Source of the DNA: Naegleria gruberi
Lineage: Eukaryota
Reading direction: 5' to 3' (one strand)
NCBI GenBank assembly: GCA_000004985.1
Contig: GG738894.1
DNA: 64,000 bases
Part shown: positions 1 to 64,000 of the stretch, one piece after another
Numbering within the stretch: position 1 is the stretch's first letter
Layout of the letters: each line of letters starts with the position of its first letter
The notes under the pieces: generated by a model
Database searches by the model: none
What the model was told of the DNA's origin: nothing
Seen by the model: only the letters and a program-made list of their open reading frames with translations
Translations under genes and position numbers: made by a program

Positions 1-9452: not shown

Positions 9453-11375
9453 TCATTTATGCTTGGCTCTTACTAATTCTAATAGTATAGATATATTTGA
9501 TAGGGTTGAGAAATGACTTCTGGTGTTGAATCTAATGCATTCATGACATAAACTATTGAGAAATGAATTAATATCATCATCAAGTAATTCCCCAATCAGA
9601 AAATCTTGGAGCATTCTATCAAGATGTGACTCTGTAATAGTTGATTCATCGTTTTCAATATCAATATCAAGCCTCTGGTTGGCTGTAATGTACCTTTCAT
9701 ATAATTCCTCCATATAGATAACCATATTTTCGGCAAAGCAAACCAAGTTTATGTTCTTCTGATTCTTTTCATGTGTGTGTAATAAGTGAAAAAGGAGAAG
9801 AACAATAGCATCAAATGATTTCAGTAAGAAATCAAACACTACAAAATCTGATTTGGTGAAAGTGCAGTTTCGAAAGTATTTCTTAAACTTAAATAAAAAT
9901 CCCACATATCTCTGACAAGTCAATGCATCAATTTGGGTTAGGTTTTCAGGTACTGAAATTGGTTTCCAAGGATATTCTATCATATGCAATTTCAATTCCT
10001 CTACTAATGTTGTATCTTGAAAGTAATTACTATGTTGATGTTCCCTGGCGGAATAGATTAATTTCTCATATAATATATCAATCTCATCCTCATTTGAAGG
10101 TTTTGGTGAGAGTATTACCTTCAACATGGATTCATATAAGTCCTTATGATTTTGTTCCAAGGAATTCTGTGAAACTTTTGCACATTTCTTATTGCTCATT
10201 ATTATCAAGAAATGATAAATTCCCATAACACTATTTTCATCAGTAAAATCTGGAGGGAAAATGGGAATGAGGTTTCTTTTGCATTCAAATAGTTGTTCGC
10301 TCCTTCCTTCATGAAACCATTCAGTGAACACTTTGAAAGTCTTGCACCCCAAATCCTCGATTTGACTCCTTACACCACTGCTGGAATTAAATAACTCTCT
10401 GATCTTTAAAAGCAGTCCCTCAACATGCATATCATTACTGGTTATGAATTGTTTCAATACTTTACATTCTTTAATGAGAGGGGATAAAGTATTAATCCTT
10501 TGTACTGCCTCTTCAATAGATTTATAATGGGTCAAACAAATCCTCAAACCACTGCAAGAGGTGAAGAATTCAGAGATCATTTGTAATAGTATAATATGAA
10601 AATAAGGTTTTGAAAAAGTCACTTTTTCAATTTGATTTTCGTGTTCGATTCTAGATATTCCATTCGAGTTGTAGAACTTTTTACAATAAGAATCAATTAA
10701 CTCCAATAAATGATTGAGTGTTGTAAAATATGAATACCTGTTTTTAAAGGAAAATAATTGATACACATTATTTTCACTAAAATACGAAAAAAAATGAACT
10801 ATTCTAAAGAGCTCAGTTGACTCATCACCAAACTCAAATCCAAGTTCAATAACATTCTTCTTATTTTGGAAAAAAAATTCATTCCACTCATCTATTCTAT
10901 TTGTTGATATTTGTACATTTACAACACAGCCATATGAATTTGATTCAACATTGAATCTTGTAATTGAATAGATAGAATCTATTTGTCGGAAATTAGAAAA
11001 TATATTGTCAAAAACAGATGAATGTCTAATGTATCTCTTTTCTAATCTTTCCCCACTACTCGCATTAAGCATGCAAAAGTATAATCGTATCGATTTTGTA
11101 ATATTGTCGATGATTGATCTATCTTCCGATAGTGTGTATTCACATTCTTTAGGAACCACTTTTAATCCGCTAGAGAATGAACAATTATAAGACTCAAATG
11201 CGTTACAGTGTTGATAATGACTTCTCATTAAGATTTGAAGCTCCCACACCTTGCTTGGAGTACGAGTGTACACTTTCGAATTATGAAATATAAAGTAGTT
11301 TTGGCCATTACTTCCTGGTGCTTTTACCGAGAATAAAAGCTTATAAGGTGCCCGTGGTGTAGAATCACAATCCAT
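9453..11375 (-). CDS. Hypothetical protein of 640 aa with no recognisable domain.
   Basis: It is a 1.9-kb uninterrupted ORF with an ATG at 11373-11375, which is far longer than chance allows in AT-rich sequence. Codon usage is typical of the neighbouring genes. Confidence 0.55.
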   Translation of the reverse strand: MDCDSTPRAPYKLLFSVKAPGSNGQNYFIFHNSKVYTRTPSKVWELQILMRSHYQHCNAFESYNCSFSSGLKVVPKECEYTLSEDRSIIDNITKSIRLYFCMLNASSGERLEKRYIRHSSVFDNIFSNFRQIDSIYSITRFNVESNSYGCVVNVQISTNRIDEWNEFFFQNKKNVIELGFEFGDESTELFRIVHFFSYFSENNVYQLFSFKNRYSYFTTLNHLLELIDSYCKKFYNSNGISRIEHENQIEKVTFSKPYFHIILLQMISEFFTSCSGLRICLTHYKSIEEAVQRINTLSPLIKECKVLKQFITSNDMHVEGLLLKIRELFNSSSGVRSQIEDLGCKTFKVFTEWFHEGRSEQLFECKRNLIPIFPPDFTDENSVMGIYHFLIIMSNKKCAKVSQNSLEQNHKDLYESMLKVILSPKPSNEDEIDILYEKLIYSAREHQHSNYFQDTTLVEELKLHMIEYPWKPISVPENLTQIDALTCQRYVGFLFKFKKYFRNCTFTKSDFVVFDFLLKSFDAIVLLLFHLLHTHEKNQKNINLVCFAENMVIYMEELYERYITANQRLDIDIENDESTITESHLDRMLQDFLIGELLDDDINSFLNSLCHECIRFNTRSHFSTLSNISILLELVRAKHK

Positions 11376-11759
11376 TTTTTTGTCAAAAACGTACTAAGGG
11401 AGTCAACAAAATTACTCTAGAATTAGCTTCAATAATCATACTAATTATCATGAAAGTGTATCATGTTTTTACAGACAGTAGAAGCCCTGGACATAGAGGT
11501 TAAGAATTACAAATTAAGAAAACAATCTATGAAAAGATCTACACAGTGTTGTGTTCATTCGTCGTCAAGGTGGATTCTAAAATGATTGTATGAAATTAAA
11601 CAGATACAAAGCCTAATTTTAAATTCTATATTGGAGTGCTCAATATATTAAAAGAAGCAGATGTCATCAAATTGAAATCTAAATGTTTTGGTTGCTATTG
11701 AAACTAAAGTCTGGTGAAAGAAAATGTTTATAATTATATGATCAACCACTAAATACTCA

Positions 11760-13082
11760 CTATTCGTCAGCTTCCTCTTCTTCTTCCTCTTCTTCTTCAT
11801 TGTCACTTCTCTTACGTTTGTACCCCATCGATTTGAGAGCTTGCTTTGCCTCTTCCTCTTCCTCCTCATTAACTTCCTCATCATCAATAAACGTATCATC
11901 CTCAGACCCATCTTCATCATCATAGTCATCATCAACATGACGGAAAGGAATCCATTCATCAGCATTTGACATAAATTCGTTTGCATTTTTTCCAAAGGCA
12001 ATTTGGAAGAATTGGTAAATCAAACCTTCCTTAATGGCTTGTGGAGGATGACTGGGAAATTCTTGTTTCAATATTCCTGAAATGTCAGAAGAGAAAACAA
12101 AGCTTTGAACCAAGTCAAGAAGGGTTCTAGATATTTCACATGTGAACTCAGTATCAAAATATCCATGTTGATTGGACCTCTTTGAATGTTTGAACGCTTC
12201 CTTTCCATAAACTGAAGCACTCTCAATATAAGTATTATTGCTTCTATAAGAATCCAACTTATCCTCAAAATTTGTTTCAATAAGGAGGGGATATCCACAG
12301 TTGAGGAAAACAACAACTGAATTTGTGAATGTCTTTTCTTCAGATTCGGTATCCTCTCTCGTTTCCAAAACATACACACCTTTCAATTTCTTATATAATT
12401 TAGGTACTAATACTGCTGGTATCTCATGACTTTCCGAGCCAACGTTGAAATAAATAGTGTCATTCTCATCTAGTAACGATTTGTACGACTCTTGAATTGA
12501 AATTCCTGTTTTAAGAAAACCAATCTTTTCTATTACAGATTCCAATAGTGAAACATCCTTACTCTTACTAAAATTGTCCATTAACCTAACAACCTTCTCC
12601 TTGACAATAATGTCATCACCATTTCCCTGACATTTGACAAAAAGTTTCAACACATCTCGTAGGTTTGTTGGTGGTCTTATGATTGTTTTATCCTCATCTT
12701 CATCATAATCTTTCTTTCTCTTCTTCTTCTTTTGCTTTCGTTCAGATCTCTCAGCTCCTTTTTCAACAAGTTTATCCTTCTCAACAAAAGCATTGATGGC
12801 CTTTTGCAAATCATCAACTTGATCCAATTCAAGATTTCTCATCAGAAAATCTCTGGTAAATCCATCAGAATTGAAAACATTGTTAAAAGTTTTGGAAATT
12901 AAAAACGGTTGAGTAATTGACCAATTGCAATGGTGTGTGAATTGCAAAATACGTAAACACACCAGTTCATCGAAACAAGCAGATACTTGTGAAGCCATTT
13001 TTTTCTGAAAATCTTTCCATGTTTTGTCGGAAATTGATTTTACAATCGCAAATTGTAACATTTCAATCTTGATTATCTTCAT
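11760..13082 (-). CDS. Hypothetical protein with a strongly acidic, poly-Glu C-terminus and an internal basic K/R stretch (about 440 aa from the first ATG).
   Basis: The long ORF ends ...DDDYDDEDGSEDDTFIDDEEVNEEEEEEAKQALKSMGYKRKRSDNEEEEEEEEEADE. The first ATG is at 13080-13082 (MKIIKIEML...); the track start at 13106 is a TTG. The overlapping alternative-frame ORFs 11648-12001 and 12068-12379 are not supported. Confidence 0.55.
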   Translation of the reverse strand: MKIIKIEMLQFAIVKSISDKTWKDFQKKMASQVSACFDELVCLRILQFTHHCNWSITQPFLISKTFNNVFNSDGFTRDFLMRNLELDQVDDLQKAINAFVEKDKLVEKGAERSERKQKKKKRKKDYDEDEDKTIIRPPTNLRDVLKLFVKCQGNGDDIIVKEKVVRLMDNFSKSKDVSLLESVIEKIGFLKTGISIQESYKSLLDENDTIYFNVGSESHEIPAVLVPKLYKKLKGVYVLETREDTESEEKTFTNSVVVFLNCGYPLLIETNFEDKLDSYRSNNTYIESASVYGKEAFKHSKRSNQHGYFDTEFTCEISRTLLDLVQSFVFSSDISGILKQEFPSHPPQAIKEGLIYQFFQIAFGKNANEFMSNADEWIPFRHVDDDYDDEDGSEDDTFIDDEEVNEEEEEEAKQALKSMGYKRKRSDNEEEEEEEEEADE

Positions 13083-13356
13083 CCACAAATCAGATGATGT
13101 AGTCAAGATAATTACAATGAATAATTTCCTTTGAATAAATTGTTAACAAAATTTATTAACAATTATGGCACCAAGAAATTTTGACCAAATCAGAACCATG
13201 TAATACTACTAACATTTTAATACCCCAATGGACAAATCGTTATTATCATTATTATGCAGCGATCGATCGATATCAGGAAAACTAGTATTTAATTTCTTAA
13301 ATAACAATTAAAAAATACAACAACTTGTTTTAATATTATTATTTAAATTGATCATC

Positions 13357-14051
13357 ATGAGTTTGGCAACCAAATCACTCGGAAAACTCTCAAGAAATAG
13401 AGCCATCTTCTTTTGTTGTGATGTACAAGAGAGATTTAGAAGTTTAATTCATAATTTTCCATCCGTACTCTATGTTAGTAGTACAATGAATCAGGCTAGT
13501 TCTATCATGGATATCCCATTTGTTTGTACTGAACAATATTCAAAGGCTTTCGGAAAAACTTGTCCTGAAGTTGGATTGCCAACCGATAAGCCAAATTATC
13601 ACTTGTTTGAAAAGAAGAAATTCTCAATGTTGACTGATGAAGTGAAGGAAGTAATGAAGAATAATCCAAATCGTGATCAAGTTGTATTATTTGGTATTGA
13701 AGCTCATGTTTGTGTTTTGCAAACTGCTTTGGATTTATTGGAAGCTAACAAGGAAGTTCACATTTTGGCTGGTAAGTAATTTCGAGAGGATATTCAATAT
13801 TAATAATGAGGAATTAATCTTGATATGAATTAATAATATGAATTATATAGATAGATGGTACTTCTTCCCAAAGAACATTTGACAGAAGTGTTGCTTTTGA
13901 AAGATTGAGACAATCTGGAGCTTTTATCACCTCGTGTGAATCAGCTCTTTTCCAAATGATGGGTGGAGCCGATTATGAAAAGTTTAAGGAAGTAAGCTCA
14001 TTGATGAATCCACAAAAAGCTCAATTACGTCCTTACCAAGGTGAATTCTAA
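13357..14051 (+). CDS. Isochorismatase-family hydrolase (ISOC-like). It has two exons at 13357..13771 and 13855..14051.
   Basis: The first ATG is at 13357 (MSLATKS...); the track start is a TTG. The protein reads ...AIFFCCDVQERF...QVVLFGIEAHVCVLQTALDLL...ILA-g followed by at-GTSSQRTFDRSVAFERLRQSGAFITSCESALFQMMG.... The DGTSS block is restored by an 83-nt GTAAGT...atag intron, and the unspliced read hits TAA at 13777. Confidence 0.8.
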
Positions 14052-14412
14052 TAATTCATTCACTAACTATTAGTAGCAAATTAAAAACAATTGTAAATAC
14101 ACAAATCTCTATCTTCCTCAATAGACATACTCTTCAAGTCCACACAATAGTCCAACTTTCCAATCATCAAGTATGAGCTCTCTCTATCCTTAACACCGCT
14201 TCACCTTTTCTATCACCGACACTAAAGATTTAGTAAAATTTAAGAGAACAAAAAAATAGGCGAAAAGCTGAGAGCTATCCACGCATTGTTTTTGCATCGT
14301 TTTTGCATCGTTTTGAAAAAAGAGAGTACTGCTAGTGTGTGGTTATTAAAGTTTACTAGGTGATTTTATAAATTGAACATAATAATCGAATACAATTGCA
14401 TCAATAATCGGA

Positions 14413-15351
14413 ATGAACAAGGAAAAGAGTTATAGTCATATTATTGCTGGTGGTGTATCGGGAGTTGCTGCTTCACTTGTTACCCAACCTTTGGACGTAT
14501 TAAAAACGAACTTGATTGGTGCTAGAGAAAAATTGAAGGTCTCTGATATAAATGCTAAGGGAAAACTTCAAGGATCAATTTCCTTCATCAAATCAATTTA
14601 CAATAAGGAGGTAAGTCTATTCCGAACATTTTTCAATATTGAAAATATGAAGGGTATAGTAGGATTATGGAGAGGAACAATTCCTACATTTTGGAGATAT
14701 TTACCAGGAGGTGCAATGTATTTTGGATCAATTCACTTCCTTAGAAATGGTCCACTGAATAAGAATAATGGTTTTCCTCAAACTGTCAATGATTTCTTAA
14801 TTGGTGCCATTTCTAAGAGTTCTGCCACCATTGCTACAATGCCAATACTGGTTGTTAAAACAAGATTTGAAAGTATACATGCTATGGAAAGTACAAAATC
14901 AAGAGGATTAATAAGTACAATTACAGAAATTCACAAACAACAAGGGATGAGAGGATTATTTACTGGTGTAGTACCAACACTGATTAGAGATATACCTTAT
15001 AGTGGACTTTTCTATGTATTCTATAGACAAACCAATGATTTTTTAACATGGTTCAAATTGGGATCTACTGATTCTAATCAATTAATTAGTATTGCAGCTG
15101 TTAGTTCAGTCATTGCTGGAGCAACTGCTACCTTAATTACACATCCATTCGATTTAGTTCGTACTAGAATGCAATTACCAAACCAAGGAGGATATAATGG
15201 ATTTATGGATGCATTAATAACAATTCCAAAAGAAGAAGGATTGAGAACACTCTTCTTTAGAGGAATAATTCCAAAAATTCTGAAAAGAGGTTTAGCCCAC
15301 GCTATTTCATGGTCTCTGTATGAATCGACAGTCAAAGTTGCCACCCAATAA
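14413..15351 (+). CDS. SLC25A38: Mitochondrial carrier family protein, SLC25A38/Hem25-like. There is a probable 42-nt intron at 14611..14652.
   Basis: Three Mitochondrial carrier repeats are present: QPLDVLKTNL, VVKTRFES...LIRDIPYSGLF and HPFDLVRTRMQ. KTRFES, GLWRG and LIRDIPYSGLFYVFY resemble the SLC25A38 signature blocks (KTRYES, GLWKG, LLRDAPFSGIY). The in-frame stretch gtaagt...tatgaag encodes a 14-aa insertion that is absent from homologs, which is consistent with an intron. Confidence 0.8.
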   Translation: MNKEKSYSHIIAGGVSGVAASLVTQPLDVLKTNLIGAREKLKVSDINAKGKLQGSISFIKSIYNKEVSLFRTFFNIENMKGIVGLWRGTIPTFWRYLPGGAMYFGSIHFLRNGPLNKNNGFPQTVNDFLIGAISKSSATIATMPILVVKTRFESIHAMESTKSRGLISTITEIHKQQGMRGLFTGVVPTLIRDIPYSGLFYVFYRQTNDFLTWFKLGSTDSNQLISIAAVSSVIAGATATLITHPFDLVRTRMQLPNQGGYNGFMDALITIPKEEGLRTLFFRGIIPKILKRGLAHAISWSLYESTVKVATQ

Positions 15352-15622
15352 TTATATGAATAATAATCCGTACTTGTAAATAATTATAATAATCGAGAAT
15401 TAACCTTTTTTCAATTAAATGAAATTTATTTGATTTTCACACTATACTCATTCAACATTTTCAACAGTTCAAACACAATTTTAAATCTGAAAGCTCAGAA
15501 AGGTCCATCAACCAAGATCTATTAAATTGGTTTGAGGAAAAAAGTTTTTTTTAGATTTTTCAAAAAGAATTAAAAAAATACAAGCAAGCGTCACCTTTAT
15601 TTCATCACCATTAAAACAAAAA

Positions 15623-16528
15623 ATGGAATTTAGATTACTTTCACCGGAATTGTCTCTCTCATCACGTGCTGAAGATTATGAAGCTGATGAAGAGGAAAAT
15701 CTTGAATTACCATCAAGTCCTCTTTTTGAAATTACGGAACAAGGAGTTGGAGTTTTGGATCATGATGATTTTTCAAAGAATGAATTTGATGTTTGTTTGA
15801 TTGGTGTTTTTGGAGCCGGAAGTCAATTTGTGAAAGGAGCTTTAGTGGAAAGAGTTGATGAATTAAAGCTTGTTCATGTTGCTTCTATCAGAAGTCAAGA
15901 AGATGCTCATACATCAAAGAAAGTGAAACGATCAAAGGATGAAATTGTAGATAAATTGTATTTGTACTCTGATCATGGAATGAAGGTTTTGATCATTGAT
16001 AGTGGAAGTGTAATTGAACAAAAACATAATGCCCAATATTGTACTGTATCAGAAAATCATCAAAAGGCCTATACAACCTATTTGTATTCTCAACTTTTGA
16101 TTGAAAAGGTTAAAGCAAAGAGATTTGTCATTCTTGATAGTATTTTGGCCAGCTCATTTACTATTGCTGATAGAAGAAATGCTAGACCACCACTTTTGAG
16201 ATGTTTGAGAACAACAGCTGACAGAAAATTAACATCACTCTTTTTACCACCAAATTTGGAATCACCAAACTTGATGACTGGTCTTTCTGGTACCATTTTC
16301 TCAATGCTTGAAAATCGAGGATTGAATGGTGTTTTACTTTGTTCATTGGAAGAAAATCACGGTTTAGAACAAGTAACTATGAAAGCTTTTGAAACACCAG
16401 TGTTTGCCTTATTAGTTAAAGAACATTCCTCAACAATGCAAGTTCCACTGTCTCCTCTCTCTCCAAACTCATTGGTAAAATACAAAACACACAAGTCAAG
16501 TGTTGAACATCAATCACTCTACTTGTAA
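15623..16528 (+). CDS. Hypothetical protein of 301 aa.
   Basis: It is a clean ORF with an ATG in an A-rich context (aaaaaATGg) and an acidic N-terminus. No motif was confidently recognised. Confidence 0.5.
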   Translation: MEFRLLSPELSLSSRAEDYEADEEENLELPSSPLFEITEQGVGVLDHDDFSKNEFDVCLIGVFGAGSQFVKGALVERVDELKLVHVASIRSQEDAHTSKKVKRSKDEIVDKLYLYSDHGMKVLIIDSGSVIEQKHNAQYCTVSENHQKAYTTYLYSQLLIEKVKAKRFVILDSILASSFTIADRRNARPPLLRCLRTTADRKLTSLFLPPNLESPNLMTGLSGTIFSMLENRGLNGVLLCSLEENHGLEQVTMKAFETPVFALLVKEHSSTMQVPLSPLSPNSLVKYKTHKSSVEHQSLYL

Positions 16529-16569
16529 TATTTACCTTAGAAATCTTGTAATAAATAAGATCAAAATAT

Positions 16570-17742
16570 TTATTCATAAATTGGAACATAGTCATTAATA
16601 CGGCTCTTCATGTTTTGTGAGATACATTCACAAATCCACAATAAGTTATTAATTTCTTGTTCTCTCAATTTAACAAATGAATAGAAAGAGGCATAATGGA
16701 ATTGTTGTTCGAATGAGGACTTGTTCAATTCAACAGCTCTCTTCTTCAAGAGAGATTCCAAGCTAGTTTGTTTTGTAACACTTTGCAAAGTTTCATAGAA
16801 ATATGGATATGGTTTCAGAATTTCGAGCATTGCTGAGTCATCATCAACTTCAGCCAATTTGTCTTGAACATCATAGAGTTCTCCAAAGTTTGGATACAAC
16901 TTCTTTCTTTCATCCTTTGGCAATTTGTTAGCAGATTCTTCTCTAACAGCATATGATTGTCTAGTAATTGTTAAAACAGCACGATCTGCTTCAAATTCCA
17001 AAAGTGGACACATAACTTCAGCAGTGGTTCCACCAATTGATTGACAAAAGTCATAGAAAGATTCCAAATAATTCTTTTGAAGTAATCCACGCAAATAGTC
17101 AGTAGAATATTCATCAAAGTCACGTGTTTCAGTCTTTGAGAAGAATTTACCAATTGGACTATCGATCAAAACCAATTCGTACATATCTTCAATTGATGTA
17201 GCAGCAGTGATAGCACCAAGAGATTCGAACATTCCCAAAGGATGACACTTGTACAAAATATCCAAAGCACCCTTTCCGTTTCTAACAGCAGAAACTAACT
17301 TTAAAACGTTGAGAATCATATAATCATAAATAATATAATCCAAGAATTGAGAAAGTGGAGGAACAGCTTGGAAACGGAATTCATTGAATTCTCTAACAAG
17401 CTTTTCGGTGGCCTTTTCAACAATAATAGTAGCAGTAAGACCGGCTTCATTTTGAAGGAAACTACCATAGTCAGTACCCGACAAGTGGAGTTTAATATCT
17501 ATTTTAAATATTCATCATCATCAATTATTATTATAATAACAAATACACGTTAATAATTCATCATCAAATTTTCCATCATCAAAAGATTTTTTTACTATTT
17601 AGAGGGGAGGTTATCGTCAAGACTTACCTTCCAAACTATCGCATTGAACCAAGTTGTTATAGTCTGATTGTCTGAGAATACCGTCTCTACAGCCTTGAAT
17701 AACACCTTCAAGGAAACCGTCGTCAATGTTGAATGTGAGCAT
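16570..17742 (-). CDS. V-type proton ATPase subunit d (V0 sector, ATP6V0D family). It has two exons at 17628..17742 and 16570..17498.
   Basis: Exon 1 encodes [38 protein letters not shown], which corresponds to FNVDNGYLEGLVRG...DYLNLVQCETLE in ATP6V0D1. After a 129-nt GTAAGT...aatag intron the frame continues [20 protein letters not shown]... through ...[10 protein letters not shown]...[24 protein letters not shown]...NDYVPIYE. The protein is collinear with subunit d along its whole length. Confidence 0.9.
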
Positions 17743-17963
17743 TTTTATTGTTGTTGGGTTATAAAAATATTTTAAAAAAATCAAATTTTTAATTTTGGCC
17801 TTCTTTACAAAAATAAACACGGAGAAGAACGGAGTGTGTTTTCCTCTTCCGAAAGTCATATTGTTGGAATCGATTGTTGGAAGGTTATTGGATTTGAGCA
17901 GTGTTGTTCTCTATTAACTATGACAAATATTCAAGAATTCTATTTGCCTCAATAACAGTAAAA

Positions 17964-20900
17964 TTACTCATTGTTTTGAGAGTGAGCAATGTAATAGTCT
18001 AAACTTTCCAATAATCCACCATTTTCTGGTTTACCTTTCCCTGATAGTTCACGTGCTTTAACAGTTCTAGAAAGTAAGAGATGGAAAAAGTTTCCTCTGT
18101 CTCTTGTCATGTTGGCATAAAAATCAGAACCAAGGAATCCTCCAAAATCAGTGACAACTTGGTATGTGTATTTACTACGAGTGTCATTGATTCTTTCTAC
18201 GATAAACAGAGATTTGATCTTGGCTCTTACTTGTTTGGAATTTTCTGGACATTTTGGATGAGCTACTGATTTTTGGAGGCAAATATATGTGTTAGTATTA
18301 GGTCTGTATGTGCAACACATGGCTGTGAGGAAATCACGATTTGAGTTTGGCCAAGCCATTGAATAAATATCACTAAAATTATTAATATTAATTTGAAAAT
18401 ATTCATAATTAAACTTACTGGTAAATGACACTGTAGAAATGTCTACTTGAGGCAGTGTCAATTTGCTTGGATGTTAAAATGGTTGGATCTCTCATGCACA
18501 AATATTCAGGATCTATCCACATGTTGAAAACAGAATGATTGGAATATTCCAAGTGTCCAGTGAATTTCACAGCAGTATATTTCTTCTTGCTATCCAAGTG
18601 AATGTGAGCACCCTTTGGACTAATATACACCTTTCCCAGAGTTTGATCAGATTCTAATTGTGACCATCCAACAAATTCCATAGACTGATCAATGGCCGTA
18701 TCAAAATCGCTATTGATAAATAGGTGATCAGTTGGATCCAATAGAACATCTCCACACTTGCTACAGGTTTTTCTATTTCTGAGCTCATTTTCTTGTTCTT
18801 CCTGTAGAGTTTCCTCAAAGAGATTGAGTGGATTTGAGTCGGATTTTTCTTGTTCCTGTGGAGTTGACTCACGTTTTAGGAATCTCAGATAGAAAGTAGG
18901 ATCTGACTTGGATTTGTTCTCGACCCATTTCTTGAAAACTTTGGAAGCAACAAACTTTGGGAAGAGAGTTTGTCTCATCTCATCCAAAGCAAGATCCAAA
19001 CTAGTCTCAAAGAGATAGGCAGGGCAAAATATCTTTGAGTATTCTTTCCACTTGGTAATGAATTCTTCCTTCTTTGGTTTGAGGAATTTGACTTTAGAAT
19101 TATCTGAAAAGTATTGTTGAACAATCTTTTCTGCCATTTCATATCGTTGAGAAGTTGTTGGTACGAGTTGATATTCCATTACAGTTTCAAAGAATGTTAT
19201 TGTGTCCTGTTGATTGGTGGTTGCCAGATAATCTTTCATTCTACTAATGAACGAGAAATCTTGAAGTAAAGTTTCAAAATGATAGGATCCTGGTTTGTAG
19301 AATTCGCCTTCCGTTAAATTTTTCAGAGTGTCATCCTCTTGTTTCAATTCCTGACCAAAGAGTTGTACCAAGTATTGAATTGATTGACCTTCAGCATTTT
19401 GTAAATCTAAATATTTAGAAAGAGGGAATAATATTCTGGCTGATTTGAAATTGCCTTGTTTCAATGCAACATGGAGTGGTGTATCCCAGTCTGAATTCTG
19501 GAAGAAGGCACAATCTGGATTGACAAACAAAAGTACAAATGTTAGCTCTGGATGATTGTGTGCTACTGCTACATGGAGAGGAGTATTTCCTTCTCTATTT
19601 TGTGAAGAGCTGAGTCTTCTTACAATTTCCTCTGGGAGGACACTCAAAATCTCACCCACTGAATCAATATATCCAAATTCTGCACAAATATGGAGACAGT
19701 TATTCTTATTTTCATCTTCAATTTCTATTGCCTTGAGTTTGTAATTGTTGGCATCGAAAATTTCTGTATTCACCTTCTTATCGGTCAGGTCCATCAATAT
19801 TTGATTCAGAATGGCTGGGTGTTGTAAAGCAAGAAATATTGGAGTTTCTCCTCTCGAGTTTGGAATTGTCAAATCACACATACATCTCTTTACAAGGAAG
19901 TGCACACTTGTAATTAAATCCTTCTTGATGGCAATGTGGATTGGTGTATTCTTCTCTGGGCCGACTTGAGTATTGACATTGGCCTTACCATCAGCAAATA
20001 AAACAGTAGCAGCTTGGAAATTTTGTGATTCCATGCAAAGGTAGAATGGAGAATTGTCTTCATTGTCCTGCAAATTAACGTTTGCACCCTCTCCAATTAA
20101 ATATTGAAGAATGGCTGCAGTTCTATGTGGACTCACATTACAAGCATAAAACACTGCAGTTCTACCTCTCTTGTCTCTAAATTCCAAATCGGCCCCAAAC
20201 TCCTCACAGAGAAGACGAATAATTTTGATATTTTCATGAGCTACGGCTGTCATTAGGAGAGTTCTTCCTGTTTGCTCTGAAATAAATTCAGAGTCAATGT
20301 CAAACTTTCCACTAATTGTGGTTTCCTGTTGTTGTGACTGCTTCTTTGGTTCTATGTTGGTCGAGCTGACTGCTCCATTCTGTAATTCATTGGTTGTCTG
20401 ATTGGTACTATTGACACTATTAGTGCTACTACCACTATTGGTCCTAGAGTGTTCTGGAGATGTTTTTTCATGATTGTTTCCCGTTCCATTTGTTGATTGA
20501 TTCGAATCTTCATTAGAAACTTTCTTCTTTTCCTCTCTCAGTATTTTTTCCAACTTTTCCACTTGATGTTCAGAAATCAATCGATGCAACATTGTAATTA
20601 ATTCATGTTTTGGATCATTATTAACAGGAGTAACATTGACCACAACTTGTTGGGTTGATGTAACAATTGACTGAGCTGGTGGATTTTTATCCTTCTTTCT
20701 ATTCGTAACTCCTCCATTAGTATTAACACCAACTGTACTACTTGTAGTGCTTGATGTACTACTTCTCTTATTGGACTGAATAGCAAGTGAAAGAGTTGAA
20801 AATGGTAATACAGTACTACTTGTAGTTGGACCCGAGCAAATAATGAGAGAATCTCTAATCTTTCTTCCGGAAGATGTAATTCCCAAATCATAGGGATCTA

Positions 20901-21615
20901 TCTGTGAATGAGGAAAGACATTCTCCTCTGTGGTACTTCTCGTACTTATATCACTCATACTATTGTGAGGATTTGAATGATTAGAACTTTCCTGATTTTC
21001 ATGATTAGAAGCCACCTGATTGAGAAGACTAATTTCGGAGGGTGGAGTTGGCAAGGATGAAGTAATAACGAGTGGTTTCCTCGTGCTAGTTGTATTGGAT
21101 GTTAGGGCTGTTGATGATGATGCAATTGTTGCTGATGATGAATTATTGTTATTATTAATTTCATCATTTTGTGATGATGAAAGTGTTGATGATGATGATG
21201 ATATTGGATAGACAACACCCAATTCCGTGACAATCGATGAGGAAGAGGATGAATTGGACGATGATTGGTGTTCTATTAAATTATTCCCATTCATATCTTC
21301 CAATGAAGTTGAAACACTTTGATAGAGAACAGCTGCTGATACGTCCTTTATAGTTCTATTGATTATTGTTGTTGGTGTTGTTGTTGTTGTTGTTGGAATG
21401 GAAGAAGATTCTGAATTATCATCATGATGTTGTGAACAATCAAGTTTTTTCATAGCGTCAACATGATGATGATTAGGTGATAAGGAAGAAGATTCGCCTC
21501 CTTTACTACTCGAGGAATCGTCAGGAATAGCAGACGAAATATTGCCTTCTGTGCCGCTGCAGCTTGTCAATGATGACGTTGGCATTGATGTTATCAGAGA
21601 ATCATCATTACTCAT
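17964..21615 (-). CDS. Ankyrin-repeat protein with a C-terminal START (StAR-related lipid transfer) domain. It has two exons at 18419..21615 and 17964..18372.
   Basis: The N-terminus is a long S/T/N-rich low-complexity region. Ankyrin repeats include GRTLLMTAVAHENIKIIRLLCE, GRTAVFYAC..., NTPIHIAI..., NNCLHICA... and GNTPLHVAVAHNH. The C-terminal region reads ...WSQLESDQTLGKVY...SVFNMWIDPEYLCMRDP...SRHFYSVIY-H-DIYSMAWPNSNRDFLTAMCC...ICLQKSVAHPKCPENSKQVRAKI.... This START-like pattern is joined across a 46-nt GTAAGT...ttttag intron, and without splicing a TAA follows ...IYQ. Confidence 0.7.
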
Positions 21616-21998
21616 TTTTTAATATTATGAAGAGGTATTTCCACTTTGTTATTATCCCACCCTTCGATTTTTGACAATTGAAAGATGTAATGATAGTTGG
21701 AAGTTTGTTTGTTGAAGCAAGTTTAGTTTCGAATAGATTTGTTTCTTTGTTTCTTTGACAAGGTTTATTCTTGATTGTTTTTATGGAGAAATGATTAGTT
21801 TTAAAAGATGTTCCTCAAAGTAAGTGAGTGTATAATAATTTGTAAAGATTCAGTGTAATACTTTACAAAACTTGTCATTCCGTTCAATATTCTCAAAAGA
21901 GATGTGAATAACAGTTAAATTGGCCTCTTTTGTTTCCAAGATTTCAATTGTCACAAAAGGCGCCGTTACAAACCGTTACACAAATTTTTGAATTTAAA

Positions 21999-23360
21999 AT
22001 GAAAATCTGCCAGCTATCATTCTCATCAACAAACAACAAAAAAATGTCTAACAAGCTTTTTGGATCCAAACAACAACACTCCTCTCCACCACCAGCATTC
22101 TACTACAATCCAAACTCTGAGAATATTCCTCCATCCAATGTTCTCACCAGTCCACGTAAGAATGCCAATACTCCACAAAAAGTTTCCACACCAAGAAAAA
22201 TGTTGGCCAACATGAAAGCTAAAGTTCTCCGTAAGCCATTCACTGCTACCGAAGAAGAGAATTATCAAAATGATGCTACTAGCACTTCATCATCTGGTTC
22301 AGCTGAAGAACAAGTTCCAGTCACTCCACAAAGAAGAAACACTTGTGAAGATGAAATTGTTTCAATGGATGAAGCTTTGGCTAAACGTTCACCAGAGGCC
22401 ATTCCAATTTCTATGGATGATTCCTCACACAAGATTGTCCAAGTTGAAAAGAAGCTTTTGAAGAAGGCCTCTGCAGCTCAATTGGAAATCTCCTCTGATG
22501 ATGTCAATTTGGAAGAAGTCCACAAGGATCTTGTCAACATGTCTGAACAATTAAGTGCCTGTGTTTTCGATAAGCAATTCAGTGATTTTGTTATTCAATG
22601 TGGTCCAGGTAATGCTACCAAGTATTACGTTCATCGTTTCATTCTCTCAAGCCGTTCAGCATACTTCCGTGCCTTGTTGAGCTCAACTGCCTCAGTTACA
22701 GGTGATATCCAATCTAATAAGCAACGTTACACTTGGGAACGTGAAGATATTCATCCAGAAATCTTTGGAAGAGTTTTGGAATACATGTACACTGGTCAAA
22801 TCAAATTGAGATTGGACAATGTTTTGGATGTCTTTGTACAATCTGAAGAATTTGGCATTCCATGTTTGAAGAAGTTGTGTGAAAATTACTTGATCGCCCA
22901 TGGTGACTATGAAAATATGGCTCAATTGTTGGAAATGGCCATTGAAAATAAGGCTCAAGAGTTGGTCAAGCACTGTTACAAGTACATTGACGAACATATT
23001 AAGAGAGTTCTCAAGTCTGAAACTATTAAGAATGTCAAGACATCAACCATTATCCAAATCATTTCTCGTGATTCGCTCCAATTGGAACCTTTGGAAGAAG
23101 TTTTGGTCTTTGAAGCTGTTCAAAAATGGGCTGAATTGAGAAAGCATTTGCCATTCGAAACTCCAAATATTTCAAAGATTATTGAACACGTTAGATATCC
23201 ATTGATGAGTTCTGAACAATTGGCCAACGTTGTTGAACCAACTCAACTTGTTCCTCAACATCCATTGTTATTCGAAGCTTACAAGTATCACTTGGTTAAG
23301 GATAAGAGCTCTAATCAAGCTCCAAGATTCAGAGCTAGAGCTGGTGCCTCTTCTCAATAG
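21999..23360 (+). CDS. BTB/POZ domain protein with a BACK-like C-terminal region. The start is uncertain.
   Basis: The N-terminus is Ser/Pro-rich. The BTB core is FSDFVIQCGPGNATKYYVHRFILSSRSAYFRALLSS...VLEYMYTGQIKL. The track start at 21930 is a TTG. In-frame ATGs at 21999 and 22044 are both preceded by A-runs. An upstream mini-exon (atgttcctcaaa|GTAAGT at 21809) could splice in-frame to 21915. Confidence 0.65.
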   Translation: MKICQLSFSSTNNKKMSNKLFGSKQQHSSPPPAFYYNPNSENIPPSNVLTSPRKNANTPQKVSTPRKMLANMKAKVLRKPFTATEEENYQNDATSTSSSGSAEEQVPVTPQRRNTCEDEIVSMDEALAKRSPEAIPISMDDSSHKIVQVEKKLLKKASAAQLEISSDDVNLEEVHKDLVNMSEQLSACVFDKQFSDFVIQCGPGNATKYYVHRFILSSRSAYFRALLSSTASVTGDIQSNKQRYTWEREDIHPEIFGRVLEYMYTGQIKLRLDNVLDVFVQSEEFGIPCLKKLCENYLIAHGDYENMAQLLEMAIENKAQELVKHCYKYIDEHIKRVLKSETIKNVKTSTIIQIISRDSLQLEPLEEVLVFEAVQKWAELRKHLPFETPNISKIIEHVRYPLMSSEQLANVVEPTQLVPQHPLLFEAYKYHLVKDKSSNQAPRFRARAGASSQ

Positions 23361-24107
23361 ATATTTTCGTAAGATTCCAATTTTACCTACACTCAAATAA
23401 TTGAACATCTCCAAATGGAGGAGATGTTTGTAAATAGATCATTCATGATCATCACCATCAAATTATTACATCTAGGAAACAAGATGGCACTTGGCAATTA
23501 ATCTTGTCAATTTCCAATCTTTAATAAATCTCTCTAGGAATTACAAATTAAATCAATATTTGCTTCTTCTTTCAATGAAATGCATACACATATGGTGAAT
23601 CATCATGTTGCACCACATTGTTTCACATTCTCCAATTTTGTAGTTATTCAAAGAAGAAACAACTGTAGTTTGTTGATCCTTCAAATATTTTTGTAAAATG
23701 TAGTGTTCACTTCATCCTTTCCAAACTATGACCAATATTGATTGGAATGATGATTAATTCTCCCTTTAAACAATAGTGATAAACTCGAATGTCAGCACAT
23801 CTCTCCACTATTAGTTGTATTGAGAAGGTATTTGCTTTATCTAACACAATGATGACAATGATGACGAAGGTCCTTACATTTGAAGTAATATTTGAAAATT
23901 CAATAATTCGTCGTCTGTTATTATTGAAGAAGGCTTGCAAATGGCCACCTCAAAAAAGACGCGAAAATTTTCATATCATCATAACGGTAATTTTTCATTG
24001 AAGGGTTGTAGGGAAGGTTTTGGTAAAATTCAATGCATTGATAACGTGCTTTGTTAGCCAACCCAATAAAAAAATTTAAAAAAAAAATATTTTACATCAT
24101 AACACAA

Positions 24108-24965
24108 ATGTACTCCTTCGCTACTCTCTACAAACCAGTCAAGAGCATCCTCTCCACTGATTCTGCTGACAAGGTTTCCATCTCTGTTTCCACCAAGGCT
24201 AACCCAGACTTCTCTGTTGCTGTTAGAGGTGCTAGAGCTAACGCTGATGGAAAGGTTGAATCCTCTCTCTCATGGAGCCAAAAGCTCAAGCAAGGTGGTG
24301 TTGCTTACACTGTTAACGGATCTTTGGATCAAGATGCCACTGTTGGTGTTACCGTTGTTGCTTCTGGTGTTGCTAAGGGTTTGAATGCTGATCTCTCAAG
24401 CAAGATGAAGACTGCTTGTGCTGATAACAAGGTCACTGGTAATTTGGATTACACTGCTGAAAAGTTCCACTTGACTGGTAACTTTGACCATACTTGTGGT
24501 GGTGCTCTCCTTTTGACTGCTACTGCCACTGCTCAAGTTGTTGAAGGTTTGGTTGTTGGTGGTGATGCTCAAATCAAGGCTTTGCCAAAGGAAGCTAACC
24601 CACTCAAGAAGTACACTGTTGGTGCTAGATACTCCATGAAGAATATTGATGTTGCCACACAATTGGAAGATTCTTTGAAGAAGATCAGAGTTGGTTATGC
24701 TCAAAAGATTGACGATAGTGTCTCCGTTGCTGGTGAATTTGCTCACGAACTTAAGAGTGACAAGGCTCCAGTTTTCACTCTCGGTACTCAATACAAGATT
24801 GATAGCGATTCTTCCATCAAGGCTAACATTAACACTAAGGGTATTGCTAATGCCACTTACTCTTTGACTGTTAACCCACGTTTGACTACTTCTATTTCTG
24901 CTGAAGCTGATGTCTTTGCTAAGAATGTTTCAAAGGTCGGTCTCTCCATCAATTACAGTGCTTAA
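24108..24965 (+). CDS. Mitochondrial outer-membrane porin (VDAC).
   Basis: The protein starts MYSFATLYKPVKS... with aaaATG at 24108; the ORF extends upstream without an ATG context. It shows alternating beta-strand periodicity throughout. The C-terminal block KAPVFTLGTQYKIDSDSSIKANINTKG...GLSINYSA resembles the Dictyostelium porin C-terminus recalled from memory (KAPSFNVGTQYKIDSASLLKA). The overlapping ORF 24396-24791 on the minus strand is antisense noise. Confidence 0.8.
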   Translation: MYSFATLYKPVKSILSTDSADKVSISVSTKANPDFSVAVRGARANADGKVESSLSWSQKLKQGGVAYTVNGSLDQDATVGVTVVASGVAKGLNADLSSKMKTACADNKVTGNLDYTAEKFHLTGNFDHTCGGALLLTATATAQVVEGLVVGGDAQIKALPKEANPLKKYTVGARYSMKNIDVATQLEDSLKKIRVGYAQKIDDSVSVAGEFAHELKSDKAPVFTLGTQYKIDSDSSIKANINTKGIANATYSLTVNPRLTTSISAEADVFAKNVSKVGLSINYSA

Positions 24966-25129
24966 ATTTACAACCTAGATTAAAAACTAAATTATAAAAC
25001 AAATAAAGCTGAGTAGGGAGCTTTGTGTAAAATAAGAGCCAACGATTGTTATTTACAAAATAATTTATTTTCTTTTACATCTGTTCCTGTATCAGTATTT
25101 ATTTACCTTTTGATTAGTGTTGAATCGAT

Positions 25130-25220
25130 GGTGAGTTGGTCGAGTGGTCTAAGACGACACGTTAAGGTATGATTAATACCGTGTTCCGCAAGGGCGTGGG
25201 TTCAAATCCCACACTCATCA
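25130..25220 (+). tRNA. tRNA-Leu (anticodon AAG) with an 11-nt intron at 25168..25178.
   Basis: The acceptor stem pairs GGTGAGT with ACTCATC. The D-arm is GTC/GAGTGGTCTAA/GAC. The anticodon stem pairs ACACG with CGTGT. The loop is TTAAGG|intron|C, which places A-A-G at positions 34-36. An 11-nt long variable arm, TCCGCAAGGGC, is consistent with a type II tRNA. The T-arm is GTGGG/TTCAAAT/CCCAC. The gene is followed directly by gTTTTT at 25222-25226. Confidence 0.85.
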
Positions 25221-25221
25221 G

Positions 25222-25226
25222 TTTTT
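25222..25226 (+). terminator. Pol III T-run terminator downstream of tRNA-Leu.
   Basis: TTTTT lies immediately 3' of the discriminator base. Confidence 0.6.
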
Positions 25227-25422
25227 AATTTAATGATCAAAATAAAATTTTATCTTCATTGCCATCAAAAATCATTTTAGTACTTTGTCAATCTTATTTC
25301 CTCTCACACCATTATTGTAGCGCGGAAGCAAGGTAATCCATCGAAAATCAATGGTGAGGTTGAACACGTGTTCAGATCATCAAACAAATATCAAGAGCTC
25401 GGAAAATTGCGATATAAAAAAA

Positions 25423-26274
25423 ATGTCTAAAAAGCAAACTACTGAAAAAAAGAGTGAACCTACAGTTGAAAAAACCACTGTCACCTCTGTTGGTAAATCA
25501 ACAAAGGAAGTTGTTAAAGGAAAGAGTTGGGGTAGAATTATTTTTAGTTCATACATTACTCTTGTAGTATTGTTGATTTTATTCTTGATCCTTCACCTCG
25601 CACACAATCACTTGGTTTACCAATCAAATCTTGTCACTCAACATGACTCTAGATTGAAGAGATTGTACAAGGAAGGAGAAAGAGCTGCACCTCTCTTCTC
25701 TCAAAATGTTAATGTTCTTCCACCTGCCATTGTTAATCCAATCAATCAAGTCATCAGATTAATTAATGATAATCCAAAAGTTAAAGAATTGAATATTAAT
25801 ATTCCTCTCTTCCCAATTAATGAATTTGTTGAAATTAATATTAGAGTTTCTTCAATCCCATTCATTGCTTTACTCATTGCTTTTGCCTACACAATGACTT
25901 CTAAAGTTCCAGTCATTTTGGGTCAAATCATTGAAGGAAATGGTAAATTGGACAATGATACTCCAAGAGAACAACAATCCAAGTTGACTGGATTCGGATC
26001 AAGAGCTTTGGGTGCTCACAATAACGCATTCGAAGCTTTGATTGGTTTTGGTATTATTGTTGCTGTCACTTTGCTCAGAATTAATGGTGATTCTAGTGAA
26101 CGTGCCTCATTGTTGGCTCTTTCATTGGTTAAGGAATCAATTTGTTTCATTGCTGCTAGAACTGTCTTCCAAATTGTTTATGTTTTGGGTTTCCCAGGAT
26201 TTATTAGAACTTTGGTTTGGGCTTTCGGATGGATTTCTGTTCTCTCATTGTACATTCAAAATGCTGTTTATTAA
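25423..26274 (+). CDS. Multi-pass membrane protein, possibly MAPEG-superfamily-like.
   Basis: The ATG at 25423 is in the context aaaaaaaATGtct; the track start is further upstream. There is a K/T-rich N-terminus followed by predicted hydrophobic helices. The segment SRALGAHNNAFEALIGFGIIVAV weakly resembles the R-x-H-x-N-x-x-E block of MAPEG proteins. Confidence 0.5.
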   Translation: MSKKQTTEKKSEPTVEKTTVTSVGKSTKEVVKGKSWGRIIFSSYITLVVLLILFLILHLAHNHLVYQSNLVTQHDSRLKRLYKEGERAAPLFSQNVNVLPPAIVNPINQVIRLINDNPKVKELNINIPLFPINEFVEINIRVSSIPFIALLIAFAYTMTSKVPVILGQIIEGNGKLDNDTPREQQSKLTGFGSRALGAHNNAFEALIGFGIIVAVTLLRINGDSSERASLLALSLVKESICFIAARTVFQIVYVLGFPGFIRTLVWAFGWISVLSLYIQNAVY

Positions 26275-26393
26275 ATTGTTAAATTATAATAATTGATTGA
26301 ATACAATTAACAAAAAAAAAATAACAAGTTCTTTCAAACTTTACCTAGAGTCATATTATGTTTTCAGATGTAATCATTTTTATTTTTCAGCAA

Positions 26394-26467
26394 GCCTTCC
26401 TAGCTCAGTTGGCAGTAGCGCTGTCCTAGTAAGACAGAGGTCTTGGGTTCGATTCCCAAGGGAGGCA
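26394..26467 (+). tRNA. tRNA-Thr (anticodon AGT), without an intron.
   Basis: The acceptor stem pairs GCCTTCC with GGGAGGC. The anticodon stem pairs CTGTC with GACAG, and the loop CTAGTAA places A-G-T at 34-36 with U33 and A37. The T-arm is TTGGG/TTCGATT/CCCAA. It is followed by aaTTTTT at 26470-26474. Confidence 0.9.
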
Positions 26468-26759
26468 AATTTTTAACAGGTTTATTCAACCCACAACAAG
26501 CTAGATTGCAGCACGGGATCCCGCCTAAACTCGGAAATATTTCAACCAATTCTCTAAGAAATCTACCATCTTTCAGCAATTCCACACCATACAATCTTAA
26601 TTGTTCTTCTGGAATTGTTTTGAGAGCCATAATGATTATTTCTCTATCATCTCTGCACTCTAATGGTAACTGATGTAAGGGCTGGGTCACTCCAGACAAA
26701 CTTTCAAGCACTAACTCTCTATCTTGTAATAATTTCTTTGGAAAATGATTGAGAATGTA
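26400..26759 (-). other. In-frame continuation ORF of 120 codons. It encodes further DUF4116-like repeats beyond the single TAG and runs antisense through tRNA-Thr.
   Basis: It is in the same frame as the upstream CDS and reads YILNHFPKKLLQDRELVLESLSGVTQPLHQLPLECRDDREIIIMALKTIPEEQLRLYGVELLKDGRFLRELVEIFP.... It is stop-free until a TAG at 26400-26402, inside the antisense tRNA. Its status is unresolved and it may be an exon, a pseudogene tail or the product of a sequencing error. Confidence 0.35.
26470..26474 (+). terminator. Pol III T-run terminator downstream of tRNA-Thr.
   Basis: TTTTT lies 2 nt after the discriminator. Confidence 0.6.
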
Positions 26760-27924
26760 CTAAGGTTTGCTTTTAGATTTTACCATTCTTGTCAATTCCT
26801 TATTCTTGTATCGCTCGCTTAGTGAATAGTAGGCATGTGGACACACAGATAAAACTGTTTCGACAAATACATTATTGTACACCAGGTCTGAAATTATATT
26901 GGACAAAATTAAGGGTTCAAAAAAGAAAAATGATGGATACTCTACCTTTTGGCATAAAGTAGAAAATATAATATCCAAGAGAGTTATGTTTTGCAACTAG
27001 TTGCAATAGAAAATCAACATTTTTCCACACAATACGCGGAAGATGGGCTATATCACTTTCGCTCCTCGATACACAATTCGTAACAATTTCCAAGTTTGAT
27101 CTCCATATTTCTGGAACTTGTGAAAGAGGTAAATGGCTTTTCGAAAACCTTTTTACAATTTCAAAGTTTTCACAATATTTCTTTGGAAATTGTAAGAAAC
27201 TTTCTGGATTGGCTCGTGTACATTTTTCAATAAAACTGTAATCATTCCTCAATCTTTCAGATAATTTACCAATGAAAGAGGTATTGTATCGTTTAGCTCT
27301 GATAACTATTTCTCCATCATCAAGAAAATCTTCCAAATCCTTATAGGCAACATAGTATTGAAATTTCATCACTTCCAACATGATTTCTCTATCCTTTTTA
27401 AATTGGATTGGTAGAAAACCATAGGGCAGCTGACTCTTAACTGCTCTCAACACAATTCTCCTATCCATTTTCATATTATCTGACAAATATTGATAGGAAG
27501 TAAAATTTGAATTTACAGCTTGGTAAGCAATTTGAAAATCATCACAAAATGCATGACCTTTCGGTAAAAACTGTAGACTAGAACCATTTTTCGAAACAGC
27601 AGCAAGTACCACATCATAATCATTACAAAAATTAGTAAATTTACATAAATAACCGGCCCACGATTTTACAAGTTCCATTGCAACAAATTTTTCATTCAAT
27701 AGCATGGGAGGAATAATTAAACGTCTGATGGCTCTCTTCTTTCGGGATTTTCTAATATTAACTAAAATCATTTGATAATTGACATGAAGAGCTACTGCTT
27801 CTTCAGATTGTTCTTGAATTTTGTCTTGTAATACATTGTAAAGTTTAGAATGATCATTGTGCATTGGCTGACCTGTATTTTCTAAATGTAAAGCAATATC
27901 TGAATAGTGATTGTTGTGAATCAT
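26760..27924 (-). CDS. DUF4116-repeat protein. Supported exons are 26946..27924 and 26784..26887 with a 58-nt intron at 26888..26945. The reading is terminated by TAG at 26760-26762.
   Basis: The ATG at 27922-27924 is in an A-rich context. Repeats of the DUF4116 type are AAVSKNGSSLQFLPKGHAFCDDFQIAYQAV, LRAVKSQLPYGFLPIQFKKDREIMLEVM and others. The donor is ccaaaag|GTAGAG in phase 1 and the acceptor is aatttcag. The downstream exon, DLVYNNVFVETVLSVCPHAYYSLSERYKNKELTRM..., matches the frame of track ORF 26760-26996. Confidence 0.6.
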
Positions 27925-28154
27925 TTTTTTTTAATTGAAATTTTAAATTTTGGAGAAATAGTAAGACGAAATTGACTTTTTTATTATTAGAATTGAGTGG
28001 ATATTTGAGGATGCATTAAAGCAGCTTTCTAACATTTTCTAATGTTTGTTCGCAACCCAGTTGTAGTCTATGGGTCAATACAACTAAATTGTGGAAGATA
28101 ACTTAATATTCATTGCAAGAAATGCGAGTTCAGCATCAGAAACTTAAAGTTGGA

Positions 28155-28853
28155 TTAATATAATACAAATTGAAAATAATTCTTTGCTTCAAGTAATAAT
28201 TTGTCTAATGGAATAGGATCAAACGAATCATTTGCAATCTTTTTGGGGAAAAGTGAAGACATTTCATCACAATTATGAGAGCTCGAATAGGTCAATCCTG
28301 GCATTCCATAAAATGCTTGAGAGTCGGCATTTCCAAGGTAAAGGAATTCGAATTTGTTAATTAATAAAATGATAATATCAAAATCTAAATCCACTTTGTG
28401 GTAGAGACATATTTTCCCACATTTTCTATATTCGATAGTAAATTGATCCAATCTATCAATATTGTTTTCACTGAAATATAGTGAGTTTGGTTCAAGGAAG
28501 TGAATCTTGTTCACTATTCCAACAAATGAATCGCTTTCTCTTATAAACTCATCCAAAATTTCAATAGCCAGTTTAGAATAGGATTTCTCACATTTTTCAT
28601 CAAGTAGATTATGGCTAGGACCAACTTCCAAACACTCATGATGAGAATCAACAAACAAATGTCTATAATTAATGACTGGCAAATGAGCAAAACATCCCTC
28701 ATTACAAACATGCCTTGCCAGTTTCTTTTGAAGCATTACGAAACTTTCTTTTCCATTATTATTCGAATTAATATTTTCATCATCATCGTCATCATAACTA
28801 ATAATCATCAAATCAGAAAATGGTGATGGCAAATCATCCTGAATTATTAACAT
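28155..28853 (-). CDS. Hypothetical protein of 232 aa.
   Basis: It is a clean ORF with an ATG at 28851-28853. It lies 18 nt from an N run, so its upstream region is unsequenced. Confidence 0.45.
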   Translation of the reverse strand: MLIIQDDLPSPFSDLMIISYDDDDDENINSNNNGKESFVMLQKKLARHVCNEGCFAHLPVINYRHLFVDSHHECLEVGPSHNLLDEKCEKSYSKLAIEILDEFIRESDSFVGIVNKIHFLEPNSLYFSENNIDRLDQFTIEYRKCGKICLYHKVDLDFDIIILLINKFEFLYLGNADSQAFYGMPGLTYSSSHNCDEMSSLFPKKIANDSFDPIPLDKLLLEAKNYFQFVLY

Positions 28854-28870
28854 TTTCCTCCGTTTGTTAT

Positions 28871-28920
28871 NNNNNNNNNNNNNNNNNNNNNNNNNNNNNN
28901 NNNNNNNNNNNNNNNNNNNN
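28871..28920. other. Assembly gap of 50 N, the conventional placeholder size for an unknown-length gap.
   Basis: A literal run of n. Confidence 1.
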
Positions 28921-28921
28921 C

Positions 28922-29909
28922 GGATAGAGATGGAAATAATATTGTAATAATATTAATCCGTTTAACATGGAATTTTTACATAAATAAGCACTTTTTGGAA
29001 TTTTGCTTTGGCTTAATCAATTTCTGTTTAAGAGATTCCAAATATTCCACATCAAGTTCAATAATATTCTTTAACAGTTTTAAACCCAAATCGGTTCCGC
29101 TTAGTAATCTCACACAATCTAAGAATATTTCTTCCACATTTATGTTAAACTTGGCACTTGTCACAGAGGTATTTAACAATTCATATTGACTAATCTTGTC
29201 ATTCACAACTTGTTTAGCTTTCTCAGTAATTTCCCTCTTTTCTTCCTTCTCTTCTTCTGTGAAATCATCAACCTTATTCAATGCAAAAATTATTGGAATA
29301 CTTTTTAATTGTTCGATTCCTCTAACTCGAGCCATGAATTCCATATGATATCCTAAAGAGCAATCATCTATTGAACTAGGATCTGTCAGAGAGCAAACAA
29401 CTACAATACAATTGGAATTACAAAGGCATTGCTCTTTAAATAAATTACTTTCATACTCCTCATGTCCATCTACGAGAACTCCAAAATTTTGTAAATAATT
29501 GTTTTACTTACAGAAATCGAAAATATTAAATAAATATTGATCTCCACCAATTTCCACATATTTTCTGTAATTATCATCAATTGTTGGGGTGTTGTGTTCA
29601 AGGAAATTTCCCTGAATGAATTGAATAATTAGCGAACTTTTACCTAATTATTTCGAATAGGTTTAATTCAATAATAAACTCACCAACTCCTCCATCTCCA
29701 AGGAGAAGAATCTTAATTTCTTCATCATGATATTCATTTTCATTTCTAGTGATGGGAACTGTACTTAAAAATTGTTTCGTATAAAGTGTTAGAATAATCT
29801 TTCTTCGGAGATTTCCTATTTCCACCATTTGATTTTTAACTTGATCAAATTCTTCTCTGTTTTTCTCTTTAATTCTAACTTGACTTTCGAATAATTTCCA
29901 CCAAATATT
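28922..29909. repeat. Copy 2 of the duplicated segment, identical to 8140..9122. It contains exon 3, exon 2 and part of exon 1 of a second F-box-like/Ras-GTPase gene copy, truncated by the gap.
   Basis: Identity begins 2 nt after the 50-N gap and continues to the first base of the 19-kb gap. The minus-strand ORF 28976-29344 is identical to 8194-8562. Confidence 0.9.
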
Positions 29910-32900
29910 NNNNNNNNNNNNNNNNNNNNNNNNNNNNNNNNNNNNNNNNNNNNNNNNNNNNNNNNNNNNNNNNNNNNNNNNNNNNNNNNNNNNNNNNNNN
30001 NNNNNNNNNNNNNNNNNNNNNNNNNNNNNNNNNNNNNNNNNNNNNNNNNNNNNNNNNNNNNNNNNNNNNNNNNNNNNNNNNNNNNNNNNNNNNNNNNNNN
30101 NNNNNNNNNNNNNNNNNNNNNNNNNNNNNNNNNNNNNNNNNNNNNNNNNNNNNNNNNNNNNNNNNNNNNNNNNNNNNNNNNNNNNNNNNNNNNNNNNNNN
30201 NNNNNNNNNNNNNNNNNNNNNNNNNNNNNNNNNNNNNNNNNNNNNNNNNNNNNNNNNNNNNNNNNNNNNNNNNNNNNNNNNNNNNNNNNNNNNNNNNNNN
30301 NNNNNNNNNNNNNNNNNNNNNNNNNNNNNNNNNNNNNNNNNNNNNNNNNNNNNNNNNNNNNNNNNNNNNNNNNNNNNNNNNNNNNNNNNNNNNNNNNNNN
30401 NNNNNNNNNNNNNNNNNNNNNNNNNNNNNNNNNNNNNNNNNNNNNNNNNNNNNNNNNNNNNNNNNNNNNNNNNNNNNNNNNNNNNNNNNNNNNNNNNNNN
30501 NNNNNNNNNNNNNNNNNNNNNNNNNNNNNNNNNNNNNNNNNNNNNNNNNNNNNNNNNNNNNNNNNNNNNNNNNNNNNNNNNNNNNNNNNNNNNNNNNNNN
30601 NNNNNNNNNNNNNNNNNNNNNNNNNNNNNNNNNNNNNNNNNNNNNNNNNNNNNNNNNNNNNNNNNNNNNNNNNNNNNNNNNNNNNNNNNNNNNNNNNNNN
30701 NNNNNNNNNNNNNNNNNNNNNNNNNNNNNNNNNNNNNNNNNNNNNNNNNNNNNNNNNNNNNNNNNNNNNNNNNNNNNNNNNNNNNNNNNNNNNNNNNNNN
30801 NNNNNNNNNNNNNNNNNNNNNNNNNNNNNNNNNNNNNNNNNNNNNNNNNNNNNNNNNNNNNNNNNNNNNNNNNNNNNNNNNNNNNNNNNNNNNNNNNNNN
30901 NNNNNNNNNNNNNNNNNNNNNNNNNNNNNNNNNNNNNNNNNNNNNNNNNNNNNNNNNNNNNNNNNNNNNNNNNNNNNNNNNNNNNNNNNNNNNNNNNNNN
31001 NNNNNNNNNNNNNNNNNNNNNNNNNNNNNNNNNNNNNNNNNNNNNNNNNNNNNNNNNNNNNNNNNNNNNNNNNNNNNNNNNNNNNNNNNNNNNNNNNNNN
31101 NNNNNNNNNNNNNNNNNNNNNNNNNNNNNNNNNNNNNNNNNNNNNNNNNNNNNNNNNNNNNNNNNNNNNNNNNNNNNNNNNNNNNNNNNNNNNNNNNNNN
31201 NNNNNNNNNNNNNNNNNNNNNNNNNNNNNNNNNNNNNNNNNNNNNNNNNNNNNNNNNNNNNNNNNNNNNNNNNNNNNNNNNNNNNNNNNNNNNNNNNNNN
31301 NNNNNNNNNNNNNNNNNNNNNNNNNNNNNNNNNNNNNNNNNNNNNNNNNNNNNNNNNNNNNNNNNNNNNNNNNNNNNNNNNNNNNNNNNNNNNNNNNNNN
31401 NNNNNNNNNNNNNNNNNNNNNNNNNNNNNNNNNNNNNNNNNNNNNNNNNNNNNNNNNNNNNNNNNNNNNNNNNNNNNNNNNNNNNNNNNNNNNNNNNNNN
31501 NNNNNNNNNNNNNNNNNNNNNNNNNNNNNNNNNNNNNNNNNNNNNNNNNNNNNNNNNNNNNNNNNNNNNNNNNNNNNNNNNNNNNNNNNNNNNNNNNNNN
31601 NNNNNNNNNNNNNNNNNNNNNNNNNNNNNNNNNNNNNNNNNNNNNNNNNNNNNNNNNNNNNNNNNNNNNNNNNNNNNNNNNNNNNNNNNNNNNNNNNNNN
31701 NNNNNNNNNNNNNNNNNNNNNNNNNNNNNNNNNNNNNNNNNNNNNNNNNNNNNNNNNNNNNNNNNNNNNNNNNNNNNNNNNNNNNNNNNNNNNNNNNNNN
31801 NNNNNNNNNNNNNNNNNNNNNNNNNNNNNNNNNNNNNNNNNNNNNNNNNNNNNNNNNNNNNNNNNNNNNNNNNNNNNNNNNNNNNNNNNNNNNNNNNNNN
31901 NNNNNNNNNNNNNNNNNNNNNNNNNNNNNNNNNNNNNNNNNNNNNNNNNNNNNNNNNNNNNNNNNNNNNNNNNNNNNNNNNNNNNNNNNNNNNNNNNNNN
32001 NNNNNNNNNNNNNNNNNNNNNNNNNNNNNNNNNNNNNNNNNNNNNNNNNNNNNNNNNNNNNNNNNNNNNNNNNNNNNNNNNNNNNNNNNNNNNNNNNNNN
32101 NNNNNNNNNNNNNNNNNNNNNNNNNNNNNNNNNNNNNNNNNNNNNNNNNNNNNNNNNNNNNNNNNNNNNNNNNNNNNNNNNNNNNNNNNNNNNNNNNNNN
32201 NNNNNNNNNNNNNNNNNNNNNNNNNNNNNNNNNNNNNNNNNNNNNNNNNNNNNNNNNNNNNNNNNNNNNNNNNNNNNNNNNNNNNNNNNNNNNNNNNNNN
32301 NNNNNNNNNNNNNNNNNNNNNNNNNNNNNNNNNNNNNNNNNNNNNNNNNNNNNNNNNNNNNNNNNNNNNNNNNNNNNNNNNNNNNNNNNNNNNNNNNNNN
32401 NNNNNNNNNNNNNNNNNNNNNNNNNNNNNNNNNNNNNNNNNNNNNNNNNNNNNNNNNNNNNNNNNNNNNNNNNNNNNNNNNNNNNNNNNNNNNNNNNNNN
32501 NNNNNNNNNNNNNNNNNNNNNNNNNNNNNNNNNNNNNNNNNNNNNNNNNNNNNNNNNNNNNNNNNNNNNNNNNNNNNNNNNNNNNNNNNNNNNNNNNNNN
32601 NNNNNNNNNNNNNNNNNNNNNNNNNNNNNNNNNNNNNNNNNNNNNNNNNNNNNNNNNNNNNNNNNNNNNNNNNNNNNNNNNNNNNNNNNNNNNNNNNNNN
32701 NNNNNNNNNNNNNNNNNNNNNNNNNNNNNNNNNNNNNNNNNNNNNNNNNNNNNNNNNNNNNNNNNNNNNNNNNNNNNNNNNNNNNNNNNNNNNNNNNNNN
32801 NNNNNNNNNNNNNNNNNNNNNNNNNNNNNNNNNNNNNNNNNNNNNNNNNNNNNNNNNNNNNNNNNNNNNNNNNNNNNNNNNNNNNNNNNNNNNNNNNNNN

Positions 32901-35900
32901 NNNNNNNNNNNNNNNNNNNNNNNNNNNNNNNNNNNNNNNNNNNNNNNNNNNNNNNNNNNNNNNNNNNNNNNNNNNNNNNNNNNNNNNNNNNNNNNNNNNN
33001 NNNNNNNNNNNNNNNNNNNNNNNNNNNNNNNNNNNNNNNNNNNNNNNNNNNNNNNNNNNNNNNNNNNNNNNNNNNNNNNNNNNNNNNNNNNNNNNNNNNN
33101 NNNNNNNNNNNNNNNNNNNNNNNNNNNNNNNNNNNNNNNNNNNNNNNNNNNNNNNNNNNNNNNNNNNNNNNNNNNNNNNNNNNNNNNNNNNNNNNNNNNN
33201 NNNNNNNNNNNNNNNNNNNNNNNNNNNNNNNNNNNNNNNNNNNNNNNNNNNNNNNNNNNNNNNNNNNNNNNNNNNNNNNNNNNNNNNNNNNNNNNNNNNN
33301 NNNNNNNNNNNNNNNNNNNNNNNNNNNNNNNNNNNNNNNNNNNNNNNNNNNNNNNNNNNNNNNNNNNNNNNNNNNNNNNNNNNNNNNNNNNNNNNNNNNN
33401 NNNNNNNNNNNNNNNNNNNNNNNNNNNNNNNNNNNNNNNNNNNNNNNNNNNNNNNNNNNNNNNNNNNNNNNNNNNNNNNNNNNNNNNNNNNNNNNNNNNN
33501 NNNNNNNNNNNNNNNNNNNNNNNNNNNNNNNNNNNNNNNNNNNNNNNNNNNNNNNNNNNNNNNNNNNNNNNNNNNNNNNNNNNNNNNNNNNNNNNNNNNN
33601 NNNNNNNNNNNNNNNNNNNNNNNNNNNNNNNNNNNNNNNNNNNNNNNNNNNNNNNNNNNNNNNNNNNNNNNNNNNNNNNNNNNNNNNNNNNNNNNNNNNN
33701 NNNNNNNNNNNNNNNNNNNNNNNNNNNNNNNNNNNNNNNNNNNNNNNNNNNNNNNNNNNNNNNNNNNNNNNNNNNNNNNNNNNNNNNNNNNNNNNNNNNN
33801 NNNNNNNNNNNNNNNNNNNNNNNNNNNNNNNNNNNNNNNNNNNNNNNNNNNNNNNNNNNNNNNNNNNNNNNNNNNNNNNNNNNNNNNNNNNNNNNNNNNN
33901 NNNNNNNNNNNNNNNNNNNNNNNNNNNNNNNNNNNNNNNNNNNNNNNNNNNNNNNNNNNNNNNNNNNNNNNNNNNNNNNNNNNNNNNNNNNNNNNNNNNN
34001 NNNNNNNNNNNNNNNNNNNNNNNNNNNNNNNNNNNNNNNNNNNNNNNNNNNNNNNNNNNNNNNNNNNNNNNNNNNNNNNNNNNNNNNNNNNNNNNNNNNN
34101 NNNNNNNNNNNNNNNNNNNNNNNNNNNNNNNNNNNNNNNNNNNNNNNNNNNNNNNNNNNNNNNNNNNNNNNNNNNNNNNNNNNNNNNNNNNNNNNNNNNN
34201 NNNNNNNNNNNNNNNNNNNNNNNNNNNNNNNNNNNNNNNNNNNNNNNNNNNNNNNNNNNNNNNNNNNNNNNNNNNNNNNNNNNNNNNNNNNNNNNNNNNN
34301 NNNNNNNNNNNNNNNNNNNNNNNNNNNNNNNNNNNNNNNNNNNNNNNNNNNNNNNNNNNNNNNNNNNNNNNNNNNNNNNNNNNNNNNNNNNNNNNNNNNN
34401 NNNNNNNNNNNNNNNNNNNNNNNNNNNNNNNNNNNNNNNNNNNNNNNNNNNNNNNNNNNNNNNNNNNNNNNNNNNNNNNNNNNNNNNNNNNNNNNNNNNN
34501 NNNNNNNNNNNNNNNNNNNNNNNNNNNNNNNNNNNNNNNNNNNNNNNNNNNNNNNNNNNNNNNNNNNNNNNNNNNNNNNNNNNNNNNNNNNNNNNNNNNN
34601 NNNNNNNNNNNNNNNNNNNNNNNNNNNNNNNNNNNNNNNNNNNNNNNNNNNNNNNNNNNNNNNNNNNNNNNNNNNNNNNNNNNNNNNNNNNNNNNNNNNN
34701 NNNNNNNNNNNNNNNNNNNNNNNNNNNNNNNNNNNNNNNNNNNNNNNNNNNNNNNNNNNNNNNNNNNNNNNNNNNNNNNNNNNNNNNNNNNNNNNNNNNN
34801 NNNNNNNNNNNNNNNNNNNNNNNNNNNNNNNNNNNNNNNNNNNNNNNNNNNNNNNNNNNNNNNNNNNNNNNNNNNNNNNNNNNNNNNNNNNNNNNNNNNN
34901 NNNNNNNNNNNNNNNNNNNNNNNNNNNNNNNNNNNNNNNNNNNNNNNNNNNNNNNNNNNNNNNNNNNNNNNNNNNNNNNNNNNNNNNNNNNNNNNNNNNN
35001 NNNNNNNNNNNNNNNNNNNNNNNNNNNNNNNNNNNNNNNNNNNNNNNNNNNNNNNNNNNNNNNNNNNNNNNNNNNNNNNNNNNNNNNNNNNNNNNNNNNN
35101 NNNNNNNNNNNNNNNNNNNNNNNNNNNNNNNNNNNNNNNNNNNNNNNNNNNNNNNNNNNNNNNNNNNNNNNNNNNNNNNNNNNNNNNNNNNNNNNNNNNN
35201 NNNNNNNNNNNNNNNNNNNNNNNNNNNNNNNNNNNNNNNNNNNNNNNNNNNNNNNNNNNNNNNNNNNNNNNNNNNNNNNNNNNNNNNNNNNNNNNNNNNN
35301 NNNNNNNNNNNNNNNNNNNNNNNNNNNNNNNNNNNNNNNNNNNNNNNNNNNNNNNNNNNNNNNNNNNNNNNNNNNNNNNNNNNNNNNNNNNNNNNNNNNN
35401 NNNNNNNNNNNNNNNNNNNNNNNNNNNNNNNNNNNNNNNNNNNNNNNNNNNNNNNNNNNNNNNNNNNNNNNNNNNNNNNNNNNNNNNNNNNNNNNNNNNN
35501 NNNNNNNNNNNNNNNNNNNNNNNNNNNNNNNNNNNNNNNNNNNNNNNNNNNNNNNNNNNNNNNNNNNNNNNNNNNNNNNNNNNNNNNNNNNNNNNNNNNN
35601 NNNNNNNNNNNNNNNNNNNNNNNNNNNNNNNNNNNNNNNNNNNNNNNNNNNNNNNNNNNNNNNNNNNNNNNNNNNNNNNNNNNNNNNNNNNNNNNNNNNN
35701 NNNNNNNNNNNNNNNNNNNNNNNNNNNNNNNNNNNNNNNNNNNNNNNNNNNNNNNNNNNNNNNNNNNNNNNNNNNNNNNNNNNNNNNNNNNNNNNNNNNN
35801 NNNNNNNNNNNNNNNNNNNNNNNNNNNNNNNNNNNNNNNNNNNNNNNNNNNNNNNNNNNNNNNNNNNNNNNNNNNNNNNNNNNNNNNNNNNNNNNNNNNN

Positions 35901-38900
35901 NNNNNNNNNNNNNNNNNNNNNNNNNNNNNNNNNNNNNNNNNNNNNNNNNNNNNNNNNNNNNNNNNNNNNNNNNNNNNNNNNNNNNNNNNNNNNNNNNNNN
36001 NNNNNNNNNNNNNNNNNNNNNNNNNNNNNNNNNNNNNNNNNNNNNNNNNNNNNNNNNNNNNNNNNNNNNNNNNNNNNNNNNNNNNNNNNNNNNNNNNNNN
36101 NNNNNNNNNNNNNNNNNNNNNNNNNNNNNNNNNNNNNNNNNNNNNNNNNNNNNNNNNNNNNNNNNNNNNNNNNNNNNNNNNNNNNNNNNNNNNNNNNNNN
36201 NNNNNNNNNNNNNNNNNNNNNNNNNNNNNNNNNNNNNNNNNNNNNNNNNNNNNNNNNNNNNNNNNNNNNNNNNNNNNNNNNNNNNNNNNNNNNNNNNNNN
36301 NNNNNNNNNNNNNNNNNNNNNNNNNNNNNNNNNNNNNNNNNNNNNNNNNNNNNNNNNNNNNNNNNNNNNNNNNNNNNNNNNNNNNNNNNNNNNNNNNNNN
36401 NNNNNNNNNNNNNNNNNNNNNNNNNNNNNNNNNNNNNNNNNNNNNNNNNNNNNNNNNNNNNNNNNNNNNNNNNNNNNNNNNNNNNNNNNNNNNNNNNNNN
36501 NNNNNNNNNNNNNNNNNNNNNNNNNNNNNNNNNNNNNNNNNNNNNNNNNNNNNNNNNNNNNNNNNNNNNNNNNNNNNNNNNNNNNNNNNNNNNNNNNNNN
36601 NNNNNNNNNNNNNNNNNNNNNNNNNNNNNNNNNNNNNNNNNNNNNNNNNNNNNNNNNNNNNNNNNNNNNNNNNNNNNNNNNNNNNNNNNNNNNNNNNNNN
36701 NNNNNNNNNNNNNNNNNNNNNNNNNNNNNNNNNNNNNNNNNNNNNNNNNNNNNNNNNNNNNNNNNNNNNNNNNNNNNNNNNNNNNNNNNNNNNNNNNNNN
36801 NNNNNNNNNNNNNNNNNNNNNNNNNNNNNNNNNNNNNNNNNNNNNNNNNNNNNNNNNNNNNNNNNNNNNNNNNNNNNNNNNNNNNNNNNNNNNNNNNNNN
36901 NNNNNNNNNNNNNNNNNNNNNNNNNNNNNNNNNNNNNNNNNNNNNNNNNNNNNNNNNNNNNNNNNNNNNNNNNNNNNNNNNNNNNNNNNNNNNNNNNNNN
37001 NNNNNNNNNNNNNNNNNNNNNNNNNNNNNNNNNNNNNNNNNNNNNNNNNNNNNNNNNNNNNNNNNNNNNNNNNNNNNNNNNNNNNNNNNNNNNNNNNNNN
37101 NNNNNNNNNNNNNNNNNNNNNNNNNNNNNNNNNNNNNNNNNNNNNNNNNNNNNNNNNNNNNNNNNNNNNNNNNNNNNNNNNNNNNNNNNNNNNNNNNNNN
37201 NNNNNNNNNNNNNNNNNNNNNNNNNNNNNNNNNNNNNNNNNNNNNNNNNNNNNNNNNNNNNNNNNNNNNNNNNNNNNNNNNNNNNNNNNNNNNNNNNNNN
37301 NNNNNNNNNNNNNNNNNNNNNNNNNNNNNNNNNNNNNNNNNNNNNNNNNNNNNNNNNNNNNNNNNNNNNNNNNNNNNNNNNNNNNNNNNNNNNNNNNNNN
37401 NNNNNNNNNNNNNNNNNNNNNNNNNNNNNNNNNNNNNNNNNNNNNNNNNNNNNNNNNNNNNNNNNNNNNNNNNNNNNNNNNNNNNNNNNNNNNNNNNNNN
37501 NNNNNNNNNNNNNNNNNNNNNNNNNNNNNNNNNNNNNNNNNNNNNNNNNNNNNNNNNNNNNNNNNNNNNNNNNNNNNNNNNNNNNNNNNNNNNNNNNNNN
37601 NNNNNNNNNNNNNNNNNNNNNNNNNNNNNNNNNNNNNNNNNNNNNNNNNNNNNNNNNNNNNNNNNNNNNNNNNNNNNNNNNNNNNNNNNNNNNNNNNNNN
37701 NNNNNNNNNNNNNNNNNNNNNNNNNNNNNNNNNNNNNNNNNNNNNNNNNNNNNNNNNNNNNNNNNNNNNNNNNNNNNNNNNNNNNNNNNNNNNNNNNNNN
37801 NNNNNNNNNNNNNNNNNNNNNNNNNNNNNNNNNNNNNNNNNNNNNNNNNNNNNNNNNNNNNNNNNNNNNNNNNNNNNNNNNNNNNNNNNNNNNNNNNNNN
37901 NNNNNNNNNNNNNNNNNNNNNNNNNNNNNNNNNNNNNNNNNNNNNNNNNNNNNNNNNNNNNNNNNNNNNNNNNNNNNNNNNNNNNNNNNNNNNNNNNNNN
38001 NNNNNNNNNNNNNNNNNNNNNNNNNNNNNNNNNNNNNNNNNNNNNNNNNNNNNNNNNNNNNNNNNNNNNNNNNNNNNNNNNNNNNNNNNNNNNNNNNNNN
38101 NNNNNNNNNNNNNNNNNNNNNNNNNNNNNNNNNNNNNNNNNNNNNNNNNNNNNNNNNNNNNNNNNNNNNNNNNNNNNNNNNNNNNNNNNNNNNNNNNNNN
38201 NNNNNNNNNNNNNNNNNNNNNNNNNNNNNNNNNNNNNNNNNNNNNNNNNNNNNNNNNNNNNNNNNNNNNNNNNNNNNNNNNNNNNNNNNNNNNNNNNNNN
38301 NNNNNNNNNNNNNNNNNNNNNNNNNNNNNNNNNNNNNNNNNNNNNNNNNNNNNNNNNNNNNNNNNNNNNNNNNNNNNNNNNNNNNNNNNNNNNNNNNNNN
38401 NNNNNNNNNNNNNNNNNNNNNNNNNNNNNNNNNNNNNNNNNNNNNNNNNNNNNNNNNNNNNNNNNNNNNNNNNNNNNNNNNNNNNNNNNNNNNNNNNNNN
38501 NNNNNNNNNNNNNNNNNNNNNNNNNNNNNNNNNNNNNNNNNNNNNNNNNNNNNNNNNNNNNNNNNNNNNNNNNNNNNNNNNNNNNNNNNNNNNNNNNNNN
38601 NNNNNNNNNNNNNNNNNNNNNNNNNNNNNNNNNNNNNNNNNNNNNNNNNNNNNNNNNNNNNNNNNNNNNNNNNNNNNNNNNNNNNNNNNNNNNNNNNNNN
38701 NNNNNNNNNNNNNNNNNNNNNNNNNNNNNNNNNNNNNNNNNNNNNNNNNNNNNNNNNNNNNNNNNNNNNNNNNNNNNNNNNNNNNNNNNNNNNNNNNNNN
38801 NNNNNNNNNNNNNNNNNNNNNNNNNNNNNNNNNNNNNNNNNNNNNNNNNNNNNNNNNNNNNNNNNNNNNNNNNNNNNNNNNNNNNNNNNNNNNNNNNNNN

Positions 38901-41900
38901 NNNNNNNNNNNNNNNNNNNNNNNNNNNNNNNNNNNNNNNNNNNNNNNNNNNNNNNNNNNNNNNNNNNNNNNNNNNNNNNNNNNNNNNNNNNNNNNNNNNN
39001 NNNNNNNNNNNNNNNNNNNNNNNNNNNNNNNNNNNNNNNNNNNNNNNNNNNNNNNNNNNNNNNNNNNNNNNNNNNNNNNNNNNNNNNNNNNNNNNNNNNN
39101 NNNNNNNNNNNNNNNNNNNNNNNNNNNNNNNNNNNNNNNNNNNNNNNNNNNNNNNNNNNNNNNNNNNNNNNNNNNNNNNNNNNNNNNNNNNNNNNNNNNN
39201 NNNNNNNNNNNNNNNNNNNNNNNNNNNNNNNNNNNNNNNNNNNNNNNNNNNNNNNNNNNNNNNNNNNNNNNNNNNNNNNNNNNNNNNNNNNNNNNNNNNN
39301 NNNNNNNNNNNNNNNNNNNNNNNNNNNNNNNNNNNNNNNNNNNNNNNNNNNNNNNNNNNNNNNNNNNNNNNNNNNNNNNNNNNNNNNNNNNNNNNNNNNN
39401 NNNNNNNNNNNNNNNNNNNNNNNNNNNNNNNNNNNNNNNNNNNNNNNNNNNNNNNNNNNNNNNNNNNNNNNNNNNNNNNNNNNNNNNNNNNNNNNNNNNN
39501 NNNNNNNNNNNNNNNNNNNNNNNNNNNNNNNNNNNNNNNNNNNNNNNNNNNNNNNNNNNNNNNNNNNNNNNNNNNNNNNNNNNNNNNNNNNNNNNNNNNN
39601 NNNNNNNNNNNNNNNNNNNNNNNNNNNNNNNNNNNNNNNNNNNNNNNNNNNNNNNNNNNNNNNNNNNNNNNNNNNNNNNNNNNNNNNNNNNNNNNNNNNN
39701 NNNNNNNNNNNNNNNNNNNNNNNNNNNNNNNNNNNNNNNNNNNNNNNNNNNNNNNNNNNNNNNNNNNNNNNNNNNNNNNNNNNNNNNNNNNNNNNNNNNN
39801 NNNNNNNNNNNNNNNNNNNNNNNNNNNNNNNNNNNNNNNNNNNNNNNNNNNNNNNNNNNNNNNNNNNNNNNNNNNNNNNNNNNNNNNNNNNNNNNNNNNN
39901 NNNNNNNNNNNNNNNNNNNNNNNNNNNNNNNNNNNNNNNNNNNNNNNNNNNNNNNNNNNNNNNNNNNNNNNNNNNNNNNNNNNNNNNNNNNNNNNNNNNN
40001 NNNNNNNNNNNNNNNNNNNNNNNNNNNNNNNNNNNNNNNNNNNNNNNNNNNNNNNNNNNNNNNNNNNNNNNNNNNNNNNNNNNNNNNNNNNNNNNNNNNN
40101 NNNNNNNNNNNNNNNNNNNNNNNNNNNNNNNNNNNNNNNNNNNNNNNNNNNNNNNNNNNNNNNNNNNNNNNNNNNNNNNNNNNNNNNNNNNNNNNNNNNN
40201 NNNNNNNNNNNNNNNNNNNNNNNNNNNNNNNNNNNNNNNNNNNNNNNNNNNNNNNNNNNNNNNNNNNNNNNNNNNNNNNNNNNNNNNNNNNNNNNNNNNN
40301 NNNNNNNNNNNNNNNNNNNNNNNNNNNNNNNNNNNNNNNNNNNNNNNNNNNNNNNNNNNNNNNNNNNNNNNNNNNNNNNNNNNNNNNNNNNNNNNNNNNN
40401 NNNNNNNNNNNNNNNNNNNNNNNNNNNNNNNNNNNNNNNNNNNNNNNNNNNNNNNNNNNNNNNNNNNNNNNNNNNNNNNNNNNNNNNNNNNNNNNNNNNN
40501 NNNNNNNNNNNNNNNNNNNNNNNNNNNNNNNNNNNNNNNNNNNNNNNNNNNNNNNNNNNNNNNNNNNNNNNNNNNNNNNNNNNNNNNNNNNNNNNNNNNN
40601 NNNNNNNNNNNNNNNNNNNNNNNNNNNNNNNNNNNNNNNNNNNNNNNNNNNNNNNNNNNNNNNNNNNNNNNNNNNNNNNNNNNNNNNNNNNNNNNNNNNN
40701 NNNNNNNNNNNNNNNNNNNNNNNNNNNNNNNNNNNNNNNNNNNNNNNNNNNNNNNNNNNNNNNNNNNNNNNNNNNNNNNNNNNNNNNNNNNNNNNNNNNN
40801 NNNNNNNNNNNNNNNNNNNNNNNNNNNNNNNNNNNNNNNNNNNNNNNNNNNNNNNNNNNNNNNNNNNNNNNNNNNNNNNNNNNNNNNNNNNNNNNNNNNN
40901 NNNNNNNNNNNNNNNNNNNNNNNNNNNNNNNNNNNNNNNNNNNNNNNNNNNNNNNNNNNNNNNNNNNNNNNNNNNNNNNNNNNNNNNNNNNNNNNNNNNN
41001 NNNNNNNNNNNNNNNNNNNNNNNNNNNNNNNNNNNNNNNNNNNNNNNNNNNNNNNNNNNNNNNNNNNNNNNNNNNNNNNNNNNNNNNNNNNNNNNNNNNN
41101 NNNNNNNNNNNNNNNNNNNNNNNNNNNNNNNNNNNNNNNNNNNNNNNNNNNNNNNNNNNNNNNNNNNNNNNNNNNNNNNNNNNNNNNNNNNNNNNNNNNN
41201 NNNNNNNNNNNNNNNNNNNNNNNNNNNNNNNNNNNNNNNNNNNNNNNNNNNNNNNNNNNNNNNNNNNNNNNNNNNNNNNNNNNNNNNNNNNNNNNNNNNN
41301 NNNNNNNNNNNNNNNNNNNNNNNNNNNNNNNNNNNNNNNNNNNNNNNNNNNNNNNNNNNNNNNNNNNNNNNNNNNNNNNNNNNNNNNNNNNNNNNNNNNN
41401 NNNNNNNNNNNNNNNNNNNNNNNNNNNNNNNNNNNNNNNNNNNNNNNNNNNNNNNNNNNNNNNNNNNNNNNNNNNNNNNNNNNNNNNNNNNNNNNNNNNN
41501 NNNNNNNNNNNNNNNNNNNNNNNNNNNNNNNNNNNNNNNNNNNNNNNNNNNNNNNNNNNNNNNNNNNNNNNNNNNNNNNNNNNNNNNNNNNNNNNNNNNN
41601 NNNNNNNNNNNNNNNNNNNNNNNNNNNNNNNNNNNNNNNNNNNNNNNNNNNNNNNNNNNNNNNNNNNNNNNNNNNNNNNNNNNNNNNNNNNNNNNNNNNN
41701 NNNNNNNNNNNNNNNNNNNNNNNNNNNNNNNNNNNNNNNNNNNNNNNNNNNNNNNNNNNNNNNNNNNNNNNNNNNNNNNNNNNNNNNNNNNNNNNNNNNN
41801 NNNNNNNNNNNNNNNNNNNNNNNNNNNNNNNNNNNNNNNNNNNNNNNNNNNNNNNNNNNNNNNNNNNNNNNNNNNNNNNNNNNNNNNNNNNNNNNNNNNN

Positions 41901-44900
41901 NNNNNNNNNNNNNNNNNNNNNNNNNNNNNNNNNNNNNNNNNNNNNNNNNNNNNNNNNNNNNNNNNNNNNNNNNNNNNNNNNNNNNNNNNNNNNNNNNNNN
42001 NNNNNNNNNNNNNNNNNNNNNNNNNNNNNNNNNNNNNNNNNNNNNNNNNNNNNNNNNNNNNNNNNNNNNNNNNNNNNNNNNNNNNNNNNNNNNNNNNNNN
42101 NNNNNNNNNNNNNNNNNNNNNNNNNNNNNNNNNNNNNNNNNNNNNNNNNNNNNNNNNNNNNNNNNNNNNNNNNNNNNNNNNNNNNNNNNNNNNNNNNNNN
42201 NNNNNNNNNNNNNNNNNNNNNNNNNNNNNNNNNNNNNNNNNNNNNNNNNNNNNNNNNNNNNNNNNNNNNNNNNNNNNNNNNNNNNNNNNNNNNNNNNNNN
42301 NNNNNNNNNNNNNNNNNNNNNNNNNNNNNNNNNNNNNNNNNNNNNNNNNNNNNNNNNNNNNNNNNNNNNNNNNNNNNNNNNNNNNNNNNNNNNNNNNNNN
42401 NNNNNNNNNNNNNNNNNNNNNNNNNNNNNNNNNNNNNNNNNNNNNNNNNNNNNNNNNNNNNNNNNNNNNNNNNNNNNNNNNNNNNNNNNNNNNNNNNNNN
42501 NNNNNNNNNNNNNNNNNNNNNNNNNNNNNNNNNNNNNNNNNNNNNNNNNNNNNNNNNNNNNNNNNNNNNNNNNNNNNNNNNNNNNNNNNNNNNNNNNNNN
42601 NNNNNNNNNNNNNNNNNNNNNNNNNNNNNNNNNNNNNNNNNNNNNNNNNNNNNNNNNNNNNNNNNNNNNNNNNNNNNNNNNNNNNNNNNNNNNNNNNNNN
42701 NNNNNNNNNNNNNNNNNNNNNNNNNNNNNNNNNNNNNNNNNNNNNNNNNNNNNNNNNNNNNNNNNNNNNNNNNNNNNNNNNNNNNNNNNNNNNNNNNNNN
42801 NNNNNNNNNNNNNNNNNNNNNNNNNNNNNNNNNNNNNNNNNNNNNNNNNNNNNNNNNNNNNNNNNNNNNNNNNNNNNNNNNNNNNNNNNNNNNNNNNNNN
42901 NNNNNNNNNNNNNNNNNNNNNNNNNNNNNNNNNNNNNNNNNNNNNNNNNNNNNNNNNNNNNNNNNNNNNNNNNNNNNNNNNNNNNNNNNNNNNNNNNNNN
43001 NNNNNNNNNNNNNNNNNNNNNNNNNNNNNNNNNNNNNNNNNNNNNNNNNNNNNNNNNNNNNNNNNNNNNNNNNNNNNNNNNNNNNNNNNNNNNNNNNNNN
43101 NNNNNNNNNNNNNNNNNNNNNNNNNNNNNNNNNNNNNNNNNNNNNNNNNNNNNNNNNNNNNNNNNNNNNNNNNNNNNNNNNNNNNNNNNNNNNNNNNNNN
43201 NNNNNNNNNNNNNNNNNNNNNNNNNNNNNNNNNNNNNNNNNNNNNNNNNNNNNNNNNNNNNNNNNNNNNNNNNNNNNNNNNNNNNNNNNNNNNNNNNNNN
43301 NNNNNNNNNNNNNNNNNNNNNNNNNNNNNNNNNNNNNNNNNNNNNNNNNNNNNNNNNNNNNNNNNNNNNNNNNNNNNNNNNNNNNNNNNNNNNNNNNNNN
43401 NNNNNNNNNNNNNNNNNNNNNNNNNNNNNNNNNNNNNNNNNNNNNNNNNNNNNNNNNNNNNNNNNNNNNNNNNNNNNNNNNNNNNNNNNNNNNNNNNNNN
43501 NNNNNNNNNNNNNNNNNNNNNNNNNNNNNNNNNNNNNNNNNNNNNNNNNNNNNNNNNNNNNNNNNNNNNNNNNNNNNNNNNNNNNNNNNNNNNNNNNNNN
43601 NNNNNNNNNNNNNNNNNNNNNNNNNNNNNNNNNNNNNNNNNNNNNNNNNNNNNNNNNNNNNNNNNNNNNNNNNNNNNNNNNNNNNNNNNNNNNNNNNNNN
43701 NNNNNNNNNNNNNNNNNNNNNNNNNNNNNNNNNNNNNNNNNNNNNNNNNNNNNNNNNNNNNNNNNNNNNNNNNNNNNNNNNNNNNNNNNNNNNNNNNNNN
43801 NNNNNNNNNNNNNNNNNNNNNNNNNNNNNNNNNNNNNNNNNNNNNNNNNNNNNNNNNNNNNNNNNNNNNNNNNNNNNNNNNNNNNNNNNNNNNNNNNNNN
43901 NNNNNNNNNNNNNNNNNNNNNNNNNNNNNNNNNNNNNNNNNNNNNNNNNNNNNNNNNNNNNNNNNNNNNNNNNNNNNNNNNNNNNNNNNNNNNNNNNNNN
44001 NNNNNNNNNNNNNNNNNNNNNNNNNNNNNNNNNNNNNNNNNNNNNNNNNNNNNNNNNNNNNNNNNNNNNNNNNNNNNNNNNNNNNNNNNNNNNNNNNNNN
44101 NNNNNNNNNNNNNNNNNNNNNNNNNNNNNNNNNNNNNNNNNNNNNNNNNNNNNNNNNNNNNNNNNNNNNNNNNNNNNNNNNNNNNNNNNNNNNNNNNNNN
44201 NNNNNNNNNNNNNNNNNNNNNNNNNNNNNNNNNNNNNNNNNNNNNNNNNNNNNNNNNNNNNNNNNNNNNNNNNNNNNNNNNNNNNNNNNNNNNNNNNNNN
44301 NNNNNNNNNNNNNNNNNNNNNNNNNNNNNNNNNNNNNNNNNNNNNNNNNNNNNNNNNNNNNNNNNNNNNNNNNNNNNNNNNNNNNNNNNNNNNNNNNNNN
44401 NNNNNNNNNNNNNNNNNNNNNNNNNNNNNNNNNNNNNNNNNNNNNNNNNNNNNNNNNNNNNNNNNNNNNNNNNNNNNNNNNNNNNNNNNNNNNNNNNNNN
44501 NNNNNNNNNNNNNNNNNNNNNNNNNNNNNNNNNNNNNNNNNNNNNNNNNNNNNNNNNNNNNNNNNNNNNNNNNNNNNNNNNNNNNNNNNNNNNNNNNNNN
44601 NNNNNNNNNNNNNNNNNNNNNNNNNNNNNNNNNNNNNNNNNNNNNNNNNNNNNNNNNNNNNNNNNNNNNNNNNNNNNNNNNNNNNNNNNNNNNNNNNNNN
44701 NNNNNNNNNNNNNNNNNNNNNNNNNNNNNNNNNNNNNNNNNNNNNNNNNNNNNNNNNNNNNNNNNNNNNNNNNNNNNNNNNNNNNNNNNNNNNNNNNNNN
44801 NNNNNNNNNNNNNNNNNNNNNNNNNNNNNNNNNNNNNNNNNNNNNNNNNNNNNNNNNNNNNNNNNNNNNNNNNNNNNNNNNNNNNNNNNNNNNNNNNNNN

Positions 44901-47900
44901 NNNNNNNNNNNNNNNNNNNNNNNNNNNNNNNNNNNNNNNNNNNNNNNNNNNNNNNNNNNNNNNNNNNNNNNNNNNNNNNNNNNNNNNNNNNNNNNNNNNN
45001 NNNNNNNNNNNNNNNNNNNNNNNNNNNNNNNNNNNNNNNNNNNNNNNNNNNNNNNNNNNNNNNNNNNNNNNNNNNNNNNNNNNNNNNNNNNNNNNNNNNN
45101 NNNNNNNNNNNNNNNNNNNNNNNNNNNNNNNNNNNNNNNNNNNNNNNNNNNNNNNNNNNNNNNNNNNNNNNNNNNNNNNNNNNNNNNNNNNNNNNNNNNN
45201 NNNNNNNNNNNNNNNNNNNNNNNNNNNNNNNNNNNNNNNNNNNNNNNNNNNNNNNNNNNNNNNNNNNNNNNNNNNNNNNNNNNNNNNNNNNNNNNNNNNN
45301 NNNNNNNNNNNNNNNNNNNNNNNNNNNNNNNNNNNNNNNNNNNNNNNNNNNNNNNNNNNNNNNNNNNNNNNNNNNNNNNNNNNNNNNNNNNNNNNNNNNN
45401 NNNNNNNNNNNNNNNNNNNNNNNNNNNNNNNNNNNNNNNNNNNNNNNNNNNNNNNNNNNNNNNNNNNNNNNNNNNNNNNNNNNNNNNNNNNNNNNNNNNN
45501 NNNNNNNNNNNNNNNNNNNNNNNNNNNNNNNNNNNNNNNNNNNNNNNNNNNNNNNNNNNNNNNNNNNNNNNNNNNNNNNNNNNNNNNNNNNNNNNNNNNN
45601 NNNNNNNNNNNNNNNNNNNNNNNNNNNNNNNNNNNNNNNNNNNNNNNNNNNNNNNNNNNNNNNNNNNNNNNNNNNNNNNNNNNNNNNNNNNNNNNNNNNN
45701 NNNNNNNNNNNNNNNNNNNNNNNNNNNNNNNNNNNNNNNNNNNNNNNNNNNNNNNNNNNNNNNNNNNNNNNNNNNNNNNNNNNNNNNNNNNNNNNNNNNN
45801 NNNNNNNNNNNNNNNNNNNNNNNNNNNNNNNNNNNNNNNNNNNNNNNNNNNNNNNNNNNNNNNNNNNNNNNNNNNNNNNNNNNNNNNNNNNNNNNNNNNN
45901 NNNNNNNNNNNNNNNNNNNNNNNNNNNNNNNNNNNNNNNNNNNNNNNNNNNNNNNNNNNNNNNNNNNNNNNNNNNNNNNNNNNNNNNNNNNNNNNNNNNN
46001 NNNNNNNNNNNNNNNNNNNNNNNNNNNNNNNNNNNNNNNNNNNNNNNNNNNNNNNNNNNNNNNNNNNNNNNNNNNNNNNNNNNNNNNNNNNNNNNNNNNN
46101 NNNNNNNNNNNNNNNNNNNNNNNNNNNNNNNNNNNNNNNNNNNNNNNNNNNNNNNNNNNNNNNNNNNNNNNNNNNNNNNNNNNNNNNNNNNNNNNNNNNN
46201 NNNNNNNNNNNNNNNNNNNNNNNNNNNNNNNNNNNNNNNNNNNNNNNNNNNNNNNNNNNNNNNNNNNNNNNNNNNNNNNNNNNNNNNNNNNNNNNNNNNN
46301 NNNNNNNNNNNNNNNNNNNNNNNNNNNNNNNNNNNNNNNNNNNNNNNNNNNNNNNNNNNNNNNNNNNNNNNNNNNNNNNNNNNNNNNNNNNNNNNNNNNN
46401 NNNNNNNNNNNNNNNNNNNNNNNNNNNNNNNNNNNNNNNNNNNNNNNNNNNNNNNNNNNNNNNNNNNNNNNNNNNNNNNNNNNNNNNNNNNNNNNNNNNN
46501 NNNNNNNNNNNNNNNNNNNNNNNNNNNNNNNNNNNNNNNNNNNNNNNNNNNNNNNNNNNNNNNNNNNNNNNNNNNNNNNNNNNNNNNNNNNNNNNNNNNN
46601 NNNNNNNNNNNNNNNNNNNNNNNNNNNNNNNNNNNNNNNNNNNNNNNNNNNNNNNNNNNNNNNNNNNNNNNNNNNNNNNNNNNNNNNNNNNNNNNNNNNN
46701 NNNNNNNNNNNNNNNNNNNNNNNNNNNNNNNNNNNNNNNNNNNNNNNNNNNNNNNNNNNNNNNNNNNNNNNNNNNNNNNNNNNNNNNNNNNNNNNNNNNN
46801 NNNNNNNNNNNNNNNNNNNNNNNNNNNNNNNNNNNNNNNNNNNNNNNNNNNNNNNNNNNNNNNNNNNNNNNNNNNNNNNNNNNNNNNNNNNNNNNNNNNN
46901 NNNNNNNNNNNNNNNNNNNNNNNNNNNNNNNNNNNNNNNNNNNNNNNNNNNNNNNNNNNNNNNNNNNNNNNNNNNNNNNNNNNNNNNNNNNNNNNNNNNN
47001 NNNNNNNNNNNNNNNNNNNNNNNNNNNNNNNNNNNNNNNNNNNNNNNNNNNNNNNNNNNNNNNNNNNNNNNNNNNNNNNNNNNNNNNNNNNNNNNNNNNN
47101 NNNNNNNNNNNNNNNNNNNNNNNNNNNNNNNNNNNNNNNNNNNNNNNNNNNNNNNNNNNNNNNNNNNNNNNNNNNNNNNNNNNNNNNNNNNNNNNNNNNN
47201 NNNNNNNNNNNNNNNNNNNNNNNNNNNNNNNNNNNNNNNNNNNNNNNNNNNNNNNNNNNNNNNNNNNNNNNNNNNNNNNNNNNNNNNNNNNNNNNNNNNN
47301 NNNNNNNNNNNNNNNNNNNNNNNNNNNNNNNNNNNNNNNNNNNNNNNNNNNNNNNNNNNNNNNNNNNNNNNNNNNNNNNNNNNNNNNNNNNNNNNNNNNN
47401 NNNNNNNNNNNNNNNNNNNNNNNNNNNNNNNNNNNNNNNNNNNNNNNNNNNNNNNNNNNNNNNNNNNNNNNNNNNNNNNNNNNNNNNNNNNNNNNNNNNN
47501 NNNNNNNNNNNNNNNNNNNNNNNNNNNNNNNNNNNNNNNNNNNNNNNNNNNNNNNNNNNNNNNNNNNNNNNNNNNNNNNNNNNNNNNNNNNNNNNNNNNN
47601 NNNNNNNNNNNNNNNNNNNNNNNNNNNNNNNNNNNNNNNNNNNNNNNNNNNNNNNNNNNNNNNNNNNNNNNNNNNNNNNNNNNNNNNNNNNNNNNNNNNN
47701 NNNNNNNNNNNNNNNNNNNNNNNNNNNNNNNNNNNNNNNNNNNNNNNNNNNNNNNNNNNNNNNNNNNNNNNNNNNNNNNNNNNNNNNNNNNNNNNNNNNN
47801 NNNNNNNNNNNNNNNNNNNNNNNNNNNNNNNNNNNNNNNNNNNNNNNNNNNNNNNNNNNNNNNNNNNNNNNNNNNNNNNNNNNNNNNNNNNNNNNNNNNN

Positions 47901-48943
47901 NNNNNNNNNNNNNNNNNNNNNNNNNNNNNNNNNNNNNNNNNNNNNNNNNNNNNNNNNNNNNNNNNNNNNNNNNNNNNNNNNNNNNNNNNNNNNNNNNNNN
48001 NNNNNNNNNNNNNNNNNNNNNNNNNNNNNNNNNNNNNNNNNNNNNNNNNNNNNNNNNNNNNNNNNNNNNNNNNNNNNNNNNNNNNNNNNNNNNNNNNNNN
48101 NNNNNNNNNNNNNNNNNNNNNNNNNNNNNNNNNNNNNNNNNNNNNNNNNNNNNNNNNNNNNNNNNNNNNNNNNNNNNNNNNNNNNNNNNNNNNNNNNNNN
48201 NNNNNNNNNNNNNNNNNNNNNNNNNNNNNNNNNNNNNNNNNNNNNNNNNNNNNNNNNNNNNNNNNNNNNNNNNNNNNNNNNNNNNNNNNNNNNNNNNNNN
48301 NNNNNNNNNNNNNNNNNNNNNNNNNNNNNNNNNNNNNNNNNNNNNNNNNNNNNNNNNNNNNNNNNNNNNNNNNNNNNNNNNNNNNNNNNNNNNNNNNNNN
48401 NNNNNNNNNNNNNNNNNNNNNNNNNNNNNNNNNNNNNNNNNNNNNNNNNNNNNNNNNNNNNNNNNNNNNNNNNNNNNNNNNNNNNNNNNNNNNNNNNNNN
48501 NNNNNNNNNNNNNNNNNNNNNNNNNNNNNNNNNNNNNNNNNNNNNNNNNNNNNNNNNNNNNNNNNNNNNNNNNNNNNNNNNNNNNNNNNNNNNNNNNNNN
48601 NNNNNNNNNNNNNNNNNNNNNNNNNNNNNNNNNNNNNNNNNNNNNNNNNNNNNNNNNNNNNNNNNNNNNNNNNNNNNNNNNNNNNNNNNNNNNNNNNNNN
48701 NNNNNNNNNNNNNNNNNNNNNNNNNNNNNNNNNNNNNNNNNNNNNNNNNNNNNNNNNNNNNNNNNNNNNNNNNNNNNNNNNNNNNNNNNNNNNNNNNNNN
48801 NNNNNNNNNNNNNNNNNNNNNNNNNNNNNNNNNNNNNNNNNNNNNNNNNNNNNNNNNNNNNNNNNNNNNNNNNNNNNNNNNNNNNNNNNNNNNNNNNNNN
48901 NNNNNNNNNNNNNNNNNNNNNNNNNNNNNNNNNNNNNNNNNNN
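29910..48943. other. Assembly gap of 19,034 N. Its size is presumably a scaffolding estimate.
   Basis: A literal run of n. The 6476-aa ORF in the supplied track (29640-49070) consists of X residues across this gap and is not real. Confidence 1.
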
Positions 48944-49035
48944 AGAACCTAAGTTGAATTATTTTGATTAGATATACATTATAAACGTTGAACACATAAC
49001 ATAGCACTATGATTTTCAAACAAGGAAACAATAAT

Positions 49036-50295
49036 TTATTGTTGGTTGAGCATTTCCTTAAGTTTGGCAATTTCTAATTGCTGATTCGACACTATTTCTT
49101 TTAACTTCATAATTTCAGAAAACATAAACTGCATTGGTTCAGAAACTGGGGCAAATGATGAAATAGGTGGGAGGGTATTATTTACAGGGATTGGAGTTGT
49201 CATCATTGCATCGCCATGACTCACTACAGTAGTTTGATCTGTTTCAATCTTCACTTTCTTATCAGAATCATTATCTTCATCATCTCTCTTTCTCTTTTGA
49301 GATTCAACAGAAGAAGATGTAGAAGTCACTACAGTTCCTGGCTCAATATACAATTTTCTCTTAGTGTCCTTATCAAGTTGCAATCTACTTCTGGATCTAA
49401 TCCAGAAAAAGCTGGAAACTGCAATACATTCATCATCTTGATTATAAATTTCAATGTAACCTATTCTCGATGATGAACTTCCCTTCAAGGTTGTAATCTT
49501 TTGTGGAATTGTAACTGTACACTCGAATGTTGTTAAATTATTCATATTATTAGGTTTAAAAGCTTCAGATGAAACTATAACACCATCTGCAGAACCATCC
49601 TTCAATTTCAATTTACAAGTACATCTATTAAAAGCTTGAGATGAAATATGGAGAGAATCACGAATAGTGAGGTTATGTGAAGTATCTGGAGGAGCTTTCT
49701 TAGAGTCATTCAAAAGGAAACCTTCTTTACAAACAAATGAATGAGATGGAATTTCACCCTTCCAGTAGTTAGAGAAACTCAAAATTGGGATAGAGGAAGT
49801 ATTCTTTGAAGGTGTAGATCTTTTTGGTTTTTGTTCTTCTCCAACAGCGCTATTCTTTCTCGTAGTAGTTATATTTGAAATATTTTGGAAGGTTTGGATT
49901 GGTTTGATTTCTGATGGACACATTTCATCTCCTGATGATGAACTTGAGCTAGAGTCAGAAAGATTAGATTGTTTTGCTCTTATCAACTCGTTAGTCTTCA
50001 TCAATTTCTTTTGATGTATAGAAGTTAATGGCATTGTTTTGATAGAGTTATCCATAGTCGAAATTGATTGAATTGCAGCTGGTGCAGTATTATTAGTTAT
50101 TGGTTGTTTAACTATTTGAAATGGTTGGGAAAATGGATTAGTATATGCTTGAGCTCCAACAGAATTGAGTACAGATTCTGGTTTGAATGGAGATGATGTA
50201 ATACTAGTATTGGTTGGATTGTTAGTAGGATTCATTAGAAAGAAAGTTGGTGGTAAAGGCTTTTCAGAAAGGTGTGGCATGAATGAATGAGTCAT
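49036..50295 (-). CDS. Hypothetical protein of 419 aa. It is S/T/N-rich with a basic patch and a short C-terminal heptad-like region.
   Basis: It is a clean 1.26-kb ORF with an ATG at 50293-50295. It contains KRKRDDEDNDSDKKVK, which looks like a nuclear localisation signal, and ends ...EIMKLKEIVSNQQLEIAKLKEMLNQQ. Confidence 0.5.
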   Translation of the reverse strand: MTHSFMPHLSEKPLPPTFFLMNPTNNPTNTSITSSPFKPESVLNSVGAQAYTNPFSQPFQIVKQPITNNTAPAAIQSISTMDNSIKTMPLTSIHQKKLMKTNELIRAKQSNLSDSSSSSSSGDEMCPSEIKPIQTFQNISNITTTRKNSAVGEEQKPKRSTPSKNTSSIPILSFSNYWKGEIPSHSFVCKEGFLLNDSKKAPPDTSHNLTIRDSLHISSQAFNRCTCKLKLKDGSADGVIVSSEAFKPNNMNNLTTFECTVTIPQKITTLKGSSSSRIGYIEIYNQDDECIAVSSFFWIRSRSRLQLDKDTKRKLYIEPGTVVTSTSSSVESQKRKRDDEDNDSDKKVKIETDQTTVVSHGDAMMTTPIPVNNTLPPISSFAPVSEPMQFMFSEIMKLKEIVSNQQLEIAKLKEMLNQQ

Positions 50296-51348
50296 ATTGT
50301 GTTTGCTCTGATTTATATATCAGCTTGCGGAGTTGTGTGTATTGCTAAGTTCTTTTTAGAAGGACAAAATTTATAGTGTTGAATTGGAATGTTAGTCTTG
50401 TTTAAATTATCCTCTCTTCAGAGTAAGTATGTTGATATTCCTTAGAGGTTACGAGCGTGTGATTTTTTTTCTTGTTGATTTTGGAAAACAATTTTGCTAG
50501 CTTTATTGATGAATTCTTCACTTTGAGCTAAAAATAGATAGCGAACATTAACTTTTGTCTTCCAATTTCACGTTGGTTGAATATTAATGGGCAGGTTAAA
50601 TTTAAAACGTGTTTTATCCAAATATTCAAAGACATCCATCACTTTCAAAGGATCGTTTGTTGTTGGTGGTCTAACTAATTATTGCGTTTTTGTGCATATT
50701 GATACGTTTGTGCATATCTCTTTGATATCAAAATCTTTGTTGTTGTTATTAATACTTCAATTTTGTTCCTACACCTTCAAGCTGGAAAGAAACCAAGTGA
50801 CACTAATCTCTATGGTGAAACTGCGAGGTGAGAAATCGAAGGAAGTACGCATAAAATCTGTCGTTGAAAATTGAGGAATTTGGTAGGATTAGTGAGACCG
50901 CCCTTCACGGAACCTGACGTGTGGCGATGAACTTGGAAGAAAAAGAAGGAATTTAAATTAGGTGGTAAGAGTTGTTACCGATGTCTCGATTAAATGTGTG
51001 AAACAATGCTATTATAGAGGGCATCATCACAGTTGACAGGATTAATGATGTAATATTACAACGTGTTATGAACATATCTACGGTTCCTTTCCGTGATTGA
51101 TTTGAATAACAGTGAAGAAGAGGAACTATCATAGTTCAACAGCTGAAATTCAGAACTGCACCTTCAAATCTACGGTAGAGCAAGGAATTCAAAATGTAAA
51201 AATAATGGTATGGTTCATCATTATCCAATAATGAAAATCATTAATTGTATATCAGTGTGAATGGGTGTTTTTGAAATCAAGCATTCCACTTCTAGTTTCT
51301 TGAAAATCGTCTTCTAATTGCCTTCTAAAATGATTAAGGATTATCTAC

Positions 51349-52844
51349 CTAACTCCACGGATAGAAATTGCTGAACAGTAAGCATCCTACCATCGAAAAA
51401 GATATGAAATAGAAAATAATAAGCTGTTTCCATTTGGATTCCATTCCTAATGAAATGAATTGTCCAATAAACCAATACATTGCAGGAGTTGTAGAGGAGA
51501 GGAATCTTGTTAGAACCTGAACATGCATTAATAACAATCCCTGTAATAAGAGAACCAACCAGTAGAAAATATAAACGAAAATTTGGTTGTTGGTTTCGAA
51601 TAGAGACTTTTCTTGAGGATGAGTGGGAAAGAGACCAATAGAGATGAATCTCATCTTGTCGTGTGAAAAGTATTGATAAATGGCTGTTAATGATATTAAT
51701 ATCTGTATTGAGGATTAATGAGAAATTAATAAGACGAAAATATACTTACCATAGGACTAGCAAGCAAGAAATTTGGAATTTGTTTGAATTCGTAATATTT
51801 GAATAGTCCAACATTCCAATATTTGCTTTGTACGTAACCATAGAGGTGAGGTAATGTTGATTGGCACCATGGATGATATTTGGAAATGTAATCCTTTCCA
51901 ATTGGAGAGCTTAATCCGTTTTGAGCAGTGCAGAATGAGATATATCCATAATATTGAAATAATAAATAAGGTAACATTACGGATGCACATCCTACAATGA
52001 TATATTTTACAAAATCAAAAAGAAAGTATTTGAATAATTTTGAAATTCTGTCTTCAGACTTTCTATTTTTCCATAAATTAAATTGGTCGAATATAAATTG
52101 ATAAATGTAAAATCCACAAAGAGCTATTCCATTTCCTCTTGTTGCAGTTGCCAGGCAAAAAAATAGACATGATAGTACGTGTCTTTTCTTTGCATGGAAA
52201 TACATTCCCAACAGTGAGAATAGGGAGAACATGCTCTCTGTATAGGCTACACTCATAAAAACAGTAGCAGGATTAATAATATACAGTAGAGTACTAATCT
52301 TGATGAGTTTCCAATTATTTCCAAATAGTTCCTTAGTCAGCTTGATAAATACATAAACCGAAATTATGAAACAAATATTCGAAATTAGTACTCCACTAAT
52401 TACATAATCGTCTACATGATGTAATTGACTACCACTGAATAAAAATTCTCTAACAGGTTGAACAACAAACAATGTCAAATATCGTACACTGAAGGGAAAG
52501 AGAGGAAAGAAGGCAAAAAAATTCTCATATTCATAATAACCAACTTTTGCAATCCTCATGAAGAAAACACTATCCCAATGGGCGAAACCCTTTCCGAAAA
52601 ATTGATTAGAATTTGTTTCATAATCAATGTAATTTGTTGTTGATGAAGAATTATTCAGAGAGGACATAACATAGGAAGATGAATCATAATCTTTCACAAG
52701 CCAATCATTTAATATTATCCATCCAATTATTACTATTCTAAATATCACTGTATAGAAGCAATATTTCCTGGTAATATTTTCTTGCTGATCAATTACTTGT
52801 ATTGTGTTTTTAGTTTCATTCCGTGATGAAGAATTTTCTTGCAT
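51349..52844 (-). CDS. PIGV: GPI mannosyltransferase 2 (PIG-V/Gpi18 family). It has two exons at 51750..52844 and 51349..51702.
   Basis: The product is a multi-pass membrane protein. FAHWDSVFFMRIAKVGYYEYENFFAFFPLFP matches the PIG-V block (HWD...F..IA..GY..E...AFFP.FP). Exon 1 ends ...LLASPM and a 47-nt GTAAGT...caatacag intron joins in phase 0 to ILISLTAIYQYFSHDKMRFISIGLF.... Stops intervene if the gene is left unspliced. Confidence 0.8.
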
Positions 52845-52962
52845 TTTTTAAAAATCAAATTGTGTAACGGCAAATTTCCTTTAAATTTAGATATTGAAAA
52901 TTCCCTCCAAAAACGTAAACAACAAAAAAGATATTCAAAAATACATTAAGGCGGTAAAAAAA

Positions 52963-53424
52963 ATGCATGAACAACGAAGTAGACATCATCATCACCATCA
53001 CAAGATATCAATCAACAACACTGGAAATACATCAACATTATCGGCGAACAATAATAATAATGGTAATGGCAATAACAATGGTAATCGGAGGATAAAATAC
53101 AACTTTTTTCATAGACTGGATGGAGTATCTTCGGGACAGAGAGAAGAGCCAGAAAGTATGATAGAAATAATGGAAAAGGAGGATGACCGAGTAAAAAAGG
53201 AAGAAGAAACAAGAAAACACTTTGAGGAAATTCACCGATTGGAAGAGGAAATGGATAAAAGACGAATAGTAAAGAATGAAATGAAAAATATGAGAGACAA
53301 GAGAAAACAAAAAAGGGAAAAAAGAATAGCCATGAAAGTTCTCTTGTTAATGAATGAAGAAAGAGCCAAGGAATTGAAACCTCAATTCATGGAATTCAAA
53401 CACGGACGTTTATCAAGATATGAT
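52963..53424 (+). CDS. Charged K/E/R-rich low-complexity protein with His6 and poly-Asn tracts. It is possibly the 5' exon of the downstream WD40 gene.
   Basis: The ATG at 52963 is in the context aaaaaaaATGc; the track start is a TTG. The ORF ends ...GRLSRYD immediately before GTGAGT at 53425. A 38-nt intron ending ...tttggtag at 53462 would join in frame to FMAVMKDF... of the WD40 ORF. Confidence 0.4.
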
Positions 53425-53465
53425 GTGAGTAGTTCATTTTATGAAATAATTAACTTTGGTAGTTT

Positions 53466-56400
53466 ATGGCAGTTATGAAAGATTTTGTAGTAAAATATTC
53501 GGAAAAGGATTACGGTTCATTGAGTGAACCTCCTTCATCACCAATTGAGGAGGAGGCTTCATCCGCATTGACATATACTGAATACTTTCAAAATTCATCA
53601 GAGGATGAGAGAAATTTGGTTTTAAACTTGTGCGAGCTTTTTAATGAAATTGATTTTACTGGAGAGAAGTATATAACTTGGGATGATTTCATGTCATACT
53701 TGTTGGATGCTGTTTCGGATCAATCATCTAAGGAAGATCAAATCAAAGAATATGGCCTCTCGTTTACATCTCCTGGAAGTGATATCGATGATGCAATCAA
53801 AAAGATTTGTTATTTTGATAACTGGGACAAGATAGTGACATGTGGAAAAACTAAAAGATGTAGAATTTATGAGGCAAAAGATATGTCTGTTGTTGCATCT
53901 CTTCCAGACCATGATGGTGCAATTTTAGATGCAGAATATTTACCAAATCCTTATAATTTATTAGTGACAAGTTCTGCAGATCTGAGTGTTCGTTTTTGGA
54001 ATACATCAAGGCTAGAGTTTGATTTGGAATATTTGGAACAGCAAGATGTTACTCAAACAGCCATTAAATTTTATCCAAGGAATAATATTCTATTCACAGC
54101 ATCAAGAACTGGTGATCTAACATACTGGGTTCATGGTATTCCTCCAAATGACTATAGAAAAAAAGCTCATCTAGACAAAATTACAACAATAGGTGTAACT
54201 CCAAAGTATCAAAAGCAACAAAATAAGGATAGTTCAAGGGAGGTTTTCTATCAAAGCAGGAGGATACCAAATCTCCATCAAGATGTCATTACAGATATGA
54301 TAGCCCTTCCAATGGATAATAGAGTAGTGACAAGCTCTCTAGATTCTACAATCAAAATTTTTGATGTGGAAAAGGAGGTGAAAGTGAAAGAGTTTTTAGG
54401 CCACAACAAGGGTGTTGTTTCCATAGCATGGACTAACGAATACCATTTCTTAATTAGTGCTGGGTCTGAAAGAGAGCCTCTTGTATGGATTGCCAATGTG
54501 GAAAATAGATCACCATTCAGATTGAGAGATCAAAGAAGCCCTCACCAACACTCTTTGATTGGTGTTTATGCAGTTCCTAATACTCCTCAAATTATTAGTG
54601 CTGACCATAGAGGTTTAATCAAGATTTGGGATATCAGAACTCACAGATGCTGTCAAACAATTTACACAGAGCAAAATCTTCCCAAAACCGATTTCCATAA
54701 CTTTTACCTGAATTCTTTTGCCTACATGAACCAGAGAAAGCAGATTGTCACTGCTAGTAGAACAATCAAATTATATGAATATGAAAGAACTGAGAAACCA
54801 AAGGGTGCCGATGATTATCCACTTATTTTAGCACTTTATAATCCATCAAATCTCCATTTTATGTCATGTTCCAGAAAAGGAGTCAAGCTGTGGGATGCTC
54901 TTAGTGGAGCTTGTTCTAAAAATTTCAGAAATATTTCAACAACAGATATTACAGCAGCATGCATTGATGACAGAGGAAGAAAGTTTATTGTTGGAAATCA
55001 TTCAGGAGAAATTATTTGTTATAATTTCTCTAATGCCAGTCTCGTTAAACAAATGAGTATTTTCCAAAGCGAAATCACAAGTCTTACATACTGTGACGAT
55101 GGATCGAAATGCATTGTTGTTGGTTCAGCTGATGGAAATGTAGCTATAGTTTTGGATAAGACTAATTATGAAGTTAAGGAACTCAAATTTGCCCACAAGA
55201 CAGAAGTAAAATGCTCCTCCTTCTCAAGAACCTATGCTATAACAGTAACAGGAGACGCTTCATCTTATTGCTTCCTTTGGGATATGAAAAATTATTCCAA
55301 ATTGGCAGAAATCAAAGGTCAAGGTGGTGAAATTACAGCTCTTTGTTTTATGGGTGTTTTACCTGCTTTTATTGCTGCTGAGAATACTGGACGACTCATA
55401 ATGTATACAACCAGACCATTCCATACACCAAACATCCCTATTGTACAGTGGTTCAACGAATCTAAAACCGAAACAAGACAAGACTCTTCACAAAGCGATA
55501 ACAGATCATTTATTACTGAAACACCAGCAACAACCTCTACCCCATTTTCTAATTTATTCTACCCTTCCATTGTTTTAAATGATGACACATCTAGCTTGAA
55601 ATCAGGTAACACAATTCCAGTTGAACCAAACAGAAACCAACTCTATCATATTGTCACTGCTCTTGAGTATGATTTTACATGTAACAGATTAATTACAGGA
55701 GACGAGAAAGGTTTTATTTGTGTATATGATATGGAGAATATTGTTGAGGAAGCTCAGATTAGATTATCTTCAAGAATGTCTCTAGGTCCAAAGATTCCAC
55801 TTTCTGAGATTTCAAAATTGAGACCAGAAAAAATCGCTAGATTTAAGGCCCACACGGATGCCATTTCAAAGATTCAAATTATCAGAGAACCATATAGTAT
55901 TCTAACTTCTTCATTGGATTCTTGTTCTGCCATTTGGACATTTAATGGAGAGTTAATGGACTCTTTAAGACAAGAAACTAAGGAGTGGAATGACGTCGAG
56001 TTTGAAAAGATTATGAACGATCCAACAATTGTAAATCCAAAACCATTCAATTTCCCTATTAACCTTGAAGAAAGAAGAAAAGAAGATGCTCTTACTGTCT
56101 CTGGAGTGATTGAGAAAATTACAAAACAATTGAGATTAATCGGTATTTGGAAATCTACGACTAGAGAAAGCAATTCATCCAAGAAGGATGTTATATCCAT
56201 TCTTAACACATTTGAAAAGTCATCTTCTTCAGCCATGTTTATGCGAAGAGGCTCTAGATCTAGTCCTCTAACCAGTCCATCTGTTACCTCTTTCCAATTC
56301 GACACCAAGAAGGTAGAAGATCAGACACCTCCTCCTGAGGGTGTTTTCAATAGAATCTCTCGGTCTCAATCACCAATAAGAACGCCATCACCTTCTCTTC

Positions 56401-56579
56401 TTTCCACAATGCCAAACGGATCCTTCTTGAAACGAAAGTTCAGTACCAATTCACTATCCACCAAGTCAGATTCTGATTCCACCCACAATACAGTTCTAGT
56501 TGAAAGAAGAGCTACTACTACAGTAACTAAAAGCAGAAAAAAGCCAATGTTGGCCCTTGTAACACCTGTTAAAAAGTAA
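53466..56579 (+). CDS. WD40-repeat protein of 1037 aa with a Ser/Thr/Pro-rich C-terminal tail.
   Basis: The ORF is 3.1 kb long. Multiple WD-like blades have D/H...W[DN] endings, for example LVTSSADLSVRFWN, VVTSSLDSTIKIFDV, IISADHRGLIKIWDI and LTSSLDSCSAIWTF. The tail is rich in SP/TP. Confidence 0.75.
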   Translation: MAVMKDFVVKYSEKDYGSLSEPPSSPIEEEASSALTYTEYFQNSSEDERNLVLNLCELFNEIDFTGEKYITWDDFMSYLLDAVSDQSSKEDQIKEYGLSFTSPGSDIDDAIKKICYFDNWDKIVTCGKTKRCRIYEAKDMSVVASLPDHDGAILDAEYLPNPYNLLVTSSADLSVRFWNTSRLEFDLEYLEQQDVTQTAIKFYPRNNILFTASRTGDLTYWVHGIPPNDYRKKAHLDKITTIGVTPKYQKQQNKDSSREVFYQSRRIPNLHQDVITDMIALPMDNRVVTSSLDSTIKIFDVEKEVKVKEFLGHNKGVVSIAWTNEYHFLISAGSEREPLVWIANVENRSPFRLRDQRSPHQHSLIGVYAVPNTPQIISADHRGLIKIWDIRTHRCCQTIYTEQNLPKTDFHNFYLNSFAYMNQRKQIVTASRTIKLYEYERTEKPKGADDYPLILALYNPSNLHFMSCSRKGVKLWDALSGACSKNFRNISTTDITAACIDDRGRKFIVGNHSGEIICYNFSNASLVKQMSIFQSEITSLTYCDDGSKCIVVGSADGNVAIVLDKTNYEVKELKFAHKTEVKCSSFSRTYAITVTGDASSYCFLWDMKNYSKLAEIKGQGGEITALCFMGVLPAFIAAENTGRLIMYTTRPFHTPNIPIVQWFNESKTETRQDSSQSDNRSFITETPATTSTPFSNLFYPSIVLNDDTSSLKSGNTIPVEPNRNQLYHIVTALEYDFTCNRLITGDEKGFICVYDMENIVEEAQIRLSSRMSLGPKIPLSEISKLRPEKIARFKAHTDAISKIQIIREPYSILTSSLDSCSAIWTFNGELMDSLRQETKEWNDVEFEKIMNDPTIVNPKPFNFPINLEERRKEDALTVSGVIEKITKQLRLIGIWKSTTRESNSSKKDVISILNTFEKSSSSAMFMRRGSRSSPLTSPSVTSFQFDTKKVEDQTPPPEGVFNRISRSQSPIRTPSPSLLSTMPNGSFLKRKFSTNSLSTKSDSDSTHNTVLVERRATTTVTKSRKKPMLALVTPVKK

Positions 56580-56776
56580 ATGCTACAATATTTTAAATAA
56601 TTATTACTGTTAATTGCATTTTTTATTTCTAAAATTCAAAAGTGGCAAATAATTAAAATTTCTGTTTTGGATCAAAGGTCTAAAAATGGTCTCATTGGAA
56701 GAAAACAAAAAAACACTTTTCTAAACTCTTTGTCATCAACAACATTGAAAAAAATCCCTCACAAACCAAACATACA

Positions 56777-57372
56777 ATGCCAATCCCACAAACTTGTGCC
56801 GAACTCAAAGCTTCTACAAGCCACTCAAAGCTCGTTGTTGTTACACCAGAAACAACATTGGATAAGTGTTGTAAGTATATTTAATATTGATGATGATAAT
56901 TAAAATCTTCAAGTGATGGCTATGGTCGAAAATGATGTAAGTGTTTCGGAAGTAATTGTTCAAATATATGATGATCATTAAATAGGTTAGACATTTGGTA
57001 GTAGTTTCAAGCGAAGATAATGGAAAGATTGTTGGTCTCATTTCTGAAAGGTAAATATCTAATAATATTTAATATTGATTGATCATTGTATGCAGAGATA
57101 TTCGTCTTGCTATCGGATCACCATTGATCCACAAGGATATGGATATTAAGAAGGAAATTGATGAATTTTCTAAACAAGTTGCCAGCTCAATCATGACAAA
57201 GAATGTTTTCACTGTTAAGGAAAATGATTCTATTCTTGAAGCTGCCAAGATTATGAGAGTTTCTAGAATTGGTTGTTTGCCAATTGTCAATGATGCTGAT
57301 TCTATTGTTGGAGTCATTACTAGATCTGATATGTTGGATCAACTTATTCGTGTTTTGGAACCTAAGGAATAA
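56777..57372 (+). CDS. CBS-pair domain protein of about 150 aa encoded by 4 exons at 56777..56870, 56914..56936, 56987..57050 and 57096..57372.
   Basis: All three donors are GTAAGT or GTAAAT and all acceptors are AG. The joined frame reads MPIPQTCAELKASTSHSKLVVVTPETTLDKC-LMAMVEND-VRHLVVVSSEDNGKIVGLISER-DIRLAIG...IMTKNVFTVKENDSILEAAKIMRVSRIGCLPIVNDADSIVGVITRSDML, which gives two CBS motifs. Exon 2 is only 23 nt long. Confidence 0.7.
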
Positions 57373-57550
57373 ATGTATATAAATTGTATAAAGATAGTTG
57401 TAGATTAGATTCGGAAAAGAGGCAACAGAATTTAATTGAGTTAAAATGGATTACTTTCAATTAAAGACAATTGCTAAATACGCTCTGTTGAGTTGTTAAA
57501 TAAAATCCTAAGTTTAATTTGCCAAATGGAAAACTTCAAACAAAAACAAA

Positions 57551-57883
57551 ATGGTCGACAAGAAAGATAGTAGCATTCCAGAGTTTCTCTTAGATAATCC
57601 TTCCTCAAACAAGGTAATGAATCAAAACGAGCAGGCCAAGTTGACTGTCCTGGTAAAGGACCCACTTGCTGCAGAAGTATCACAGGAAGGGTCCTTAAAA
57701 GAAAGAGAGGTTGGCATGCTTGAGAAAGGCATTCATGAAGTGAAGAAGGTGTTTTCAAGTGAACCTTATTCGAAAGAAATTAAAACATCGAAAGAAGAAA
57801 CTCAAGAAGAACCACAAGAATCTAAAGGATTTATTGGAAAGACACTCGAACTGTTAGGTGTTGGAAAGAGTGAAGATAAATAA
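57551..57883 (+). CDS. Small hydrophilic hypothetical protein of 110 aa.
   Basis: The ATG is in the context caaaATGg and the ORF is clean and E/K-rich. No homology was recognised. Confidence 0.3.
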   Translation: MVDKKDSSIPEFLLDNPSSNKVMNQNEQAKLTVLVKDPLAAEVSQEGSLKEREVGMLEKGIHEVKKVFSSEPYSKEIKTSKEETQEEPQESKGFIGKTLELLGVGKSEDK

Positions 57884-57896
57884 ATTATTGGTTTGA

Positions 57897-59006
57897 TTAT
57901 TCACATGATGTTTCATCCTCTGGATTGTAAGAGAATTCTTTTGCAAATGATTTAGCAGATTTGTAATTCACATGTTCACTTGTTTTATCTTTCCCCCAAT
58001 AGATTTTATCTTTAAAGGTATTGTTATGCAACTGATATTCCAATAAATACTTACTGCATCCAGAACATCTAAAGAAATTATTGTAAGTTTTGTAAACACT
58101 TGGGAAAACTTCATCCTTAATTGATTCCTTGTCAATACTAACAATATGGTGATTACATTGAATGCATATTGTAAATATTCGATCCTCCTCAAATTCAATC
58201 TTGAAGAATTTCACAGTTTCATTGATCATTTCTTTAGAACTTCTACTCTTTACAAAATAGTAAATATAGTCGAATTCTTCAGTAGTTTCTTCTTCCTCTT
58301 CATCTTCCTCTTCACTGCTATATTCCTCAAATTCCTCGAAATCTTCTCTATTAAATTCCAATCCTTGTTCCTTGTAAATCAATTCCAATTCTTTCATTTC
58401 TCTTTCATGATCTTCAGAAACAACTGTCTCTTTCGTTGAAGGTTTTCGATTCTTTTTCATCTCCTTCTTCTTTTGATTTCTCAAATCCATAGCTTTTCGT
58501 TGGTAACCAAGTTGATTAATTAGAGTTCTATTCTTTGTCAAAATAATCCTATTCTGAGTTCTGGCAATGTACAACATGTAATTAGTAGTCATGGATGAAT
58601 CATAAAAACAGTTTCCTCCCAACATTCTAATATGTTTGGCCAATCTTCCCAAAGTTGCATCACAAACAAAAGCCAAATCAATTCCTTTCTTTTGTAAAAC
58701 ACGATCAGGAACATAATACTCATCAAACTTGAGAGGTTTCTTCCTCTTTTTTGTTTTTGCTTCCTTTCCGATATTTTCCTTCTTCTTTTCGTCATCTATA
58801 TTTTCGGAATCATTCTCAACATCTATATTATCGTCATCATTATGATGAATATTATTACAATGGTCATCGTCATCATCATTAATACCACCATTAGATGAAT
58901 TGGTTATTGAATTCTCTAATACAACAACATCTTCCTCTTTCTGGTGATGAGCGTCGTTACTACTTGAAGAATTGGTGCTGGTTTGTGGTAATTGCACTTT
59001 CGACAT
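57897..59006 (-). CDS. Mut7-C (PIN-like RNase plus zinc-ribbon) domain protein with an acidic low-complexity N-terminus.
   Basis: KKGIDLAFVCDATLGRLAKHIRMLGGNCFY matches the Mut7-C N-terminal block (F.CD.MLG.LAR.LR.LG.D). The C-terminal CIQCNHHI...FFRCSGCSKY is a CxxC...CxxC zinc ribbon. Confidence 0.6.
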   Translation of the reverse strand: MSKVQLPQTSTNSSSSNDAHHQKEEDVVVLENSITNSSNGGINDDDDDHCNNIHHNDDDNIDVENDSENIDDEKKKENIGKEAKTKKRKKPLKFDEYYVPDRVLQKKGIDLAFVCDATLGRLAKHIRMLGGNCFYDSSMTTNYMLYIARTQNRIILTKNRTLINQLGYQRKAMDLRNQKKKEMKKNRKPSTKETVVSEDHEREMKELELIYKEQGLEFNREDFEEFEEYSSEEEDEEEEETTEEFDYIYYFVKSRSSKEMINETVKFFKIEFEEDRIFTICIQCNHHIVSIDKESIKDEVFPSVYKTYNNFFRCSGCSKYLLEYQLHNNTFKDKIYWGKDKTSEHVNYKSAKSFAKEFSYNPEDETSCE

Positions 59007-59266
59007 TTTTTTATTTTTGGATTTTGTTCGGTTTTTGGCGGAAGTGCAATTTTGAATTTACAATTGAGCTAGTTGAGTGATTTTGAATCATCTGAATTGT
59101 AAACAGCAGGATTTTCTTTAATTTGATTTATTTTCATTAATAAATATCTTGCATAACCTTATTGCCAAGATAACCATATCGGTCGGAGATTTTGGAATAA
59201 AAAAATTTTAATCTCTGATTGTTTAATGGAGAATTTGTTAATAAATAAATAGATAAATTTTAGTGT

Positions 59267-60967
59267 TTATTGTTGAAAATGAAGGGAAATATCAGTTAGG
59301 GAAAATAAGGTGTGTGAGGTAAATTTTGAAAGACCTGGTTGATCAGGAATAGTTTCATCTAGGAAGTGAACAAGATTGTTTCTAATTATTTGTGGCAGGT
59401 GTTTTCTTCTCATATCAGCACTGGTTAATTCAAAAAGTGGAATAAGGAACTTTGATTTTTCATTTTCAACTGTCATTAAAGGACCTCTCACATTACATTT
59501 ACCTTCCATCAAATGTTTAACAAACGCACCAGAAGATACAATCTTTGAATTCTTATGGTCTTTAAGGATTTGTTCTCCTGATTTCCAACTTTGAATATAA
59601 ACTTTAGTTTCGTTTGATTTGATAAGAATCTCATTTTTCACTAAGTTAATATACATTTGATTAATATTAGATCTGTAGTTTTGATGTACTGTTACAATAC
59701 TATCCTTATTATTTTCAATATATATGGATGCAAATTTGGATTTGGTTTCGAATAGAGATTTCTCTTCTCCATTTCGAGCAATGAACAATTTGAAAGGACT
59801 AGCTCCAAAACTATAGAGCATTATAAGACATTTCGAATGTTCATATTGGCCTTCATTGAAGCGAAGTAATTTTTCTGCTCCTTCGTTATTTTCAAAATAA
59901 GTTCTCATTTCGAAGGTTCTATTACTATCACCAGCCATAGCTCCATGAATTCTGATCATGTCAAAGTTAGTTTCGCGGTTAGTATTGGATTCATTTGATG
60001 CACAAATTATGTGATCAGTATTATGCTTTGAGATAGTCAAGGTTTGGTGTTCAATCTTGGAAGCTACATATATCTCATCATCCTTGTCTATTGTGTAGTA
60101 AACAACGAGATACTTGATAACTCCTGCCCAAGTATCTCCAAATGTGTTATTGGTTGCCTCTACTCTCAAGAACGTTCTTTCAGTATTCAGAAATTCTTTA
60201 ACTTTTTCAGTAACATCCTCAGGGCCATATGTAGCAGCCAAAATATTAATACCATCCTGTGGAACATATTTACAAACTTCCTTATTGACAGCCTCATGTC
60301 TCCGTTTTCTAACGATTGAACTTAATGGACTATTTGCTTCAAATACAATGGATGAATTCAATTCCTCAATGATATCAACCCTTAAGAGAGCATGTTCCTC
60401 ACAAACTTTAACTCTTGGTTCACTCCATTGACCACTCTGCAACTTGACTCTGTAGACCAAGGTAAAACTCTTGAAAACATTTGGCCATGGATCTCCAAAC
60501 ACTGAATTTGAGGCATGAACAGTTAGCTCATTTCCAGTCTGCTTATCAAAAATATCAGCAACTTTTTGAGTACATTCCAATAGCCCATAAACAGCCAACA
60601 CCACTTGTATTCCATGTTTTTTGCAAGTATGTGCGTTTAAACTCTTTGTAATCTTTCTTGTTGCAAAAGCTGAAAACTCCCCACTAAATATTTCATACCA
60701 TAATTCATTCCTTTCATCCTCGACAACCAATACCAAGGCCCTTTGTATGGTATTCAAATCATCAAAACATTCTACATTTTTAATATTCATCACCATATTA
60801 AATTCAGCCTTATTTTCCTGAAGGAATCGGAAGTATTGGGTAACATTGGTCTTACCATAGGAAGCTCCGATCACTGATTTACAGTCTTGCAATGAAGGAG
60901 ATGATGCGGCAGCAGCACTACCCTTACGAAATCGTTTCATTTTTTTTGTTCTTATTTGCAAGTTCAT
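59267..60967 (-). CDS. Hypothetical protein of 566 aa containing two copies of an FGD(P/T)W-motif module, possibly DUF3395-like.
   Basis: VVLAVYGLLECTQKVADIFDK...LTVHASNSVFGDPWPNVFKSFTLVYRV is paralleled by INILAATYGPEDVTEKVKEFLNTERTFLRVEATNNTFGDTWAGVIKYLVVYYTI. The ATG is at 60965-60967. Confidence 0.55.
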   Translation of the reverse strand: MNLQIRTKKMKRFRKGSAAAASSPSLQDCKSVIGASYGKTNVTQYFRFLQENKAEFNMVMNIKNVECFDDLNTIQRALVLVVEDERNELWYEIFSGEFSAFATRKITKSLNAHTCKKHGIQVVLAVYGLLECTQKVADIFDKQTGNELTVHASNSVFGDPWPNVFKSFTLVYRVKLQSGQWSEPRVKVCEEHALLRVDIIEELNSSIVFEANSPLSSIVRKRRHEAVNKEVCKYVPQDGINILAATYGPEDVTEKVKEFLNTERTFLRVEATNNTFGDTWAGVIKYLVVYYTIDKDDEIYVASKIEHQTLTISKHNTDHIICASNESNTNRETNFDMIRIHGAMAGDSNRTFEMRTYFENNEGAEKLLRFNEGQYEHSKCLIMLYSFGASPFKLFIARNGEEKSLFETKSKFASIYIENNKDSIVTVHQNYRSNINQMYINLVKNEILIKSNETKVYIQSWKSGEQILKDHKNSKIVSSGAFVKHLMEGKCNVRGPLMTVENEKSKFLIPLFELTSADMRRKHLPQIIRNNLVHFLDETIPDQPGLSKFTSHTLFSLTDISLHFQQ

Positions 60968-61051
60968 AAGTTCATCACTTTTATTCCATTGAATATTTAT
61001 TTCTGGATTTTAATATATTATAATTATTAAAATGATGTAATTTTTTATTTT

Positions 61052-64000: not shown

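Follow-up and report, generated by a model that had tools for sequence, protein, structure and literature searches.

A probable recent nonsense change in a DUF4116-repeat gene of Naegleria gruberi NEG-M, convergent with a tRNA-Thr gene

On the minus strand of a 64,000-nt stretch of Naegleria gruberi contig GG738894.1 (assembly GCA_000004985.1; the window below means this whole stretch), a reading frame with DUF4116-type repeats meets a single in-frame TAG and then stays open until it ends inside a tRNA gene on the opposite strand. The locus raises the question of how this stop is to be understood. A sequence-only reading had left four options, namely a miscalled base, a recent nonsense mutation, an unusual intron, and a protein-coding sequence overlapping a Pol III gene. 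From the comparisons described below, the gene of strain NEG-M is probably a two-exon DUF4116 gene that carries a recent TGG-to-TAG nonsense change, with a coding relic and a chance-open tail behind it.

The first exon of the gene, NAEGRDRAFT_72014, spans 26946..27924 on the minus strand and begins with the ATG at 27924. The assignment comes from a protein match to the unspliced ORF and from Pfam, where exon 1 scored 108.4 bits for DUF4116; the exon ends with G26946, which opens a split codon. The public protein XP_002672970.1 is an exact match to the unspliced 335-aa ORF from 27924 to 26917. This public model runs into a 58-nt interval and stops at TGA 26919-26917, nine codons past the GT at 26945. 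It is likely to be wrong at its 3' end, where it lacks both the likely 58-nt intron and all of exon 2. The supported exon that had been placed before the TAG does exist as an exon 2 frame in the sequence, whereas the public annotation has no such exon. Upstream lies a eukaryotic porin gene, NAEGRDRAFT_56305 (exact protein match). The exact protein matches put the window on a scaffold of 499,907 bp in the NEG-M reference. The G+C content of the window is about 33%, and its long ORFs, up to 1066 aa, contain no in-frame TAG, indicating that the standard code is used. A ciliate-type code with TAG as Gln had been prompted by the AT-rich sequence and a 24-nt GT..AG interval at the stop, and was rejected on the Naegleria gruberi source and the long TAG-free ORFs.

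A close relative was traced via the 90%-identity cluster of the 335-aa protein, which holds two further members. It is represented by contigs L001 (2760 bp, ENA) and L002 (2047 bp, Logan), both from metagenome run ERR1078381, which together make up one independent comparator, without an outgroup. The two contigs are one residue apart in the 335-aa ORF (A82V between P0003 and P0002), which suggests a polymorphism in the sampled Naegleria population. Nothing was found in a literature search on the metagenome project, PRJEB11402. The full protein and exon 2 by itself were each used to search for homologues, and both searches led back only to this relative, apart from paralogues no more than 34% identical; judged by these searches, NAEGRDRAFT_72014 is without a close orthologue outside the N. 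gruberi complex. A scan of JGI metagenomes for a third orthologue by which the indels could be polarised gave 406 pattern matches, none of which was confirmed.

The interval between the two exons is probably a real intron of 58 nt with GT..AG borders (GTAGAG...TTTCAG), located at 26888..26945 on the minus strand. Its excision joins the 335-aa ORF in frame to DLVYNNVFVETVLSVCPHAYYSLSERYKNKELTRMVKSKSKP. Both the GT and the AG are kept in the relative, which is about 98% identical, and within the interval each flanking reading frame of the relative contains a stop. The alignment with paralogue P0008 is ungapped across the junction of exon 1 and exon 2, and a weak DUF4116 match over the junction was detected in the spliced version only (17.1 bits, against none for the unspliced). 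The spliced full-length protein of the relative scored 136 bits for DUF4116, compared with 108 for exon 1 alone. Boundaries, frame and conservation in the relative are those of a spliceosomal intron. The interval was also the most diverged part of the region relative to the close relative, at 3 of 58 sites, a value that is not significant. By eye, the GTAGAG donor appeared weak beside the GTAAGT or GTGAGT donors of likely introns elsewhere in the window, which are an impression only, the splice consensus drawn from ORF pairs being too noisy without transcripts.

The part of exon 2 that would be translated in NEG-M (…DLVYNN…ELTRMVKSKSKP) lies at 26763..26887 on the minus strand and is 97.6% identical to the relative. 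Read on this strand, the frame ends in MVKSKSKP before TAG 26762-26760, as had been described, and continues for 119 sense codons (26759-26403). The run is thus long, as claimed, at one codon fewer than the 120 first counted. At the local composition, calculation and shuffles put the probability of so long a stop-free run at about 6e-5 per frame, which bears out the view that it is unlikely to have arisen by chance. The 119-aa stretch matched Pfam DUF4116 with 28.9 bits (E=8.4e-7), above the gathering score of 24.9 bits. DUF4116-type repeats do occur behind the TAG, but only the first 79 of the 119 codons are coding in the relative. These 79 codons, about three repeats (YILNHFPKKLLQDRELVLESL…ELVEIFPSLG; 26523..26759, minus strand), are probably former coding sequence, as judged from Pfam and from colinearity with the intact ORF of the relative. 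The other 40 codons, at 26403..26522 on the minus strand, are frameshifted with respect to the relative and appear to be open by chance; neither a Pfam search nor an HMM of the 25-residue repeat detected family similarity in them. They end at TAG 26402-26400, within the opposite-strand tRNA-Thr gene, where the terminus of the run had been placed.

The relative and the window share about 98% identity over 2.5 kb. At the position of the TAG (26760..26762, minus strand), both L001 and L002 carry TGG (Trp), the difference lying at window base 26761. The frame of the relative is unbroken from the intron acceptor onwards; it forms a 146-codon ORF, which a gene caller also predicted as 146 aa, and it ends with a TAA. 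This TAA corresponds to window positions 26484-26482, is out of frame in NEG-M and lies 15 nt before the 3' end of the tRNA. The relative has 18 extra in-frame nucleotides between 26590 and 26589 and 2 nt fewer in the G run at 26522-26520. Over the 40-codon tail, this 2-nt indel and one of 1 nt at 26477 separate NEG-M from the frame of the relative. The stop of NEG-M thus stands opposite a sense codon within an intact ORF of a close relative, as in a premature stop. The comparison with an orthologue that the sequence-only reading had proposed gave a direct answer: the C-terminal repeats are present in the relative and end at the TAA in front of the tRNA.

The divergence between NEG-M and the relative was 1.8% behind the TAG and 1.7% in exon 1. 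In exon 1, 17 sites differed, of which 12 were non-synonymous and 5 synonymous, corresponding to a dN/dS of about 0.6. This points to weak constraint, under which a tolerated truncation is plausible. The coding relic behind the TAG showed few substitutions, 3 synonymous and 2 non-synonymous, plus the in-frame 18-nt indel. Since the divergence behind the TAG is no higher than that in exon 1, the stop, if real, is recent.

Alignment with the DUF4116 family (PF13475) covered the disputed positions. All three scores, for exon 1 (108.4 bits), the stretch behind the TAG (28.9 bits) and the spliced protein of the relative (136 bits), are above the gathering cut-off, and a tandem periodicity of about 25 residues runs colinear with other members over the disputed sites. 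The consensus of 42 repeats is D-R-E-I-V-L-x-A-V-K-x-N-G-x-A-L-x-Y-A-S-x-x-L-K, and W recurs at positions 13-14 of the 25-residue repeat. The eight residues around the TAG site (SKSKPW) align with the repeat cores KSKGW and KQNGW of distant members. The segment VISKSKPWCILNHFPKKLLQDRELVLESL aligns with AVKSKGWALEYASEESRKDREIVIEAL of paralogue P0008 (762 aa), and VKSKSKP(W), encoded by the 24-nt stretch, pairs with AVKSKGW of the same protein. By blastp and Smith-Waterman, the P0008 alignment leads from exon 1 past the junction and the TAG position as far as the end, with two 1-residue gaps in 124 columns, placing W on W. The residues at the site match the canonical repeat core, indicating that the site is coding and not intron. 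NAEGRDRAFT_72014 resembles known DUF4116 proteins in its repeats of about 25 residues, its motif and Pfam scores well over the cut-off, but its repeats are far more degenerate than those of P0008 and P0009 (136 versus 440-460 bits). DUF4116 arrays fold as an alpha-solenoid in a contact-based model (PMC8078820).

At 26394..26467 on the plus strand, convergent with the DUF4116 gene, lies a tRNA-Thr(AGU) gene. It was recognised by ARAGORN and scored 53.9 bits with Rfam RF00005, against a gathering score of 29; the cloverleaf carries an AGU anticodon, and the sequence is identical in the relative. A T5 run at 26470-26474 is presumably its Pol III terminator. An AATAAA hexamer (26486-26481) contains the stop codon of the relative; the distance to the 3' end of the tRNA-Thr gene is 15 nt. 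With such tight convergent packing, a DUF4116-gene transcript whose 3' UTR exceeds about 15 nt would extend antisense over the tRNA. A second tRNA was found at 25130-25220 on the plus strand (Rfam, 47.4 bits); ARAGORN did not name it; its variable arm is long and its anticodon loop carries an insertion. Inspected by eye, the sequence suggests a tRNA-Leu(AAG) interrupted by an intron of some 11 nt, with a T5 run behind it.

Could a very short in-frame intron remove the TAG in NEG-M, so that the downstream repeats are translated? GT..AG pairs do flank the stop, giving candidates of 24 nt (26783-26760), 48 nt (26783-26736) and 96 nt (26855-26760), all multiples of three; of the two intervals proposed earlier, the shorter had the right length, and the longer measures 96 nt, not about 97. 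The G-to-A change itself makes the AG at 26761-26760, and Pfam hardly separates the 24-nt-spliced version from read-through (36.0 versus 36.3 bits). However, the relative has GG in place of the AG shared by the 24-nt and 96-nt candidates, and its ORF simply continues through the interval, indicating that neither is a conserved intron. The 24-nt interval itself (GTAAAATCTAAAAGCAAACCTTAG; 26760..26783, minus strand) codes for a canonical stretch of the repeat, conserved W included, and is best read as coding sequence; conserved splice sites and non-coding content are both missing there. Deletion of 24 or 48 nt also breaks the 25-residue periodicity. The repeat HMM built from the 42 canonical repeats was too weak to split the splice models (all 8-9 bits), and pairwise Smith-Waterman scores were used in its place. 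Eight family members were compared in this way: with none of them did either deletion model (24 nt or 48 nt) outscore read-through with W, which was clearly ahead for three (102 versus 93/90, 88 versus 72/66 and 81 versus 70/66). Introns of Paramecium are about 25 nt long. The 24-nt GT..AG interval is like the very short stop-bearing introns of that ciliate in being a multiple of three with an in-frame stop, a resemblance only; here the organism is a Naegleria, the relative lacks the acceptor, and the interval has its homologues in coding repeat sequence. The N. gruberi intron average has been reported as 203 bp, and a Naegleria fowleri study set a minimum intron length of 30 bp for read mapping, taken from predicted genes (PMC8296547); the 24-nt interval is below this minimum. 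An intron of this kind is therefore very improbable, and the unusual-intron option did not hold up. Hardly any weight was given to the possibility that the G-to-A change, having made an AG 24 nt after GTAAAA, founded a micro-intron in NEG-M (24 nt, or 48 nt to 26736) that would rescue the frame and yield a tail antisense to the tRNA gene.

An error in the NEG-M reference, with G as the true base at 26761, a TGG codon and an intact gene, is unlikely. The TGG of the relative would fit such an error, as would the divergence behind the TAG, which is not raised and includes 3 synonymous changes among its 5 substitutions. The assembly has flaws in this neighbourhood: within 2-3 kb of the site there are gaps, among them one of 50 N at a distance of 2.1 kb, and a duplicated 988-bp contig that looks misplaced. 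On the other hand, with about 2% of sites differing between the two genomes, a true difference should be far likelier a priori. Even with the G restored, the NEG-M frame would still pass the stop of the relative and run for 41 codons over the tRNA antisense because of the 2-nt indel, which resembles a second lesion. No W-bearing ORF derived from NEG-M is on record: exact look-ups of eight conceivable NEG-M products (spliced, read-through with W, and fragment ORFs) returned none. The reference base at 26761 is probably correct, though the site may be heterozygous. A point against the nonsense reading is that the protein collection yielded no transcript-derived ORF of NAEGRDRAFT_72014. Read-through or recoding of the TAG, which would give a full-length protein with a tail antisense to tRNA-Thr and a true overlap of protein-coding and Pol III genes, agrees with a frame that is open for 119 codons and stops inside the tRNA. 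It is nevertheless highly implausible given the window ORFs of up to 1066 aa without in-frame TAG and the standard code, the end of the relative's ORF before the tRNA, and a 40-codon tail that has no family similarity and, owing to indels of 2 nt and 1 nt, is out of step with the frame of the relative. The frame is not conserved over the tRNA, and the suggested coding/Pol III overlap was not borne out; by the alignment with the relative, the apparent overlap is a by-product of the 2-nt indel behind the premature stop. There is almost no chance that the TAG is the original stop and the downstream frame a chance ORF that never coded. Only the public annotation, in which the gene ends even earlier, speaks for it, against the DUF4116 match over the gathering score behind the TAG, the intact and longer ORF of the relative and the chance probability of about 6e-5.

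The recent nonsense change, one of the four original options, is what the evidence favours: the codon is TGG and the ORF intact in the relative, and Trp recurs at this place in distant members. The intact form, as in the relative, would be a protein of about 466 aa ending at the TAA 15 nt before the convergent tRNA-Thr gene. One G-to-A transition at window base 26761 would have turned a repeat-core Trp codon, TGG, into TAG (W369*). The direction was presumably from TGG to TAG, given the need for a functional ancestor and the family consensus. The NEG-M protein would then end at 368 aa, without its 3 to 3.5 terminal repeats. The TAG belongs to the final exon, 3' of the only intron and with no intron downstream, so the mRNA is not expected to be a target of exon-junction-dependent decay; it probably escapes and the truncated protein is made. 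DUF4116 solenoid arrays presumably tolerate the loss of terminal repeats. The 79 codons behind the TAG would be untranslated relic coding sequence, too young to have acquired stops. The 40 further codons would be open by chance, the 2-nt indel carrying the dead frame past the original TAA and over the 3' flank and the tRNA antisense. No translation antisense to the tRNA would take place.

The NEG-M gene is similar to strain-specific nonsense alleles and young (unitary) pseudogenes in that a point change turned a sense codon into a stop at a conserved position, the sequence downstream is still coding-like, a relative is intact and purifying selection is weak. It differs from these in that only the last fifth is truncated, in the last exon. 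With a truncation of this extent and position, the gene may still work as a shorter repeat array. RNA-seq data of N. gruberi are on record as PRJEB23822 (PMC6142364).

Several other features of the window were observed. A 988-bp piece at 28922-29909, between N runs at 28871-28920 (50 N) and 29910-48943 (19,034 N), repeats 8140-9127 with 100% identity; a 122-aa GTPase-like ORF is part of the shared sequence. It looks like a small contig misplaced in the gap, or a collapsed or duplicated piece of the assembly. Beside the 50-N gap, the ORF at 28155-28853 on the minus strand is NAEGRDRAFT_72015 (exact protein match), whose 232-aa model starts at an internal Met. The orthologue in the relative, P0007, is longer at the N-terminus by 40 residues (MARTKQTRRGNK...) and has 272 aa in total; the assembly gap has probably truncated the NEG-M model. 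Inside the ORF at 1109-2257, a direct repeat (1628-1791 versus 1715-1877) shows about 85% identity at an offset of about 87 nt.

Taken together, the locus most likely shows an ordinary premature stop, specific to the strain, in a repeat gene that evolves fast and whose public model is incomplete. A new intron type, recoding and a protein/tRNA gene overlap are rejected. The value of the finding lies mainly in curation: the 3' end of the public NAEGRDRAFT_72014 model needs the intron and exon 2, and the reference strain appears to hold a W369* allele, where a close relative has the gene intact. The locus also calls for caution, in that an open stretch following a stop codon can consist of a young relic and a chance-open frameshifted tail, even where it traverses a tRNA gene. 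A long stop-free run need not mean recoding, a tiny intron or a gene overlap. The convergent packing of the DUF4116 gene and the tRNA-Thr gene is of mild interest with regard to how Naegleria transcribes its genes and forms 3' ends.
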